Positions 1-64,000 of a stretch of 64,000 bases of DNA are shown piece by piece. The position numbers and the translations under genes are program-made. The notes under the pieces were generated by a model. The model worked only from the letters and a program-made list of their open reading frames with translations. It had not been told where the DNA came from and made no database searches. The DNA comes from Planctomycetota bacterium (GTDB taxonomy: Bacteria; Planctomycetota; UBA1135; UBA2386): positions 2,752,001-2,816,000 of the forward strand of contig JBKAGP010000001.1 of NCBI GenBank assembly GCA_046290465.1. The letters run 5' to 3'. Every line of letters begins with the position of its first letter. Within the stretch, counting starts at the first letter, position 1.

Positions 1-2
1 CC

Positions 3-1028
3 GGCGACCTCGCCACCGGCTACCGCGCGTGCCTGTGGCTGCGCTCGGCGACCCGCGTGCAGGAGGAGCTGGTGCGCGGCCGCGTGCGCGATCGCGACGA
101 CCTGTACGAGCTGACCGGGTCGGTCGACTGGTCGATCTTCATCACTCCGCGCAACACGCTGGCGGTCGACGGCGCGGTGCGCGACAGCTTCGCCAACGAC
201 ACGCGCTACCCGTCGCTGGTCGTCAAGGACGCGATCTGCGACCAGTTCGTGCACTTCGACGGCGAACGGCCGAGCGTCGACCGCGACCAGCCGGACCTGC
301 CGCTCAAGCTGGTGCTGCAGCACGACCAGGCGATCCTCTACCGCGAGTTCGGCGGCGCGCCGCTGCACAAGCGCGGCTACCGCGAGGTGCAGCACAAGTC
401 GCCGCTCAACGAGGCGCTCGCCGCTGGGCTGGTGCTGTTGAGCGACTGGGACGGCGAGGCGCCGCTGGTCGACCCGATGTGCGGCAGCGCGACGTTCCTG
501 ATCGAGGCGGCGTTCCTGGCGATGGACCGGGCGCCGGGCCTCGGCCGGGCGTTCGCGTTCGAGCGCTGGAAGGACACCGACCAGGACGCGTGGCAGAAGG
601 TCTACGACGAGGCCGAGGAGCGCGCCGCCCGCCGCCAGGACGCCTGCCCGCAGCTCGCCGGCAACGACCGCCACCCCGGTGCGATCGCGATCGCCCGGAA
701 GGCGCTGCAGCAGGCGAGGCTCGGCGACCGGATCCAGCTCGACCACACCGACGCGCGCGACTGGCAGCCGCCGTTCGAACCCGAGTGGATCTGCACCAAC
801 CCGCCCTACGGCGAACGGCTGCAGAACGACGACGACTCGCTGTTCGACAGCTGGCGCTCGCTGGGCAACTTCCTGCATCGCTGCGACGGAGCCACCGCGC
901 ACGTGCTGTGCGGCGATTCCGCGCTGACGCGCCACCTCGGGCTGCGCGCCGACCGCAAGTTCCCGGTGCGCAACGGCCCGATCGAATGCCGCTGGCTGCG
1001 CTACGAGATCGGCGACGCCGAGCGCTGA
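3..1028 (+). CDS. THUMP-domain class I SAM-dependent rRNA methyltransferase (RlmL-type), 5'-truncated by the window edge
   Basis: Frame is open from position 3 (GYRACLWLRSATRV); contains LHKRGYR, PLNEALAA, DPMCGSAT and TNPPYGERL motifs. Confidence 0.9.
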   Translation, partial: GDLATGYRACLWLRSATRVQEELVRGRVRDRDDLYELTGSVDWSIFITPRNTLAVDGAVRDSFANDTRYPSLVVKDAICDQFVHFDGERPSVDRDQPDLPLKLVLQHDQAILYREFGGAPLHKRGYREVQHKSPLNEALAAGLVLLSDWDGEAPLVDPMCGSATFLIEAAFLAMDRAPGLGRAFAFERWKDTDQDAWQKVYDEAEERAARRQDACPQLAGNDRHPGAIAIARKALQQARLGDRIQLDHTDARDWQPPFEPEWICTNPPYGERLQNDDDSLFDSWRSLGNFLHRCDGATAHVLCGDSALTRHLGLRADRKFPVRNGPIECRWLRYEIGDAER

Positions 1029-2284
1029 GCGCGGCCGAGCGACGCGGCGATCCCGATCCAGAACAGCGCGAACCCGACCGTCACGGCGACGATCGCGCCG
1101 ACGCCGAGGCCGAGCTGCCGCAACCACACCTGCGCCAGGGCGCCGACGAGGTCGCCGAGGCGGTAGGCGAACGTGTCGAGCAGGAACTTGACCTTGTGCT
1201 TGGTGGCCAGGTCGAGCGGCGTGTAGAGCACCTCCCGCGCCGGCTTCTCGACCGCGTAGTTGATGCCGCGCCGGACGACCTGGATCACGAAGATCGCCGC
1301 GGCGGTCGGCACCAGCCAGTAGCCACCGAGGCCGAAGATCGAGAACACCGGCAGCGCCGCCAGCAACACGACCGCGCTGGTGCGCGTCATCATGCGGCCG
1401 GTCCAGAACACCTGCAGGAACAGCACGACCGCGTTGCCGTAGAGGCCGACGTCGGCGAGGAACGTGCGCTGCTGCCAGGCCTGGTCGATCTCTTCGCCGA
1501 CCAGCTCGGTCTGGGCCGCCTCGAACGCGGTCGCGACGAAGCCGACCAGCATGATGTAGATCATGATCTGGAACGCGCGGCGATCGCTGGCCAGGATCCG
1601 CAGCCCCTGCAGGATGCCGCCGGACGCGTGCTGGCGATCGGTGTCGCCGCCGTCGAGTCGCAGGCACGGATCGTGCGACCGGTAGAACGCGAACAGACCG
1701 ACCTGCATCAACACCGCGGCGGCCACACCGAAGCCCCACAACGGCACGTCCCAGCCGAGCTGTGCGGGCAGCTTGACGCCGTAGGAGCCCGCCATCGCCC
1801 CCAGCGTGCCGCCGACCGCGACCAGGCCGAACAGCCGTTTGGCCTGGCCCTTGCCGTAGTGCTCGACCGCGTGGATCCAGATCAGCGCCGGCACCGCGAC
1901 GTTCATCGCCGAGAAGCCGCCCCAGAAGACCTTGCCGATCCACGGGTTCTCGCTCCACCGGTGCTCGCCGACGAACGTGAAGCCGACCGCCAGCAGCAGC
2001 AGCGCAGCGGTGGCCACGTGCATGCAGATCGGCACGAACCGGCGGCTCGCCATCCGGTTGGCCAGCGACCAGAACGGCACCACCACGACCACCGTCGCGA
2101 CCAGCGTCATGCTGTACAGCTCCGGCATCGCCTCGACGCCGCGCGCCACCCCGAGCTGGCCGCGGATCGGGCGCAGCATGAACATGCTGGCCAGCGACGC
2201 GAAGTACATCACCGCGATCCAGAAGGTCGCATGGCGCTCGGCGCGGGTGGCCGTGTGCAGTCCGAGCGGGCGCCAGAGGTTCAT
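1001..2284 (-). CDS. MFS-type NTP/NDP exchange transporter (TLC/Npt-like)
   Basis: About 12 hydrophobic segments; LRPIR, AKRLFG..GG.LG, KPAREVLY and K.K...DT..YRLGD motifs. 3' end overlaps the rlmL-like gene. Confidence 0.8.
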   Translation of the reverse strand: MNLWRPLGLHTATRAERHATFWIAVMYFASLASMFMLRPIRGQLGVARGVEAMPELYSMTLVATVVVVVPFWSLANRMASRRFVPICMHVATAALLLLAVGFTFVGEHRWSENPWIGKVFWGGFSAMNVAVPALIWIHAVEHYGKGQAKRLFGLVAVGGTLGAMAGSYGVKLPAQLGWDVPLWGFGVAAAVLMQVGLFAFYRSHDPCLRLDGGDTDRQHASGGILQGLRILASDRRAFQIMIYIMLVGFVATAFEAAQTELVGEEIDQAWQQRTFLADVGLYGNAVVLFLQVFWTGRMMTRTSAVVLLAALPVFSIFGLGGYWLVPTAAAIFVIQVVRRGINYAVEKPAREVLYTPLDLATKHKVKFLLDTFAYRLGDLVGALAQVWLRQLGLGVGAIVAVTVGFALFWIGIAASLGRAQRSASPIS

Positions 2285-2384
2285 GGCCGCTGATTACGGG
2301 GAGGGCTCCGGCAGCGCGAGGATTCGTCGCGACTTTCACAGGACGGTGGTCCGGCGCGGCGCGCGCCCTATCGTGCCAGCGCGC

Positions 2385-3281
2385 ATGCGCGAACCCGGAA
2401 CCTCCTACGTCCCCCACCTGCTGATGACGGCGCTGATCGCGACGTGGGCCGGCAGCTTCGTGGTCGCCAAGTTCGCGATGCAGTGGATGACGCCGTTCGC
2501 GGTGGTCGCCTCACGCTTTCTGCTCGGATGCCTGTGCATCCTGCCGTTCTTCCTGCGCTCGACGGAGCGGCAGCGCGAGGGAACGCTCGGCCCGGGCATC
2601 CTCGCGGGCCTGGTGCTGGCGATTCCGTACTTCCTGCAGATGTATGGCGTGCGTGAGACCACCGCGTCGATGGGCGGCTTCGTGACCGGCCTGATCGTGC
2701 TGCTGGTCGCGGTCGGTGGCGCCCTGTTCTTCGGCGCGCGCATCGGCAGGGCGACGATCGTCGGGCTGATGCTCGGCCTGACCGGCATCGTCACGCTGTG
2801 TTTGACCGGCGACGTCGACCCCGACGGCGTGCAGACCAACACGCTGCGCGGCATCCTGCTGCAGGTCGGCTCGGCGGTCGGCTTCGCCGCGCACATCCTG
2901 CTGCTGTCGCACTACGGCAGCAAGCTCGCGACGGCGCCGTTCGCGTTCTGGCAGCTGGCGTTCACCGGCGCGCTCGCGACGCTCGGCACGATCTTCGTCA
3001 GCGGGATCGCGGTCGAAGGCGAGCCGTTCGCGTGGTCGCTCGGTCTGCTGCTGGCGCTCGGCTACCTCGGCGTGCTCGCGACCGGCGTCGCGATCGGCGT
3101 ACAGGCGTGGGTGCAGCCCAAGATCAAGCCGACCCACGTGGCGCTGCTGTTCGCGCTGCAGCCGCTGTTCGGCGCGATCGCCGGCTGGCTGTTCCGCGAC
3201 GAACACCTCGGCCCCGCGCAGTGGCTCGGCGGTGGCCTGATCGTGACCGCCGTCGTGATCACCGCACGCGAACGTTCCTGA
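2385..3281 (+). CDS. DMT/EamA family transporter
   Basis: ATG at 2385; two EamA-like halves (WAGSFVVAK, RFLLG, ALLFALQPLFG). Confidence 0.88.
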   Translation: MREPGTSYVPHLLMTALIATWAGSFVVAKFAMQWMTPFAVVASRFLLGCLCILPFFLRSTERQREGTLGPGILAGLVLAIPYFLQMYGVRETTASMGGFVTGLIVLLVAVGGALFFGARIGRATIVGLMLGLTGIVTLCLTGDVDPDGVQTNTLRGILLQVGSAVGFAAHILLLSHYGSKLATAPFAFWQLAFTGALATLGTIFVSGIAVEGEPFAWSLGLLLALGYLGVLATGVAIGVQAWVQPKIKPTHVALLFALQPLFGAIAGWLFRDEHLGPAQWLGGGLIVTAVVITARERS

Positions 3282-3334
3282 GCGGCGGTGCGCCGGTCCG
3301 GACCAGCGAGCCGTGCCGCCAGCTGTTCTGGTTG

Positions 3335-3931
3335 CTAGCGGTCCTGGGCCGCGCCCGGCTTGGGGTAGGCGCCGAGCTGCAGCCGGTAGCTGCGGCCGCC
3401 CTCGACCCGCTGGTCGTGGTACTTGGTCACCAGCTCGGCGATCGCGTCGGTCAGCTCGTCCGCGAACGCCGCGCGCGCTGCAGGCGACGCGAACCGCACC
3501 TCGGTCTCGGCGGCGAACGTCGGCAGCTGCTTGCCGGCCTGCTCGGCAGAGCGCTGCAGCTCTTCGAGTTCGCGGATCGTGCGCGACGCGAGCGCCACCT
3601 GGAACGCGACCGAGAAGCGGTCCTGGAACCGTTCGGGCGTCACCGCGAGCGGGCCGAGCACCGCCGACGACAGCGCGTAGCGCTCGCCGGTGCGGCGGTA
3701 GATCCGTTCGGTGACGCTGCCGCGCTTCTTCTCCTCGACCAGCTCCACCAGCTGCTGTGCCTCGAGCTCGCGCAGGTGGTAGTTGACGCGCTGACGCGGC
3801 AGGTCCAGCGCGCGCGCCAGCCCGGCCGCCGACGACGGATGCTCGAGCCGTTCGAGCAGCTGCAGACGCGTGCGGTCGAGCAGCACCTGGGCGCGCTCCG
3901 GCTCGCGCACGATGTCGACGACGCGGCTCAC
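3335..3931 (-). CDS. ArsR-like helix-turn-helix transcriptional regulator
   Basis: GTG start overlaps the upstream stop (GTGA); HTH segment SAAGLARALDLPRQRVNYHLRELE. Confidence 0.85.
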   Translation of the reverse strand: MSRVVDIVREPERAQVLLDRTRLQLLERLEHPSSAAGLARALDLPRQRVNYHLRELEAQQLVELVEEKKRGSVTERIYRRTGERYALSSAVLGPLAVTPERFQDRFSVAFQVALASRTIRELEELQRSAEQAGKQLPTFAAETEVRFASPAARAAFADELTDAIAELVTKYHDQRVEGGRSYRLQLGAYPKPGAAQDR

Positions 3932-4755
3932 GACGCGTCGCTCCGCACCAGGCGCTCGCCGAACAGGCGCTCGACCAGCGCATCCCAGCGCTGCTGCAGG
4001 CCGGCGACCGGGCCGTGGCCGTAGGTCGCCAGCCACAGCCACAGCATCGTGCGGCCGTCGTGCGCCCCCACCCAGGCGCGCAGCCAGCCGTCACCGTGGT
4101 TGGCCGCGGTGCCGACGAACTCGGTGCCCTCGGCCTTCAGCACCGTGCCCTCGAACGCGTCGCCGTCGCCGGTCGTGAACGAGAACGCGTCGCCGCTGGC
4201 ATGCTGCATCACCGCGGCGCAGCCGAACGCGTCGGCCGCCGACAGCTGCCGCCAGACCTCGTCCTGCGGCGCGTCGACGAGGGCGCGGGTCCAGGTCAGG
4301 TGGCGTTCGCGGCCGAGGTGGCGTTCGAGGTAGAGCCGCAGCGACGCCAGTTCGATCGGCCAACCGCCGGAGATCGCGTCGAACTCCTGGTCGAACGACG
4401 CGTCGGCGCCGAACCCCGAGTGCACGATGCGCAGCGTCGTGGCACCGCCGTCACCCTCGAGGTGGAAGTCGATGAATAGCGGGTGCGCGGCGTCGCCCTC
4501 GCCACGCCACGCGTCGTAGCGGGTGCGCAGGTGACGGCCCGGCTCGAACACGTCGATGGTCTGCTGCCAGTCGAAGTGGTCGCGCCAGGTCCAGCCGACG
4601 ACGCCGCCGACCTGCGGGTCGACGCGCGCCTCGGGCGCGAACCAGCGCGCGATCTCGGCGCCGTCGGTGAGGGCCTTCCAGACCGCCTCACGCGGCACCT
4701 GGAGGTCGAGGGTCTGCTCGTAGCGGCGAGCGGAAGACGAAGGGCTCTGGGTCAT
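3928..4755 (-). CDS. SRPBCC/AHSA1 (START-like) domain protein
   Basis: PREAVWKALTD..IARWF and TTLRIVHSGF..GW...LASLRLYLE; second degenerate SRPBCC half. Confidence 0.85.
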   Translation of the reverse strand: MTQSPSSSARRYEQTLDLQVPREAVWKALTDGAEIARWFAPEARVDPQVGGVVGWTWRDHFDWQQTIDVFEPGRHLRTRYDAWRGEGDAAHPLFIDFHLEGDGGATTLRIVHSGFGADASFDQEFDAISGGWPIELASLRLYLERHLGRERHLTWTRALVDAPQDEVWRQLSAADAFGCAAVMQHASGDAFSFTTGDGDAFEGTVLKAEGTEFVGTAANHGDGWLRAWVGAHDGRTMLWLWLATYGHGPVAGLQQRWDALVERLFGERLVRSDAS

Positions 4756-4790
4756 TCCGACAGTTTTCCCTGTCGGAAAGGCCGCGTCAA
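4755..4790 (-). promoter_or_regulatory. Leaderless sigma70-like promoter with overlapping palindromic operator
   Basis: Minus strand TTGACG-17nt-AAAACT-6nt-ATG; inverted repeat TTCCGACAG-N6-CTGTCGGAA at 4755-4778. Confidence 0.65.
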
Positions 4791-4844
4791 CCCACGGACA
4801 AACATTCTTTTCGGAGGACCCGCAGACCACTGCGAGGCAGGAAC

Positions 4845-5834
4845 TTACATCAAGATGTTCTGCTGCGGCCCGATCGGCGCAGGCAGCACCTTGTCACCCA
4901 CCAGTTCGAGCATGTCGATCTCGATCGCCCGGCTCATCTGCGTGATCGGGATGTCGTTGGGGCTGCCCTCGAACGGGTTCTCGGACACCGACCCGATGCG
5001 ATCCATGGTGTGGAACACCCACGCGACCAGCACGGTCAGCGGCACCGTCATCCACGCCCAGGTGACGTCGAGCTTCTGCATCTCCGACGCGATCGCAAAC
5101 GGCAAGACGCAGATGAACAGCCAGACGAACAGCCGGTTCAGCGTCGCGAACTGCCGCGGATACGGGAAGTTCTTGATGCGCTCGCACTTGCCCTGCAGGT
5201 CGATGAAGTCGGTCACGTAGCGCGACAGGTCGACGTGGCGGTACTCACTGATCACGCCGCCCTCGGCCAGCTGGCGCAGCATCTTCGCGTGCAGCGACAG
5301 CAGCGCGACCGAACGGTTGCGCACGTCGCCGACCACCTCCCACTCGCCGCTGCTGACGCGCGCGCGGATCTCCGCGACGATGTCGAGGCCGTCCTCCGGG
5401 ATCTCGTAGGTCGCCTCGCGGAAGCGCCGGTTGGCCGCCACCGCCTGGCTCTCCCAGGTGCGCTTCTGCCGCAGCTGGAAGCGCAGCGCGGTCAGCCACG
5501 CGACGTGCCGCAGCACCGCCGCGCGCACCACGCCGTCGTCGCGATCGCCGACGTACTCCCGCAGGTGGATCGCAAACGACCGGCTGGCGTTGAGGATCGC
5601 GCCCCAGATCTTGCGCGCCTCCCACAGCCGTCCGTAGGCGGCGTTGGACTTGAAGCTGGTCACGAACGCGACCGCCGTGCCCAGCACCGCGACCGGTGCC
5701 CACGGCAGCGGCGGCAGCGGCACGCCGGCCATGCACAGCACCATCGGCAGGCACGCGATCATCGAGAAGACGAGGATGTCGCGCCCGGTCCAGGACACGA
5801 TCTCCTTCAGGGTGTAGTGGCGTCCGGCGTGCAT
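4845..5834 (-). CDS. Bestrophin family ion channel (YneE/UPF0187-like)
   Basis: FKSNAAYGRLWEARKIWG, CERIKNFPYP and ENPFEGSPNDIP motifs. Confidence 0.9.
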   Translation of the reverse strand: MHAGRHYTLKEIVSWTGRDILVFSMIACLPMVLCMAGVPLPPLPWAPVAVLGTAVAFVTSFKSNAAYGRLWEARKIWGAILNASRSFAIHLREYVGDRDDGVVRAAVLRHVAWLTALRFQLRQKRTWESQAVAANRRFREATYEIPEDGLDIVAEIRARVSSGEWEVVGDVRNRSVALLSLHAKMLRQLAEGGVISEYRHVDLSRYVTDFIDLQGKCERIKNFPYPRQFATLNRLFVWLFICVLPFAIASEMQKLDVTWAWMTVPLTVLVAWVFHTMDRIGSVSENPFEGSPNDIPITQMSRAIEIDMLELVGDKVLPAPIGPQQNILM

Positions 5835-5908
5835 GGGCGTTGGTTCGGGCGCGCCAAAGCTATCCGCGGGTGGACTTGGCCCCCACCGTTCGTGTCGTAT
5901 TCACGGTC

Positions 5909-6445
5909 ATGAACACGCTGCTCCTCCGCCTGCTGTCGTCCGCGCTGCTGGCGATCACGCTCGCCGGATGCGCCGGTGGACCCGGTCCCGCGAGCAACTT
6001 CGACTTCGGAGGCGTCACCACCTACGCGTGGAAGGAACCGGCGAGCTTCGGCCGCGGCGCGACCGACGGCGAGCAGGGCGAGCTGGCCGACTTCGAACGC
6101 CGCGTGCAGCGCACGCTCGAACGACGCGGCATCGAGCTCGTCGCCAAGGACCGCGCGCAGATCCTGCTCAGCGGCCAGATCCTGATCGACGAACGCACCC
6201 ACGAACTCGACCCGAACTACTCGGTCTACTCGGCCGAACGCTTCGAGGTCGCGATCCTGTCGCTCGAGGTCTACGACCGCAAGAACCGCAAGCTGGTCTG
6301 GACCGACGACGAGGAGTCGCGGCTGCGCACGACCGGCCGCCGCTTCGGACGCCGCCTGGTCGAGGAGTTCAGCGCCACCGACGAGGTGCGCAGGTGGCGC
6401 ATCTACGACATGGTCGACGCGCTGCTGGCGCGCCTGCCGGAGTAG
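5909..6445 (+). CDS. DUF4136-like lipoprotein
   Basis: Lipobox LAGC; FDF...TYAW and L.LEVYDRKNRKLVW patterns. Confidence 0.7.
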   Translation: MNTLLLRLLSSALLAITLAGCAGGPGPASNFDFGGVTTYAWKEPASFGRGATDGEQGELADFERRVQRTLERRGIELVAKDRAQILLSGQILIDERTHELDPNYSVYSAERFEVAILSLEVYDRKNRKLVWTDDEESRLRTTGRRFGRRLVEEFSATDEVRRWRIYDMVDALLARLPE

Positions 6446-6470
6446 GCCGCCACCACGCTCAGGCGTAGCG

Positions 6471-7307
6471 TCAGTAGCCGTAGGGATTGGGCTCCGGCGC
6501 AGCCAGCCACATCGCCAACCCCATCAGGGCCAGCGGTGCCGGTGCCGACACCAGCAGCCAGCGCCACGGCCGTTCGGCAGCGACGCCGCGCAGCAACCAC
6601 AGCGGCAGCGGCGCAGCGAGCGCGCAGATCGCCGGCCACCAGCCGAGGTAGCCGAGCTGCACGCCGGCGAGCATGAACAGCGCGTGCGCACCACCGAGCC
6701 AGACCCCGTCGGCAGCCTGCAGCGCGAAGCCGCGCCGCCACAGCGACGTGCCGATCGCGGCGCCGACGGCAGCGGCGACCGCGCCGCAAAGCTGGCCGAG
6801 CAGCGCGCTCTTGCCGAGCGTCACCAGGCCCGCGTCGAGCGACAGCAGCAGCGTCCACAGCGCGGCGACCGGCAGCGCCTTCGGCGCGCGCGCCAGCGTG
6901 CCGCGCGCCGCCAGCGTCGTCAGCGCGACGACCAGGCCACCGACGCCGACGTGCAGCGCGACCTCACCGCCGTCCCAGCGCTGGGCCAGCTTGTCGAGCA
7001 TCAGCCACAGCACCACAGCGGCAGCCGCGAAGCCGACACTCGGCGCGAGGCGCCTGGGCAGCAGCCGCAGGTGCTCGAGCAGCGCGACCAGACCCAGCGC
7101 GACCATGCCCCAGACCAGCCAGGAGGTGCCGTTGGGGTCGGCCCACAGCTCGTGCGGCAGCTCGATCCAGTCCTTGAGCAGGCCGAAGGCGACGTAGATC
7201 CCGATCCCCATCGCCAGCGGCAGCGCGCGGCCACCCCACAGCGAGACCAGCAGCAGCGCCGCCGCGATCGGCGGCAGCGCGCCCTTCAGGATCGCGACGG
7301 GATCCAC
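6471..7307 (-). CDS. Hypothetical multi-pass membrane protein
   Basis: Strongly hydrophobic ORF starting 1 nt after the yceI-like stop. Confidence 0.7.
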   Translation of the reverse strand: MDPVAILKGALPPIAAALLLVSLWGGRALPLAMGIGIYVAFGLLKDWIELPHELWADPNGTSWLVWGMVALGLVALLEHLRLLPRRLAPSVGFAAAAVVLWLMLDKLAQRWDGGEVALHVGVGGLVVALTTLAARGTLARAPKALPVAALWTLLLSLDAGLVTLGKSALLGQLCGAVAAAVGAAIGTSLWRRGFALQAADGVWLGGAHALFMLAGVQLGYLGWWPAICALAAPLPLWLLRGVAAERPWRWLLVSAPAPLALMGLAMWLAAPEPNPYGY

Positions 7308-7308
7308 G

Positions 7309-7902
7309 CTACTTGGCCTGCGTCAGCTCGAGGCTGACCATCAGCTTGACGTCGTCGCTCAGCACGTTCTGCGCGACGCCGTAGTTCATGCCGAACGCGC
7401 TGCGCTTGACCGCGAACTCGGCCAGGTAGCCGCGGCGCTTGCCGTGGAACTCGCCGTCGCCGGTCCACTTGACCGGGATCGTGATCGACTTGGTCTCACC
7501 CGCCATCGACAGGTCGCCGGTCACCTTCAGGTGCTTGCCGTCCGCCGCGATCTTGGTGCTCCGGAACGTGATCTCCGGGTTCTCCTTGGCGTTGAAGAAG
7601 TCCGGCGACTTCAGGTGGCCGTCGCGCTTGGCGTCGTTGGTGTCGATGCTCTCGACGTCGATCGTCAGCGACACGCTGCCGTCCTGCGGCGCCTTCGGGT
7701 CGAGCGTGACCTTGCCGGCGACGCGGTCGAACGTGCCGAGGAACCACGCGGCGCCTGCGTGCTGGCACTGGAAGACGCAGCCGCTGTGGCCGGAGTCGAC
7801 GACCCAGTCGTTGGCGCCCATCGTCTCGGGCAGGTCGACGGAGGTCGTCATCGGCAGCGAAACGGCGACGAGGAGGGCGGGAAGCAGGAGGAGGCTCTTC
7901 AT
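7309..7902 (-). CDS. YceI family protein
   Basis: Signal peptide; WVVDSGHS, SIDTNDAKRDGHLKSPDFF and V.GDLS..G.TK motifs. Confidence 0.92.
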   Translation of the reverse strand: MKSLLLLPALLVAVSLPMTTSVDLPETMGANDWVVDSGHSGCVFQCQHAGAAWFLGTFDRVAGKVTLDPKAPQDGSVSLTIDVESIDTNDAKRDGHLKSPDFFNAKENPEITFRSTKIAADGKHLKVTGDLSMAGETKSITIPVKWTGDGEFHGKRRGYLAEFAVKRSAFGMNYGVAQNVLSDDVKLMVSLELTQAK

Positions 7903-7962
7903 GGGGATTCTTGTGGAGGAGAACGCCGGGTATGGCCCCTGCGCCCGCAACGCACAACCCGA

Positions 7963-9078
7963 CTAATCGTCCCGACGCTGCAACACGACCAGGCCGTGTT
8001 CGTCGGTGAGTTCCTGCAGGTCGGCCGGCAGCGAGGCGCGCTCGAATCGAGACGCCAGCGACGCGCGCAGCGATGCGTCGCGGGCCTCGGCCTCGGTCAG
8101 CACGACGACCGCGACGTCGGCCGCCAGCGCGCGCGTGACCAGCGGCTCCGGCCGCGCGTCCGGATCCTGGCCGGCCGCCCATCGGACCCGCGGCAGCGTC
8201 GCGACGAGCTGCTGCGAGCCGGCGTCCAGCCGGCGCAGCATCAGGCGCGGCACGATCCGTTCGGTCACGGCTGCAGCCGGCTCGACCAGGAACCAGCCGG
8301 CATGGCACTCCACCGCGACGATGGCGCACAGCAGCAGGTCGCGCACGCGCACGTGCAGGCCGGCCATGCCGACGCCGACCAGGATCGCCAGCAGCGGCTG
8401 GTGGCTCGGCAGCAGCGTCGCCGACGTCCCGGTCACGGCGGCCACGACCACCAGCACGGACAGCACCAGCGCCGGCGTGCGCGCCGACCGCCACGCCGTC
8501 GGCAGCAGGAAGGCCAGGCCGAACGCGCCGGCACCGAGACCGATGCGGGTCGCGTCCAGCGCCGACGGCGCGTGCGTCGCGACCTGGTCGAGGCCGCTGC
8601 CCGCGGCCAGCACCGCGAGCCCGGCCGCGAGCACCAGGCGCCGCGCGGCGAACGCCCACCAGGCCGAGGCGACCAGCAACGTCGTCGTGGCCGCCGACCC
8701 GCCGGCGCCGGCGGCGACGACCGCGCCGGCGGCGACCATCGCGACCGCGGCGGCCGGCACGCCGGCACCGGCTCGCAGCCGTTCGGCGGCGAACGCGGTC
8801 GGCAGCACCGCGAGGCCACCGAGCAGGCAGGCGACCACCTGCGCGGTCGCAAACGGAGTCGCGCCGAACGCGAGCGCCGGCGCCATCAGCAGACCGTGCA
8901 GCGGCTGCCACCAGCGCGCCGCGAGCGCGCCGAGGTCGCCGTCGGCGAGGCGCTCGGCCAGCCACAGGTCGCGGCTGGCGTCGACGCCGACCAGCGGTGT
9001 GCGCACGGCGACCAGCCAGCGCCAGCAGACGGCGGCGCAGGTCAGCCACAGCAGCGCGCGACGGTCCTTGTCGCTCAC
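7963..9078 (-). CDS. Membrane protein, possibly GT-C (ArnT/PMT-like) fold
   Basis: GTG overlaps the upstream stop; TM followed by D...D.WLA..LA.G...W.PL, then many TMs. Confidence 0.55.
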   Translation of the reverse strand: MSDKDRRALLWLTCAAVCWRWLVAVRTPLVGVDASRDLWLAERLADGDLGALAARWWQPLHGLLMAPALAFGATPFATAQVVACLLGGLAVLPTAFAAERLRAGAGVPAAAVAMVAAGAVVAAGAGGSAATTTLLVASAWWAFAARRLVLAAGLAVLAAGSGLDQVATHAPSALDATRIGLGAGAFGLAFLLPTAWRSARTPALVLSVLVVVAAVTGTSATLLPSHQPLLAILVGVGMAGLHVRVRDLLLCAIVAVECHAGWFLVEPAAAVTERIVPRLMLRRLDAGSQQLVATLPRVRWAAGQDPDARPEPLVTRALAADVAVVVLTEAEARDASLRASLASRFERASLPADLQELTDEHGLVVLQRRDD

Positions 9079-12000
9079 GGCAGCGCCCTGCCGAGCTCGG
9101 GGTCCTCGCCGTCCGCCTCGAACTCGCCGATGCGGAACACCAGGTCGCGGTAGTTGCGCACGTCGAGCACGGCCAGCGACTGCACCGCACGCAGCGCCAG
9201 CACGTCGCGCCGCACGGCCGGGCCGTGGCGGTAGACGTCGCGCAGCACGTCGATGGCGCGCTGGCGCGGCGCCTCGTCGGCCTCGAGCGCGCACCAGGCG
9301 TCGAGCACCTGGCGGCTCCGCCGATAGTCGCGCGCGTAGCCGACGCGCAGCACGTCGCGCGCGTTCTTCGGCAGCCCCTGGCCGTGGCGCTCGAGCCAGA
9401 CGTCGACCGGGTGGCGCACGAACAGGCCGCAGATGCCGCCCCAGAAGCGGTGCGGCCACGGCAGGCGTTCGTCGAGCTCGAGCAGGCTCGGCACGACCTC
9501 CTCGCGCCAGCGGTCGGCGAACAGCAGCGTGCGCGCGCCGTCCTTGTCGGCGATCCACGCACAGGTGACCGCCAGCTCGCCGGCGCGGCGCCGTTTGCGA
9601 TCGGGCGCGCCGCGGCTCGGGTCGTAGAGCGGCGGCAGGTCCGGGATCTGCGCGTGCAGACCGGCGACCTCGCGCCGCACGCGCTCGGCGTCGTCGCGCA
9701 GCTGCACGGCCTCACGTTCGCGCAGGTGCAGGAAGCGCAGGTCGCGCTCGAACTCCGGCAGCTCGACCTCGTCGGCCTCGCGGGTCCAGCCCGACGGCGC
9801 ACCCGAATAGACCGGATCGAGCAGCAGGCGCTGACGGATCGCCTCGAGCAGGCCCGGCGCCTTCATGCGGTGGATCTTGCGCAGCGCAACCGCGAACGGC
9901 GCCTCCCCGATCTCGCGCCGCTGCATCGCGAGGTCGGGATCGAGCACCTCGCGCACGATCTGGCGCACCTTGGTGACAACCCAGCCGAGCGTGCGGCAGA
10001 ACCGCCAGACCAAGAGCAGCGGCGCCAGCAGCACCCGGCCGTGCGACAGCCGCGTCTCGTAGAAGCGCAGCGGGTTGAAGCTGCGTTCGTTCTTGGGCAG
10101 GTGGTTGACCGGCCGCGTGCCGAAGATCTCGCGGATCATCGTGCGGCGGTCGAAGCGCACCGTCTCGAGCACGTCGTCGCCGAACACCGCAGCGAGGTGC
10201 CGGTCGCGTTCCTCGTCCCCGCCGAGGAAGTCCAGCGCGGTGAACTCGGTCGTCGGGTAGGCCTCGACGCGTTCGTCCTCCTTGCGGTCCTTGGTCGAAC
10301 GGCCGCCGCGCGGATCGCGGCGCCGCTGCAGCCAGTCCTGCATCTTCTGCAGCGCGGCCGGATCGGCGTACGGCTGCTGATCGACCGGGATGCAGAAGCT
10401 GTTGTAGCCGGCGATCCGCTTGGCGGCCTCGACCGCGATCGACTCGGTGATGAACCGGAACCACAGGTACGGGCCGGTGAACAGCGAGCCGTCGTCGAGC
10501 TTGAGCTTGCGCAGCTGCTTCTTCTGCGCGCGGTCCAGCGACAGGAACTCCTGCCGCAGGTTCTCGAGCGACTGGTTGGCCAGCAGCTGCTCGGTCGTCT
10601 TGACGTCGCTGATGTGCAGCGGCGCGCCGTCGAGGAAGTGCAGGTACAGCAGCGCCACGCGATTGCTCTCGAGGCAGACGTGGTGCGGCACGTCGCTGTG
10701 CAGGATCGGCACGCCGGTGCGCGCACTGTCGAGCTGGCCTTCGAGCAGCCGCCGCGCGTGCGCCCGGTTGGTCGGATCGTGGAACACCCGCTGCGTCAGG
10801 AAGTCGAGGTCCTGGTCCTCGTAGCGCGACTGCACCCGCTCGAGCTGCGAGATGAAGTGCGCCTCGCTGGTCAGCCGGTAGTTGTCCGACGCCTGGCCGG
10901 CCAGCCGCTTCATCCAGTGGCCGAGCAGCAGGAATACGAGACAGACGCTGCCGAGCAGGACCAGCGGCAAGCCGACGATCTTGTTGAGGAACGCGCCGAC
11001 GGCGGTATCGCGCAGCAGCTGGTTGAACAGCAGGAACAAGCCGCCGAACAGCAGCATGCGCACCGCCGGCCGCTGGCTGGCCTTGACCATCGCGGTCGCG
11101 ACGCGGTCGAGGATCTGCGGGCCGGTGACGATGCCGTGCAGGTCCGCGAAGAACAGCATCCGGCTGTGCCAGGAGTCGAGCCAGTCGGCGGTCCGGCGCG
11201 CCAGCTCGACGATGCGCTCTTCGGCGCTCGGCGGCAGCGGATGCACGGCGAGCTTGCCGATCAGCGGCAGCCAGCGCACCGGCACCGCCGAGATCACGCG
11301 CACGACCCGGTCGAGCGCCTGGATGTCGCCGGGCTTGAGGTAGCGGCCGAGGTCCTGCGTGCGCAGCGACCACAAGAACTCGATCGCGTCGCCGATCGCC
11401 ACGTCGCGCACCGCCGCGTGGCTGGTCGTGACGGTGAACGCGTGGCCCGGCAGCTCGTCGAGCGCCGACCGCGAGTGCTGCACCCGCTCGTGCAGCATCG
11501 CGCGCCGTTCGTCCTGCGGCAGCAGCTCGATCAGCTGGTGCTCGCGATGCATCGACGCGAACACCACCTCGCGCAGGTCGTCCTCGTGCGGCGTGCGTTC
11601 GACCTCGGCGGCGGCCGGCACGAACACGAACTCGCGGTTGAGGATCTGCGAGAAGCGCGTCGCCAGGCCGTCGAGACCGCGCACCAGGAACAGCAGCAGC
11701 CGCGCCGAGCGCAGCAGCGGCCGCAGCGCCTGCACGTAGCGCGCCGCCCAGGTCACGCGCAGCAACCGCAGCATGCGCAGCAGCAGCAGGTTGTCGCTGG
11801 CGCCGTGCACCGGGGCCGTCGGCAGCAGGAACAGCACCGACGGGATCGCCGGCACCAGGTCGGTCAGCGCATTGCGCCAGAACCAGCTCAGCCGCGAAGG
11901 GTGCAGGATCAGTTCGAAGACGAAGTCGGCGACGAAGAACAGGCAGGCGACCGCGTCGATCCACTGGAACACGTACAGCTGCCCGTCGGTCAGGTCGACG

Positions 12001-12695
12001 GCGTGCTCGATCAGCAGCGTGAGCAGCACCACCAGCAACAGCACGAAGTTGGTGGTCTCGAGGATCGCGACGCCGCGGCGGCCGAGCCGCTTCTCCAGCC
12101 GCCGGGCCAGCTCGCGGTCGTCGGCGGCGCGCAGCAGGCGCCGCCCGAAGCGCCGGCAGCGGCGCGAACGGGTGCGATCGGCGAGGCGGTGCAGCAGCCG
12201 GCCAGTGCAGCGCAGCAGTTCGATCTGCTGCTCGATCGGGACCTCCTCGACCGCCGAGGTCAGCAGCGCGAACCGTTCGCCGACCTCGCTGCCGACCTCG
12301 TCCCCGGGCTCGATCGCCTCGATGCCGTCGGCCATCGCCTGCTCGCACTGCCGCCGCAGCTCGGGCTCGTCGGCCGCGATCGCCATCGCCTGCGCCTCGG
12401 CGAGGTCGAGCAGCACCGCGACTTCGGGCTCGGCCGTCGAGAGGTAGCGGACGCGCATCGCGAGCCAGGCGCGGCGCACGTCGAGCAGGTCCTCACGCAG
12501 CTGCGGCGAGCGCGTGCCGTGGAAGCCCTCCAGCCAGCGCTGCTCGAACCCGAGCAGCTCGGCCTGCAGCGAACCGCGCGCCAACCGCCGACGCTCCTCG
12601 GCCAGTTCGCGGGCGGCGGCGGCCGGTTCCTGCGGCGTCTCGTGCAGCAGCGCGCGCAGGCGGCTCGGATCGTTGGCTTCTTCGGTCGACGTCAT
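9075..12695 (-). CDS. Large protein with an Ion_trans-like voltage-sensor (S1-S4) domain
   Basis: S2 IDAVACLFFVADF, S3 FWRNALTDLVPAIP, S4 LRMLRLLRV..ARY..ALRPLLRSAR; large soluble regions of unrecognised fold. Confidence 0.75.
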   Translation of the reverse strand: MTSTEEANDPSRLRALLHETPQEPAAAARELAEERRRLARGSLQAELLGFEQRWLEGFHGTRSPQLREDLLDVRRAWLAMRVRYLSTAEPEVAVLLDLAEAQAMAIAADEPELRRQCEQAMADGIEAIEPGDEVGSEVGERFALLTSAVEEVPIEQQIELLRCTGRLLHRLADRTRSRRCRRFGRRLLRAADDRELARRLEKRLGRRGVAILETTNFVLLLVVLLTLLIEHAVDLTDGQLYVFQWIDAVACLFFVADFVFELILHPSRLSWFWRNALTDLVPAIPSVLFLLPTAPVHGASDNLLLLRMLRLLRVTWAARYVQALRPLLRSARLLLFLVRGLDGLATRFSQILNREFVFVPAAAEVERTPHEDDLREVVFASMHREHQLIELLPQDERRAMLHERVQHSRSALDELPGHAFTVTTSHAAVRDVAIGDAIEFLWSLRTQDLGRYLKPGDIQALDRVVRVISAVPVRWLPLIGKLAVHPLPPSAEERIVELARRTADWLDSWHSRMLFFADLHGIVTGPQILDRVATAMVKASQRPAVRMLLFGGLFLLFNQLLRDTAVGAFLNKIVGLPLVLLGSVCLVFLLLGHWMKRLAGQASDNYRLTSEAHFISQLERVQSRYEDQDLDFLTQRVFHDPTNRAHARRLLEGQLDSARTGVPILHSDVPHHVCLESNRVALLYLHFLDGAPLHISDVKTTEQLLANQSLENLRQEFLSLDRAQKKQLRKLKLDDGSLFTGPYLWFRFITESIAVEAAKRIAGYNSFCIPVDQQPYADPAALQKMQDWLQRRRDPRGGRSTKDRKEDERVEAYPTTEFTALDFLGGDEERDRHLAAVFGDDVLETVRFDRRTMIREIFGTRPVNHLPKNERSFNPLRFYETRLSHGRVLLAPLLLVWRFCRTLGWVVTKVRQIVREVLDPDLAMQRREIGEAPFAVALRKIHRMKAPGLLEAIRQRLLLDPVYSGAPSGWTREADEVELPEFERDLRFLHLREREAVQLRDDAERVRREVAGLHAQIPDLPPLYDPSRGAPDRKRRRAGELAVTCAWIADKDGARTLLFADRWREEVVPSLLELDERLPWPHRFWGGICGLFVRHPVDVWLERHGQGLPKNARDVLRVGYARDYRRSRQVLDAWCALEADEAPRQRAIDVLRDVYRHGPAVRRDVLALRAVQSLAVLDVRNYRDLVFRIGEFEADGEDPELGRALP

Positions 12696-12757
12696 TCGGC
12701 CCGCTGCGGACTGCGCGGGATTGTAGGAACGCGTCGTCCGTCGTCACGGGCCGTCTG

Positions 12758-13696
12758 TCACCACGGCCGGGAATAGTCGACCGACCCGGGCTCGGCCGCG
12801 CCGAGGTACTCGACGACCAGGTGACGGCGGCCGGTGCCGACGACCAGCAGATCCGCTTCGAGGCTCGTCACCAGCCCGCTCGCCTCGTCGACGAGCAGCT
12901 CCAGCGAACGGACCTTGAGCAGCCCGCGGCGCAGCCGGCGCTTCGCCTCGATGCGCAGCTGCGGGTTGCCGTTCTGGTCGGTGGTGCGACCGACGGTGCG
13001 CAGCCGGAAGTCGCCCGGCAGCCGCGCCACCAGCGCGTGCACGTCGAGGTAGCCGACGTCGAGGCCGACCTCGAGCAGCGGGCCGAGCCCCTGCAGCAGC
13101 CGTTCTCGATCCGCGAGCGGGCCCGAGCGGCGGGTGCGGCCGTCGGCCGCGGCGAACCAGAGGGTCTCGCCGTCGCTGCCGATGCGCCCCTCGGCGACCT
13201 TGACACCTGCGAACGCGAAGCGGCCTTCGACCAGGAATCGCATGCCCGGCCGCGTGACCACGTCGAAGTCGTGCCGCACCCGTTCGGCACGCAGCCGCCC
13301 CGGAACGGTCAGGCGGACGTGGAAGCGACGGTCGACCTGCCGCCCCATCTCGTCGGCGGCGCGCTCGATCGCGGCCTCGGCGGTCGGCAGCGACGGCGGC
13401 AGCGCCAGCCACACCCCGACCGTCGCCAGCACCAGCGCCGCCGCGGCCACCGCGAACCAGTGGCGACGCTGGCCGCGCGACGAATCGGCGTCGATGCTGG
13501 CCAGGATCGACGCGACGCGGTCCTCGCGCGAGGCGGCGTCGGCGGTGTGCAGCGCGCGCAGCAGTCCGTGCATGGTGCGCTGCTCGGCGAGCCAGTCGCG
13601 TGCCTCGTCGGGAACGTCCGCCGGCGCCGGGCCGTCGGCGAGCGTGTCGTCGAGGTCCGGGAAGCCGTCGTCGTCGTGCTTGCCTGGGTCGCTCAT
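12758..13696 (-). CDS. Putative anti-sigma factor (single TM plus LolA-like extracytoplasmic domain)
   Basis: ATGA overlap with the sigma gene; short N-terminal region, one TM (WFAVAAAALVLATVGVWL), beta-rich C-terminus. Confidence 0.6.
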   Translation of the reverse strand: MSDPGKHDDDGFPDLDDTLADGPAPADVPDEARDWLAEQRTMHGLLRALHTADAASREDRVASILASIDADSSRGQRRHWFAVAAAALVLATVGVWLALPPSLPTAEAAIERAADEMGRQVDRRFHVRLTVPGRLRAERVRHDFDVVTRPGMRFLVEGRFAFAGVKVAEGRIGSDGETLWFAAADGRTRRSGPLADRERLLQGLGPLLEVGLDVGYLDVHALVARLPGDFRLRTVGRTTDQNGNPQLRIEAKRRLRRGLLKVRSLELLVDEASGLVTSLEADLLVVGTGRRHLVVEYLGAAEPGSVDYSRPW

Positions 13697-14226
13697 GCGG
13701 CACCTCCGGCGGGCAGCTTCGAACGCAGGCAGCGGTGCAGCTGCGCGCGCCCGCGCTGCAGGTGCTTCTTGACCGCTTCGAAGCCGATGCCGAGCCGTTC
13801 GGCGATCTCCTTGCAGTGCAGGCCGTGCTCGTAGTGCAGCTGGATCGACTCGCGCTGCGGCCCGGTCAGGCGCTCGAGGCAGCCGCGCAGCGCGTCGAGC
13901 TTCTCGTCGAAGGTGTCGCCGGCGAGCCGCTGGAAGCCGTCGAGCCGGTCGTCGATCCGGGTCAGCAATTCGTCGTCGCAGTAGTGCACCTTGCTCCTGC
14001 CGAGCTTGCGCCGGTGGTTGAGCACCAGCTTGGCGGCGATGCCGCGCACCCACGGCCCGAACGGCAGCTGCCGGTCGTAGCGATCGAGGATCTTCCAGGC
14101 GACCAGGAACGTCTCCTGCAGCACGTCCTCGACCGCGACCGGATCGCGCAGCGACGACAGCAGGAACGCGCGCACCGAGTCCAGGTGCTCACGGGTCAGG
14201 ATCTCGAACAGGTCGCGGGAGTCCAC
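13693..14226 (-). CDS. ECF RNA polymerase sigma factor
   Basis: Region 2 EDVLQETFLVAW..F.PWVRGIA; region 4 EIAERLG..AVKKHLQRGR. Confidence 0.92.
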   Translation of the reverse strand: MDSRDLFEILTREHLDSVRAFLLSSLRDPVAVEDVLQETFLVAWKILDRYDRQLPFGPWVRGIAAKLVLNHRRKLGRSKVHYCDDELLTRIDDRLDGFQRLAGDTFDEKLDALRGCLERLTGPQRESIQLHYEHGLHCKEIAERLGIGFEAVKKHLQRGRAQLHRCLRSKLPAGGAA

Positions 14227-14316
14227 GATGGGACCATTGTCGGAACCCGCCGGGGCCGGGACAGCGCAGGCCGGCCTTTTTCCGCCCGCGGCGCCGCGGC
14301 TACGCTCGCAAGGGCC

Positions 14317-15402
14317 ATGCGCACCGCTGCCTACGTCTGCTCCGGCTGGCACCCGATCCCCGAACGGGACCGTTCGTTCCACCCTGGCTTCACCGAATGG
14401 GAGCTGGTGCGGGCCTGCCGGCCGCGATTCGACGGCCACGCCCAACCGAAGGTGCCGCTGCTCGGCGAGTATGACGACCGCGACCCGGCCGAGTTCGGCC
14501 GCCGCGTGCTGCTGGCGCGCGAGCACGGCGTCGACGCGTTCGTGTTCGGGGTGTTCTGGTGCCGCGGCAAGCGGGTGTTCGAGCAGGGCCTCGACGTCGG
14601 CTTCCTCGGCGGACCGGCCGGCCGCGAGGTGCCGTTCGCGTGCATGTGGGCCAACCGCATGCCGCGCCGCGTGCTGCCGGTCCGGCGCGCCGAGGCGCCG
14701 GTGCTCGATCCATCTCGCGAGGTGCCGTCCGACGTCGACGACTTCGTGCGATTCGTCGCGATGCTGGCCGAGCGCTACTTCGTGCGCGACCACTACGTGA
14801 CGGTCGGTGGCCGCAGCTACCTGTCGATCTTCGACTCGACGTTCTTCGTGCAGGAGCTCGGCCTCGACGGCGCCAAGGCCGCGATCCGCGCGGCGCGCGC
14901 GTGGCTGCGAGAGCACGGCCACCGCGACCTGCACCTGGCGGCGATCGAACCCAACCCCGACGTGATCGGCTCGGTGCGCGAGCTGGGCTTCGACAGCGTC
15001 ACCCACTACGTGTTCCTGCCGGACTGGAAGGGGCGGTTCGAGCAGGACTACCGCGAGTACGCCGAGCTGCGCGCGACCCAGTGGCACACGTTCGCGGAGC
15101 GGTCGGGGCTGCCGTACATGCCCTCGGTCGCTCCCGGATGGGACGCGAGCCCGCGCGGCGCCGACTTCGGCGAGACGCGCCCGGACAAGTACCCGTGGTC
15201 GCCGGTCGTGACGGGCGAGCACCCGGAGCTGTTCGAGGCTGCACTCCGGCGCGCCCGCGCATTCCGTTCGCCGGTCGGCTGCGACGATCCGCTGCTGATG
15301 ATCGCGTCGCTCAACGAATGGAGCGAAGGCCACTATCTGGAGCCCGACGAGCGCTTCGGCCACGGCTGGCTCGAGGCGGTGCGCTCGGCGACGCGCCCCT
15401 AG
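14317..15402 (+). CDS. Glycoside hydrolase family 99-like / WbsX-type protein
   Basis: FTEW..V....PRFDGH.QP..PLLG.YD, LAREHGVDAF, F..MWAN, GWDASPR and NEWSEGHYLEPD motifs. Confidence 0.88.
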   Translation: MRTAAYVCSGWHPIPERDRSFHPGFTEWELVRACRPRFDGHAQPKVPLLGEYDDRDPAEFGRRVLLAREHGVDAFVFGVFWCRGKRVFEQGLDVGFLGGPAGREVPFACMWANRMPRRVLPVRRAEAPVLDPSREVPSDVDDFVRFVAMLAERYFVRDHYVTVGGRSYLSIFDSTFFVQELGLDGAKAAIRAARAWLREHGHRDLHLAAIEPNPDVIGSVRELGFDSVTHYVFLPDWKGRFEQDYREYAELRATQWHTFAERSGLPYMPSVAPGWDASPRGADFGETRPDKYPWSPVVTGEHPELFEAALRRARAFRSPVGCDDPLLMIASLNEWSEGHYLEPDERFGHGWLEAVRSATRP

Positions 15403-15466
15403 AGGGACCCGCGGTCGAAGCGACGGGATCGATGGCATCGACGAGGCCGTGGCCTATCCTGGTCGC

Positions 15467-15904
15467 ATGCTCGATACAGGCTCCCCGGCACCGGACTTCT
15501 CGGTGCTCGACGACGAAGGCAACACGCGCACGCTCGGTGAGTTCGCCGGCAAGACGCTCGTGCTGTGGTTCTACCCGAAGGCCGACACCCCCGGCTGAAC
15601 GATCGAAGGCAAGGGCTTCCGTGATCTGAAGCCCCAATTCGACGCCAAGAACGCGGTGATCTGCGGCGTCTCGTTCGACTCCGTCGAGGCGAACCACGCG
15701 TTCCGCGAGAAGTTCGACTTTCCCTACGCGCTGCTGTGCGACACCGACAAGCAGCTCGGCATCGCGTGCGGCGCGGCTGACGACGCGAGCGCGGGCTACC
15801 CCAAGCGCATCTCGATCGTGATCGGCCCCGACGGCAAGGTCGCGCAGGTCTACGGCGAGGTGAAGCCGGCCGAGCACCCGCAACAGGTGCTCGACGCGCT
15901 GTAG
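15467..15904 (+). CDS. bcp: BCP/PrxQ peroxiredoxin, selenocysteine-containing (TGA at 15596-15598 read as Sec)
   Basis: MLDTGSPAPDFSVLDDEGNTRTLGEFAGKTLVLWFYPKADTPG-TGA-TIEGKGFRD continues in frame into the 15656..15904 ORF; TGA occupies the PxxxTxxC catalytic position. Confidence 0.9.
15613..15634 (+). promoter_or_regulatory. Candidate bacterial SECIS hairpin
   Basis: GGGCTTC-CGTGATCT-GAAGCCC stem-loop starting 14 nt after the in-frame TGA. Confidence 0.7.
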
Positions 15905-15907
15905 CGA

Positions 15908-17185
15908 TCAGGCGCCGTCCTGCTGGCCGCCATCCTGCTGGCCACCGTCTTCCTGGGGGCCATCCGGCCCCCAGGGATTGGTCGCCCGGCGGCCGCCGCC
16001 GTGGCGCACCGCGCCTTCGCCGTGGCGGTCGCGGATCGCGTCCATCGCCTGCAGCAGCTTGCTGCGCTGCTCGCTCCGTTCGGCCTGCGGCTGTTCTTCG
16101 GCGACCGCGAACAGCGAGCCCTGCACCGGCTTCGGCGCCGCCGCTTCCTCGGCGTCGACCAGGTCGGCCCCGGTCACGCCCAGCAGCCGGATCGGCCTGC
16201 GGCCGTCCCAGACCGTATCGAGCAGCTCACCGGCGACGCGGAACAGCTCGAGATCGTCGTCGGTCGGCGCCCCCTTGCGCTGCCGCTGCGAGGTCTCGAA
16301 CGGCGGGTGCCGCAGCTTGAGCCGCACGACGCTCGCGCGCTGGCCGGCGCGGCGCAGGCGGCGGCCGACCATCTCGGCGAGCTGCAGCAGCACCTCGCGC
16401 ACCTCGTCGCGGCCGGCCAGGTCCTCGGCGAACGTCATCTCGTGGCCGATCGACCTGGCGGCGCGGTCGCGCACCACCCGCCGTTCGTCCAGCCCGTTCG
16501 CGAGCACGAACAGGTGCGCCCCGAGCTTGTCGCCGAAGCCGTCGACGAGCTGCTGGCGCGAACGGGACTGCACGTCGCGGATCGAGCGCAGGCCGGCCCG
16601 CTCCAGCAGCGCGCGCGTCGCCGGCCCGACGCCCCAAAGGCGCGACAGCGGCAGGTCCGCCAGGAACGCCTTCTCGGTGCCCGGTTCGACCACGACCAGC
16701 CCGTCCGGCTTGTCCAGGTCGCTGGCGACCTTGGCGACGTACTTCGACGTGGCCACGCCGACCGACACCCGCAGCCGGGTCCGTTCGAACACCTCGCGCT
16801 TGATGCGCTCGGCGATCGCCCGGCCGTCGCCGAACAGCGCGCGGCTGCCGGTCACGTCGAGGAACGCCTCGTCGAGCGACAGCGGTTCGACGTCGTCGGT
16901 GAACGTGTCGAACACCTCGTGGATCTGCTCGGAGATGCGCGCGTAGTGCGCCATGCGCGGCTCGACGAAGATGCCGTCCGGACACAGCTGCCTGGCGCGC
17001 TTGCCCGGCATCGCCGAATGCACCCCGAACTTGCGCGCCTCGTAGCTGGCCGTGCTGACCACCTGCCGCGCGCCGTAGCCACCGATGATCACCGGCCGGC
17101 CGCGCAATTCCGGTCGGTCCCGCTGCTCGACGGCCGCGTAGAACGCGTCCATGTCGGCGTGCAGGATCGTGCGCGGAGCGGTCAC
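15908..17185 (-). CDS. dinB: DNA polymerase IV
   Basis: ILHADMDAFYAAVEQ, SYEARKFGVHSAM, SLDEAFLD and AKVASDLDKPDG motifs. Confidence 0.96.
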   Translation of the reverse strand: MTAPRTILHADMDAFYAAVEQRDRPELRGRPVIIGGYGARQVVSTASYEARKFGVHSAMPGKRARQLCPDGIFVEPRMAHYARISEQIHEVFDTFTDDVEPLSLDEAFLDVTGSRALFGDGRAIAERIKREVFERTRLRVSVGVATSKYVAKVASDLDKPDGLVVVEPGTEKAFLADLPLSRLWGVGPATRALLERAGLRSIRDVQSRSRQQLVDGFGDKLGAHLFVLANGLDERRVVRDRAARSIGHEMTFAEDLAGRDEVREVLLQLAEMVGRRLRRAGQRASVVRLKLRHPPFETSQRQRKGAPTDDDLELFRVAGELLDTVWDGRRPIRLLGVTGADLVDAEEAAAPKPVQGSLFAVAEEQPQAERSEQRSKLLQAMDAIRDRHGEGAVRHGGGRRATNPWGPDGPQEDGGQQDGGQQDGA

Positions 17186-17428
17186 GCCCGCATCTTAGCC
17201 GCGGCCGCGCCCCGCACCCGGCGGAAGAAGCGGTGTCGCCGTCGCCGGCCGATGTCAACGCTACCAGCGACGACCGGCGACGGCACACCTGGGCAGGGCG
17301 ACCCAAGGGGGATGAAGCCGCCACGCCTCCGCGGGACCCCCGCCGCACGGTTTTCGGTACCGACTTCCGGCTCCGCTGGGTCCCATGTGGCGGAAACGAC
17401 GCCGCCTGGATAACCTTCTCCGCCCCAT

Positions 17429-17881
17429 ATGTTCGAGGACTTCGACCCCAAGACCGTCCTGGCCACCGAGAAGGCCAAAGCGCTGGCCGAGCAGCTGGAA
17501 GACGAGTCGGTTGCGACCGGGCACCTGATCTACGGCCTGACCGTCGACCAGAGCGTCTGCCTGCACCACATCTTCCTCGACCTCAACGTCGACCCGGACA
17601 TGTTCTCGGGCTACGTCGACAGCCTGCCGCGCGAACCCGAGGTGCCGAACGGCCCGTGGAACCGCCACTGCATGACCGTGTTCGAACGCGCTCGCGACGC
17701 GGCGCAGGAACTCGGCAGCAAGATCGTGCGCCCCGAGCACATGGCGCTCGCGGTGCTGTCGATCAAGGCGGGCAGCTGCTACGAGACCCTCAAGGAGTTC
17801 TCGATCGATCCGGGCTACGTGCAGCAGCTGATCATGCAGGCCATGGGCATGGACCCCGAGCAGGTCCCCGAGTGGTTCTGA
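17429..17881 (+). CDS. Stand-alone Clp protease N-terminal (Clp repeat) domain protein
   Basis: Two Clp_N-like repeats (AKALAEQL...VATGHLIYGL; ARDAAQELGSKIVRPEHMALAVL); no ATPase domain. Confidence 0.8.
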   Translation: MFEDFDPKTVLATEKAKALAEQLEDESVATGHLIYGLTVDQSVCLHHIFLDLNVDPDMFSGYVDSLPREPEVPNGPWNRHCMTVFERARDAAQELGSKIVRPEHMALAVLSIKAGSCYETLKEFSIDPGYVQQLIMQAMGMDPEQVPEWF

Positions 17882-17995
17882 TCGCGTAGTCGCGGGCAGA
17901 CGTTCGCCCGCGGCGCGCACGCTCGCGACCGGTTCGGCATCTCTCGTACACGATACGGCGGCCGCGGGGTCGCATAGCATCGGAGGTCCCAACCG

Positions 17996-20488
17996 ATGTC
18001 GCAGGTCTCGCCGCTCGATCGACTGCTCGCCGAAGAACCGTTCGTCCGCACGCTGGCGCAGGCGCTGCTGGCCGAGGAGGCCGACGAGGTGGTGCAGCAG
18101 ACGTGGCTGCGCGCGATGAAGCACGGCGGCGACGGCGTCACCCAGCCGCGTTCGTGGCTCGCCAGCATCGCGCGCAACGTCGCCAACAACCTGCTGCGCG
18201 ACCGCCGCCGCCGCCAGGCGCGCGAACGCGCGGCACGCACCGACGAGCTGGCGCCGTCCTCGGCCGAGCTGATGGAGCGCGAGGAGCAGCGCAAGCGGCT
18301 GGTCGACGCGATCGACGCGCTGCCGAGCCAGCTGCGCACCGTGCTGCTGCTGCGCTACTACGAGGGCCTGGCGCCGCGCCACATCGCGGCCAAGACCGGC
18401 CTGTCCAACGACACCGTGCGCAACCGGATCCGGCGGGCGCTGCAGCTGCTGCGAGAACGGCTCGACGCCGGCAACGACGGCGACCGGCGCGCGTGGATGC
18501 TCGCGATGATCCCGATCGCCTGCCCGACGCCGGCGCAGGCCGCACCCGCGGTCGCGGCGGTGCCGTTCGCCGCGGTCCTGACGCTGACGCTGCTGGCGGG
18601 CATCGTCGCGATCGCGGTCGCGACCTGGGCGTTGTGGCCGCCCCCACCCGCGACCGCGCCGACGGCGTCCTCGGCCCCGGCTGGCGACGGCTCGCAAGCG
18701 GCGCCGGCGTCCGCCATCGACGACGCCGCCGCCGCGCCGGCGACCGGCCCGACCCCGACCGTCGCCCCTGCTGTCGAAGCGGCTGCGATCCATGCGGCTG
18801 CCGTCGAAGCCGCCGCCGCAACGCTGCCGCGCACCGGCCACCTCGAGGTCCACGTGCGGCACAGCGACGGCTCGCCGGCCGCCGACGTGCGGCTGCTGGT
18901 GCACGACCATGCCGGCGACCAGCGCGCCCCGCACGCCGAGGCCACCTCCAACGACGCCGGCGTCGCCCGCTTCGAACGGCTGCCCGCGACCGAGCTGTGG
19001 GTCAGCAGCGATCGCGGCACCCGGCCGCTGGTCACCACCATCGAGCCCGACGCGTGCGCGGTGCGCGAGTTCCGTCTCGAGCAGGGCGTGCACGTCGTCG
19101 GCGTCGTCGTCGACGGACTCGGCCAGCCGGTGCCGTTCGCGAGCGTCGAAGGCGCGCCGCTGGCGCTCGCCACGCTCGACGTGCAGCACCTCTGCCGCGC
19201 CGACGCCGACGGCCGCTTCGAACTGCGCGACGTGCACACCCGCTCCGTGCTCGGCGCGCGCGCACCGGGTCGGCTGCCCGGCGTGATGGAGGCGGTGCGC
19301 GGCCGCCCGGGCAGCAGCGTGCGCGTGCGCCTGACGGTCGGCGGCGTCGCGGCCGACGTGCGCGGGGTGGTGCGCGCGCCCGACGGTTCGCCGATCGCCG
19401 GGGCGACCGTGCGGGTCGGCGGCGGCCGCACCAGCGGCCTGCACATGGACGGCAACGTGCACCCGCCGATGCCGGCGCTGGCGCGCACCGACGACGCCGG
19501 CGCGTTCGTCGCCACCGGGGTGCCGCGCGGCCGGCTGTCGGTCGCGGTGGTCGCGCGCGGCTTCGCGCCGTGGTTCGGTGAGGTCGACCGTGCAGGCGCG
19601 GCCGACGTCGCGGTCGAACTGCAGCCGGGCGCGGTCGTCATCGGACGCGTCGAACTGCCGGACGGCGCCCCCGCCGCCGGCGCCCAGGTCGAGTACGGAC
19701 GCCTGCACGCGTTCGACTACCAGCGCACCCGGGCCGATCGCGACGGCCGCTTCCGGCTCGATCGGCTGCCGGCCGGTCCGGTCGAAGTGCGCGCGCACGT
19801 GCAGCAGGTCGGCGGCGCACGGCGACAGCTGCAGGTCGCGATCGGCCAGCCGACGCGCTGCCGACTGCGGCTCGACGGGTTCGGGCGGCCGCATGCGCCG
19901 GGCCCGGGCATGCACGACCGGGCCCAGCCGGGCGTGCCGGCGCTGCCGCGGCCCGGCCCCGAGTCCCCGCCCGCCGGTCCGCGCCGCGGCAGCTGCGCGA
20001 TCCGCGGCTACGTGCTCGGGCCCGACGGCAACCCGATCCCCGACGCGCAGGTGGTGGCCGTGCGGCGCGGCGCCCGCGGCGGCCACCGGATCGAGCGCCT
20101 CAGCGAGGACGACGGCGCGTTCGACCTCGGCCCGCTGCCGCCCGGGATGTGGCGCGTCGACGTGTTCGCGGCCGGCCTCGCGCCGATCTCGAGCGAACGG
20201 TTCGCGCTGCGCGAGGGCGAGGCGATCGACCTCGGCGACCTCGACGTGCCGGCCGGCGGACGCCTGCGCATCCACCTGCCCCGACGCCTGCGCGACCACG
20301 CCCGAGTCGTGGTGCTGCCGTCGATCACCGAGCTGCCGCTGCCCGTGCACCACGTCAACGACGCGCGCGAGACCGACTACCTGCCGGCGGGCACCTACGA
20401 GGTGCTGGTCTCCGATCGCGGCCGCGAACTGGCCCGCTGCAAGGCGACCGTCGTCGTCGACCGGGTCACCGACGTGACCGTTCGCTGA
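17996..20488 (+). CDS. ECF sigma factor fused to a TM and carboxypeptidase-regulatory-like repeats
   Basis: Regions 2 and 4 (DEVVQQTWLRA; IA..TG...TVRNRIRRA), a TM, then repeated G.V..PDG.PI.GA.V / TD..G.F modules. Confidence 0.88.
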   Translation: MSQVSPLDRLLAEEPFVRTLAQALLAEEADEVVQQTWLRAMKHGGDGVTQPRSWLASIARNVANNLLRDRRRRQARERAARTDELAPSSAELMEREEQRKRLVDAIDALPSQLRTVLLLRYYEGLAPRHIAAKTGLSNDTVRNRIRRALQLLRERLDAGNDGDRRAWMLAMIPIACPTPAQAAPAVAAVPFAAVLTLTLLAGIVAIAVATWALWPPPPATAPTASSAPAGDGSQAAPASAIDDAAAAPATGPTPTVAPAVEAAAIHAAAVEAAAATLPRTGHLEVHVRHSDGSPAADVRLLVHDHAGDQRAPHAEATSNDAGVARFERLPATELWVSSDRGTRPLVTTIEPDACAVREFRLEQGVHVVGVVVDGLGQPVPFASVEGAPLALATLDVQHLCRADADGRFELRDVHTRSVLGARAPGRLPGVMEAVRGRPGSSVRVRLTVGGVAADVRGVVRAPDGSPIAGATVRVGGGRTSGLHMDGNVHPPMPALARTDDAGAFVATGVPRGRLSVAVVARGFAPWFGEVDRAGAADVAVELQPGAVVIGRVELPDGAPAAGAQVEYGRLHAFDYQRTRADRDGRFRLDRLPAGPVEVRAHVQQVGGARRQLQVAIGQPTRCRLRLDGFGRPHAPGPGMHDRAQPGVPALPRPGPESPPAGPRRGSCAIRGYVLGPDGNPIPDAQVVAVRRGARGGHRIERLSEDDGAFDLGPLPPGMWRVDVFAAGLAPISSERFALREGEAIDLGDLDVPAGGRLRIHLPRRLRDHARVVVLPSITELPLPVHHVNDARETDYLPAGTYEVLVSDRGRELARCKATVVVDRVTDVTVR

Positions 20489-20965
20489 TCAGCTGCGCTG
20501 CTGCAGGCGCGCCTTGCGGCGCGCTTCGGCCTCGCGGAAGCGGCGCTGCTCCTCGTCGGTATCGGGCGTGACGATCGGGACCACGCGCGGCTTGCGCGTC
20601 TCCGGATCCAGCGACACGAACGTCAGGTAGGCCGAGGCGACGTGGTTGCGGTGGCCGGTCGGACGCTCCTCCTGCCAGACCTTGACGCCGACCTCCATCG
20701 AGGTGCGGCCGGTGTAGTTGACCGAGGCCAGCAGCACGATGACGCTGCCGACCGGCACCGGGTTGTGGAAGTCGACGTTGTCGACGCTCGCGGTGACCAC
20801 CGGCGTGCGCGCGTGGCGGCCGGCGCAGACGGCCGCGCAGACGTCGATCCAGTGCATGACCCGGCCGCCCATCGCGTTGCCGAGCGGGTTGGCGTCGTTG
20901 GGCATGACGATCTCCGTCATCTCGACGCGGCTTTCGTGGACGGGGCGCTTCCTGCGTTCGGTCAT
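20489..20965 (-). CDS. Acyl-CoA thioesterase (hotdog fold, YciA-like)
   Basis: VMPNDANPLGNAMGG..MHWID, VVTASVD and GRTSMEVGV motifs. Confidence 0.92.
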   Translation of the reverse strand: MTERRKRPVHESRVEMTEIVMPNDANPLGNAMGGRVMHWIDVCAAVCAGRHARTPVVTASVDNVDFHNPVPVGSVIVLLASVNYTGRTSMEVGVKVWQEERPTGHRNHVASAYLTFVSLDPETRKPRVVPIVTPDTDEEQRRFREAEARRKARLQQRS

Positions 20966-21027
20966 CGCCGGCGACTGTAGGCCCACGCGCGCCGCGGCCA
21001 AGGGAAGAACGGGCGCGCCCCCGCAGG

Positions 21028-21456
21028 TCAGCGGCCCTTCTGCAGGACCGCCTCGACCGGCACCGCCTCGAGCTCGACCGGCTCGTCGCACTCGAACAGC
21101 ACCGCGCAGCCGCGCGCCAGCGTCCAGGTGCCGACGTCCCGTTCGTCCTTCTGGAACGGCACCCGCCGCGAGAACCGGCCGTTCGCATCGGCGTGTCCGA
21201 CCCAGCGGCCGCTGCGATCGAGCACGCGATAGAGCACCACCGGGCCGCTCGGATCGCGGATCTCGAACTTGACCAGTTCGCCGAGTTCGGCGCCGTCGGC
21301 CTTCACCGTCCAGCGCTCGAGCTCGACGACCTCGCGCGGCTGCAACGGCGGCGGCTCGGGCGGCGGCGCGCTGCAGGCGGCCAGGAACAACCCCATCAGG
21401 CCCGCGGTCGGGCCGGGCCCGAGCCGGGCGAACAGAACATGCTTCGGTCGAACGAT
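21028..21456 (-). CDS. Hypothetical lipoprotein (start uncertain: ATG at 21396 or ATC at 21456 after AAGGAG)
   Basis: Lipobox LAAC followed by a Pro-rich linker; GC3-type codon usage. Confidence 0.6.
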   Translation of the reverse strand: MVRPKHVLFARLGPGPTAGLMGLFLAACSAPPPEPPPLQPREVVELERWTVKADGAELGELVKFEIRDPSGPVVLYRVLDRSGRWVGHADANGRFSRRVPFQKDERDVGTWTLARGCAVLFECDEPVELEAVPVEAVLQKGR

Positions 21457-21529
21457 CGCGATCTCCTTGGTGGCGCTGACCGCGTTGTATCCGCAGAATA
21501 CTCCGCCCGCCAAGGGCGGCCCCTCCACC

Positions 21530-22600
21530 ATGACGTCGATGAAAGGAGTCCAGCTCTCCTCCCCCGGTCAGTACCGCCTGCGCACGGATCTGACAGTACC
21601 GGAGCCCCAACCGGGCGAAGTGCGCATCAAGGTCGCGGCCGCGGGCATCTGCGGCACCGACGTGCACATCTGCAGCGGCGACCCGTCGATGAACGGCCTG
21701 ATCGCCCCGCCGGTGACGCTCGGTCACGAGTTCTGCGGCCATATCGACAAGCTCGGCGACGGCGTCGACGAGCAGGACTACCCGCTCGGCACCTACGTCA
21801 GCGCCGAGATGCACGAGATCTGCGGCGAATGCCCGGCGTGCGTCAGCGAGGCCTTCCACGCCTGCGCGACCGCGCGCATCCGCGGCATCAACCTCGACGG
21901 CGCGTTCGCCGAGTACGTCGTGGTCACCGCCGGCAACGTCGTCAAGCTGCCGAAGGACCTGCCGATGCAGGTCGCCGCGATCCTCGACCCGCTCGGCAAC
22001 GCCGTGCACACGACGCTGAAGGTGCCGGTCGAGAAGAAGAAGGTGGCGATCATCGGCTTCGGCCCGATCGGCGCGATGTGCGGCGAGATCGCGACGTTCG
22101 TCGACGCCGAGCACGTGTTCGTCGTCGACGTCGCCGACAAGGCGCTGGCGCGCGCCCGCGCGTGGGTGATCCGCCGCGGCCTGACCGACCGCGTCACCGT
22201 CGTCGACGGCCGCGAGAAGCCGGTGCAGACGATCGTCGACGCGACCAGGGGCGGCGTCGACGTCGCGCTCGAGATCTCGGGCCACCCTGTCGGCATCAAC
22301 AACGCGATCCAGATGACGCGCCCGGCCGGGCACATCGTCAACCTCGGCCTGCCGAAGGGCGACTCGGTGTCGATCGACGGCTTCTCGAAGAACTTCATCT
22401 TCAAGGGCCTGACGATGCACGCGGTGATCGGCCGCGAGATGTTCCGCACCTGGGACCGCATGCTCGAGTTGCTCGAGAAGGGCCTCGACATCACCCACCT
22501 GGTGACCGCCGAGATGTCGATCGACGAGTTCGGCACCGGCATGCAGCGCTTCGGCGAGGGCCTCGAGCAGAAGGTCGTGCTCTACCCGCACAAGGTCTGA
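21530..22600 (+). CDS. tdh: L-threonine 3-dehydrogenase (Zn-dependent MDR)
   Basis: ICGTDVHI, GHEFCG, VSAE.H..CG.C..C, DPLGNAVHT and IFKGLT...IGREMF.TW motifs. Confidence 0.9.
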   Translation: MTSMKGVQLSSPGQYRLRTDLTVPEPQPGEVRIKVAAAGICGTDVHICSGDPSMNGLIAPPVTLGHEFCGHIDKLGDGVDEQDYPLGTYVSAEMHEICGECPACVSEAFHACATARIRGINLDGAFAEYVVVTAGNVVKLPKDLPMQVAAILDPLGNAVHTTLKVPVEKKKVAIIGFGPIGAMCGEIATFVDAEHVFVVDVADKALARARAWVIRRGLTDRVTVVDGREKPVQTIVDATRGGVDVALEISGHPVGINNAIQMTRPAGHIVNLGLPKGDSVSIDGFSKNFIFKGLTMHAVIGREMFRTWDRMLELLEKGLDITHLVTAEMSIDEFGTGMQRFGEGLEQKVVLYPHKV

Positions 22601-22605
22601 CCGCG

Positions 22606-23367
22606 ATGCCCCCCACAGAGCAGCCGCAGCTGCGCAAGATGACGCTGCGTGACGTTCCCGGAGTGCTGCAGTGGATCGCTGCGGTCGACGAGGAGGACGC
22701 CGCACAGGCCCGCCAGGAGTTCGCCGAGAACCTCGATGGCCAGTACCTGTTCGCCGACGGCGAACGGCTGATCGGCACCACCGGCTTCGAACCGATCGAG
22801 GGCACCGACGGCTCGTGCTGGCTCGGCTGGACCGCGACCGCCCCGGACGCGCGGCCCGAGGACGCGGTCGCGATGCTCGCCGAGCTGGTGACGCGGCTGC
22901 AGGCCAACGAGGTGCGCAAGGTGTTCGCCGAGACCAGCGATCCGGCCGAGGCTGGGCTGCGCGAGCTGCTGGTGCAGGCCGGCTTCCAGGAGGAGCTGCG
23001 CCACGAAGGCTACTACGAGTCCGGCGAGGCGATGGTCGGCCTCGGCCTGCGGCTGTTCCCGCCGGCGCCGGAGCCGATCGACGCCGACGAGCGCGCCCCG
23101 CGCCTGCTCGACCTGCTCGAGATCGACGACGCCGACGGCACCTACTTCGTCGACTGGGAGTTCGCCGACGAGGCGGGCCCCGACGAGCTCGCCCAGGCCG
23201 TCGAGTTCGCGCGCGGCCGCGGCGGCCGCGTGCTGTTCGCGTCGGCACCGTCGCACGCGGTCGGCGCCGCGCGCGCGTTCGAGGCCGCCGGCCTGCAGCG
23301 CGCCGGTCGCTGGCTCGACTTCCACGAGGACGACGTGCACGAAGAGCACTACCGGCGGGATCTGTAG
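22606..23367 (+). CDS. GNAT-like acetyltransferase with two degenerate GNAT halves
   Basis: LIGTTGF..I.GTDGSCWLGW, RKVFAETS, AGF.EE...GYY..GE; the second half ends similarly (AGLQRAG..LDFHEDD). Confidence 0.6.
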   Translation: MPPTEQPQLRKMTLRDVPGVLQWIAAVDEEDAAQARQEFAENLDGQYLFADGERLIGTTGFEPIEGTDGSCWLGWTATAPDARPEDAVAMLAELVTRLQANEVRKVFAETSDPAEAGLRELLVQAGFQEELRHEGYYESGEAMVGLGLRLFPPAPEPIDADERAPRLLDLLEIDDADGTYFVDWEFADEAGPDELAQAVEFARGRGGRVLFASAPSHAVGAARAFEAAGLQRAGRWLDFHEDDVHEEHYRRDL

Positions 23368-23452
23368 GCGCGCAGGCAATCTGTAGGTGCGCAGGGACGA
23401 TGAGCGCGCAGGGATCTGGCAGCGCGCAGGGGTCTGGGGGCGCGGAGGGCCC
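23357..23452 (+). repeat. Degenerate ~18-bp tandem repeat, about 5 units (consensus near GGATCTGNAG-GCGCGCAG)
   Basis: gggatctgtaggcgcgcag / gcaatctgtaggtgcgcag / ggacgatgagcgcgcag / ggatctggcagcgcgcag / gggtctgggggcgcggag. Confidence 0.55.
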
Positions 23453-23551
23453 GCGGCGCTTGCATGCCCCGCCGAACACCCCTTACGTTCGGGAGCTCAG
23501 AGTCCGTGGACGACGGACCAGCGAGGAGTGCAACCGCAGCGACCAGGCCCC

Positions 23552-24283
23552 ATGACGATCCCAACGCCCCGTCGGACCGCCCTGCCGGTCGCGCTCCTGT
23601 CCGCGCTGCTGCTCACCGGCTGCCACCGTGGCCCGATCGAGGTCATCGACCTCGACCAGGTGCTCGACATCCTCAGCGAGGAGCTGAAGCGCCCGATCGA
23701 CGGCGCCACGCCGGAGACGGTCGAGATCGACAAGGCCGAGGACGGCAAGGTCGCCGGACTCGACGAAACCGCCGTGAAGCCGGAGATGACCCAGCAGTTC
23801 CTGACGCGCTTCGCCAAGGCGCTCAACGCGGCGCAGCTGATGACGACGCCGATCGGCGTGCGCATGGACGGCAGCGGCTCGCTCTACGGCTTCACCGACC
23901 ACGACCGCAACATGCAGCAGAACGGCAGCGACCGCGCGCTGTTCCGCATCGACATCGACCCGGACAACGGCCGGATGATCGCGACCGACCTGCAGCGGCC
24001 GCAGTACCGCCGCGACCACCACTACCGCGGCTACTACCACGGCTACGGCTACCACGGCGGCGGCGGCTTCTGGATGGGCTACATGCTCGGCTCGATGCGC
24101 GGCCGCAGCGACCGCTACTACGCCGAGCCGTCGCGGCGACGGCCTAGCTACAGCACGATGAGCATGGCGCCGCGCGGCTACCACGCGGCGGCGCAGCAGC
24201 AGGCGCGCACCCGCGCCCGTTCGCGCAGCCGCAGCTCGGCGCGTTCGCGCGGCGGTTCGAGCAGCTTCCGATCCGGCAAATGA
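23552..24283 (+). CDS. Lipoprotein with Gly/Tyr-rich segment and Arg/Ser-rich tail (YgiB/DUF1190/UPF0323-like role)
   Basis: Lipobox LTGC; GGFWMGYMLG; C-terminus RSRSSARSRGGSSSFRSGK; stop overlaps the speE start. Confidence 0.7.
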   Translation: MTIPTPRRTALPVALLSALLLTGCHRGPIEVIDLDQVLDILSEELKRPIDGATPETVEIDKAEDGKVAGLDETAVKPEMTQQFLTRFAKALNAAQLMTTPIGVRMDGSGSLYGFTDHDRNMQQNGSDRALFRIDIDPDNGRMIATDLQRPQYRRDHHYRGYYHGYGYHGGGGFWMGYMLGSMRGRSDRYYAEPSRRRPSYSTMSMAPRGYHAAAQQQARTRARSRSRSSARSRGGSSSFRSGK

Positions 24284-25812
24284 CGGACGAGCCCGCGACG
24301 ATCGCGGCGACGCCGCGGCAGCTCGCGATCCTGCAGTTCGCCGTGCTGGTGGTCGCGATCTGCGCGATCATCTACGAACTGATCATCGCGACCGTCTCCA
24401 GCTACCTGCTGGGCGACTCGGTCTACCAGTTCTCGATCACGATCGGGCTGTTCATGTTCGCGATGGGCCTCGGCTCGTACGTCAGCAAGCTGCTGCGCTC
24501 GGACCTGCTGACGACGTTCCTCGCGGTCGAACTGCTGCTGGCGGTGGTCGGCGGCACCTGCTCGATCACGCTGTTCCTGGTGTTCCCGTTCGGCTCCGTC
24601 TACCGGCCGACGATGTACGTGCTGACGATCTTGGTCGGCCTGATGGTCGGCCTCGAGATCCCGATCCTGCTGCGCATCCTGGCCGAACGGGGCGGCGTGC
24701 GCGAGAGCGTCGCGCACGTGCTGAGCCTCGACTACCTGGGCGCGCTGATCGGCTCGGTGTCGTTCCCGCTGCTGCTGCTGCCAGACCTCGGGCTGTTCCG
24801 TTCGTCGTTCGCGATCGGCCTGCTCAACGTCGGCGTGGCGCTGGCGACGCTGCTGGCGTTCCGCCGCCAGATCCGCCGGGCCGGCCTGTTCGCGGCCGTC
24901 ACGGCGCTGCTCGGGGTCGGCCTCGCCGTCGGCGCCGTGCAGGCGATCGCGCTGACGGGCTTCGCCGAGGACCAGCTCTACCGCGAGCGCATCGTGCACC
25001 TGCAGCAGACCCCCTACCAGCGCGTCGTCGTCACCGTCGACGAACGCACCAACGCGCACGCGATGTACCTGGACGGGCACCTGCAGTTCCACGAGCACGA
25101 CGAATACCGCTACCACGAAGGCCTGGTGCACCCGCTGCTGTCGATGCCTGGCACGCGCGAGTCGGTGCTGATCCTCGGCGGCGGCGACGGCATGGCGGCG
25201 CGCGAGGTGCTGCGGTATCCGGACGTGCAGCGGGTCGTGCTGGTCGACATCGACCCGGCGGTGACCGGCTTCTGCCGCACGTTCCCGGCCATCAAGGCGC
25301 TCAACGGCGGCGCGCTCGACGATCCGCGGCTGACCGTCGTGCACGCCGACGCGTTCAACTACGTGCGCGAGTGCGAACTGCGCTTCGACCGCGCGGTGCT
25401 CGACCTGCCCGATCCGCACAACGAGGTGCTGGCCAAGCTCTACTCGGTCGAGTTCTACCGCCTGCTGAGGGGCGTGCTGCACGAGGCCGGCACGCTGGTC
25501 ACGCAGAGCACCAGCCCGTTCCACACCCGGCGCACGTTCGCGTCGATCGGCGCGACGCTGCGCGCGGCCGGCTTCCGGACGCTGCCCTACCAGCTGCAGG
25601 TGCCGTCGTTCGGGCCGTGGGGCTTCACGCTCGCCAGCCGCGACCACGCGCCGCGCATGCCAGCGCTACGGGTTCCGACGCGGTTCCTCAACGCCGAGCT
25701 GCTGCGAGCCGCTACCGTGTTCGGCGAGGACGACGCGCCGACCGGCGGCCTGGTCAACTCGATCTTCGAACCCAAGCTCTACGAGCTCTACCACCGCGCC
25801 AACGAGAAGTAG
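24280..25812 (+). CDS. speE: Membrane-anchored polyamine aminopropyltransferase (spermidine synthase)
   Basis: N-terminal ~7-TM domain (YELI...SYLLGDSV.QFS) followed by QTPYQ, YHEGLVHP, LILGGGDG and DLPDP. Confidence 0.92.
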   Translation: MTDEPATIAATPRQLAILQFAVLVVAICAIIYELIIATVSSYLLGDSVYQFSITIGLFMFAMGLGSYVSKLLRSDLLTTFLAVELLLAVVGGTCSITLFLVFPFGSVYRPTMYVLTILVGLMVGLEIPILLRILAERGGVRESVAHVLSLDYLGALIGSVSFPLLLLPDLGLFRSSFAIGLLNVGVALATLLAFRRQIRRAGLFAAVTALLGVGLAVGAVQAIALTGFAEDQLYRERIVHLQQTPYQRVVVTVDERTNAHAMYLDGHLQFHEHDEYRYHEGLVHPLLSMPGTRESVLILGGGDGMAAREVLRYPDVQRVVLVDIDPAVTGFCRTFPAIKALNGGALDDPRLTVVHADAFNYVRECELRFDRAVLDLPDPHNEVLAKLYSVEFYRLLRGVLHEAGTLVTQSTSPFHTRRTFASIGATLRAAGFRTLPYQLQVPSFGPWGFTLASRDHAPRMPALRVPTRFLNAELLRAATVFGEDDAPTGGLVNSIFEPKLYELYHRANEK

Positions 25813-25814
25813 CC

Positions 25815-26894
25815 ATGATCCTGCTCCGCCTCGTTCGCTTCAGCCGCAGGCTGCGCGCCCGACGCTCGCTGGGGTTCTTCCTGGTCGCCGGCCTGATGGC
25901 GGCCAGCATCCTCGGCAACGCGCTGTGCTTCTACCTGTTCGACAGCGCGGTCAAGCCGGAGCTGACCATCGCCGACGCGCTCTGGTACAGCGTCATCTCG
26001 ATGACGACGATCGGCTACGGCGACTTCTACGCCGAGACCACCGGCGCCCGCCTCGGCACGATCTTCTTCATCGTCATCGTCGGACTGTCGGCGTTCAGCG
26101 TGTTCCTCGGCATGCTGATCGACGGCGTCGGCTCCACCGTCACCAAGGGCAAGAAGGGGCTGCTGAAGGCCATGGCCAGAGACCACGTGCTGATCGTCAA
26201 CTTCCCGGCCGCATCGCGCGTGCGCCAGATCCTCGACGAACTGCGCTCCGACCCGCAGCACCACGGCGTCGAGATCGTGGTCGTGTCGGACCAGATCGAA
26301 GAGCTGCCGTTCGTGATCGACAACGTGCTGTTCGTGCGCGGCAGTCCGCACGACGCCGACACCTACCGGCAGGCCAACATCGACGACGCCCGTATGGCGA
26401 TCGTGCTGAGCCGCGACTACGCGGACCCGAGCAGCGACGCGGTGGCCGCGGCCGCCGTCAGCGTCATCAGCAGCCTCAAGGACGACGTGCACATCGTCGC
26501 CGAATGCCTCGACGACCGGCACCGCGCGCTGTTCGAGTCGGTGCGCTGCGACGCGATCGTGTCGGGGCTCAGCATCGCCAGCAACCTGCTGGCCCAGGAG
26601 ATCCACGATCCGGGCATCTCGCGCATGATCGAGGTGTTCACCAGCAACCGACGCGGCAGCACGCTGTTCAGCGCGCAGGTGGACAGCCGCGCCGATGCCG
26701 ACGTCCCGCGAGCACGCCGCTACGACGAACTGGCCAGGGACCTGCTCGGGCGCGGCATCAACCTGATGGCGGTCAACCGCGACGAGGACTCGCTGACCGA
26801 CCTGCGCAATATCGAGCCGCGGGCGGGCGACACGGTCATCTACGCCAGCGAACGGCGCTACAGCTGGCCCGAGCTGCTGCGCATCACATCATGA
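25815..26894 (+). CDS. Potassium channel protein (2TM pore plus RCK/TrkA-N)
   Basis: Filter TTIGYGD between two TMs; RCK motifs DHVLIV, FVRGSP and ANIDDA. Confidence 0.92.
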   Translation: MILLRLVRFSRRLRARRSLGFFLVAGLMAASILGNALCFYLFDSAVKPELTIADALWYSVISMTTIGYGDFYAETTGARLGTIFFIVIVGLSAFSVFLGMLIDGVGSTVTKGKKGLLKAMARDHVLIVNFPAASRVRQILDELRSDPQHHGVEIVVVSDQIEELPFVIDNVLFVRGSPHDADTYRQANIDDARMAIVLSRDYADPSSDAVAAAAVSVISSLKDDVHIVAECLDDRHRALFESVRCDAIVSGLSIASNLLAQEIHDPGISRMIEVFTSNRRGSTLFSAQVDSRADADVPRARRYDELARDLLGRGINLMAVNRDEDSLTDLRNIEPRAGDTVIYASERRYSWPELLRITS

Positions 26895-27762
26895 AGAAGA
26901 TCATCGCCGCGCCGCCGATCGCCACCGCGCCTTCGGCCCACGCGGCGTTGAGGTTGCGGTCGCGCTCGATCTCGACGTGCAGGCAGTCACCCGGCATCAG
27001 CACCCGGTCGGTGACGACCCGCAGCACGACCAGCACGACGAAACCGGTCAGCGCGAAGTAGCCGAACTCGCCCAGGTTCTCGGCCCAGCCGACGAAGTGG
27101 TCCTTGGACGCGCGCAGCAGCACCACGCCGACCCCGACGACGCTCAGGCCGTAGGCGACCCCGGCCGCGACGTTGTCCTTCTCGATCTGCTCGTGCAGGT
27201 CGAACTTGCTGAACGCCTGGTAGACCAGCGACCACAGCACCAGCACGACCTGGCCGAGGCCGAAGAACGCCAGCGCCGTGATCGGACCGCCGCCTTCGCC
27301 GTGCACCGCGCCGGCGATCACCAGCGCCGTCGCGACGATGCTGCCGAACACGACCGCGCCGGTGCCGGCGTTGCGGTCGTGGATCACCTCGTCGGTGACC
27401 GCGAAGCGCCGCAGCACGATCCGGTCGAGCAGGATCGTGCCGACGAACAGGCACACCAGCCCGCCGAGCGTGTAGCCGGCGACCACCAGCATCGACTGGC
27501 CGATCTCGCCCCACGTGGGGTCGAGCAGCGCGCCGTCCTCCATCTCGACGTGCTCGGGTCCGATCGACGCGCCGAGGAAGATGATCAGCACACCGAGCAG
27601 GTAGCCCGTGAATACCAGACCGACCGCCGGGTTGTCCCGCTTCGTCAGGTGCTCCTGCAACCGATAGGGCAGCGCGAACCCGACCAAGAGGCGCGCGACC
27701 ACCAGGAGCACGGTGCCGAGGGCGACGTAGGCAAGACCGTGCAGGATGCCGTGAAGGTCCAT
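26884..27762 (-). CDS. DUF350 domain membrane protein (repeated domains)
   Basis: Repeated EHL..RDNPAVG / EVIHDRNAGTG / EQIEKDNVAAG / EIERDRNLNAA motifs between TMs. Confidence 0.85.
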   Translation of the reverse strand: MDLHGILHGLAYVALGTVLLVVARLLVGFALPYRLQEHLTKRDNPAVGLVFTGYLLGVLIIFLGASIGPEHVEMEDGALLDPTWGEIGQSMLVVAGYTLGGLVCLFVGTILLDRIVLRRFAVTDEVIHDRNAGTGAVVFGSIVATALVIAGAVHGEGGGPITALAFFGLGQVVLVLWSLVYQAFSKFDLHEQIEKDNVAAGVAYGLSVVGVGVVLLRASKDHFVGWAENLGEFGYFALTGFVVLVVLRVVTDRVLMPGDCLHVEIERDRNLNAAWAEGAVAIGGAAMIFFMM

Positions 27763-27778
27763 GTCGGAAGCTTAGAGG

Positions 27779-28168
27779 TCAGGAGTCGGTGCCGCGATCT
27801 TCGGTGCCGCGGTCGGCGCTGCCGGGGCCGATCGCGCGCGGGATGCGCACGATCGAGTGGGACGAACCCTGCAGGGCGCGCACCAGCGAATGGCACGCGA
27901 CCTCCGGCATCGCCGGATCCCCGCAGGTGAACACGTCGACCGCCGCGAACCCGAGTTCGGGCCAGGTATGGATCGAGATGTGCGACTGGGCGAGCAGCCC
28001 GACCGCGGTCACGCCGACGGGCTCGAACGAATGCGACACTTCGCCGAGCCAGGTCGCACCCGCGGCAGCCGCCGCGGCCCGCAAGGCCGCCAGCACGGCG
28101 GCTTCGTCGTCGAGCACGTCCCGCGGACAGCCGTTGAGTTCGAGCAGCAGATGCAGACCGGCAGCCAT
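27779..28168 (-). CDS. speD: S-adenosylmethionine decarboxylase proenzyme (class 1b)
   Basis: G.HLLLEL.GC, HSFEPVGVT, LLAQSHISIHTWPE and AAVDVFTCG motifs. Confidence 0.88.
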   Translation of the reverse strand: MAAGLHLLLELNGCPRDVLDDEAAVLAALRAAAAAAGATWLGEVSHSFEPVGVTAVGLLAQSHISIHTWPELGFAAVDVFTCGDPAMPEVACHSLVRALQGSSHSIVRIPRAIGPGSADRGTEDRGTDS

Positions 28169-28214
28169 CGCGTGCAACCTTAGCCGAGCCGGCCGCGGAT
28201 TCCTCGCCGCGCCG

Positions 28215-28301
28215 CTAGTGGGCAAAGCCCCGTCCGCACGCGTAGGCGCCGCTTCCGCGATCACGGTTGGCAGCGCGTCCACTACATGGACGCGCTCCTA
28301 G
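28215..28301 (+). repeat. Single copy of the 83-bp CTAG-bounded REP/BIME-like element
   Basis: CTAG-TGGGCAAAGCCC...AGCGCGTCCA-CTACA-TGGACGCGCT-C-CTAG; near-identical to the array units at 47715 and 57455. Confidence 0.92.
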
Positions 28302-28870
28302 CCCTTGGCGCGACCGAGGTAGTCGCCGGTGCGCGTGTCGATGTTGACGACCAGGCCCTGCTCGACGTTCTCGGGCACCTGCACCACGTAGCCGGTCTCG
28401 AGCGTCGCCGGCTTGCTGCGCGAGGTCGCCGAGTTGCCCTTCACCGCGGGCATCGTCTCGGTGATCGCGAGCGCGACCGTCGCCGGCAGCTCCAGCGCGA
28501 TCGGGGTGCCGTTGTAGTAGAGCGCGCGCACGTCCTCGAGGCCGTCCTTGAGGAACTTGCGCTCCCACTCCAGGTCCTCGTGCGACAGCGCGAACTGCTC
28601 GAACGACTCACTGTCCATGAAGTGGCACATGCCCGGCTCATCGTAGAGGTACTGGACCGGCCGCTTCTCGACGTCGGCCGCCGGCACCATCTCGCCGGCA
28701 CGCCACGACTTCTCGACCCGCTGGCCGGTCTTCAGGTTGCGGCAGCGGATGTGGTAGGTCGTCGTGCCGCCACGCGCGCCGCCCGAGGCGGCCTGCGTGT
28801 TCTCGACGATGTGCGGGGCATCGTCGACGTCGATGATGACGCCCTTCTTGAGTTCGTTGCTGGAGTACAT
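28298..28870 (-). CDS. Elongation factor P-like protein (EfpL/YeiP-type)
   Basis: EF-P fold motifs (QYLY.E...HFMD.E.FEQ, KPATLETG.VVQVP, IDTRTG.YLGRA); tip loop GGARGGTT rather than KPGKG. Confidence 0.85.
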   Translation of the reverse strand: MYSSNELKKGVIIDVDDAPHIVENTQAASGGARGGTTTYHIRCRNLKTGQRVEKSWRAGEMVPAADVEKRPVQYLYDEPGMCHFMDSESFEQFALSHEDLEWERKFLKDGLEDVRALYYNGTPIALELPATVALAITETMPAVKGNSATSRSKPATLETGYVVQVPENVEQGLVVNIDTRTGDYLGRAKG

Positions 28871-28965
28871 CGGCGGGAACGGTAGCGCCGCGGGCCGGCG
28901 CGAACCAGCGTCGCGGGGCCGACGGCCCGCCGATACCGCTACGCCGAACGTGCGGCCGCCCGCGG

Positions 28966-30039
28966 CTACCGCTTCTTGCCCAGCAGCTCCACCATCGCCT
29001 CCCCCATCGCGAGGCCGACGTTCATGTAGGTCTTGGCGTTCCCGCCGTAGTGGGCGTTGGAGCTCGACCCCATGCTCAGCGGATGGGTGTAGACGGTGGC
29101 GACGGCGCCCTTCAGCTTGCGGTTCTTGCCGGCGTCGCTGAGCGCGAACATGCCCTCGAGGATCTCCTTCTCGTTGCCCTTGGCGCGCCCCTTCTCGGTC
29201 TGGCCGAGCGTCGCACAGACGAACCTGGCCTTCGGCGCGTCGAACTCCTCGCGCAGCGCCGCGACGAGCCGCACCAGGTTCTCGCCGTACTTGCTGGCGA
29301 GCCCGGCGTCGTAGCGATCCTTGTCGCCCTGCCACCACAGGAAGCCGGCGATCTCGTACTTCTTGGCGCCCGGATCGTACTTGTCGAGGTCCTTCAGCAC
29401 CGCCTTCGCACGCGCGACGTCGCCCGCGAACTGGCAGCCGGCCGTCCAGCCGATCGGTTCGGGCTCGGTGCCCTTCTCCCACCGCATCGGGCTCTGCCCG
29501 TAGCCGGCGTAGACGTAGGTCTTGCCGTCCTTCGGATCGGTGAACTCGTACGACTCCGACCCCGGCGGCAGCAGGTCCCAGCCGAGACTGCGGTTGCCGA
29601 TCGAGCTCTTGAGGATCAGCACCGGCGCGTCGATCGCGTTGCCGAGCTGGTGGCCGATGCCCTGCTCGATGCCGATCTTGTTGCCCGAGATCGTCAGCCA
29701 GTCGTTGCGCTTGACGCGCGACTTGCCGGGCCCGCCACTGCCCATCACGTGCACGTTGCGCACGTCCTGCCGCCGGGTCCACGCACCGCTGTCGTCGATC
29801 AGAAACGGGTAGAGGCCCTCCTCCTTGACCGCGTGCTCGAGCGACCCTTCGCCGCCGCGCACCTTGCCCATCTCCAGCGTGTTGGACTGGCCCATGACCA
29901 CGAACACCTGCACCGGCTTGCGCATCTTGGCCGGCTTGCCGTCCGGATCGGGCAGGTCGGACTTCTGCGCCAGCAGCGACGGCGACGCGGCGAGCACCGC
30001 CAGCGCGGTGAGGAACGGAACGAAACGGCTGCAGTTCAT
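28966..30039 (-). CDS. Secreted sialate O-acetylesterase (SASA/SGNH-type) domain protein
   Basis: Signal peptide; VFVVMGQSN, GF.WWQG..D and HY.GNA motifs. Confidence 0.82.
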   Translation of the reverse strand: MNCSRFVPFLTALAVLAASPSLLAQKSDLPDPDGKPAKMRKPVQVFVVMGQSNTLEMGKVRGGEGSLEHAVKEEGLYPFLIDDSGAWTRRQDVRNVHVMGSGGPGKSRVKRNDWLTISGNKIGIEQGIGHQLGNAIDAPVLILKSSIGNRSLGWDLLPPGSESYEFTDPKDGKTYVYAGYGQSPMRWEKGTEPEPIGWTAGCQFAGDVARAKAVLKDLDKYDPGAKKYEIAGFLWWQGDKDRYDAGLASKYGENLVRLVAALREEFDAPKARFVCATLGQTEKGRAKGNEKEILEGMFALSDAGKNRKLKGAVATVYTHPLSMGSSSNAHYGGNAKTYMNVGLAMGEAMVELLGKKR

Positions 30040-30096
30040 GGAGGGCTCCTGCGGGTTCGAGACGGGGGTGCAGATGCTACCCGCAGCCCGCGCCCG

Positions 30097-32004
30097 TTAG
30101 TCGTCCTCGGTCAACCAGCGCACCTCGACGTGGCCGTCGAGCCTGCGAACCTCGAACCTGCCGGCGCTGCCGCGAACGGCGACGCCGCGATCGAGGTGGG
30201 CCGCCGGCTCGACCGAGCGGACGCCGCCGGCGATGCCGACATCGACCTGCAGGTCGCCGGATCCCTGCGCGACCAGCTGCACCTGCAGCACCACCGGCAC
30301 CCCGTCGCGGCCGATCGCGACGAAGCGACGAACCTGCTGCGCCCCCTGTGCCGCGACCTCGCGGTGGTCGACGACCGGCAGGTAGGGCAGCCGCCGCCAC
30401 TGCCCGTCCAGCAGCGGCAAGCCGGCCCGCGCGAACGCGTCGGCGTCCGGAGGCTCGCTGACTCGGGGCAATTGGAGGTCGATCGCCGCCGCGGCAGAAA
30501 CCACCTGCTCACGCATCGACGAGCGATCGCCGGCCCCCGACCGCGCCGCGTCGACCAGCCACGCGGCGACGGGCAGCAGCGCGACGCCGGCCGGCGACTC
30601 GCCGCGTTCGCGGTCGAGCCGCGCCACGTTGAGCAGGTTGGCGACTCCGGCGTCGCCGCCGAGGACCTGCGTGCGCCATTCGCGGTAGCGCGCTTCGGGC
30701 ACGTGCGGGCCGAGCAGGCGCAGCAGGTAGTCGTCGTCGCCGGAGTCCAGCAGCGACGCGGCCAGCTCGCGCAGGCGCGGTCCTCCGAGGCGTTCGTGGT
30801 AGGCCACCACGTAGGTGGTCGGCAGCGGTGCCTCCGGACCGAACTCCAGCTCCCGGTCGCGCGAGGGTCGCACCCGCACGTACTGGTGGCGACCGTCGAC
30901 GTCGCGTTCGGCGGTCAGCTGCCACCACCGGTTGGCGTCGGTCGCCTGCACCTCGTCCCAGCCGGCCTGCCGCAACCCCGCGGCCAGCGCCTGCACCGCC
31001 GCCGCCGGGTCGTCCCCGAACGCGACCTTCCAGGTCGCCTGCGCGTCGCGCAGGAAGCCCGCACCGCGCAGCAGCGCCTGCGGCTGGTAGGGCGCCAGCA
31101 GCGCTGCCAGCTCGGGCTCGCGCCAGCTTCCCTGCGCCGCCGCCGCGCGCGGCGCGATCCGGCCGCCGTGATAGGGATCACCGAGCTGCTGCGCGATCCT
31201 GGCGCCGACGTCGCCGAGGTGCGCGACCACGTGGTCGTAGCAGGCCGTTCCCCAGACGGGGCCGAAGCGCGTCGACGCGACGTTCCAGCTGCCCTCGAGC
31301 GACGCCCCACCGGTGTCGACGAAGCGGTCGTACTCGGATGCCCAGGTGTCCTCCGAGAACGGCCGCCAGCCGGTGCCGACCTGCACCCGGCCGCTCCAGT
31401 ACGAGGCCGCGACCAGGTCCAGCGCGAACACGTCGTGCACCGACACCGACACGACCAGGTCGGCCGGCGCCGCCGGCAGTTCGTCCGCCGACTGCACGAA
31501 GCGTACCTCGGGTACTCCGGCCGCTTCGAGGCTGCGCGCGATCTGGTCGACGACGGCCGCCGACACCGGATGCCCGTCGCCGACGACCAGCGCATCGCGC
31601 ACGACCCAACCCGCGCCCCACATCCTGCTCGTACCGACGCTGCTGTGGGCGCTGCCGAAGTCGACCGCCAGCTTCATCTCGGCGGGGATCAGCGCGAACG
31701 GGCGCGCCCGTTCGGTCGGCACCATGCCACTCGACGGCACCACCAGCGGCAGGAAGCGCACCGCGACGACGAATGCGCAGGCCGCGTAGACGACCCACTT
31801 GCGCCACGATGCGCCGCGCGCCACGCCGAGCACGACGAAGACCAGGTAGGCGCCGAAGATCAACGGATCGAACGTGACCAGCGCCAGCACCCACAGCGGC
31901 TTGGGCACTCCGGCGACCTTGGTCCCGCGACCCCGGATCGCGTGGAGGATCAGGGTTAAGAACAGCGCCAGCAGCACGGCGGTGGCGAGGACGAGCATGG
32001 TCAT
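30097..32004 (-). CDS. Hypothetical protein with N-terminal membrane segments
   Basis: 635-aa ORF with about 3 N-terminal TMs; no recognised motif. Confidence 0.6.
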   Translation of the reverse strand: MTMLVLATAVLLALFLTLILHAIRGRGTKVAGVPKPLWVLALVTFDPLIFGAYLVFVVLGVARGASWRKWVVYAACAFVVAVRFLPLVVPSSGMVPTERARPFALIPAEMKLAVDFGSAHSSVGTSRMWGAGWVVRDALVVGDGHPVSAAVVDQIARSLEAAGVPEVRFVQSADELPAAPADLVVSVSVHDVFALDLVAASYWSGRVQVGTGWRPFSEDTWASEYDRFVDTGGASLEGSWNVASTRFGPVWGTACYDHVVAHLGDVGARIAQQLGDPYHGGRIAPRAAAAQGSWREPELAALLAPYQPQALLRGAGFLRDAQATWKVAFGDDPAAAVQALAAGLRQAGWDEVQATDANRWWQLTAERDVDGRHQYVRVRPSRDRELEFGPEAPLPTTYVVAYHERLGGPRLRELAASLLDSGDDDYLLRLLGPHVPEARYREWRTQVLGGDAGVANLLNVARLDRERGESPAGVALLPVAAWLVDAARSGAGDRSSMREQVVSAAAAIDLQLPRVSEPPDADAFARAGLPLLDGQWRRLPYLPVVDHREVAAQGAQQVRRFVAIGRDGVPVVLQVQLVAQGSGDLQVDVGIAGGVRSVEPAAHLDRGVAVRGSAGRFEVRRLDGHVEVRWLTEDD

Positions 32005-32062
32005 GCGCCGCAGGCTAACGGGCTGCGCTACGGATATTGCCGACGGACCGGAGGCCGACGCG

Positions 32063-32851
32063 TCAGAGCCCGACCGTCGCGCTGTAGGTCGTCGACAGCG
32101 ACAGGCCGCTGGCCGGACAGGTGCCGAGCGACACCAGATCGGCGCCCTGCATCAAGAACGCGAACCCGACCAGGGACGGATCCGGCGGAATCCAGATCTG
32201 CAGCGAGCCGCCGCTGCCGAGCACCGTCCAGTCGTGGCCGACCGTGCAGCCGCAGAACGACACGCCGAGCGGCGTGACGCCCGCGCCGACCAGCGCGATG
32301 CCGACGCTGTTGACCGCCGTCGCCGTCAGCGGCTGCGAGACGGCGAGGCTGCCGGAGAACTCGAGGCCCAGGCTGCCGCAACCGCCGGCCGCGGTCGGCG
32401 TGAGCGTGCCGATGCCGGCGCCGACGCTGACCGTGAAGGAGCCGGGAGGGCCGTAGTTGCCGACGCGGATGTAGTAGGTGGTGCCGCCGTTGAGCACCGT
32501 GTCGATCCTGGCGCCGACGCCGTTCTGGCCACAGCTGTCGTCGTCCCCGGCGACGTAGGTCAGCTGGCCGCAGCCGCCCGAGTAGATCGCCGCGACGGCG
32601 TCGACGGCCTGGCCCGTGTTGCAGGCCTCGATCTGGAACGTGCCGGTCTGCGCCGGAGTGAACGTGAACCAACGGTCCGCCTGCGGCGGGAACCACGGGT
32701 TCCACGGCTCCGGGGACGCGGTGTAGCCGGCCATCGAGACGACCGTGGGGCCGGCAAGCGGCACGGCGTTGGCGCAGTCGTCGCCGACCTGCGCCGGGGC
32801 TGTGGATGCCAGGGCCAACGTGAACAGGACGGGTGCCAGCGGGTTCTTCAT
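32063..32851 (-). CDS. Secreted protein with a PPC-like beta domain and a lineage-type C-terminal module
   Basis: Signal peptide; GDDCANA, D.WF.FT, DDDSCG and GTTYYIRVG; AGGAGGG-free but GGAGAAGG RBS-like sequence upstream. Confidence 0.75.
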   Translation of the reverse strand: MKNPLAPVLFTLALASTAPAQVGDDCANAVPLAGPTVVSMAGYTASPEPWNPWFPPQADRWFTFTPAQTGTFQIEACNTGQAVDAVAAIYSGGCGQLTYVAGDDDSCGQNGVGARIDTVLNGGTTYYIRVGNYGPPGSFTVSVGAGIGTLTPTAAGGCGSLGLEFSGSLAVSQPLTATAVNSVGIALVGAGVTPLGVSFCGCTVGHDWTVLGSGGSLQIWIPPDPSLVGFAFLMQGADLVSLGTCPASGLSLSTTYSATVGL

Positions 32852-33029
32852 GTTCCTTCTCCGGACGCGTCGCTGCGTGGACCGCACGGTCGGCGCGCTG
32901 CTGGCAGCATAGCAGTCCTGCGGGGCGTGTGGGCCGCGGCGGCGCTCGGACCGCGTCCGGCGGCGCGCGGCGCGGAACCGGGCATCGCGCTGGCGTCGGC
33001 GCTGCCGACCGGGTACCTGTTTCTGCCCA

Positions 33030-34217
33030 ATGTTCGACAACGTCAAGGAACGTCTGCAGCAGGAGCTGAACGACATCCGCGAGGCCGGCCTCTGGAAGGA
33101 GGAACGGATCCTGCAGAGCCCGCAGGGCGCGAGGATCAAGGCCAACGGCAAGGACGTGCTGTGCCTGTGCGCCAACAACTACCTCGGCCTCGCCGACGAC
33201 GACGAGCTGAGCGCAGCCGCCAAGCAGGCGATCGACGACAACGGCCTCGGCATGGCGAGCGTGCGCTTCATCTGCGGCACGCAGGCGCCGCACAAGACGC
33301 TCGAACAGAAGATCAGCACGTTCCTCGGCCTCGAGGACACGATCCTCTACTCGTCGTGCTGGGACGCCAACGGCGGCCTGTTCGAGATCCTGATGGGTCC
33401 CGACGACGCGATCATCAGCGACGCGCTCAACCACGCGTCGATCATCGACGGCATCCGCCTGACGAAGTCGCGCCGCATGCGCTACGCGAACAACGACATG
33501 CAGGAGCTCGAGCAGCACCTGAAGGATTCGCAGGACTGCCGCACGCGCATGATCGTGACCGACGGCGTGTTCTCGATGGACGGCTACATCGCCAACCTGC
33601 CGGCGATCTGCGAGCTGGCCGACAAGTACAAGGCGATGGTCGTCGTCGACGACAGCCACGCGACCGGCTTCTTCGGCCCGACCGGCCGCGGCACGCCGGA
33701 ATACCACGGCGTGCAGGACCGCGTCGACATCGTCAACTCGACGTTCGGCAAGGCGCTCGGCGGCGCGTCGGGCGGCTTCACGTCGGGCCCGAAGGAGGTC
33801 GTCGACCTGCTGCGCAACCGCGCGCGACCGTACCTGTTCTCCAACACGCTGGCCCCGGCGATCGTCGGCGCCACCATCGCGTGCATCGACAAGCTGTCGG
33901 CGACCACCGAGCTGCGCGACAAGCTCGAGGCCAACACCAGGTTCTTCCGCGAGAAGATGACCGCCGCCGGCTTCGACATCGTGCCGGGCGACCACCCGAT
34001 CACGCCGATCATGCTCGGCGACGCCAAGCTCGCCGTCGACATGGCCGCGCGCATGATGGACGAAGGCGTCTACGTGATCGGCTTCAACTACCCGGTCGTG
34101 CCCAAGGGCAAGGCCCGCATCCGCGTGCAGATCAGCGCGGCGCACGAGATCGAACATCTCGAAACCGCCATCGCCGCCTTCACGAAGGTGGGCAAGGACA
34201 TGGGCGTGCTCAAGTGA
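33030..34217 (+). CDS. kbl: Glycine C-acetyltransferase (2-amino-3-ketobutyrate CoA ligase)
   Basis: [45 protein letters not shown] and [10 protein letters not shown] motifs. Confidence 0.97.
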
Positions 34218-35116
34218 GGACCGATCTCGACAAGCTGCGGCAGAGCGGCAGGATCAGCGCGACCGCACTGGCCCACGGCCGCGCCATGCTGACGCCGGGC
34301 GCCAGGATCGTCGACGTGCAGGACGCGGTCGAGGCCAAGATCCGTGAGATGGGCGGCGAGCCAGCGTTCCCGGCGCAGGTGTCGCGCAACAACATCGCGG
34401 CGCACTACTGCTCGCCGCCCGGGGACCCGACCGAGGTCCAGGCCGGCGACATCATCAAGCTCGACTGCGGCACGCACGTCGACGGCTGGGTCACCGACAA
34501 CGCGACCACCGTCGACCTGCGCGACGGCGACGACTCGCTGCTGTGCTCGGCCAGCAGGATGGCGCTCGAGAACGCGATCGCGCTGATGGGCCCCGGCGTG
34601 TCGCTGACCGAGATCGGCCGTACCGTCGAGGCGACGATCACCCAGCTCGGCTTCCAGCCGGTGCGCAACCTGTGCGGCCACGGCGTCGCGCGCTACACGA
34701 TCCACTGCGCGCCGTCGGTGCCCAACTACGACGACCCCAAGGCCGCGCGGCTGCGCGCCGGCCAGACGATCGCGTGCGAGCCGTTCGCCTGCGACGGCAA
34801 GGGCTACATCGACGTCGAGGGCAAGTCCGAGGTGTTCATGCTGCGAAAGCCGGTCAAGCAGAAGGACAACCTGCCGAAGGACGTCTTCGCGGCGATGGAG
34901 GCGACCGAGCGCCTGCCGTTCGCGCGGCGTGACCTGGTGCGCCTGCTCGGTGACGAGAAGCGCTGTGAGGAAGCGCTGAAGATCCTGTCGAAGAAGAAGC
35001 TGATCGACGACTACCCGCCGCTGGTCGAACGTGCGGGCGTGCGGGTCGCGCAGTTCGAGCACACCATCTTCATCGGAGAAGACGGTCCCGAGGTGATGAC
35101 TCGCCTGCCGGACTGA
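34214..35116 (+). CDS. map: Methionine aminopeptidase, type II (archaeal/eukaryote-like)
   Basis: [29 protein letters not shown], helical insertion with LPFARR, and YPPLVE..VAQFEHT. Confidence 0.88.
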
Positions 35117-35133
35117 GTAACGTCTCTGCGACC

Positions 35134-36288
35134 ATGCGCATCGGCATCGACGCACGCGAGGGCTTCCGCCCCCATCCTCGCGGCATCGGGCTCTACGTCC
35201 GCCACCTCGCCCGCGAGTTCGCCACGCTCGCGCCGGACGACGAGTTCCGGCTCTACCACCAGCTCGTCCTGCCCGACGACGCGGAGAACCCGTTCGTGCT
35301 CGGCGCCAACCAGCGCGCGGTGCACACCGACATGCCGGGCGGACGCTACCACTTGTGGGAACGGCTGCAGATGCCGTGGCGCATGCGCCGCGACCGGCTC
35401 GACGTCTACCACGGCACCTACAACACGCTGCCGCCGCGCTGGCCGCTGTGGCAGGGCCCGCCGATGGTCTGCACGATCCACGACCTGATCGTGACCTGGT
35501 ACGACGACGACCTGCACGACCCCTACATCCAATATGCGCGCAAGGTGACCGAGCGCGTCGTGCGCGACGCGACGCTGATCCTGACGGTCAGCGAATGGAG
35601 CCGCCGCGACATCTGCGAACGGCACCAGTGCGACCCCGGCAAGGTGCGGCTGTCGCGCAACGGCCTGCCGCCGGCCGTGCTCGCCGGCGCGCCCGACGGC
35701 GCCAGCGACCGCGCGCGCGAGCAGTTCGCCGAAGGGCGCCGCTACTGGTTCGCGATCGGCGCCGGGCTCGAGCGCAAGAACACCGGCCGCATGATCGAGG
35801 CGTTCGCGCTGGCGCGGGAGCGGCGCCGGGACCTGCCGTACTTGCTGCTGGTCTCGGGGCTCGGCAAGGCGGTCGACCGCTTCCGCGAACGCGCCGCCAA
35901 GGCCGGCGTGCTCGAGCACGTGCGCTTCCTGCCCTACCTGTCGCAGCAGGACCTGATCGCCGTCTACGCGGGCGCCGACCTGTGCGTCTACCCGAGCCTG
36001 GTCGAGGGCTGGGGCATCCCGGTCACCGAGGCGCTGGCGCTCGGCAGCCCGGTGCTGACCAGCAACACGTCGGCGATGCCCGAGGCCGGCGGCGAGCACG
36101 CCCGCTACTTCGACCCGCACGACGTCGACTCAATGGCAACCGCGATGGTCGAGGCCGTCGACGACTACCTGCCGCAGTGGCACGGCATCCGCGAGCAGGC
36201 GGTCGCCCACGCGCGCCGGCTGACGTGGCCGAAGTGCGCCGAGGGCGTGCTGGCGGCCTACCGCGAGGCCGCGGCGCGCGGCCGTTAG
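35134..36288 (+). CDS. Glycosyltransferase family 4
   Basis: MRIGIDAR, TIHDL, TVSE, RKN and YPSLVEGWGIP..EA motifs. Confidence 0.93.
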   Translation: MRIGIDAREGFRPHPRGIGLYVRHLAREFATLAPDDEFRLYHQLVLPDDAENPFVLGANQRAVHTDMPGGRYHLWERLQMPWRMRRDRLDVYHGTYNTLPPRWPLWQGPPMVCTIHDLIVTWYDDDLHDPYIQYARKVTERVVRDATLILTVSEWSRRDICERHQCDPGKVRLSRNGLPPAVLAGAPDGASDRAREQFAEGRRYWFAIGAGLERKNTGRMIEAFALARERRRDLPYLLLVSGLGKAVDRFRERAAKAGVLEHVRFLPYLSQQDLIAVYAGADLCVYPSLVEGWGIPVTEALALGSPVLTSNTSAMPEAGGEHARYFDPHDVDSMATAMVEAVDDYLPQWHGIREQAVAHARRLTWPKCAEGVLAAYREAAARGR

Positions 36289-36309
36289 CCGCGGCGGCCA
36301 CCAGCTGCC

Positions 36310-36341
36310 GCGCGAAGCCCGCCTGACGACGGGCTTCGCGC
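36310..36341. terminator. Hairpin between convergent genes (likely bidirectional terminator)
   Basis: GCGCGAAGCCCG-N8-CGGGCTTCGCGC, a 12-bp stem; no U-tract. Confidence 0.55.
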
Positions 36342-36350
36342 CGCGGGCGA

Positions 36351-39023
36351 TCAGTTGCCCAGGCGGACCTTCAGGCCGTTGGTCACGACGAAGCCCGGCA
36401 GCAGCGACTCGTCGCCGGCCGGGTCGAACACACCGGCCTGGCAGTAGACCTCGAAACCGCTGAGCGCCGGGGTCGGCGGGATCGGCAGCGGCACGGCCGA
36501 GCGGCCGGCGAAGTTGGTCACGACCGCCCAGGTCGCGCCGATGTCGGCGATCAGGATGCCGCCGGGCGTGATCGGCAGCGGCGTCGTGCCGGCCGCGATG
36601 ACCGCGACCGAGAACGGCCGCACGTTGCGCAGGCCGATGCCGAACGTCGCGTTGCCGAGGGTCGGCAGCGCCGGCGTGCCGACCGGGTACAGGTTGGCCA
36701 GCAGCCCGCCGGTCCCGGTCGTGCCCGAACCGTAGTCGTCGGCGCGCGCGGTCGCGGCACCGAACAGCACGACGACCTCGCCCGACGCGGCGTCCGAGTA
36801 GAGCACGTCGCCGAAGCCGTCGCCGTCGACGTCGGCGATGCCGACGCCGCTGACGGTCGCGGCCGTCGCGACCACGCCACCCGCAGCCGGGCCGTAGTCG
36901 GTCCAGTTGCCGAGCACCGTGACGGTGCCGGCCGTCATGTTGACGACGGCAACGTCGCGACGTTCGGTGTCGGGGTCGCTGTCGGCGTCGAGCACGCCGG
37001 TCGCGATCTCCGTCGGGCCGCGGTCGACGCTGTAGAGCACGCGCGACAGGACGCCGGTGCCGTCGTTGGTGAACGCCTCGACGCCACCCTGGCCGAGCCC
37101 GAACGCGTCGATCGCAGCGGTCACCAGCACGTCCTGGTCGCCGTCGCCCTCGACGTCGGCGATCGCCGCCCGCGCCGGGTTGTTGGCGCAGCCCAGCGGC
37201 GAGCCGGCCGCGGCAGCGAACGCGCCGGTGCCGTCGCCCAGGAACACGTGCACGCGACCGGTGGTCGCGTCGCCCTCGGCGACGACGATGTCGGCGAAGG
37301 TGTCGCCGTCGAGATCCCCGACCGCGACGTCGCGGCAGGCGACCGAGTAGGCGGCGACCAGCGCCGCAGCGCTGAACGACGTGCCGGCGCCGTCGTTGAT
37401 CAGCGTGCTGGCCGAACCGGCGGTCAGGCCGGCCGCGCCGGCGTCCGAGACCACCAGGTCGTCGATGCCGTCGCCGTTCAGGTCGCCCGCGGCGAGGCCA
37501 CTCGGCGCGGTTGCGCCGACCAGCGTGGTCGTGCTGAGCAGCGACAGGCCGCCGCCACCGTTGTTGGTGAACACGTAGACCTTGTTCTCGGTGAGCACCG
37601 GCGGAACGCTGAGCGTTAGCACGGCGACGTCGACGCCGGCGGCGCCGTCGAACTCACCGGTGACGATCGAGACCGGGTCGCCGTCCGAGTTGCCGAACGG
37701 CACGGCCGACGTCGAGAACGTGCCGCCGGCGTTGAGGCCGACGACCACGGCGGGCACGGCCCCCTGGCACATCGCGGCGAAGTCCGGATCGGTGTCGCCG
37801 TCGAGGTCGGCGACCGCGAGGCCTACCGGCGCATAGCCGGGCGGCAGCATGGTCGCGACGCCCGCGCCGAGGCCGTTCACGTAGGGCTTCGCGGTGGCGT
37901 CGACGGCGGTGCCGCCGGCGATCGCGTAGGCGCCCGGCGAGGTCAGGCCGGAATACCAGTTGCCCTCGTAGGTGGTGCCGCCGGCCGCGGTGTCGTAGGC
38001 GTCGTTGTCGACGCCGCCGAGCGTCGCCGAGAACACGTTCTCGCGCACGTCGAGGCCGGTCGCATCGAAGTTCACCCACGCGTAGAGCGCGCCGTGCACG
38101 ACGTTGCGCCGCACGGTCGCCGGGATCGGCCCCGCGGTGCTCGAGTAGAAGTAGATGCCCGACTCGTTGCCGCCGAGGTTGCAGTCCTCGATGACGACCG
38201 TCGAGGCGTCGTAGATCAGCATGCCCGTCGCCGTGTAGCTGGACGGGTCGTACCAGTGGTTGAGGATCGTGGTCCGGCGGATCTCACCGCTGGCGCCCCG
38301 GCTGATCTGCACGCCGTTCTGCGCGGCGAGCGGCACGTCCGCATGCGGGTTGCCGCGCACCAGGCAGTCGTCCATGACCAGATGCGCGTCGAAGTTCGCG
38401 GCGACGCCGCCCTTGCCGTACTCGCGCACGACGCAGCCGCGCAGCGTGACGTTGGTCGGGTCGCCGACGCCGTCGCCGCGCACGTTGACGCCGAGCGGGC
38501 CCTGGATGCCGTTGATCGGGTTGGCGCGGGCGTTGACGCACTCGACGTTGTCGAGCACGGCATCGGCACCACCACCGACCCACAGGCAGTAGGCGCGGCC
38601 GGTGCCCGGGATGCTGAAGCCCTGGTCGAGCGTCAGGTCGCGCACGTAGGTCTCGGCGCTGCCCTGCAGCGCGAGCGCGCAGCGGTGCGCCTCGACGGTC
38701 GGCGCGCCGAGCGTGCCCGACGGCAGCAGCGCGTCGATCGACGTGTGCGCCTTGACGATCGTCATGCCGACGCCGGCACCCTGGATCGCGATGTCCTTGG
38801 TGCCGAGCACGAGGCTGCCCTGTTCGTCACCGTAGGTGGCGGCGAACAGGTGCACGACGTCACCGGCGGTGGCGACGGAGACCGCATGGTTGATGGTCTG
38901 GAACGGCATCGTCTCGGTGCCGGGGTCGGCGTCGTTGCCGGTGGGGCTTACCCACCAGTGGTTCTGGGCCGAGGCCGATGCGGCGAGCGCCATCGCGAAC
39001 GCGATGGAAAGAGGTCTGTTCAT
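36351..39023 (-). CDS. Secreted protein: DUF1565-like/beta-helix, FG-GAP (VCBS) repeats, C-terminal module
   Basis: Signal peptide; WVSP.G.D..PGT...PFQTI; repeated D.DGDG..D motifs; GGAG upstream. Confidence 0.85.
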   Translation of the reverse strand: MNRPLSIAFAMALAASASAQNHWWVSPTGNDADPGTETMPFQTINHAVSVATAGDVVHLFAATYGDEQGSLVLGTKDIAIQGAGVGMTIVKAHTSIDALLPSGTLGAPTVEAHRCALALQGSAETYVRDLTLDQGFSIPGTGRAYCLWVGGGADAVLDNVECVNARANPINGIQGPLGVNVRGDGVGDPTNVTLRGCVVREYGKGGVAANFDAHLVMDDCLVRGNPHADVPLAAQNGVQISRGASGEIRRTTILNHWYDPSSYTATGMLIYDASTVVIEDCNLGGNESGIYFYSSTAGPIPATVRRNVVHGALYAWVNFDATGLDVRENVFSATLGGVDNDAYDTAAGGTTYEGNWYSGLTSPGAYAIAGGTAVDATAKPYVNGLGAGVATMLPPGYAPVGLAVADLDGDTDPDFAAMCQGAVPAVVVGLNAGGTFSTSAVPFGNSDGDPVSIVTGEFDGAAGVDVAVLTLSVPPVLTENKVYVFTNNGGGGLSLLSTTTLVGATAPSGLAAGDLNGDGIDDLVVSDAGAAGLTAGSASTLINDGAGTSFSAAALVAAYSVACRDVAVGDLDGDTFADIVVAEGDATTGRVHVFLGDGTGAFAAAAGSPLGCANNPARAAIADVEGDGDQDVLVTAAIDAFGLGQGGVEAFTNDGTGVLSRVLYSVDRGPTEIATGVLDADSDPDTERRDVAVVNMTAGTVTVLGNWTDYGPAAGGVVATAATVSGVGIADVDGDGFGDVLYSDAASGEVVVLFGAATARADDYGSGTTGTGGLLANLYPVGTPALPTLGNATFGIGLRNVRPFSVAVIAAGTTPLPITPGGILIADIGATWAVVTNFAGRSAVPLPIPPTPALSGFEVYCQAGVFDPAGDESLLPGFVVTNGLKVRLGN

Positions 39024-39084
39024 GGTCAACTCCTGGAGGTTGAGCGAGGGAGAACGAGGGAGAACGAGGGAACGGGACAGGGCT

Positions 39085-41745
39085 TCAGTTGCCGACCCGC
39101 AGCCCGACCGCGGCGGTCAGGCTGAAGTCCGGCAGGAAGGAGGTGGTGGCGGCGAAGTCGAACACGCCGGCCTGCGCGTAGAACTGCAGGCCGTTGGCGA
39201 CCGGCACCGCCGGCAGCGGCAGCGCGAACGAGCCGCGACCGGCGCCGTCGAGCAGCGACGCGAACAGGAACACCGGCACGCCGAGCAGGTACTGGCACGG
39301 CTGCAGCACCGGCGCGACGTCGAGCGCGACCGCGCAGCCGGCGACGCTGTTGGGGAAGCCGTCGAGCAGGTCGAAGCGCAGCGTCGCGTTGGGCTGCACG
39401 GCGAGGCCCGGCGAGCCGCCGACGCGCAGCCGCGGCGTGCGGCCACCGGTGCCGGGGCAGCCCTGCCCGAGCGTCTGCACGCGCGCGGACGGCACGCCGG
39501 CCAGCAGCGCCACGCCGCCGCGCGACGGCTCGGCGACGATCAGGTCGCGGTAGCCGTCGAGGTCGAGGTCGGCGGCGACCACGTCGGTCGGAGCATCCAC
39601 GGCCGTGACCAGCCCGCCGTCGACGAAGCCGACACCGGCCAGGTGCGATCCGAACCGCGTCAGGTCGGAGGCCGCGCGGTTGAGCACGATCACGTCGGGG
39701 CCGGTCGGCGACGGGAACGTGTCGGCCCCGAAGTCGTCGGCGACCACGCGCCGCGGCCCGTGGTCGGTCGGCAGCGCCGCCGCCGGCTGCAGCGCACCGG
39801 CGACGTTGTCGAGGATCTGCAGCACGCCGCGCTGCAGCGGCAAGCCGCCGCCGAGCGCCGCGACCAGCACGTCGCGATCGCCGTCGCCGTCGTGGTCGGC
39901 GACCGTGACCGCGGTCGGCGAGTCCGGCAGCGGCGAGGCGCCGGTCGCGACCAGGCCGCCGACGCCGTCCCCGACGAAGCGCCGCAGTTCGCTGGCCGCA
40001 CCGGTGCCGCCGACCACGACCACGTCGTCGATCAGGTCGCCGTCGAGGTCGCCGCTGGCAACCGCGGTGACCGAACCCGAGAACGTCCCCGGCAGCGGCG
40101 TCGGCACCCAGTTGACCCCGTCGAACGCGTTGACGAACGACGTGCCGCCGCCCGCGGCCAGCGTCGGCGCGCCGCGATCGACGACGACCAGGTCGTCGCG
40201 CGCATCGCCGTTGAGGCGCACGACCCCGAGGTCACTCGGGTCGGCCATCGCGGCCAGCGGTTCTTGGTGCAGCAGCGACAGGCCGCCGCTGCCGTCGTTG
40301 GCGAACACCCAGAAGGCCGCACCGTTGGGCAGCGGTGGCGACGGTGCCGTCAGCGCGACGACGTCGGCGCCGACCGCGCCGTCGAACTCACCGACGAGCA
40401 GGCGGACCGGCCGCAGCGCGGCCCCGCCGAGCGGCGCCACCGCCAGCTGGTAGCCGGTCGGTCGCCACAGCGCCACGGTCAGCGCGGCGCCGTTGCCGAC
40501 GTGGTCGAGCGTCGCGAAGTCCTCGCGCCCGTCGCCGTCGAAGTCGGCCGCGACCACGGCGACCGGCGCGCCACCGCAGACCACGCGCTGCGGATCGGCG
40601 AACGTTCCGATGCCGGCGAACGCCGCCGCGTCCGCGCTGCCCCCGCCGGCGATCGGCACCGGGGCGGTGGCCTCTGCTACCGGGACCGGAAAGCGGTTGC
40701 CGGCCCACGCGTTGCCCGCCGCGGTGTCGTCGAAGGCGACCAGCGGATCGAAGCGCGAGACCGGCGACAGGGCGTTGCCGCGGACCAGCAGGCCGGAGAC
40801 GCCCGACAGGCGGATCGCGGTGTCGACCGCGCTGATCCGGTTGTGCGAGACCTCGCCCGGCACGATCGACGGCGGCTGGTGTTCGAAGTCGATGCCGACC
40901 GCGCAGCCGGAGATGCGGTTGGCGTCGAGCACGCAGCCGGTGGTCGGCTGCCGCAGACGCACGCCGGCGCCGCCGCCACCGCCGCACGCCAGCAGGCGGC
41001 ACGCATGCACGCGCAGCCGCGCGTCGTCGGCGACCGTGACGGCGACCTGGTCGACGCTCGCCGCAGCACCGCCGCCGACGGCGAGGCACTCCTGCAGGTC
41101 CAGCTCGGCGCGCAGCCGCCCGAACACGCCACCGTCGCCGAAGCCGCGCAGTTCGCACAGGCGCAGGAACAGCGTGGTCGGATCGATCGCGACGCTGCCT
41201 TCGACGACGACCGCGTGCGCACGGCCGCCCGGCGCGTTGCCGGCGCGGCAGTCGCGCAGCGCGCAGCGGTCGACGACGACGTCGGCGCCGCCGCGCAGGT
41301 AGAGCCCGGCGAGGTGTCCGCTCGGCGCGGCGTTCGCCTGGGCGTCGATCGTCAGGTCGCGCAGGTGCACGCGCGCCGGGCCGTCGACCAGCACGCCGAC
41401 GCGATGCGCGACGGCGGCGCCGCCACCGATCTGCGCCGGCGGCAGCGGCGCGGTCGCCGAGGCGTGCGGCCGCAGGATCGTGGCACCGACGCCCGCCCCC
41501 TGCAGCACGAGGTCCTTGCCGCCGAGCGTGACGAGGCCCTGTTCGTCGCCGAACACCCCCGCCTGCAGGAACAGCGTCTGCCCCGACGACGCGACCGACG
41601 CGGCGTGCTGGATCGTGCGGAACGGTGCCGACGGGGTGCCGGCGGCCGCGTCGCTGCCGCTGGGCGAGACGTGCCACTGCGCCGGCAGCAGCGCGGAGAT
41701 CGAGACGGCGGCGAGGAACGAGACGGCGAGGGCGGGTGCTTGCAT
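39085..41745 (-). CDS. Secreted paralog: DUF1565-like/beta-helix, FG-GAP repeats, C-terminal module
   Basis: Same architecture and co-linear motifs as 36351..39023 (GDEQG...LG.KD, GEFDGA.G.DV, QAGVFD). Confidence 0.85.
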   Translation of the reverse strand: MQAPALAVSFLAAVSISALLPAQWHVSPSGSDAAAGTPSAPFRTIQHAASVASSGQTLFLQAGVFGDEQGLVTLGGKDLVLQGAGVGATILRPHASATAPLPPAQIGGGAAVAHRVGVLVDGPARVHLRDLTIDAQANAAPSGHLAGLYLRGGADVVVDRCALRDCRAGNAPGGRAHAVVVEGSVAIDPTTLFLRLCELRGFGDGGVFGRLRAELDLQECLAVGGGAAASVDQVAVTVADDARLRVHACRLLACGGGGGAGVRLRQPTTGCVLDANRISGCAVGIDFEHQPPSIVPGEVSHNRISAVDTAIRLSGVSGLLVRGNALSPVSRFDPLVAFDDTAAGNAWAGNRFPVPVAEATAPVPIAGGGSADAAAFAGIGTFADPQRVVCGGAPVAVVAADFDGDGREDFATLDHVGNGAALTVALWRPTGYQLAVAPLGGAALRPVRLLVGEFDGAVGADVVALTAPSPPLPNGAAFWVFANDGSGGLSLLHQEPLAAMADPSDLGVVRLNGDARDDLVVVDRGAPTLAAGGGTSFVNAFDGVNWVPTPLPGTFSGSVTAVASGDLDGDLIDDVVVVGGTGAASELRRFVGDGVGGLVATGASPLPDSPTAVTVADHDGDGDRDVLVAALGGGLPLQRGVLQILDNVAGALQPAAALPTDHGPRRVVADDFGADTFPSPTGPDVIVLNRAASDLTRFGSHLAGVGFVDGGLVTAVDAPTDVVAADLDLDGYRDLIVAEPSRGGVALLAGVPSARVQTLGQGCPGTGGRTPRLRVGGSPGLAVQPNATLRFDLLDGFPNSVAGCAVALDVAPVLQPCQYLLGVPVFLFASLLDGAGRGSFALPLPAVPVANGLQFYAQAGVFDFAATTSFLPDFSLTAAVGLRVGN

Positions 41746-42000
41746 GAAACGGCGCCCCGACCAGTTCGACGGATGGGACACTCCTCCAAACGGCGGACCA
41801 TAGGCACGTGGGACATGCGACCACGCACCGAATGGGATCTTGACACCTCGTTACATACTGTGCCGCGGCAACTACGAACGATGCCCCACCAGGTAGCCTG
41901 CGACTGCGGTCATCCTCCAGCGCTGCGCGCGGCGAGAGTTGGAGGATGAACCGCGTACCGTACGGCTACTTTCCCCGACCAGCTGGTCCCGCAGCCTGGA

Positions 42001-43071
42001 TCAGGCCTTGGCGGCCTTTCCCTCGGCGATGATGCGCTGGGCCAGGCGGTCGGCGGCGTCGCTCGGCGGGATGTTCTCCTCCTTGGCGATCGTCCACAGC
42101 TCCTTCAGCGCCTGCGGGATCCGTTCGATCTTCTGCAGCGCCACCGCCTCGTCGTAGCCACCGTCGTGGAACTCGACCGAGACGTTGACGATGCCGCCGG
42201 CGTTGATCACGTAGTCCGGCGCGTAGAGCACGCCGCGATCGTTCAGCATCTTGCCGTGCTCGGGCTTCAGCAGCAGGTTGTTCGCCGCGCCGGCGACCAC
42301 CTTGGTCTTGAGCGCCGGGATCGTCTCGTCGTTGAGGATGCCGCCGAGCGCGCACGGGGCCAGCAGGTCACACTCCATCGACAGGATCTCGTCCTCGGCG
42401 ACGATCTTGACGCCGTAGCCGTCGGCCAGCTCCTGCAGGCGCTTCTGGTTGCGGTCGTAGGCGTAGACCTCGGCGCCGGCCTCGGCGAGGCGCTCGGCCA
42501 GCGGGCCGCCGACGGCGCCGACGCCCTGGATCGCGATCTTCCGGCCCTTCGGGTCGTCGTTGTCGTACGCCCAGCCGAGCGCCGCGCGAACGCCGAGGTA
42601 GACGCCGTAGGCGGTGTACGGCGACGGGTTGCCGCTGCCGCCGTCCTCGCGCGCCAGGCCGCTGACGTACTTGGTCGAGCGACGCACGATGTTGAGGTCC
42701 TCGATCGTCGTGTTGACGTCCTCGGCGGTCGTGTAGAGGCCGCCGAGCGAGTCGACCAGGCGACCCATGCCCAGGTAGAGGGCCTCCGACTTGATCGTCT
42801 TGGCGTCGCCGATCATCACGGCCTTGCCGCCGCCGAGGCCCGTGTGGGCCACCGCCGACTTGTAGCTCATGCCCTTCGCCAGGCGCTTCACGTCGAACAG
42901 GGCCTCTTCCTCGGAGGCGTAGTTCCACATGCGCAGGCCGCCCAGGGCGGGCCCGAGGGTCGTGTCGTGCACCGCGACGATGGCGTGCAGGCCACTCTGG
43001 GGATCGACGCCACGAACGACTCGCTCGTAGCCCTCGACCGGGATCTCAGTGATTTGGAGGGTATCGCTCAC
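42001..43071 (-). CDS. Leu/Phe/Val dehydrogenase
   Basis: HDTTLGPALGG.R, GGGKAV, SGNPSPYTA, IQGVGAVG, PCALGG and YAPDYVINAGG motifs. Confidence 0.94.
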   Translation of the reverse strand: MSDTLQITEIPVEGYERVVRGVDPQSGLHAIVAVHDTTLGPALGGLRMWNYASEEEALFDVKRLAKGMSYKSAVAHTGLGGGKAVMIGDAKTIKSEALYLGMGRLVDSLGGLYTTAEDVNTTIEDLNIVRRSTKYVSGLAREDGGSGNPSPYTAYGVYLGVRAALGWAYDNDDPKGRKIAIQGVGAVGGPLAERLAEAGAEVYAYDRNQKRLQELADGYGVKIVAEDEILSMECDLLAPCALGGILNDETIPALKTKVVAGAANNLLLKPEHGKMLNDRGVLYAPDYVINAGGIVNVSVEFHDGGYDEAVALQKIERIPQALKELWTIAKEENIPPSDAADRLAQRIIAEGKAAKA

Positions 43072-43192
43072 AGTGTCGGACGCGGCGCTGGCCGCGGATT
43101 GGGGGCAAACAGGATAGCGGCCGGCGCGTGCGAAGCCACTGCTGGCCGGCCCGGGATCCGGGCAGACCGAAAAAGCCCGGAAACCGTTCGGA

Positions 43193-44437
43193 TCAGCGTC
43201 CGCCGCGGCTGCCGACCTTGACCTGGAGGTCCACCTCGGCCTGCTCGCGCCGCACGCGAACGGTCGCGTTGCGGCCGATGATCAGGGTGTCGAGCACCTC
43301 CATGTAGGTCTCGATGTCCGGCACGGCCTTGCCGTTGACCGCAACGATGATGTCGCCGTCCTCGATGCCGGCGGCCTCGGCCGGACCGCCCTCGGTGACC
43401 CGGTCGACACCGACGCCGTCGACGTTGTAGTTGGGCATGAAGCCGAACGCGGGGCGCATGCCCTCGGGGTTCTCGGTCGGCAGCGCCGCCTCACCGGCTT
43501 CGGGCTGCCCCGGCTGCTGCTGGGCGGCCTGCGCGGCCTCGTCGACGACCCGCTTCGCGACCTCGCCGACCATCACCGGCTTGCGCTCGGGCTTGGGCGC
43601 GACCACGACGAACTCGGCGGTGTCGTTGGACGTCTCGTAGACGCCGCCGGCGACGTCCTCGACCGTCTCGGCGCTGAGCACGCGCACGTCGATGCCGGGC
43701 ATGCGCTCCTTGATGCGCTGCACGGTGCCCCAGCCGTGGTCGCTGTGGGCCCGGCCGCAGATCAGCACCGCCAACGGTCGGTTGTCCGGCTCGAAGCCCT
43801 TCAGGTGGTCAACGATTGACTCGGCCATGGTGTCGTCCTTGAGGCACTGCGCCGCGTAGAAGCGCTCCATGCCGCCCGGGCCGAACATGCCGGCGTGGCC
43901 TTCCATCAGCTCCTGGAAGGCCTCCCAGTAGTCGTCCTGCGGCGCGGTCGTGGTGCGGGCGAGGTTCTTGTCTCCCATCACCGCGTCGAGGCCTTCGCGG
44001 GCCGCCTTGCGCGCCAGCGGCCGCGGCGCGTTGGCCGCCAGCACCATCAGCTGCTTCTGCTTGGCGAACTCGATCACCGGCCGGTAGTCCCGCGCGTAGT
44101 CCGGCCACGGCCGCGCCTTGGCCCGGAACTCGTCCTCGTCGATCAGGCCGTTGAGGTACTGCAGCAGCACCGTCTGCACGTCGCGTTCGAACATCTCCAT
44201 CGCGATGACCAGGTTCGGGCGGCGCTCGTAGAGCGCGCGCAGCAGCGCGTGGTGGGTCTGGTGCACCGCGGGGGTCTGGTGCAGTTCGCCCAGCGCGACG
44301 ACGTCGGCGTCGGCGACGGCCGCGGCGACGGCGCCGACCGACGTCACCGTGTCGGTGTCGGTCACGACGATGCGGGGGCCGGTGCTGGCGCAGGCGCCCA
44401 GCACACTCAGAATCGACAGCAGGATCAGCGAACGCAT
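43193..44437 (-). CDS. ChaN family lipoprotein with C-terminal PDZ domain
   Basis: Lipobox LGAC; VVALGELH, MEMF, AQCLKDDTMA, G.AH; PDZ segment GGPAEAAGIEDGDII. Confidence 0.87.
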   Translation of the reverse strand: MRSLILLSILSVLGACASTGPRIVVTDTDTVTSVGAVAAAVADADVVALGELHQTPAVHQTHHALLRALYERRPNLVIAMEMFERDVQTVLLQYLNGLIDEDEFRAKARPWPDYARDYRPVIEFAKQKQLMVLAANAPRPLARKAAREGLDAVMGDKNLARTTTAPQDDYWEAFQELMEGHAGMFGPGGMERFYAAQCLKDDTMAESIVDHLKGFEPDNRPLAVLICGRAHSDHGWGTVQRIKERMPGIDVRVLSAETVEDVAGGVYETSNDTAEFVVVAPKPERKPVMVGEVAKRVVDEAAQAAQQQPGQPEAGEAALPTENPEGMRPAFGFMPNYNVDGVGVDRVTEGGPAEAAGIEDGDIIVAVNGKAVPDIETYMEVLDTLIIGRNATVRVRREQAEVDLQVKVGSRGGR

Positions 44438-44575
44438 GGCGGATATCAGAACGGGCGCGCATCTCGCCGGCAAGCGCGCCGACGTGCGGGGCCGGTCATG
44501 GGACGGTCGGGCTCGGATTCCCAGGGACGAACCCTTCCGCTGCCGCGTCACAATGCCTTGAATCAGCCCGTCTGG

Positions 44576-45355
44576 ATGAAGATCACCACCTGGAACGTCA
44601 ACGGCATCCGCGCCCGCCTCACCCACGTCGTCGACTTCCTGCGGGAGCACGAGCCGGACGTGCTCTGCCTGCAGGAGACCAAGGTCACCGACGACCTGTT
44701 TCCGATCGAGGCCCTCGAGGACGAGGGCTACGAGGTCTGCTTCGACGGGCAGAAGGGCTACAACGGCGTCGCGATCCTCGCCGCGCACGAGATCGAGGAC
44801 GTCGTCAAGGGCATGCCCGACGACCCGCCCGACGCCGAGAAGCGCGTGCTGGCCGCGACCGTCAACGGCTTCCGCGTGCTCAACCTTTACGTCGTCAACG
44901 GCCAGGAGGTCGGCTCGGAGAAGTACGCGTTCAAGCTCGACTGGCTGCGCCGGCTGCGCACCTACCTCGACAGCGGCTTCGCGGCGAGCGACGATGTCGT
45001 GGTGGTCGGCGACTTCAACGTCGCGCTCGAGGACCGCGACGTGCACGACCCCGAATGGTGGCGCGGCCGCATCCTGTGCTCCGACGAAGAGCGCGACGCG
45101 ATGCGCAACGTGATGGCGTTCGGGCTCGAGGACAGCTTCCGCCAGCACTGCGACGACGCCGGCGTCTACACCTGGTGGCACTACACCGGCGGCTCGGCGG
45201 TCAAGGACGACGGCCTGCGCATCGACTACGTGCTGTCGTCGGCGAGCGCGACCAGGCGCTGCACCGACGTGATCGTGCACAAGGAGGAACGCAGCAAGAA
45301 GGGACCGAGCGACCACGTGCCGGTCACCGCGATCTACGCCGAAGGGGACGCGTGA
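44576..45355 (+). CDS. xth: Exodeoxyribonuclease III
   Basis: TWNVNGIRAR, CLQETK, YNGVAI, GDFN, GLRIDY and PSDHVP motifs. Confidence 0.96.
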   Translation: MKITTWNVNGIRARLTHVVDFLREHEPDVLCLQETKVTDDLFPIEALEDEGYEVCFDGQKGYNGVAILAAHEIEDVVKGMPDDPPDAEKRVLAATVNGFRVLNLYVVNGQEVGSEKYAFKLDWLRRLRTYLDSGFAASDDVVVVGDFNVALEDRDVHDPEWWRGRILCSDEERDAMRNVMAFGLEDSFRQHCDDAGVYTWWHYTGGSAVKDDGLRIDYVLSSASATRRCTDVIVHKEERSKKGPSDHVPVTAIYAEGDA

Positions 45356-46104
45356 GCGACGCGGCCGCCATCGAGACGACCGGGCTCGGTCGACGCTTCG
45401 GCGGCAAGTGGGCCGTGCAGGACCTGCAACTGCGGGTCGCGCCCGGCGAGCTCTACGGCTTCCTCGGCCAGAACGGCGCCGGCAAGACCACCACGCTGCG
45501 GCTGCTCGCGGGGCTGCTGCGGCCGACGACCGGCGACGCGCGGATCTGCGGCATCTCGCACCAGCGCGACACCCGCGCGGTCAAGCAGCGGCTCGGCTTC
45601 GTGCCGGACACGCCGCCGCTCTACGACTACCTGACCGGCCGCCAATACATCGCGCTGGTCGCTAGCATGTGGAAGGTCGACCGCCGCACCCGCGACGAAC
45701 GCAGCGACCGCCTGCTCGACCTGCTCAACCTGTCGGCGCAGGCCGACGAACTGTGCAAGAGCTACTCGCACGGCATGCGCAAGAAGGCGCACCTGGCGGC
45801 GGTGCTGACCTGTGGGCCCGAGGTGCTGCTGCTCGACGAGCCGACCACCGGCCTCGACCCGGGCAGCACGCGGCGGCTCAAGGACCTGCTGCGCGACCAG
45901 GTCGCCGCCGGCACGACCGTGCTGTTCAGCACCCACGTGCTCGACACCGCCGAGCAGGTCTGCGACCGCGTCGGCGTGCTCGCCGACGGCCGGCTGCGCG
46001 ACGAGGGCACCGTCGCCGAGCTGCGGCAGCGGCACGGTCAGGGTTCGCTCGAGGACGTGTTCCTGGCCTTGACCGACGGCCGCCGCGACGGCGCCGACGC
46101 ATGA
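45352..46104 (+). CDS. ABC transporter ATP-binding protein
   Basis: Walker A GQNGAGKT, signature YSHGM, Walker B LLLDEP, STH. Confidence 0.95.
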   Translation: MSDAAAIETTGLGRRFGGKWAVQDLQLRVAPGELYGFLGQNGAGKTTTLRLLAGLLRPTTGDARICGISHQRDTRAVKQRLGFVPDTPPLYDYLTGRQYIALVASMWKVDRRTRDERSDRLLDLLNLSAQADELCKSYSHGMRKKAHLAAVLTCGPEVLLLDEPTTGLDPGSTRRLKDLLRDQVAAGTTVLFSTHVLDTAEQVCDRVGVLADGRLRDEGTVAELRQRHGQGSLEDVFLALTDGRRDGADA

Positions 46105-47717
46105 GCCTGCTGCTCGCCGACCTGCGGGCGCTGGCCAACCTGCCGACGACGGCGGTCGGCCGGCGGATCTCGGTCGGCATGGCGATCGGGCTGACGCTGC
46201 TCGGGCTGATGGCGTGGTGGCTGGCGACGTTCGTACTCGAACGGGTCGCGCTCGAGGCGTCCCCGACCGGCGCGTTCGGCTACGCGCTGATGACCTGCCC
46301 GATCGTCGCGACCTGGCTCGGCCTCGCGATCGGCCAGCGGCAGCTGTTCGAGACCCCGGAGCTGATGCTGTGGCGGCAGGCGCCGATCGCCGGCGCCCGC
46401 GGTTCGATGCAGATCTTCCTGCGCGCGGTGTTCGTGTCGACGCTGTGGTCGAGCGCGCTCGCCGGCCCGATGGTGGTCGCGCTGCTGCAGCAGGCCGGGG
46501 CCGCGCCGCTCGCGTACTGGCTGGTCGCGCCGGCGATCGTCGCGTGCACCGCGCCGCTGCTGGCGACGCTGCTCGGCGTGCAGATCGTGATGGTGCGGTT
46601 CTTCGCCGGCCGCTGGATGCGCCTGTTGCTGTCGGCGGTCGCGGCGCTGGCTTCGGTCGGCTTCACCATCTGGCTGCTGCTCAACCTGTTCACGACCGGC
46701 GCCGACCGCGTCGCCGAGGTCCGCGAGGCGGCGCGGTCGGGCGACCGGCTGCGCATGTCCGTGCGCGACGCCGCCGAGATGCTGGCGCAGGCCACCGACG
46801 GCACGCCACCGACGTCGTCGCTGCTGTGGGTCCTGGCGTGGATCGCCGCGGCGTTCGTCGGATTCGGCCTCGCGTCGCTGCTGCATCCGCGCGCGCACGA
46901 ACGCTACCTCGAGTCGGACCGGCCGCTGTGGCGGCGCAGCGGCCGGCGCTGGCCGACCTCGTTGGCCAGCAACGTGCGCAAGAAGGAGTTCGCCCAGGTG
47001 CTGCAGCAACCGGGTGCGTTGATCGGCTTCCTGGTGTTCGCGGTGCTGGTGTTCGCGCTGGCGCGCGAGCACGTGCTGGTCGACTCGATCCTGCGCCAGA
47101 CCCGCCTGCCGCGCGACGTGCGCACGATCGCGGCGCTGCTGACCTGGTGGTTCCTCGCCGTGCTGCTGGTGCTCTACACGCACATGGGTCGGCTGGCGCT
47201 GTGGGACGGTTCGCAGTGGCCGCTCTACATGGGTTCGCCCGAACGGCCCGGCGCGATCCTGCGCGGCAAGCTGCAGGCGATCGCGACGTTCTTGCTGTGG
47301 CCGCTGCTGCTGGTCGCCGTCGTCGGCGTGCAGATGATCGGCGCCAGCGCGCGTGAGGTCGCGTGGTTCGTCGGCTTCGCGCTCGCCGGCACGCTCGGCG
47401 CGCTCGGCGTCGTCGCCGTGATCGGCACCTGGCCGCGGCTGATGCGGCCGGACGCCGAAGGCCAGATCATGCAGGGCGGCAAGAGCTTCCTCGCCGCGAT
47501 GGTGATGGTGACGACGTTCCAGGTCACGATGATCCCGGCCATCCTGTTCTGGTCGTGGTTGACGCGCTACGTCCGCCGCCACCCCCTGCCCGATGCCGAG
47601 GTCGCCGAACACCTGCCGACGCTGCTCGCCGGCGCGTTCGGCTACGGCCTGCTGATCGCCCTGACCGGCACCTGGCTCGGCAGCCGCAACTACCGCACGC
47701 TGCTGGCCCCGCGATAG
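46101..47717 (+). CDS. Putative ABC exporter permease
   Basis: About 12 TMs; ATGA coupling to the ATPase gene. Confidence 0.8.
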   Translation: MSLLLADLRALANLPTTAVGRRISVGMAIGLTLLGLMAWWLATFVLERVALEASPTGAFGYALMTCPIVATWLGLAIGQRQLFETPELMLWRQAPIAGARGSMQIFLRAVFVSTLWSSALAGPMVVALLQQAGAAPLAYWLVAPAIVACTAPLLATLLGVQIVMVRFFAGRWMRLLLSAVAALASVGFTIWLLLNLFTTGADRVAEVREAARSGDRLRMSVRDAAEMLAQATDGTPPTSSLLWVLAWIAAAFVGFGLASLLHPRAHERYLESDRPLWRRSGRRWPTSLASNVRKKEFAQVLQQPGALIGFLVFAVLVFALAREHVLVDSILRQTRLPRDVRTIAALLTWWFLAVLLVLYTHMGRLALWDGSQWPLYMGSPERPGAILRGKLQAIATFLLWPLLLVAVVGVQMIGASAREVAWFVGFALAGTLGALGVVAVIGTWPRLMRPDAEGQIMQGGKSFLAAMVMVTTFQVTMIPAILFWSWLTRYVRRHPLPDAEVAEHLPTLLAGAFGYGLLIALTGTWLGSRNYRTLLAPR

Positions 47718-48120
47718 CGGGCAAAGCCCCGTCCGCACGCGTACACGCCGCTTCCGCGATCACGGTTGGCAGCGCGTCCACTGCATGGACGCGCTCCTAG
47801 CGGGCAAAGCCCCGTCCGCACGCGTACACGCCGCTTCCGCGATCACGGTTGGCAGCGCGTCCACTGCATGGACGCGCTCCTAGCGGGCAAAGCCCCGTCC
47901 GCACGCGTACACGCCGCTTCCGCGATCACGGTTGGCAGCGCGTCCACTGCATGGACGCGCTCCTAGCGGGCAAAGCCCCGTCCGCACGCGTACACGCCGC
48001 TTCCGCGATCACGGTTGGCAGCGCGTCCACTACATGGACGCGCTCCTAGCGGGCAAAGCCCCGTCCGCACGCGTACACGCCGCTTCCGCGATCACGGTTG
48101 GCAGCGCGTCCACTACATGG
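47715..48120 (+). repeat. Tandem array of the 83-bp element (4 full units plus a 74-bp partial)
   Basis: Units begin with TAG at 47715, 47798, 47881, 47964 and 48047; identical except loop CTGCA (units 1-3) vs CTACA (units 4-5). Confidence 0.97.
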
Positions 48121-48146
48121 GCGGGTCGGGCCGCGAGCGCGATGGC

Positions 48147-48845
48147 CTACCGGATCATCTGCCACGGGAAGGCGGGCAGGAACGGCAGCTTGACCTGGGG
48201 CGGCCAGAGGTCGATGCCGAGGGTCAGGCCGACCAGGTGCAGTTCGACGCCCTCCTGCAGCCCGACCTGCACGCCGACGTACGGCGTTTCCAGTTCGAGG
48301 CCGGTGCGGGTCGTGCTCACGCCGGCGCGGACCCAGCCGTTGATCGGGTAGTCCTTGCCGACCGCGGTGCCGTACTGCTCGACCCAGAGCCCGGGCACCT
48401 GGTGGCTCAGCCACTCGACGAACGTGTTGCTGTTGGGGCCCGGCCACGGCTCGTAGCCGTTGGCGTGCGGAAAGCCCGGCGCCTTGTCGATCATCACCGG
48501 CACCATCGCGCGCGCGGCCTCGCCGGTGTAGGTGGCGAGCACGTGCACCTCGCGGCCGTCGAACCGTTCGTCGCTGCGGGCTTGTTCGGCGTCGATCTCG
48601 CGCATGCGCACGCCGGTGCTGCGGCCGAGGATCTCGATGCGGATCCAGCTGCTGCCGTCGTAGACGTCGTACCAGCCATGCTCGGCGAACTGCGAGTACC
48701 ACGGCATCCATGGCGGCAGCCGCGCCGACTTGCAGGTGACGATGCAGCCGACGTCACGCGGCAGCTCCGACGGCAGCGTCGCGCACGCCGTCGGCAGCAG
48801 TGCGAGGACCAACGGCGCGATCCACGCCCATGTCTTGTCCACCAT
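48147..48845 (-). CDS. DUF3750-like lipoprotein
   Basis: Y.PWPGPNSNTFV.W, AVGKDY, G..EGVE...GL..GID motifs. Confidence 0.78.
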   Translation of the reverse strand: MVDKTWAWIAPLVLALLPTACATLPSELPRDVGCIVTCKSARLPPWMPWYSQFAEHGWYDVYDGSSWIRIEILGRSTGVRMREIDAEQARSDERFDGREVHVLATYTGEAARAMVPVMIDKAPGFPHANGYEPWPGPNSNTFVEWLSHQVPGLWVEQYGTAVGKDYPINGWVRAGVSTTRTGLELETPYVGVQVGLQEGVELHLVGLTLGIDLWPPQVKLPFLPAFPWQMIR

Positions 48846-48854
48846 GCGCGCAAG

Positions 48855-49535
48855 CTACACCGGCAGCGGCTTCGCCGCCTCGACGTCGATCGGTCGCGTC
48901 GCCAGCACCGAGACCGGCGGGCCCTCGAGCGTCGTGCCGAGCAACCGCGCCATGTCGCAACGCTCGAGTTCGAGTTCGGCCTCGCACAGCTGCCACGGCT
49001 CGTGCGCGACGTCGCCGCGCAACAACCGCCCCCGCCGCAGCGCGAACAGGCTGTAGCGCTCGACCAGGAACTGCTCGAGCGAGCCCGCCGCCGCCTGGCG
49101 CGGCTGCCCCACCGGCCGCCAGCTGGCGACGAACTCGGCCGGCGGCGCCCGACGGTCCGTCCGGCGGCTGCGGTAGACGATCCGCTCGCCGTCGCGACGG
49201 CTCGCCATGTCGGCGACGAAGTAGGGCAGCCCGAAGCCGAGGCGCGCGCCTTCGACCGCCAGCCGGCTGTGCGCGTCGAGGCTGAAGAACCAGACCCCGG
49301 CCCGATCGCCGCAGCGCACGTAGGTGCGCAGGTTGCACTCGGGAAACCGGCTGGCGGTCGGCATCGGCGGCAACCAGCGGAACCGCGTCGCCGCCATCGT
49401 GAACGGCACCACCCCGAGCCAGGCCCGCCCGTCGAACGTGTCGAGCTCGAGGCCGTCGGGCAGGTGCGGCTGCACCACGGCCGGTTCGACCGCCCAGTGC
49501 AGGAACAGGAGATCTTCCCACCGCATCTTCAGCAT
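48855..49535 (-). CDS. DUF2071 (YqjF) family protein
   Basis: W.DLLFLHW, LDTFDG.AW.GVVPF, F.E.N.RTYV, G.WFFSLDA and FL.ERY motifs. Confidence 0.9.
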   Translation of the reverse strand: MLKMRWEDLLFLHWAVEPAVVQPHLPDGLELDTFDGRAWLGVVPFTMAATRFRWLPPMPTASRFPECNLRTYVRCGDRAGVWFFSLDAHSRLAVEGARLGFGLPYFVADMASRRDGERIVYRSRRTDRRAPPAEFVASWRPVGQPRQAAAGSLEQFLVERYSLFALRRGRLLRGDVAHEPWQLCEAELELERCDMARLLGTTLEGPPVSVLATRPIDVEAAKPLPV

Positions 49536-49573
49536 CGCGAAACCCCCAACGCCGGCGCTGCTACCATCCTTTC

Positions 49574-50836
49574 ATGATGCGTCTGCTGCCGATCCTGCCG
49601 TGCCTGCTGGCGCTCGGCACGCCGTCCCGCGGTGTCGCCCAGGACGACGTGCGCGACCGGGTCACGCTGGCGACCGGCAAGGTCGTCGAAGGCCGCGTCG
49701 CGACCCCGTTTGCGCTCGACGAGCTGCTGATCCTGACCGGCGGCAAGCGCACCCGCGTGCCGATCGACAAGGTCGCCGAACTCGACACGGTCGCCGCCAA
49801 GGTGGTCGCGTTCTTCGAGCGCCGCCACCGCCACCAGAACTCGCGCCGCGCGCTGCGCTACCTGGTCGACTGGGCCGACGACCACGACCTGCCCGGCCTG
49901 GCGAGGCTGCAGGCGATGGAGCTGGTCCTGCAGGATGACGGCGACGAGCGCATGCACGAGTTCCTCGGCCACCGGCAGCGCGGCAAGCAGTGGCAGTGGC
50001 CGGTCGGCAGCCGCTGGCTGACGCGCGACAAGCTGGCCGAGTCGCTCAGCAAGAAGCCGATGCGCCTGCACGGCGAACGGTTCGCGCTGACCTGCGACGC
50101 CGGCCTGCTGACCAACGTGCGCGCGCTGTTCGACCTCGAATACCTGGCCGTCGTCTGGTTCGAGCGCTTCGGCAAGGACCTCGACCTGCACGAGGTGCTC
50201 GACCCGATCGAGGTGCGCACGTTCCGCAACGTCGACGAGTTCCCCAAGTGGGGCTTCCGTCCGCGCCCGTACTTCGAGCCGCCGCCGCACAGCGACGTCG
50301 GCCGCACGTTCTACTCGGGGCCCGCCCCCGAACGTCCCGACGACCTGTTCTTCCTCGGCACGCAGGGGCTGCTCTACCGGACCATGATCGGCGAGGTCAA
50401 CCGGCAGAACAGCCGCGACCGCGTCTGCGCGTGGCTCGAGGTCGGCTTCGGCATGCACATGCAGAACGTCATGCAGGGCCCCGCCGGCTTCGCGACGCCC
50501 GGCGCGCCGCAGAAGCTCGACCTGGTGGCGCTGCGCGCGCTCGGCCGCGGCTACCGACTGACGCACCTGGTGCACCTGCCGATGTACGCGAGCTTCTACC
50601 TGACCGACGACACGTCGACGGCGACCAACTGGGCGGCGGCGACGATGTTCGTCACCTGGCTGCTCGACCCGAAGAACCCGCAGCAGACGCGCAGCGCGTT
50701 CTTCGCCTACACGCGCGCCGCGCTGCGCGATCGCATGGGCGACAGCAGCACCGCCTTCGACCGCATCATGGGCAAGCCGATCGAGCAGTTCGACGCGCCG
50801 TGGCACGCGTGGCTCAACCAGCTGGCACGCAACTGA
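49574..50836 (+). CDS. Hypothetical secreted protein
   Basis: Signal peptide; D.V.L.TG.VVEG N-terminal module; typical codon usage. Confidence 0.7.
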   Translation: MMRLLPILPCLLALGTPSRGVAQDDVRDRVTLATGKVVEGRVATPFALDELLILTGGKRTRVPIDKVAELDTVAAKVVAFFERRHRHQNSRRALRYLVDWADDHDLPGLARLQAMELVLQDDGDERMHEFLGHRQRGKQWQWPVGSRWLTRDKLAESLSKKPMRLHGERFALTCDAGLLTNVRALFDLEYLAVVWFERFGKDLDLHEVLDPIEVRTFRNVDEFPKWGFRPRPYFEPPPHSDVGRTFYSGPAPERPDDLFFLGTQGLLYRTMIGEVNRQNSRDRVCAWLEVGFGMHMQNVMQGPAGFATPGAPQKLDLVALRALGRGYRLTHLVHLPMYASFYLTDDTSTATNWAAATMFVTWLLDPKNPQQTRSAFFAYTRAALRDRMGDSSTAFDRIMGKPIEQFDAPWHAWLNQLARN

Positions 50837-50873
50837 ACGGCTGGCACGCTACGGAATGGGCGCGCCGACCGGT

Positions 50874-51344
50874 CTAACCCTCGGCCATCGCCTGCAGCGC
50901 GGCACCGTCCAGCCGGCAGGTGCGCCAGTCCGGCATGACCGTCGCGCCCTGACGCTGGTAGAAGTCGATCGCCAGCTGGTTCCAGTCGAGCACGTGCCAG
51001 TCGAGCCGCGGGCAGCCGCGCTCGATCGCCAGCTTCGCGAGCGCGCGCAGCAGCGCCAGACCGTGGCCGTTGCCGCGCTGGTCGGGATCGACGTAGAGGT
51101 CCTCGAGGAACACACACGGCTTGCACCAGAAGGTCGAGTAGCTGGTGAAGTGCAGCGCGAAGCCGACCGGCCGACCGGCCTGCTCGGCGATCAGCGCACC
51201 GCACACCGGCGCCGCACCGAACAGGTGCTCGGTCAGCCGCTCTTCGCTCAGGTCGAGTTCGTGCTCGAGCTTCTCGTAGCGGGCGAGGTCTCGGATGAAC
51301 CGCGCGATGTGCGCTTCGTCTCCACGGCGGGCGGGTCGGATCAT
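50874..51344 (-). CDS. GNAT N-acetyltransferase (diamine/SSAT-like)
   Basis: LARYEKL, YSTF, LEDLYV.P..RG.G.G and VLDWN..AIDFY motifs. Confidence 0.9.
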   Translation of the reverse strand: MIRPARRGDEAHIARFIRDLARYEKLEHELDLSEERLTEHLFGAAPVCGALIAEQAGRPVGFALHFTSYSTFWCKPCVFLEDLYVDPDQRGNGHGLALLRALAKLAIERGCPRLDWHVLDWNQLAIDFYQRQGATVMPDWRTCRLDGAALQAMAEG

Positions 51345-51439
51345 GCTGGCCGCGATGGTAGTGGCGAGGGTCCCGCCGGCGCGACCGCTTTGGCGTGGCA
51401 CCGACGGCGGCGCTCGGCGACGATCGGCGCGGAGCCACC

Positions 51440-52096
51440 ATGCCGAAGCGAGCCCCCGCCCCGAGATCCGACAACCTGGAAGCCGACGAACCAGAACCCG
51501 GCGACCCGTTCGACGCCGACTACTACCGCAGGTTCTACGGCGACGCCGCCACGCGCGTCAGCGACCAGCGCGAGATCGACCGCCTCGCGACCTTCGTGAA
51601 GGGCTACCTCGGCTACCTGCAGGTGCCGGTGCGCACGATCCTCGACATCGGCTGCGGGGTCGGCCACTGGCAGAAGGCCTGCCGCAAGCTGTGGCCCAAG
51701 GCGCGCTACCACGGCGTCGAGTACAGCCGCTACCTGTGCGATCGGTTCGGCTGGCACCACGGCTCGATCGCCACCCTGGACCCGGAACGGGAGCTCGCTC
51801 GCGCGACGTTCGACCTGGTCGTCTGCCAGGGCGTCATGCAATATCTCGACGACCGGACCGCAGCGGCGGCGCTCGCGAACCTCGGCCAGTGGACCGACGG
51901 CGCCCTCTACCTCGAAGCGCTGACCCGGCGCGACTGGGAGGAGAACTGCGATCGCTCGGTCACCGACGGCGAGGTTCACCTGCGCAGCGGTTCGTTCTAC
52001 CGACGGCGGCTGGGCAGAGACTTCCAGGACTGCGGCGGCGGCGTATTCTGCGCGCGCCGCGCGGACGTGGCGCTGTTCGAACTCGAGGGCGAATGA
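51440..52096 (+). CDS. Class I SAM-dependent methyltransferase
   Basis: ILDIGCGVG and FDLVVCQGVMQYL motifs. Confidence 0.87.
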   Translation: MPKRAPAPRSDNLEADEPEPGDPFDADYYRRFYGDAATRVSDQREIDRLATFVKGYLGYLQVPVRTILDIGCGVGHWQKACRKLWPKARYHGVEYSRYLCDRFGWHHGSIATLDPERELARATFDLVVCQGVMQYLDDRTAAAALANLGQWTDGALYLEALTRRDWEENCDRSVTDGEVHLRSGSFYRRRLGRDFQDCGGGVFCARRADVALFELEGE

Positions 52097-53961
52097 CGGG
52101 AATGGACTTCTTCGGACATCAGGATCAGGCCCGCAAGGCATCTGGCCGGCTCGTGTGGCTGTTCGTCGCCGCGGTGGTCTGCATCATCGCGCTGATCTAC
52201 CTGGCGGCGAAGCTGCTGCTGGTGGTCGCCAAGACCGGCGAACCGCAGCTGATCGACTGGCCGTTGCTCGGCATCGTCGCCGGCGGCGTCTGCGCGGTCG
52301 TGGTCGGCGCGATGCTGTTCAAGACCGCCCAGCTGCAGAGCGGCGGCGCCGCCGTCGCCGAGATGATGGGCGGCCGGCTGGTCGACCCGCACACGCGCGA
52401 CCCGCAGGAGCGCGTGCTGATGAACGTCGTCGAGGAGATGGCGATCGCGTCCGGGGTGCCGGTGCCCGACGTGTTCATCATGGACGGCGAAGCCGGCATC
52501 AACGCGTTCGCGGCCGGCTGGTCGACCAAGGACGCCGCCGTCGCCGTCACCCGCGGCAGCCTCGAGACGTTCAACCGCGACGAACTGCAGGGCGTCATCG
52601 CGCACGAGTTCAGCCACGTGTTCCACGGCGACATGCGGCTCAACATCCGCCTGATGGGCACGCTGTTCGGCATCATCTGCATCGCCGTGATCGGCCGCAT
52701 CCTGGCGCACACCGGCGGCGGCCGCCGCCGCGAGGGCCAGCACGTCGCGCTGTTCGGCATCGCGCTGATCGTGATCGGCTACGTCGGCGTGTTCTTCGCG
52801 CGGCTGATCCAGGCCGCGGTCTCGCGCCAGCGCGAATACCTCGCCGACGCCAGCGCCGTGCAGTACACGCGCAACCCCAAGGGCATCGGCATGGCGCTCG
52901 CCAAGATCGGCGGCCTGACCGGCAAGCTCGAGAACCCGCACGCCGAAGAGGCCAGCCACATGATGTTCGCCGAGGCGGTCTCGGGCCTCGGCGGCGGCAT
53001 GGCGACCCACCCGCCGATCGAAGAACGCGTCGAACGGGTGCTGCCCGGCTTCCTGAAGAACGTCGAGAGCAGCGGCTCGCTGCAGCAGGCGGTCGCCGAC
53101 ACGCCGGCGCCCGACCAGGTCGCCGGCGTCGCCGGCTTCGCCGGCTCGACCCCGCGCCGGATCGTCGACTCGGTCGGCGATCCGCAGCCCAAGCACGTCG
53201 CCGCCGCCCGCCAGCTGCTGAGCGACCTGCCGCTCGACCTCGGCGTCGCCGCCCACGAACCGGCCCGCGCGCCGGCGCTGGTCTACGCGCTGCTGCTCGA
53301 CGACGACGACCGCGAGCGCGACAAGCAGCTCGGCATGCTCGAGGACACGGGCGAGGAGACGAGGCACGACGCGCGCTCGTTCTACCGGGACGTCGCCGCG
53401 CTGCCGCGCACGATGCGGCTGCCGTTGATCGAGCTGGCGATGCCGGCGCTGCGTCGCATGAACGCCGACCAGCGCCGCGACCTGCGCCGTCGCGCCCGCG
53501 AGCTGGCGCTGGCCGACGACCACCTGTCGCCGTTCGAGTTCGCGCTGCTCAAGACCCTCGAACGGCACGTGCCCGACGAGGCGGCGCCGGTGCGCCGCCG
53601 CGGCGGCCGGCCGGAGGCGATGATCGACCACGTCGAGGACGCCAGCCTGGTGCTGTCGGTGATCGCGCACGCCGGCGCCGGCGGCGACGACGCCGAGGCG
53701 GCCGCCGCGTTCGCGCGCGGTTGCGAGGTGCTGGCGATGCCCGAGGCCCACCTGATCCCGGCCGCCGACGCGACCCCGCAGCAGCTCGACGTCGCGATCG
53801 ACGGGCTCGAGCGCGTGTCGCCGTTCGGCAAGCGCAACCTGATCCACGCCTGCGCCGAGGTCGCCGCCCACGACGGCCACCTCGACCCCGACGAGGTCGA
53901 TCTGGTGCGCGCGCTCGCCGAGCTGTGGGAGTGCCCGGTGCCACTGGCGGTTCCGGAGTAG
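52093..53961 (+). CDS. M48 family (HtpX-like) metalloprotease with TerB-like C-terminal extension
   Basis: NVVEEMAIASG, INAFAAG, AHEFSH, SRQREYLAD and THPP motifs; C-terminal A.HDG...E..L.R. Confidence 0.9.
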   Translation: MTGMDFFGHQDQARKASGRLVWLFVAAVVCIIALIYLAAKLLLVVAKTGEPQLIDWPLLGIVAGGVCAVVVGAMLFKTAQLQSGGAAVAEMMGGRLVDPHTRDPQERVLMNVVEEMAIASGVPVPDVFIMDGEAGINAFAAGWSTKDAAVAVTRGSLETFNRDELQGVIAHEFSHVFHGDMRLNIRLMGTLFGIICIAVIGRILAHTGGGRRREGQHVALFGIALIVIGYVGVFFARLIQAAVSRQREYLADASAVQYTRNPKGIGMALAKIGGLTGKLENPHAEEASHMMFAEAVSGLGGGMATHPPIEERVERVLPGFLKNVESSGSLQQAVADTPAPDQVAGVAGFAGSTPRRIVDSVGDPQPKHVAAARQLLSDLPLDLGVAAHEPARAPALVYALLLDDDDRERDKQLGMLEDTGEETRHDARSFYRDVAALPRTMRLPLIELAMPALRRMNADQRRDLRRRARELALADDHLSPFEFALLKTLERHVPDEAAPVRRRGGRPEAMIDHVEDASLVLSVIAHAGAGGDDAEAAAAFARGCEVLAMPEAHLIPAADATPQQLDVAIDGLERVSPFGKRNLIHACAEVAAHDGHLDPDEVDLVRALAELWECPVPLAVPE

Positions 53962-54056
53962 CGCCGGCCCGTCGGGCGCCTCATTGCGGGACAACCAGTA
54001 GTCCCGGACTGGAGTCCCCCCTGCTGCGGTCGATACGGACCCCGCAGGGAGGACCA

Positions 54057-54959
54057 ATGATCGCCGAGGCGACCAGGTGGACATGGGCCACGATCGGAGC
54101 ACCGATCGTCGTGGCTGCGGATGCCGGGACGGAAGTCCTCGGCCCGCTGACGAGCACGCTGCTGGCGTTCGCCGGCGGTTGTGTGCTCGGCGCCATCGCC
54201 GTGCACGTCGCCCATCGTCGTCGAATCGCCGCGCTCGAACGGGCGCTGCAGCAGCGCGACGAGCACCTGGCCCGGACCGCGCACGAGCTGCGCACGCCGC
54301 TGACCGCGATGATGAGCTCACTCGAGATCGTGCGGGACGGCCATGCGGGCACGCCGGAGGAGGCCGGCACGTTCCTCGCGGAGGCGGACCTCGCCGGCCG
54401 CCATCTGTCGCTACTGATCAACGACGTCGTCGACCAGGCGGCGTGCGCCGTCGGCCATCTGCGGCTCGAGCTGCGCGAACACCGGATCGGCGAACTGCTC
54501 CGCGACGCGCTGCGCATGCTGGGCATGCAGGCGGCGCGCAACCCGCTGGTGCTGCGGCTCAACGACCACGACGAATGCACCGTGCGCGCCGACGCACGCC
54601 GCACGCTGCAGGTGCTGTTCAACCTGGTCGGCAACGCCGTCAAGCACAGCGAACCGGGCGACGCGATCGAGATCGACGTCGTCGCCAACGGTCCCGAGCT
54701 GAGTGTGCGCGTGCTCGATCGCGGCACCGGGGTGCCCGACGCGGTGCGCGCACACCTGTTCGAGCCGTTCGCCGGCGACGACCAGCGGGCGCGCGCCGAC
54801 AGCACCGGCCTCGGCCTCTACATCTGCCGCAGCATCGTCGAACAGATGGGCGGCGCGATCGGCTTCCGCCCTCGCGACGGCCGCGGCAGCGAGTTCTGGT
54901 TCTCGCTGCCACAGGTCCTGCAACCGACCATTGCTTCGGCCCGGCCGCTGTCGCAATGA
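54057..54959 (+). CDS. Sensor histidine kinase
   Basis: GGAGG RBS; one TM; AHELRTPL, QVLFNLVGNAVK, DRGTG and GLGL boxes. Confidence 0.9.
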   Translation: MIAEATRWTWATIGAPIVVAADAGTEVLGPLTSTLLAFAGGCVLGAIAVHVAHRRRIAALERALQQRDEHLARTAHELRTPLTAMMSSLEIVRDGHAGTPEEAGTFLAEADLAGRHLSLLINDVVDQAACAVGHLRLELREHRIGELLRDALRMLGMQAARNPLVLRLNDHDECTVRADARRTLQVLFNLVGNAVKHSEPGDAIEIDVVANGPELSVRVLDRGTGVPDAVRAHLFEPFAGDDQRARADSTGLGLYICRSIVEQMGGAIGFRPRDGRGSEFWFSLPQVLQPTIASARPLSQ

Positions 54960-54966
54960 TGGCGGC

Positions 54967-55779
54967 ATGCACGAACGGACCGTCGCGACGCTCGCCGTCG
55001 CCCTGCTGAGCTGGACCACCCTGGCGACTGAGCCCGTCGCCCAGCAGCTGGAGCAGGCGCCCCGCGGTGACGAGGTGCGTAGACAAGGCGGGCAGAAGGG
55101 CGAAGCCCAGGACCCGGCCGACACCGCGACCAGGACGGCCACGTTCCGCAACTACAACCGCACCTACCAGCTGGAGCTGCCCGAGGGCTGGCGCCAGATC
55201 GCGCCCGGTGAGGCGGTGCGCATCGGCGAGGATCCCGGCGCCCCGGCCCTGCTGCGGCTGGCCTCACCGCGCAGCTTCTACGCCGTCGGCCCCGTCGACC
55301 AGTGGCTCGCCGGCGACTTTGGCGGCCCCTGGCTCTACGTCTTCGAGCAGCGCGACGAGTGGCACGTCGACGACGACTACGCCGCGACGCTGCGCGACCT
55401 GTGGCGGCAGCACGGCGAGACTAACGGCGTCGACCACCGCCTCCGGGACATCCATCTCGAGAAGATCGGAGCACAGCAGGTCGAATGCATCGTCGCCACC
55501 CGCACGAGCACGCCGAAGCCCCCGGCCGCGCCGTCGACCAGCCTGGACGTGCACGCCCCGACCGCGAAGCAGCAGATCTCGCTGTCGTTCGTGGCGCCGG
55601 TGCACGCGTTCGACCGATGGCAACCGGAGTTCCGCAAGTGGCTCGACACGCTGACGTTCGCCCGGACGGCCGCCGAACAGCAGTCGCTCGGCGACCGGCT
55701 GTGGACCCCGATGATCGCCGGCGGCGTGGTCGGGCTCGTGATGCTGGTGCTCTACCGCTACACGCGCTCCCGCCGTTGA
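54967..55779 (+). CDS. Hypothetical protein with signal peptide and C-terminal membrane anchor
   Basis: N-terminal signal; C-terminal TM followed by YRYTRSRR. Confidence 0.65.
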   Translation: MHERTVATLAVALLSWTTLATEPVAQQLEQAPRGDEVRRQGGQKGEAQDPADTATRTATFRNYNRTYQLELPEGWRQIAPGEAVRIGEDPGAPALLRLASPRSFYAVGPVDQWLAGDFGGPWLYVFEQRDEWHVDDDYAATLRDLWRQHGETNGVDHRLRDIHLEKIGAQQVECIVATRTSTPKPPAAPSTSLDVHAPTAKQQISLSFVAPVHAFDRWQPEFRKWLDTLTFARTAAEQQSLGDRLWTPMIAGGVVGLVMLVLYRYTRSRR

Positions 55780-55849
55780 GCCGCCGGCCCGCCGCGCTAC
55801 ACTGCCCGTCAGCCCGAGCCCACGGCTGCCCGTTACGACACCACCCGTT

Positions 55850-57412
55850 TTGAAGAAGTCCGCCAAGCCAAAGGGCCCTCGCAATCTCGACAAACACCTG
55901 TTCGAGGCGGGCCAGCAGTGCCACAAGCGTCTGTGGCTCGACTACCACGAACCGTCGGACGAGAGCCCGTCGGCCAGTCGCCAGGAGATGTCGCGAGTCG
56001 GCGACGAGATGCGCGAACTCGCGCGCACGGCGTTCCCCAAGGGCGTCGTGATCGACGACGACGACGTCGACACCGCCGCCGCGACCACCACGAAGCACCT
56101 CGAGGACGGGGTGCCGGTGCTGTTCGACGCGACCTTCGTCGGTGACGGCGTCGCCGCGCGGTGCGACATCCTGGTCGTGCACAAGGACAAGTTGGTCGAC
56201 CTGTTCGAGATCAAGTCCGGCACCAAGGTGAAGCACCGCTACGTCAACGACCTGGCGCTGCAGGCGACGGTGCTGGCGGCCAACGGCTACCAGGTGCAGC
56301 GCGCCTACCTGCTGCACATCAACCCCAAGTACACCCACAAGGCCGGCGAGCCCTACCCGCCGATGCAGCTGCTGCGCAGCGCCGACGTCACCGCCAAGGT
56401 GCACAAGCAGCAGCCCAACGTGGCGCGCAAGCTGCAGCAGCTGCGGCAGGCGGTCGACAACGACAGCGTGCTCGAGCTGCCGATGGGCACGTTCTGCGAG
56501 AACCCGTTCCCGTGCCCGCACATCGCGCGCTGCGCGAAGGACGCACCGGACCTGCCGCTGCACCGCCTGCCCGAACTGACCCGGCAGCAGGAGCTCGATC
56601 TGCACAAGGAGGGCATCGAGGAGATGCTCGCCGTGCCGGCCGACCGCGAGGACCTGTCGTTCCGCCAGCGCCGCACGCTGCAGTGCCACCAGCAGAACGA
56701 ACGCATCGTCGAGCCGTTCGTGCGCGACGAGCTCGGCGAGTGCGACAAGCCGCTGCACTTCCTGGCGCTCGCGGCGATCACCGATCCGCTGCCGCGCTTC
56801 GACAACCAACGGCCGTGGCAGCAGACGCCGTTCGCGTGGGCCTGCAAGACCGTGCACGAGGACGGCCGCGTCGAGACGCAGTCGTTCGCGCAGATCGACA
56901 AGGACGACCCGCGCGGCCCGTTCGTCAAGAGCCTGGCGCGCCACCTCGAGGTCGGCGGCACCGCGCTGCTGTGGGGCGAGGAGACGCTGCGCGAGCTGCG
57001 CGGCCTGCTCGATGCCGTGCCGGACGAGAAGGCCAGCGTGCGTGCGCTGCTCGGCCAGGACCACCTGGACATGCGGGCGCTGTTCGAGTCGAGCGTGTTC
57101 GACCCGAAGCTGACCGACTACTCGGACTTCGCGGAGGTCGTCGAACTGATGCTCGGCGACAACTCCGGCCGCAAGCTCGAAGCCCTCGATCGCAACACCC
57201 GGTTCGAGCTCGTGCACAAGGCGCGCGCCCCGCGCGTGCGCGCGGCGACGCGCGACAAGATCGCGGCGACCATCACCGACGCGCTGGCGTGGCAGGCCGA
57301 GCAGCTCTCGGAGCTGTTCGCGTCGTTCACCGGCGCGGCACCGAAGCCGAAGGCCGAGCGTGCGAAGGCGGCTCCGCGCCCGGCCAAGCCGCTGCCGAAG
57401 CTGCCGGAGTAG
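55850..57412 (+). CDS. DUF2779-domain protein: Cas4/RecB-like PD-(D/E)XK nuclease plus RNase H-like domain
   Basis: QCHKRLWL, RCDIL..EIKSGT..DLALQ, C..PFPCP..C; RPWQQTPF; DPR..F...L. Confidence 0.85.
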   Translation: MKKSAKPKGPRNLDKHLFEAGQQCHKRLWLDYHEPSDESPSASRQEMSRVGDEMRELARTAFPKGVVIDDDDVDTAAATTTKHLEDGVPVLFDATFVGDGVAARCDILVVHKDKLVDLFEIKSGTKVKHRYVNDLALQATVLAANGYQVQRAYLLHINPKYTHKAGEPYPPMQLLRSADVTAKVHKQQPNVARKLQQLRQAVDNDSVLELPMGTFCENPFPCPHIARCAKDAPDLPLHRLPELTRQQELDLHKEGIEEMLAVPADREDLSFRQRRTLQCHQQNERIVEPFVRDELGECDKPLHFLALAAITDPLPRFDNQRPWQQTPFAWACKTVHEDGRVETQSFAQIDKDDPRGPFVKSLARHLEVGGTALLWGEETLRELRGLLDAVPDEKASVRALLGQDHLDMRALFESSVFDPKLTDYSDFAEVVELMLGDNSGRKLEALDRNTRFELVHKARAPRVRAATRDKIAATITDALAWQAEQLSELFASFTGAAPKPKAERAKAAPRPAKPLPKLPE

Positions 57413-57454
57413 CGTTGCCCGAGCGCCGTCCGTCGCGGCGCAGCGGGCGCGCCG

Positions 57455-57680
57455 CTAGGAGCGCGTCCATGTAGTGGACGCGCTGCCAACCGTGATCGCG
57501 GAAGCGGCGAGTACGCGTGCGGACGGGGCTTTGCCCGCTAGGAGCGCGTCCATGTAGTGGACGCGCCGCCAACCGTGATCGCGGAAGCGGCGAGTACGCG
57601 TGCGGACGGGGCTTTGCCCGCTAGGAGCGCGTCCATGTAGTGGACGCGCCGCCAACCGTGATCGCGGAAGCGGCGTGTAC
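57455..57680 (-). repeat. Tandem array of the 83-bp element in reverse orientation (2 full units plus a 60-bp partial)
   Basis: CTAG at 57455, 57538 and 57621; reverse complement of the 47715 unit with a few substitutions. Confidence 0.96.
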
Positions 57681-58451
57681 ACTCGCGACATCGCAACCGT
57701 CGGGCGTGAATTCCCACAGTTCGGGGGTTCGACCAAGAACCTTCGACGTGGGCGTGAGGAGGTGTTCGACGCCCCAGACGCACAGCGGCCTACCTTCGGC
57801 CAGCCAACGGTATGGGGGGATGGCTGGCAGACTCCTCCTGGGTGGTTCAGCGGGATTCCCGTGTGCCCATGCGACGAAGCCGAGTTCGAGCGGATGAAGC
57901 AGGGCGGCGCGAAGGTCAAGGCAGACGATCCTGGCATGGTCGAGAAGTTCCACAGTCCCGCCGAGAAGTGCTACCGGGTGTGGTTTGCGAACGATGTTGC
58001 AGGCAACCAGTGCTGTTTCGACGAGAACGGCAAGCTCATCAACCAAGGCCCAGGTGCTGGCACGCCGGACATGTACAACCCCAGGTTTATCGGCATGCAC
58101 TTCTTCGTCGACGTCCTGGCCTTCTCAATGCTTGGGTGGAAGAAACACCACAAACAAGGCTGGGGTCCGATCTCGGAAGACTGTCCAGACAACAGCGGCG
58201 GCTACCCCGCGCCTGTTGGTGGGTTTCCTCCTGCACCTCCGCGCGAACCCAACCCTCCGAAACCAAGACCCAAACCGGACGAAGTGGCGCAGAGAATCGG
58301 CCGTCAGTGCGAGACTCAGTGCTTCAACGAGATGCTGCAGGAGTTCGGCCCGTCTTTCGACACTGATCCGGACGCCGGTCCGTTCTTCGACGACTGCGTC
58401 GATGAGTGCATGGACATCTGGGCGGAGATCCTTGGCAAGGGTTGGGGGTAG
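57681..58451 (+). pseudogene. AMOP (isthmin-like) domain protein, probably N-terminally truncated
   Basis: W..IPVCPC...H.PA.KCYR...NQCCFDENGKLI..GPGAGTP......HFFVDVL; the frame runs out of the repeat array with no convincing start. Confidence 0.65.
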
Positions 58452-58478
58452 AGCCTGCGCCTCGTCCTCGAACTCCTG

Positions 58479-58667
58479 GTGTGGGCAGGCTGCTTGTTCG
58501 GCGCAGGGCTGATCGTCGCCGGCCTGGGCTGGATCGGGCTTCGAGAACTCGATGGGTCGCATGAGTCCGGCGATTGGATCATCTCAACTCTCGGCTTGCT
58601 GGTGCTGCTGTTGAGTGTGTGCCTCGGATTCGCGGTGCGGCGGCGACGGCGACAGACGGGACAGTAG
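58479..58667 (+). CDS. Small two-TM protein
   Basis: Two hydrophobic segments and a basic RRRRR tail; same frame as the AMOP ORF, after its TAG. Confidence 0.4.
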   Translation: MWAGCLFGAGLIVAGLGWIGLRELDGSHESGDWIISTLGLLVLLLSVCLGFAVRRRRRQTGQ

Positions 58668-58673
58668 GGGACA

Positions 58674-58880
58674 TCACAGCCTGATCTTCTCGACCTCGTC
58701 GAGGCTCGCCTCTTCGCCCATGACGATCGTAGAGCCTCGTCGTCTGCGAGCTCGCATGTGCGGCCATCTGCTGCGCCCTGTCGAGCTGCCCGTCGTTGCT
58801 GAGGTAGGCCGTGATCCCAGTGGCGCGCAGCGTGTGGTTGGAGAACCCAACCAGCCGGCGCTGCTGTACGCGACGTTCTT
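58674..58880 (-). pseudogene. Tyrosine recombinase/integrase C-terminal fragment, frameshifted
   Basis: NHTLRATGITAYL..G.L..AQQMAAHAS..TT.LYDR, then a +1 shift to GEEASLDEVEKIRL*; N-terminal part absent. Confidence 0.85.
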
Positions 58881-59062
58881 CTGTCAATGGCTCGTGCGGG
58901 ATCCCCCTGCGAGTCAACGGTTCGCGCTCACGCCCGGTCTTCGCCTAAGCCTGCGTCAGGGACAACCCTCTGGGCCGCCGGCGGCTGCGTGCGGGCCTCC
59001 GAGCCCGAAAGCGGCTTGAGCACGCTGCGTGGTGAGCGATGCGGGCTAGCATCTGACGCGCG

Positions 59063-62000
59063 ATGCGTCTGCACGTGGCCACGATCCTTAGCCTGCTGCT
59101 CGGTTGCGCGTTCGCCCTGGGCTTCGCCCCCGGGTCGGCGGCACAGAACTACGCCGCGCGCATCTACACCGAGGCCAACGGTCTGCCGCACCAGTCGATC
59201 GTCGACGTCGACCAGACGCCGGACGGACAGCTGTGGTTCTCGACCCAGGGAGGCCTGGTCCGCTACGACTGCCGCGCGTGGGAGGTCGTCGCGACCGGCA
59301 TCCCGACGAGCGGTCCGTCGAACGGCAGCATGCAGCTCGACGTCGACGAGCGCGGCGCGCTGTGGGCGTTCCGGCAGGCCCCGCCGTTCGACTGCGGCTA
59401 CCTGCTCGACGGGCGCTGGCACGCGTTCGAGCGACCGGTGCCCGACGGCTCCGCGCCGGTCGGTGGACTCGTCGACGCCGAGATCGCCCCCCACCAGGGC
59501 GGCCGCAGCATCCTGCTGACCACCACACTCGGCACGATGTTGCTGCACGACGGCGACAACTGGCGCCGGCTCGAGACGGTCGTCGACGGCATGTTCGACA
59601 CCTGCGTGTTCGACGGCGACTTCGTCGTGACCGGCAACGGCGGGGTGCACCGGGTCGACGCGCGCGACGGCGCCACGACGCGCCTCGGCGGGGCGCCGAC
59701 GCCGCCGATGGCGATCGAGACCACCGACGACGGCAGCTGCTGCTGGATGGTCGGTCGCACCTGGATCGGCCGCTACGGCGGCGAGCGCATCGAAGTGCTC
59801 GAACAGGGACTGGCGGAGCTGTTCTACCCGGACATCGTGCACGCCGCGGTCCTGCCCGACGATCGCGGCGGCCTCTACTTCGGCGAACGCGCGGGTGCGT
59901 TCCACTACTCGACCGAGACCGGCGTCGAAGTCTTCGGGCAGCCCAACGCGCTCGACCACATCGGCCTGACGCGCCTGTTCCGCGACCGCGAGGGGATCAT
60001 CTGGGGCGCGGGCGTGCGCGGGGTCGCCAAGTTCGCCGGCCGGTTCGTCGCCAACCGCGCATCCGAGCACGGCCTGGCCGAGGACGAGGTCTCCGCCGTG
60101 CTCGAACTGCAAGACGGCCGCATCCTGCTGGGCCACAACCACGCCGTGACGATCCTCGAGTCGCCGCCGCGCACCGCCCGGATCGACGAGCGTCGCAACC
60201 ACGCTCGCGTGATGTCGATGGCGCAGACGGCGGACGGCGCCGTCTACCTCGCCGCCAACCGCGCCGGCCTGCTGCGACTCGATCTCGACACCCTCGCGGT
60301 CGAGCCCGTGCGCGGCCCCCACCAACAGGCGCTGTCGATCCAGGGCGTCACGCGGGCGCCCGACGGCAGCCTGATCGTCGCCGGCTGGAGGCGGGTCTGG
60401 CGCTACGACGGCGAACGGTTCGAGGACCTGCTGCCGCCCGACCACGAGCTGACCGAGGACTACATCCGCCACGCGACGATGACCGGGGACGGCCTGCTGC
60501 TGGCGCTGCGGCACGCCGGCATCCTGCAGTGCGTCGGCGAGGACGTGTTCGCCTGGACCGGCGACGACGTGCGCGCCAACAACTGCTACTGCGTGCAGCG
60601 GCGGCCCGACGGATCGTTCTGGACCGGCACCGGCCGGGGCGTGCTGCGCACCGCCGCGCGCGGCCGGCTGGTGCCGGTCGACTTCGCCGGTCAGCGCATC
60701 GACGTCCCGGTCTACTTCATGGCCGACGACCGCGACGGCAGGACCTGGTTCGGCACCAACAACGGCGTGATCATCTGGGACGGCAACGGCCTGCGACACA
60801 TCACCGAGGAGCAGGGGCTGGCCGGCCGCGAGACCAACCGCGGCGCCCACGCCTGCGACCGACGCGGCCGCATGTGGGTCGGCTTCGACCGTGGCCTGAC
60901 GACGTTCGACCCATCGCTCGAAGTCGCGCCCCGGCACGGACCACAGGTGTCGTTGCTGGCACCCGCCGTCAACGGCGTCGTGCGTTCGACCGGGCTGTGG
61001 GCGCCCGTCGTCGAGCACGACTCGCTGTCGTTCCGGCTGCGCTCGATCTCGTCGCGCGACGAAGAACGGCTGCTGCACCAGCACCGCCTCGAGGGCCTCG
61101 AGCACGACTTCTCGGCGCTGGCGCCGCTGCCGGACCGCCGCGTGCACTACGAGAGCCTGCCGCCGGGGCGTTATCGCCTGCACGTGCGAGCGACCGACTC
61201 GGCCAGCCTGACGGCCGAGACCCGCTCCCCGTGGATCGAGGTGATGCCGCCGTGGTATCGCGTCTGGTGGTTCCGCCTGTTGGTGCTGGTCGGCGTGCTG
61301 ACCGCGCTGGGCATCGTGTTCGCGTTCTGGACGCAGCGTCGCCACGCCCGGCAGCTCGAGGACGTCGTCGAGCTGCGCACCGCCGACCTCAGCGCCGAAC
61401 GCAACCGCCTGCAGGCGACGCTGAGCAGCATCGGCGACGGCGTCGTCGCGATCGACGACGCCGGCTGCATCGCGCTGTGGAACGAGACCGCCCGCGGGCT
61501 GACCGGCTGGGACCAGCAGCAGGCGCTGGGCCGGCACCTCGACGAGCTGATGCCGGGCCTGTCGCTGTCGTCGCCGACGCCCGATCGCGCCATCGAGATC
61601 ACGATCGCCGACGGCAGCTCACGCTGGTTCGAATACACCGTCGCACAGGTCGCCGACCACCCGGCCAGCGGCTACGTGGTGGCGTTCCGCGACGTCACCG
61701 ACCGCCGCGAGCAGGACCGCCTGATGTCGCGCAGCGAACGCCTCGAATCGCTCGGCGTGCTGGCAGGCGGCATCGCGCACGACTTCAACAACCTGTTGAC
61801 GGTCATGCTCGGCAACCTGAGCCTGCTCGAACTCGACGACGACCACGACGCGGCGCTCAGCGAGAAGCGGCAGCTGCGCGAGCAGATCCAGGAAGCCGTG
61901 TTGCGCGCGCGCGACCTGACCCGACAGCTGCTGACGTTCTCGAAGGGCGGCGCACCGGTGCGCACCCCCGGCTCACTCGAGGAGGTCGTCGCGGAGAGCG

Positions 62001-62863
62001 CGCGCCTGGCGCTCAGCGGCTCGAACGTGCGCTGCGAGCTCGTCGTCGAACAAGGCCTGCAGCCGGTCGAGTTCGACCGCGGCCAGATCGGCCAGGTCGT
62101 GCACAACCTGGTGCTCAACGGCCGCCAGGCGATGCCGACCGGCGGCACCATCACGGTTCGGACCTTCCCGTCGCCGCGCTGCCCCAACGGCCACGAGATC
62201 CCCCACTCGGTCATCGAGGTGCGGGACGAGGGCGCCGGCATCTCACCGGGTGAGCTCGAACGGATCTTCGACCCGTACTACTCGACCAAGCCCGACGGCA
62301 CCGGGCTGGGCCTCGCGACGTCGCACTCGATCGTCAAGCGGCACGACGGCTACCTGACCGTCGAGTCGCGCCTCGGCGAGGGCTCGACCTTCCGCATCTA
62401 CCTGCCGGCGCTGGCCGACGCGCGCGCGGTCGCGAACGCGCCGACCCTGGCCGGCGCCGACCTGCTGCCCAAGGGCCGTCGGGTGCTGTGCATGGACGAC
62501 GACGCGTCGATCCGCGCGTTCTTGCGGTCCTCGCTGACCACGCTCGGCCACCACCCGCACCTGGTCAGCGACGGCACCGAGGCGATCGCCGTCTATCGGC
62601 ACGCGCGCGACCGCGGCCGGCCGTTCGACTTCGTGCTGCTCGACATGACGATCCCCGGCGGCATGGGCGGAGTCGAGACGCTCGAACGGCTGCGCGAGCT
62701 CGACCCCGACGTCGTCGCGGTCGCGGCGACCGGCTACTCGACCGACCCGGTGCTCGACGAGTTCCGCCGCCACGGCTTCGTCGCGTCGCTCGGCAAGCCG
62801 TTCTCGGTGTCGGACATCGCCGACGCGCTGACCCGGGCCGCCCGCGGCCGCGCCGAACGGTAG
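59063..62863 (+). CDS. Hybrid sensor kinase (beta-propeller/Y_Y_Y, TM, PAS, HisKA, HATPase, REC)
   Basis: YTEANGLP and D..G..W repeats; Y.SLPPGRY; PPWY; AGGIAHDFNNLL; GTGLGL; MDDD..LLDMTIPGG. Confidence 0.94.
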   Translation: MRLHVATILSLLLGCAFALGFAPGSAAQNYAARIYTEANGLPHQSIVDVDQTPDGQLWFSTQGGLVRYDCRAWEVVATGIPTSGPSNGSMQLDVDERGALWAFRQAPPFDCGYLLDGRWHAFERPVPDGSAPVGGLVDAEIAPHQGGRSILLTTTLGTMLLHDGDNWRRLETVVDGMFDTCVFDGDFVVTGNGGVHRVDARDGATTRLGGAPTPPMAIETTDDGSCCWMVGRTWIGRYGGERIEVLEQGLAELFYPDIVHAAVLPDDRGGLYFGERAGAFHYSTETGVEVFGQPNALDHIGLTRLFRDREGIIWGAGVRGVAKFAGRFVANRASEHGLAEDEVSAVLELQDGRILLGHNHAVTILESPPRTARIDERRNHARVMSMAQTADGAVYLAANRAGLLRLDLDTLAVEPVRGPHQQALSIQGVTRAPDGSLIVAGWRRVWRYDGERFEDLLPPDHELTEDYIRHATMTGDGLLLALRHAGILQCVGEDVFAWTGDDVRANNCYCVQRRPDGSFWTGTGRGVLRTAARGRLVPVDFAGQRIDVPVYFMADDRDGRTWFGTNNGVIIWDGNGLRHITEEQGLAGRETNRGAHACDRRGRMWVGFDRGLTTFDPSLEVAPRHGPQVSLLAPAVNGVVRSTGLWAPVVEHDSLSFRLRSISSRDEERLLHQHRLEGLEHDFSALAPLPDRRVHYESLPPGRYRLHVRATDSASLTAETRSPWIEVMPPWYRVWWFRLLVLVGVLTALGIVFAFWTQRRHARQLEDVVELRTADLSAERNRLQATLSSIGDGVVAIDDAGCIALWNETARGLTGWDQQQALGRHLDELMPGLSLSSPTPDRAIEITIADGSSRWFEYTVAQVADHPASGYVVAFRDVTDRREQDRLMSRSERLESLGVLAGGIAHDFNNLLTVMLGNLSLLELDDDHDAALSEKRQLREQIQEAVLRARDLTRQLLTFSKGGAPVRTPGSLEEVVAESARLALSGSNVRCELVVEQGLQPVEFDRGQIGQVVHNLVLNGRQAMPTGGTITVRTFPSPRCPNGHEIPHSVIEVRDEGAGISPGELERIFDPYYSTKPDGTGLGLATSHSIVKRHDGYLTVESRLGEGSTFRIYLPALADARAVANAPTLAGADLLPKGRRVLCMDDDASIRAFLRSSLTTLGHHPHLVSDGTEAIAVYRHARDRGRPFDFVLLDMTIPGGMGGVETLERLRELDPDVVAVAATGYSTDPVLDEFRRHGFVASLGKPFSVSDIADALTRAARGRAER

Positions 62864-62889
62864 GTCGCGGCGGCTCAGGTCGCAGGGGC

Positions 62890-63903
62890 TCAGGCCGCCG
62901 CGTACGAGGACAGCAGCGTGCGGATCTCGCGGTCGACGTCGAACCGACGCGTGAAGTCCTCGCGGATGCGCACACCGAGCTTGCCGGCGGCGCCGCGATT
63001 GCGATAGAGCGCGAGGATCTGCTTGGCCATCTCCTCCTCGTCGCCGAACAGCAGGCCAGTCTCCTTGTGGCGGATCAGTTCGCGGTTGCCGGGCACGTCG
63101 GATGCGACCACCGGCCGGCCGAGGATGCCGGCCTCGAGGATCGTCGGCGCCGCACCCTCGGACAGCGACGTGTTGAGCACGACGTCGGCATCGACGTAGG
63201 CCGCGCCCATGCGCTCCTTGGCCAGCGTCGGCAGCACCCGCACCGCTGGCTGCTGTTCGCACAGTTCGCGAACGTGGCGGGCGTAGTCGGCGTCCTGCTC
63301 GGGGCCGGCCAGGATCATCTCGATGTCGGCACCGGCGGAGCGCAGCACCTGGATCGCCGAGATCGCGCGGTGCTGCCCCTTGATGGGCCGCAGCCCGCCG
63401 GGCAGGAACACCAGGAACCGCTGGCGCGGGATCCCGAGCGAACGTCGCAGGTCGGTGCCGTCGGTCAGGAGCGGCGTCGCCGCCCGCGCGACCACGTCGA
63501 TCTTGCCGATCGCGTCCGGAACGCGCTCCTCGACGACGCGCGCCGCCTGCTCGCTCGGCACCAGCACGCGGTGCGCGCGGCGGATCACTTCGCAGACGAT
63601 CGGACCGTGCTCGCCGTGCATCGCGTCCTCGTGCAGGTCCTCACCGCTCAGCGAGATCACCCACGGCGTGCGACAACCGAGCAGCTGGATGCCGCAGCGG
63701 CGCGCGTCGTGCGCGTGCACGATGTCGGGCTTGAAGCGGCCGACGGTGCCCTCGAGCGACTGCTTCAGGCCACCTTCGGTGGTGCCGCCGAACAACTCGC
63801 ACAGGTGGCCCTTGTGCTGCAGACCGTCGCGGTAGCGCGTCACGGTCGCGATGCCACCCAGGTGCAGGTGGGTCGGCGCGGGCGTCATCAGCAGGACCTT
63901 CAC
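62890..63903 (-). CDS. Glycosyltransferase family 4
   Basis: PDIVHAH, LRPIKG, NTSLSEG...ILEA and VVASDVPGNRE motifs. Confidence 0.9.
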   Translation of the reverse strand: MKVLLMTPAPTHLHLGGIATVTRYRDGLQHKGHLCELFGGTTEGGLKQSLEGTVGRFKPDIVHAHDARRCGIQLLGCRTPWVISLSGEDLHEDAMHGEHGPIVCEVIRRAHRVLVPSEQAARVVEERVPDAIGKIDVVARAATPLLTDGTDLRRSLGIPRQRFLVFLPGGLRPIKGQHRAISAIQVLRSAGADIEMILAGPEQDADYARHVRELCEQQPAVRVLPTLAKERMGAAYVDADVVLNTSLSEGAAPTILEAGILGRPVVASDVPGNRELIRHKETGLLFGDEEEMAKQILALYRNRGAAGKLGVRIREDFTRRFDVDREIRTLLSSYAAA

Positions 63904-64000
63904 GCGACCATCATCGGCCGATCGAGCGTCCGGGCCTTACCGCCGCCGTCACGGAGTCGGGCAGGCCGCGCGCAGGCGTCGCGCCCGCTCGAGGTCGACC

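Follow-up and report, generated by a model that had tools for sequence, protein, structure and literature searches.

On the best reading of our data, the window, a stretch of 64,000 nucleotides of a Planctomycetota genome, encodes a true bacterial AMOP domain that is the variable C-terminal tip of a polymorphic effector, and the gene carrying it is an orphan copy from a system of jelly-roll proteins, leader, tip and immunity protein. In the version of this reading that we favour, to which we assign a probability of roughly 0.6, AMOP would be a disulfide-stabilised enzymatic warhead directed against the envelope of competitors, mounted on a jelly-roll-engaging leader and accompanied by a membrane immunity protein. 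The features discussed below are collected in Table 1.

Table 1. Coordinates of features in the window and, where marked G000, elsewhere in the same genome.
Feature	Position	Strand	Basis
Further 83-bp repeat sites	28208-28302, 47715-48123		window
Repeat array, 2.8 copies of the 83-bp palindromic repeat	57452..57680	+	blastn; X3 contig
Low-GC islet (GC 0.57-0.66 versus 0.70)	57684..58950	.	GC profile
Leader motif, consensus DLAxVPRExPQFGKSxxNxARxRxEVFG	57684..57767	+	leader alignments
AMOP domain	57837..58199	+	Pfam, PDB phmmer, fold match, homolog covariation
IPVCPC motif	57855-57872	+	ORF translation
FHSPAEKCYR	57948-57977	+	same frame as IPVCPC
AGNQCCFD...GAGTPD	57999-58070	+	same frame as IPVCPC
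HFFVDVL	58098-58118	+	same frame as IPVCPC
DCPDN	58179-58193	+	same frame as IPVCPC
Pro-rich flexible linker	58200..58274	+	sequence; low pLDDT, model residues 135-145
Cys-containing two-helix tail and stop codon	58275..58451	+	AlphaFold model, homolog alignment
Small two-TM ORF, candidate immunity gene	58455..58667	+	two hydrophobic segments
3′ remnant, tyrosine recombinase gene	58674..58848	-	PF00589 E 9e-4, below cut-off, profile 126-168
3′ remnant of a gene family native to the genome	58846..58946	+	nucleotide match
Two adjacent gp19-type tube genes (eCIS-like locus), third tube gene, Hcp, Rhs frame	G000:C1:995089-995947, 1592584-1593003, 2114706-2115116, 3930275-3930541		

The Pfam AMOP profile (PF03782) matched the window protein over profile positions 16-128 of 143 with an E-value of 1.6e-5 and 25.5 bits against a gathering score of 25, and a second scoring of the domain in the genome scan gave 26.3 bits. 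This pass is marginal, since the full-length twin of the window protein, P0002, scores 24.8 bits, below the cut-off. When the PDB was searched with phmmer, the isthmin structure ISM1 9C6T was the sole significant sequence match (E 4.8e-7), and a profile from 90 homologs covered the entire domain of 9C6T at E 1.4e-29. The AlphaFold model of the window protein (pLDDT 86.8) aligned to 9c6t_B with Z 14.7 and an rmsd of 3.0 over 138 residues, the runner-up reaching Z 6.5, and Foldseek paired model and ISM1 at E 1.3e-6; the ISM1 AMOP fold, a half-barrel with flanking helices, is present in the model. The original prediction had called an AMOP domain from sequence motifs and named the Pfam and AlphaFold comparisons as checks on that call. 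Both bear it out, the motifs it quoted all lie in a single forward frame where it had placed them, and the Pro-rich linker and paired-cysteine tail that it described are likewise there, the tail running to the stop at 58451. That tail is modelled as a two-helix hairpin and recurs among leader-type homologs as well as in P0006, a homolog of the Rhs type. Its structure matches are generic helical ones of Z 6.5 or less, and matches to PipA (E 0.03-0.05) were taken as chance.

The six cysteines of the domain make up three isthmin-type pairs. Among the best 150 of 360 homologs, pairs 124-139, 91-195 and 89-138 covary (p 1e-20, 2e-8 and 4e-5), and they correspond to C5-C7, C4-C9 and C3-C6 of ISM1 as given in the available part of the structure paper (PMC12000326); the corresponding disulfides are predicted in the window domain from this pattern. 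The same part of that paper describes four disulfides in human AMOPs and reports the C1-C8 disulfide as strictly conserved among them, and the window domain has no cysteine at either position of this fourth pair. The domain is a bacterial member of the AMOP family and no isthmin. It is the sole match to the Pfam profile in its own genome, and 14 control genomes gave no match to the AMOP profile.

A word-index search with the AMOP protein had returned nothing; an exhaustive phmmer search found at least 360 representatives at E 0.001 or better, of which we analysed the best 150. PF03782 matched 84 of the 103 homologs scanned at E 1e-4. Classified with home-made Rhs core and eCIS_core profiles, by eye for the leader and by a crude hydrophobicity test, the best 150 comprise 34 Rhs, 32 eCIS_core, 7 leader, 27 signal- or TM-bearing and 50 other proteins, many of these last being fragments. 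Rhs or eCIS_core carriers thus account for 66 of the 100 classifiable homologs, and NCBIfam confirmed the Rhs core in five of six tested. AMOP lies no more than 100 aa from the C-terminus in all 34 Rhs and in 30 of the 32 eCIS_core proteins. Because it ends Rhs, eCIS_core and leader proteins, bacterial AMOP behaves as a polymorphic-effector tip, in line with the C-terminal tip and possible polymorphic effector module of the original prediction; the suggested survey of full-length bacterial homologs likewise found Rhs, eCIS_core and Cys/Gly-leader N-termini. The accompanying claim of an Rhs-like or secreted carrier does not hold for this gene: neither the window protein (P0001) nor P0002 has an Rhs core or YD repeats (NCBIfam) or, by the crude hydrophobicity test, a signal peptide, and PF13699 (eCIS_core, DUF4157) is missing from the window protein and from P0002. 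The window carrier is a short Cys/Gly-rich leader, a type associated with jelly-roll gene cassettes.

Named homologs include an Anaerolineae protein and Tautonia proteins. The Pfam AMOP profile matched 3 of 401 phylum genomes (one of them unconfirmed) and the bacterial AMOP profile 10 of 339 class genomes; the viral contigs and phage records searched gave no AMOP match. Several candidates were discarded: L001 and L002 from the contig scan were spurious, matching the C-terminus of DNA ligase, L005, a weak match with an internal stop, was unconfirmed by the bacterial profile and dropped, and L027/L052a, AMOP-like by eye, did not match that profile. In a tree of 70 of 151 domains the carriers are interleaved, with nine to ten changes needed for Rhs and, in bootstrap trees, three for the leader label; strongly supported branches force one change only for the leader type, and a single origin is compatible with them. 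The window clade falls inside a 97/94-supported group with 12 Rhs rows. A separate supported clade (P0008, P0011, P0012 and P0018) consists of small lipoprotein-like standalone AMOPs and includes Tautonia members.

The window copy itself is incomplete. Its genome is a single contig of 6.59 Mb and 70% GC, and its 283-aa ORF (57600-58451) opens within a repeat array, reading through the 83-bp repeat for its first 28 codons before gene-derived sequence begins at 57684. P0002 (339 aa) shares 93% identity with the remaining 255 residues and extends 84 residues further at its N-terminus. In run X3, one contig spans the locus, and there a sister strain has 430 other bases where the window has 225 bases of repeat, with the joint at 57458/57684. 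On the strength of the P0002 comparison and this contig, the window gene is a 5′-clipped allele of a P0002-type protein, its first 84 codons replaced by the repeat; the original prediction was right about AMOP and overlooked this truncation. We infer that the 430 bases encode the N-terminus of P0002, and X3 substitutions account for 14 of the 17 residue differences between the window protein and P0002, as counted by hand among the differences listed.

The 83-bp repeat has 168 blastn hits in 115 clusters in its own genome, in copies that are 90-100% identical and stand singly or in tandem, up to six together; the third copy of the array is 63 nt long. It is GC-rich with a perfect 10-bp hairpin (z -3.2). 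As a short hairpin-forming unit, single or tandem and dispersed, it is like REP/BIME-type repeats, from which it differs in its 83-bp unit and in having no Rfam match. At 57459-57683 it is strain-variable, replacing the 5′ end of the gene, and it supplies the clipped gene with in-frame GTG codons at 57600 and 57675. Because one of these lies nine bases before the leader motif, a shortened product is possible: translation could restart there and yield a protein resembling other family members.

The 1.3-kb islet lies between a DUF2779 gene and a sensor-kinase gene, and it contains the AMOP gene, the two-TM ORF and the 3′ ends of a tyrosine recombinase gene, whose final codons are in another frame, and of a native gene, which over 101 nt is 77% identical to the end of a 336-aa frame at G000:C1:1414445-1414545. 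In all 11 same-genus loci compared, the 1.5 kb around the DUF2779 gene gave no match to the islet, and in two of them the sensor kinase follows that gene closely. Runs X3 and X6 have about 155 additional bases at window position 58990. The DUF2779 protein (55850-57412, forward strand) has an N-terminal Cys/His motif and is conserved in 13 of 14 same-genus genomes, and the reverse strand at 36354-41781 encodes two tandem secreted paralogs of about 890 aa with FG-GAP-like repeats recognised by eye.

We found no promoter- or terminator-like site at the window locus, and the allele is probably silent or decaying. Taken further, the truncation, the flanking integrase and gene remnants, the missing promoter-like site and the one difference from P0002, out of 17, that hits a residue shared by 140 of the 150 best homologs would fit a fragment that was acquired horizontally and is now dead, with no functioning system to back it in this lineage. 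We consider this extremely improbable, as it speaks to the window allele only: sister strains hold the locus in a longer form, the open frame runs undisturbed through 255 codons, and a complete cassette with the same leader survives in the genome.

That cassette gives the leader its context. The clipped remnant begins at the PQFG leader motif, whose P, Q, F, G and R are invariant in 12 of 12 aligned leaders, and its first residues matched a second island in the same genome (G000:C1:1342211-1358000; L006, L066). This island is linked to tRNA-Ala and low in GC, with an integrase, a Prim-Pol, an AlpA-like gene (by eye) and a pentapeptide-repeat gene, and has the look of a satellite-type element. 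It holds three paralogous genes for proteins of 113-127 aa (G000:C1:1345784-1346853), followed by a 374-aa gene with the leader motif of the window and a different C-terminus. A leader-motif profile matched 10 of 339 class genomes, all in the family of the window. Outside the window's own genome, the motif opens the gene directly behind jelly-roll genes at nine of ten loci, the tenth having only about 300 bases upstream; none of the nine has an AMOP tip, and their tips are mostly unrelated. Among 11 leader-bearing proteins, two pairs of tips are alike and the rest differ.

The layout is recurrent: one to three paralogous jelly-roll genes of about 115 aa, then a gene of about 300-500 aa that joins a Cys/Gly-rich leader through a Pro/Gly linker to an exchangeable tip, and lastly a gene for a small membrane or exported protein. 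Of 401 phylum genomes, 29 carry the jelly-roll family; its 40 clusters fall in 35 loci, and 19 clusters contain two or more paralogs. The next gene opens with at least four cysteines in 30 residues behind 21 of the 37 clusters with enough downstream DNA (three loci being near-copies), versus 27 of 376 controls; no difference from the control was seen in its ORF length (30/37 versus 301/376). A leader-AMOP gene stands directly behind jelly-roll genes at L012, L013, L015, L089 and L090, which amount to about two independent lineages, L012, L013, L089 and L090 being near-copies. At L017 no jelly-roll match was found in the 3.3 kb upstream of the leader-AMOP gene, and the window locus has no jelly-roll gene, the 430 bases of the sister strain leaving no room for one.

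The cassette tips vary widely. Pfam recognised 5 of 31 in a first set, including DUF3750 in three and DUF6973 in one and no named toxin family, leaving 26 of 31, and all eight of a second set, without a family. L021 and L024 have HExxH motifs; other tips are AMOP, hydrophobic hairpins or, mostly, unrecognised. The tips of L049, L099 and L103 look Ntox44-like, a likeness set aside for want of a Pfam or NCBIfam match. A recurrent Cys-containing beta-type tip, also without match in Pfam or NCBIfam, was seen at L030, L032, L033, L034, L043, L053 and L105. L049 and L052 each have two cassettes in tandem, and L054 carries a second cassette on the opposite strand (985-3573, reverse), with divergent jelly-roll-like genes and then a Cys-leader gene, which suggests that the jelly-roll family is wider than its profile reaches.

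None of the three jelly-roll proteins of the G000 island matches Pfam, nor do the two tested match NCBIfam, and a word-index search gave 157 relatives, of which the 120 listed are all unnamed or hypothetical. The structural model (pLDDT 89) is closest to PirA (Z 10.9, rmsd 2.4, 96 aligned residues, 10% identical), followed by XepA and a birnavirus capsid domain (both Z 10.6), and also resembles Ena2A (Z 9.1), CBMs and the BPP-1 cement protein (Z 8.3); as many as 30 chains score Z 8 or more, and identity to the top matches is 10-14%. Such folds would suit a virion accessory cassette, in which the jelly-roll protein decorates a satellite or phage capsid or tail and the effector travels on or in hijacked particles in a MuF-like manner. 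PHROG 9522, a 'major tail protein' family, matches 6 of 44 members, with E 4.4e-7 at best, the closest Atlas clusters consist of hypothetical proteins of phages, Bbp16 being present in 11% of the members of one such cluster, and the cassette of the own genome sits in the tRNA-Ala island with integrase and Prim-Pol. We nevertheless regard this explanation as improbable: single-sequence searches of viral contigs and 50,697 phage records with the jelly-roll protein found no match, and we saw by eye no capsid, terminase or tail genes in the flanks available for the 18 wider loci.

How the cassette products would leave the cell bears on a further alternative. By the crude hydrophobicity test, none of 44 jelly-roll proteins and 16 leaders has a signal peptide, and we found no Rhs, DUF4157, LXG or secretion genes in the cassette; the sole companions that recur throughout are the jelly-roll proteins, and this favours a carrier or binding role for them. 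Alternatively, a T6SS or eCIS encoded elsewhere could deliver the leader proteins as cargo, the jelly-roll proteins serving as adaptors and the Cys/Gly leader as the signal for loading, a proposal that fits the missing signal peptides. Elsewhere in its genome the window gene has the company of Hcp, three gp19-type tube genes and a single Rhs core, the last in a 2228-aa frame about 1.1 Mb away; AMOP is often joined to eCIS_core, and a similar CxC-GG-CxxC stretch opens many eCIS_core proteins. Against this, 26 of the 38 cassette-bearing genomes (62-97% complete) have neither Hcp nor the tube family PF06841, Hcp occurring in 8 and PF06841 in 4 of 38, the latter versus a phylum background of 71 of 401, and a comparison of the leader profile with P0020 gave no match, at a probability of 0.05%. 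We therefore rejected an obligatory eCIS or T6SS link and hold the cargo explanation to be very unlikely.

What the tip might do is suggested by its conservation. In the numbering of ORF 57600-58451, H118, R126 and Q137 are kept in all of the best 150 of 360 homologs, D157 in 149, H167 in 148, D171 in 147 and T155 in 146, counts that are biased towards the residues of the window protein, with which the homologs were gathered. Five of the six cysteines are less conserved than H118, R126, Q137, D157, H167 and D171. Since polar residues outrank cysteines, a catalytic or ligand site is suggested, and these six residues form a candidate, enzyme-like active site. By profile alignment, ISM1 retains Arg126, His167 and Asp171 in the bacterial numbering and has Lys, His and Asn at His118, Gln137 and Asp157. 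The invariant polar residues suggest that the animal "adhesion" domain may have begun as an enzyme. A standalone AMOP with an N-terminal hydrophobic segment (L019:4586-5188) lies on a 42%-GC, possibly eukaryotic contig with few long ORFs and retains the bacterial-type His/Arg/Gln/Asp/His/Asp residues.

Behind the window gene lies the small two-TM ORF, with an uncertain start (CTG 58455 or GTG 58479) and no Pfam family over cut-off, which is a candidate immunity gene. Small TM ORFs follow the AMOP gene at 8 of 14 distinct loci with downstream DNA, a count that has no background control, and were seen behind both Rhs and leader carriers. No such gene is evident at L018, L019, L094, L096 or L097; L095 has a larger signal-anchored ORF and L102 an ankyrin protein after the tip gene. 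Together, the invariant polar residues and the frequent small membrane gene point to an enzymatic toxin with an immunity partner, and the host-interaction role in the original prediction finds no support.

The same evidence weighs on an adhesive, non-toxic surface module, in which the jelly-roll proteins would form a fibre or coat, the leader protein would be a variable adhesin and AMOP would bind a host or matrix ligand. Animal AMOP is extracellular according to the available part of PMC12000326, and the likeness of the jelly-roll to Ena fibres, CBMs and phage cement would suit such a module, as would the 27 of 150 homologs that are signal- or TM-bearing standalones, some with Ig or OmpA domains; the runs covering the islet are labelled as aquaculture and marine metagenomes. 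Yet Rhs or eCIS_core proteins carry two thirds of the classifiable homologs, the sibling tips look like proteases or hydrolases, an invariant His/Arg/Gln/Asp set is unusual in a pure adhesin, and a TM gene often stands 3′ of the AMOP gene. We judge this explanation unlikely.

Under the toxin reading that we prefer, the jelly-roll proteins would bind the leader and act as carrier or receptor-binding partner, as PirA does in a binary toxin. Since none of its parts has a signal peptide, the complex may exit by lysis or another route. Once in the oxidising exterior, the AMOP tip would form its three disulfides, and its His/Arg/Gln/Asp/His/Asp site would attack a cell-envelope substrate of competing bacteria, perhaps a lipid or lipid-linked glycan, from which the small TM protein would protect the producer. 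The window copy, which has no jelly-roll neighbours and sits on a decayed mobile islet, is an orphan, and jelly-roll partners could be supplied in trans by the three-gene cassette at about 1.346 Mb of G000, whose effector shares the leader motif. That the parts are toxic, bind one another and are exported is inferred.

A bolder proposal, possible in our view and still one against which we would bet, is that these cassettes, with their membrane immunity gene, are a self-contained and hitherto undescribed Planctomycetota class of toxin delivery, a polymorphic binary toxin in which two or three jelly-roll paralogs make up the binding part and AMOP is the warhead with an envelope-acting His-Arg-Gln-Asp-His-Asp site, and that animal AMOP derives from such a warhead, ISM1 keeping half the site. 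AMOP would then join the animal extracellular domains with relatives in bacterial conflict systems. The available part of the 2025 structure paper (PMC12000326) reassigns the reported AKT activity of ISM1 to co-purifying growth factors. A bacterial family of this size, with its invariant polar residues and effector context, offers a route to test AMOP for an enzymatic or ligand site and to ask which animal AMOPs retained the polar site. The jelly-roll/leader cassette may be a new trafficking module and could serve as a marker in the search for further tips; the window copy itself is only a clipped orphan.

Bacterial AMOP is present in database tables, and a description of it as an effector tip was not found in the literature covered. 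The open full-text literature searched yielded no paper describing a bacterial AMOP effector or such a cassette. AMOP is absent from the available parts of PMC3482391 and PMC12419801 (the latter by term search) and from 10 supplements of PMC11297309, and the part of the PMC8213781 supplement at hand lists pfam03782 with 7 prokaryotic counts, none in eCIS.

Compared with the AMOP domains (PF03782; 9C6T) of ISM1/ISM2, SUSD2 and MUC4, the window domain is alike in fold, in the CPC, CxR, QCC, LITxGxGAGTP and HxxxDV motifs and in three of four disulfide pairs, and unlike in lacking the C1-C8 pair, a TSR, NIDO or vWD partner and a signal peptide. The cassette shares with polymorphic toxin systems (Rhs, eCIS_core/DUF4157, MuF; Zhang et al. 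2012, described in the available part of PMC3482391) a constant N-terminal carrier whose C-terminal tips are exchangeable, a small gene behind it, and the occurrence of tandem cassettes and orphans. The AMOP tip is moreover common to the leader, Rhs and eCIS_core trafficking classes, a polymorphic toxin trait. Unlike those systems, its carrier is a short Cys/Gly leader coupled to one to three jelly-roll genes. In PirAB, pirA precedes pirB in gene order, and in the cassette, too, a small jelly-roll protein is encoded upstream of a larger effector, a likeness to PirA that is one of fold only. The cassette departs from PirAB, XepA and YomS in its 10-14% identity and its two or three paralogs instead of one, and from PirAB in a variable partner (AMOP, DUF3750, DUF6973 or other) in place of a Cry-like pore former, in its immunity-like gene and in showing no sign of an animal target. 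At the window locus the jelly-roll gene is not adjacent, unlike the PirA-type arrangement, and the window gene is a member of neither Rhs, eCIS_core nor PirAB.
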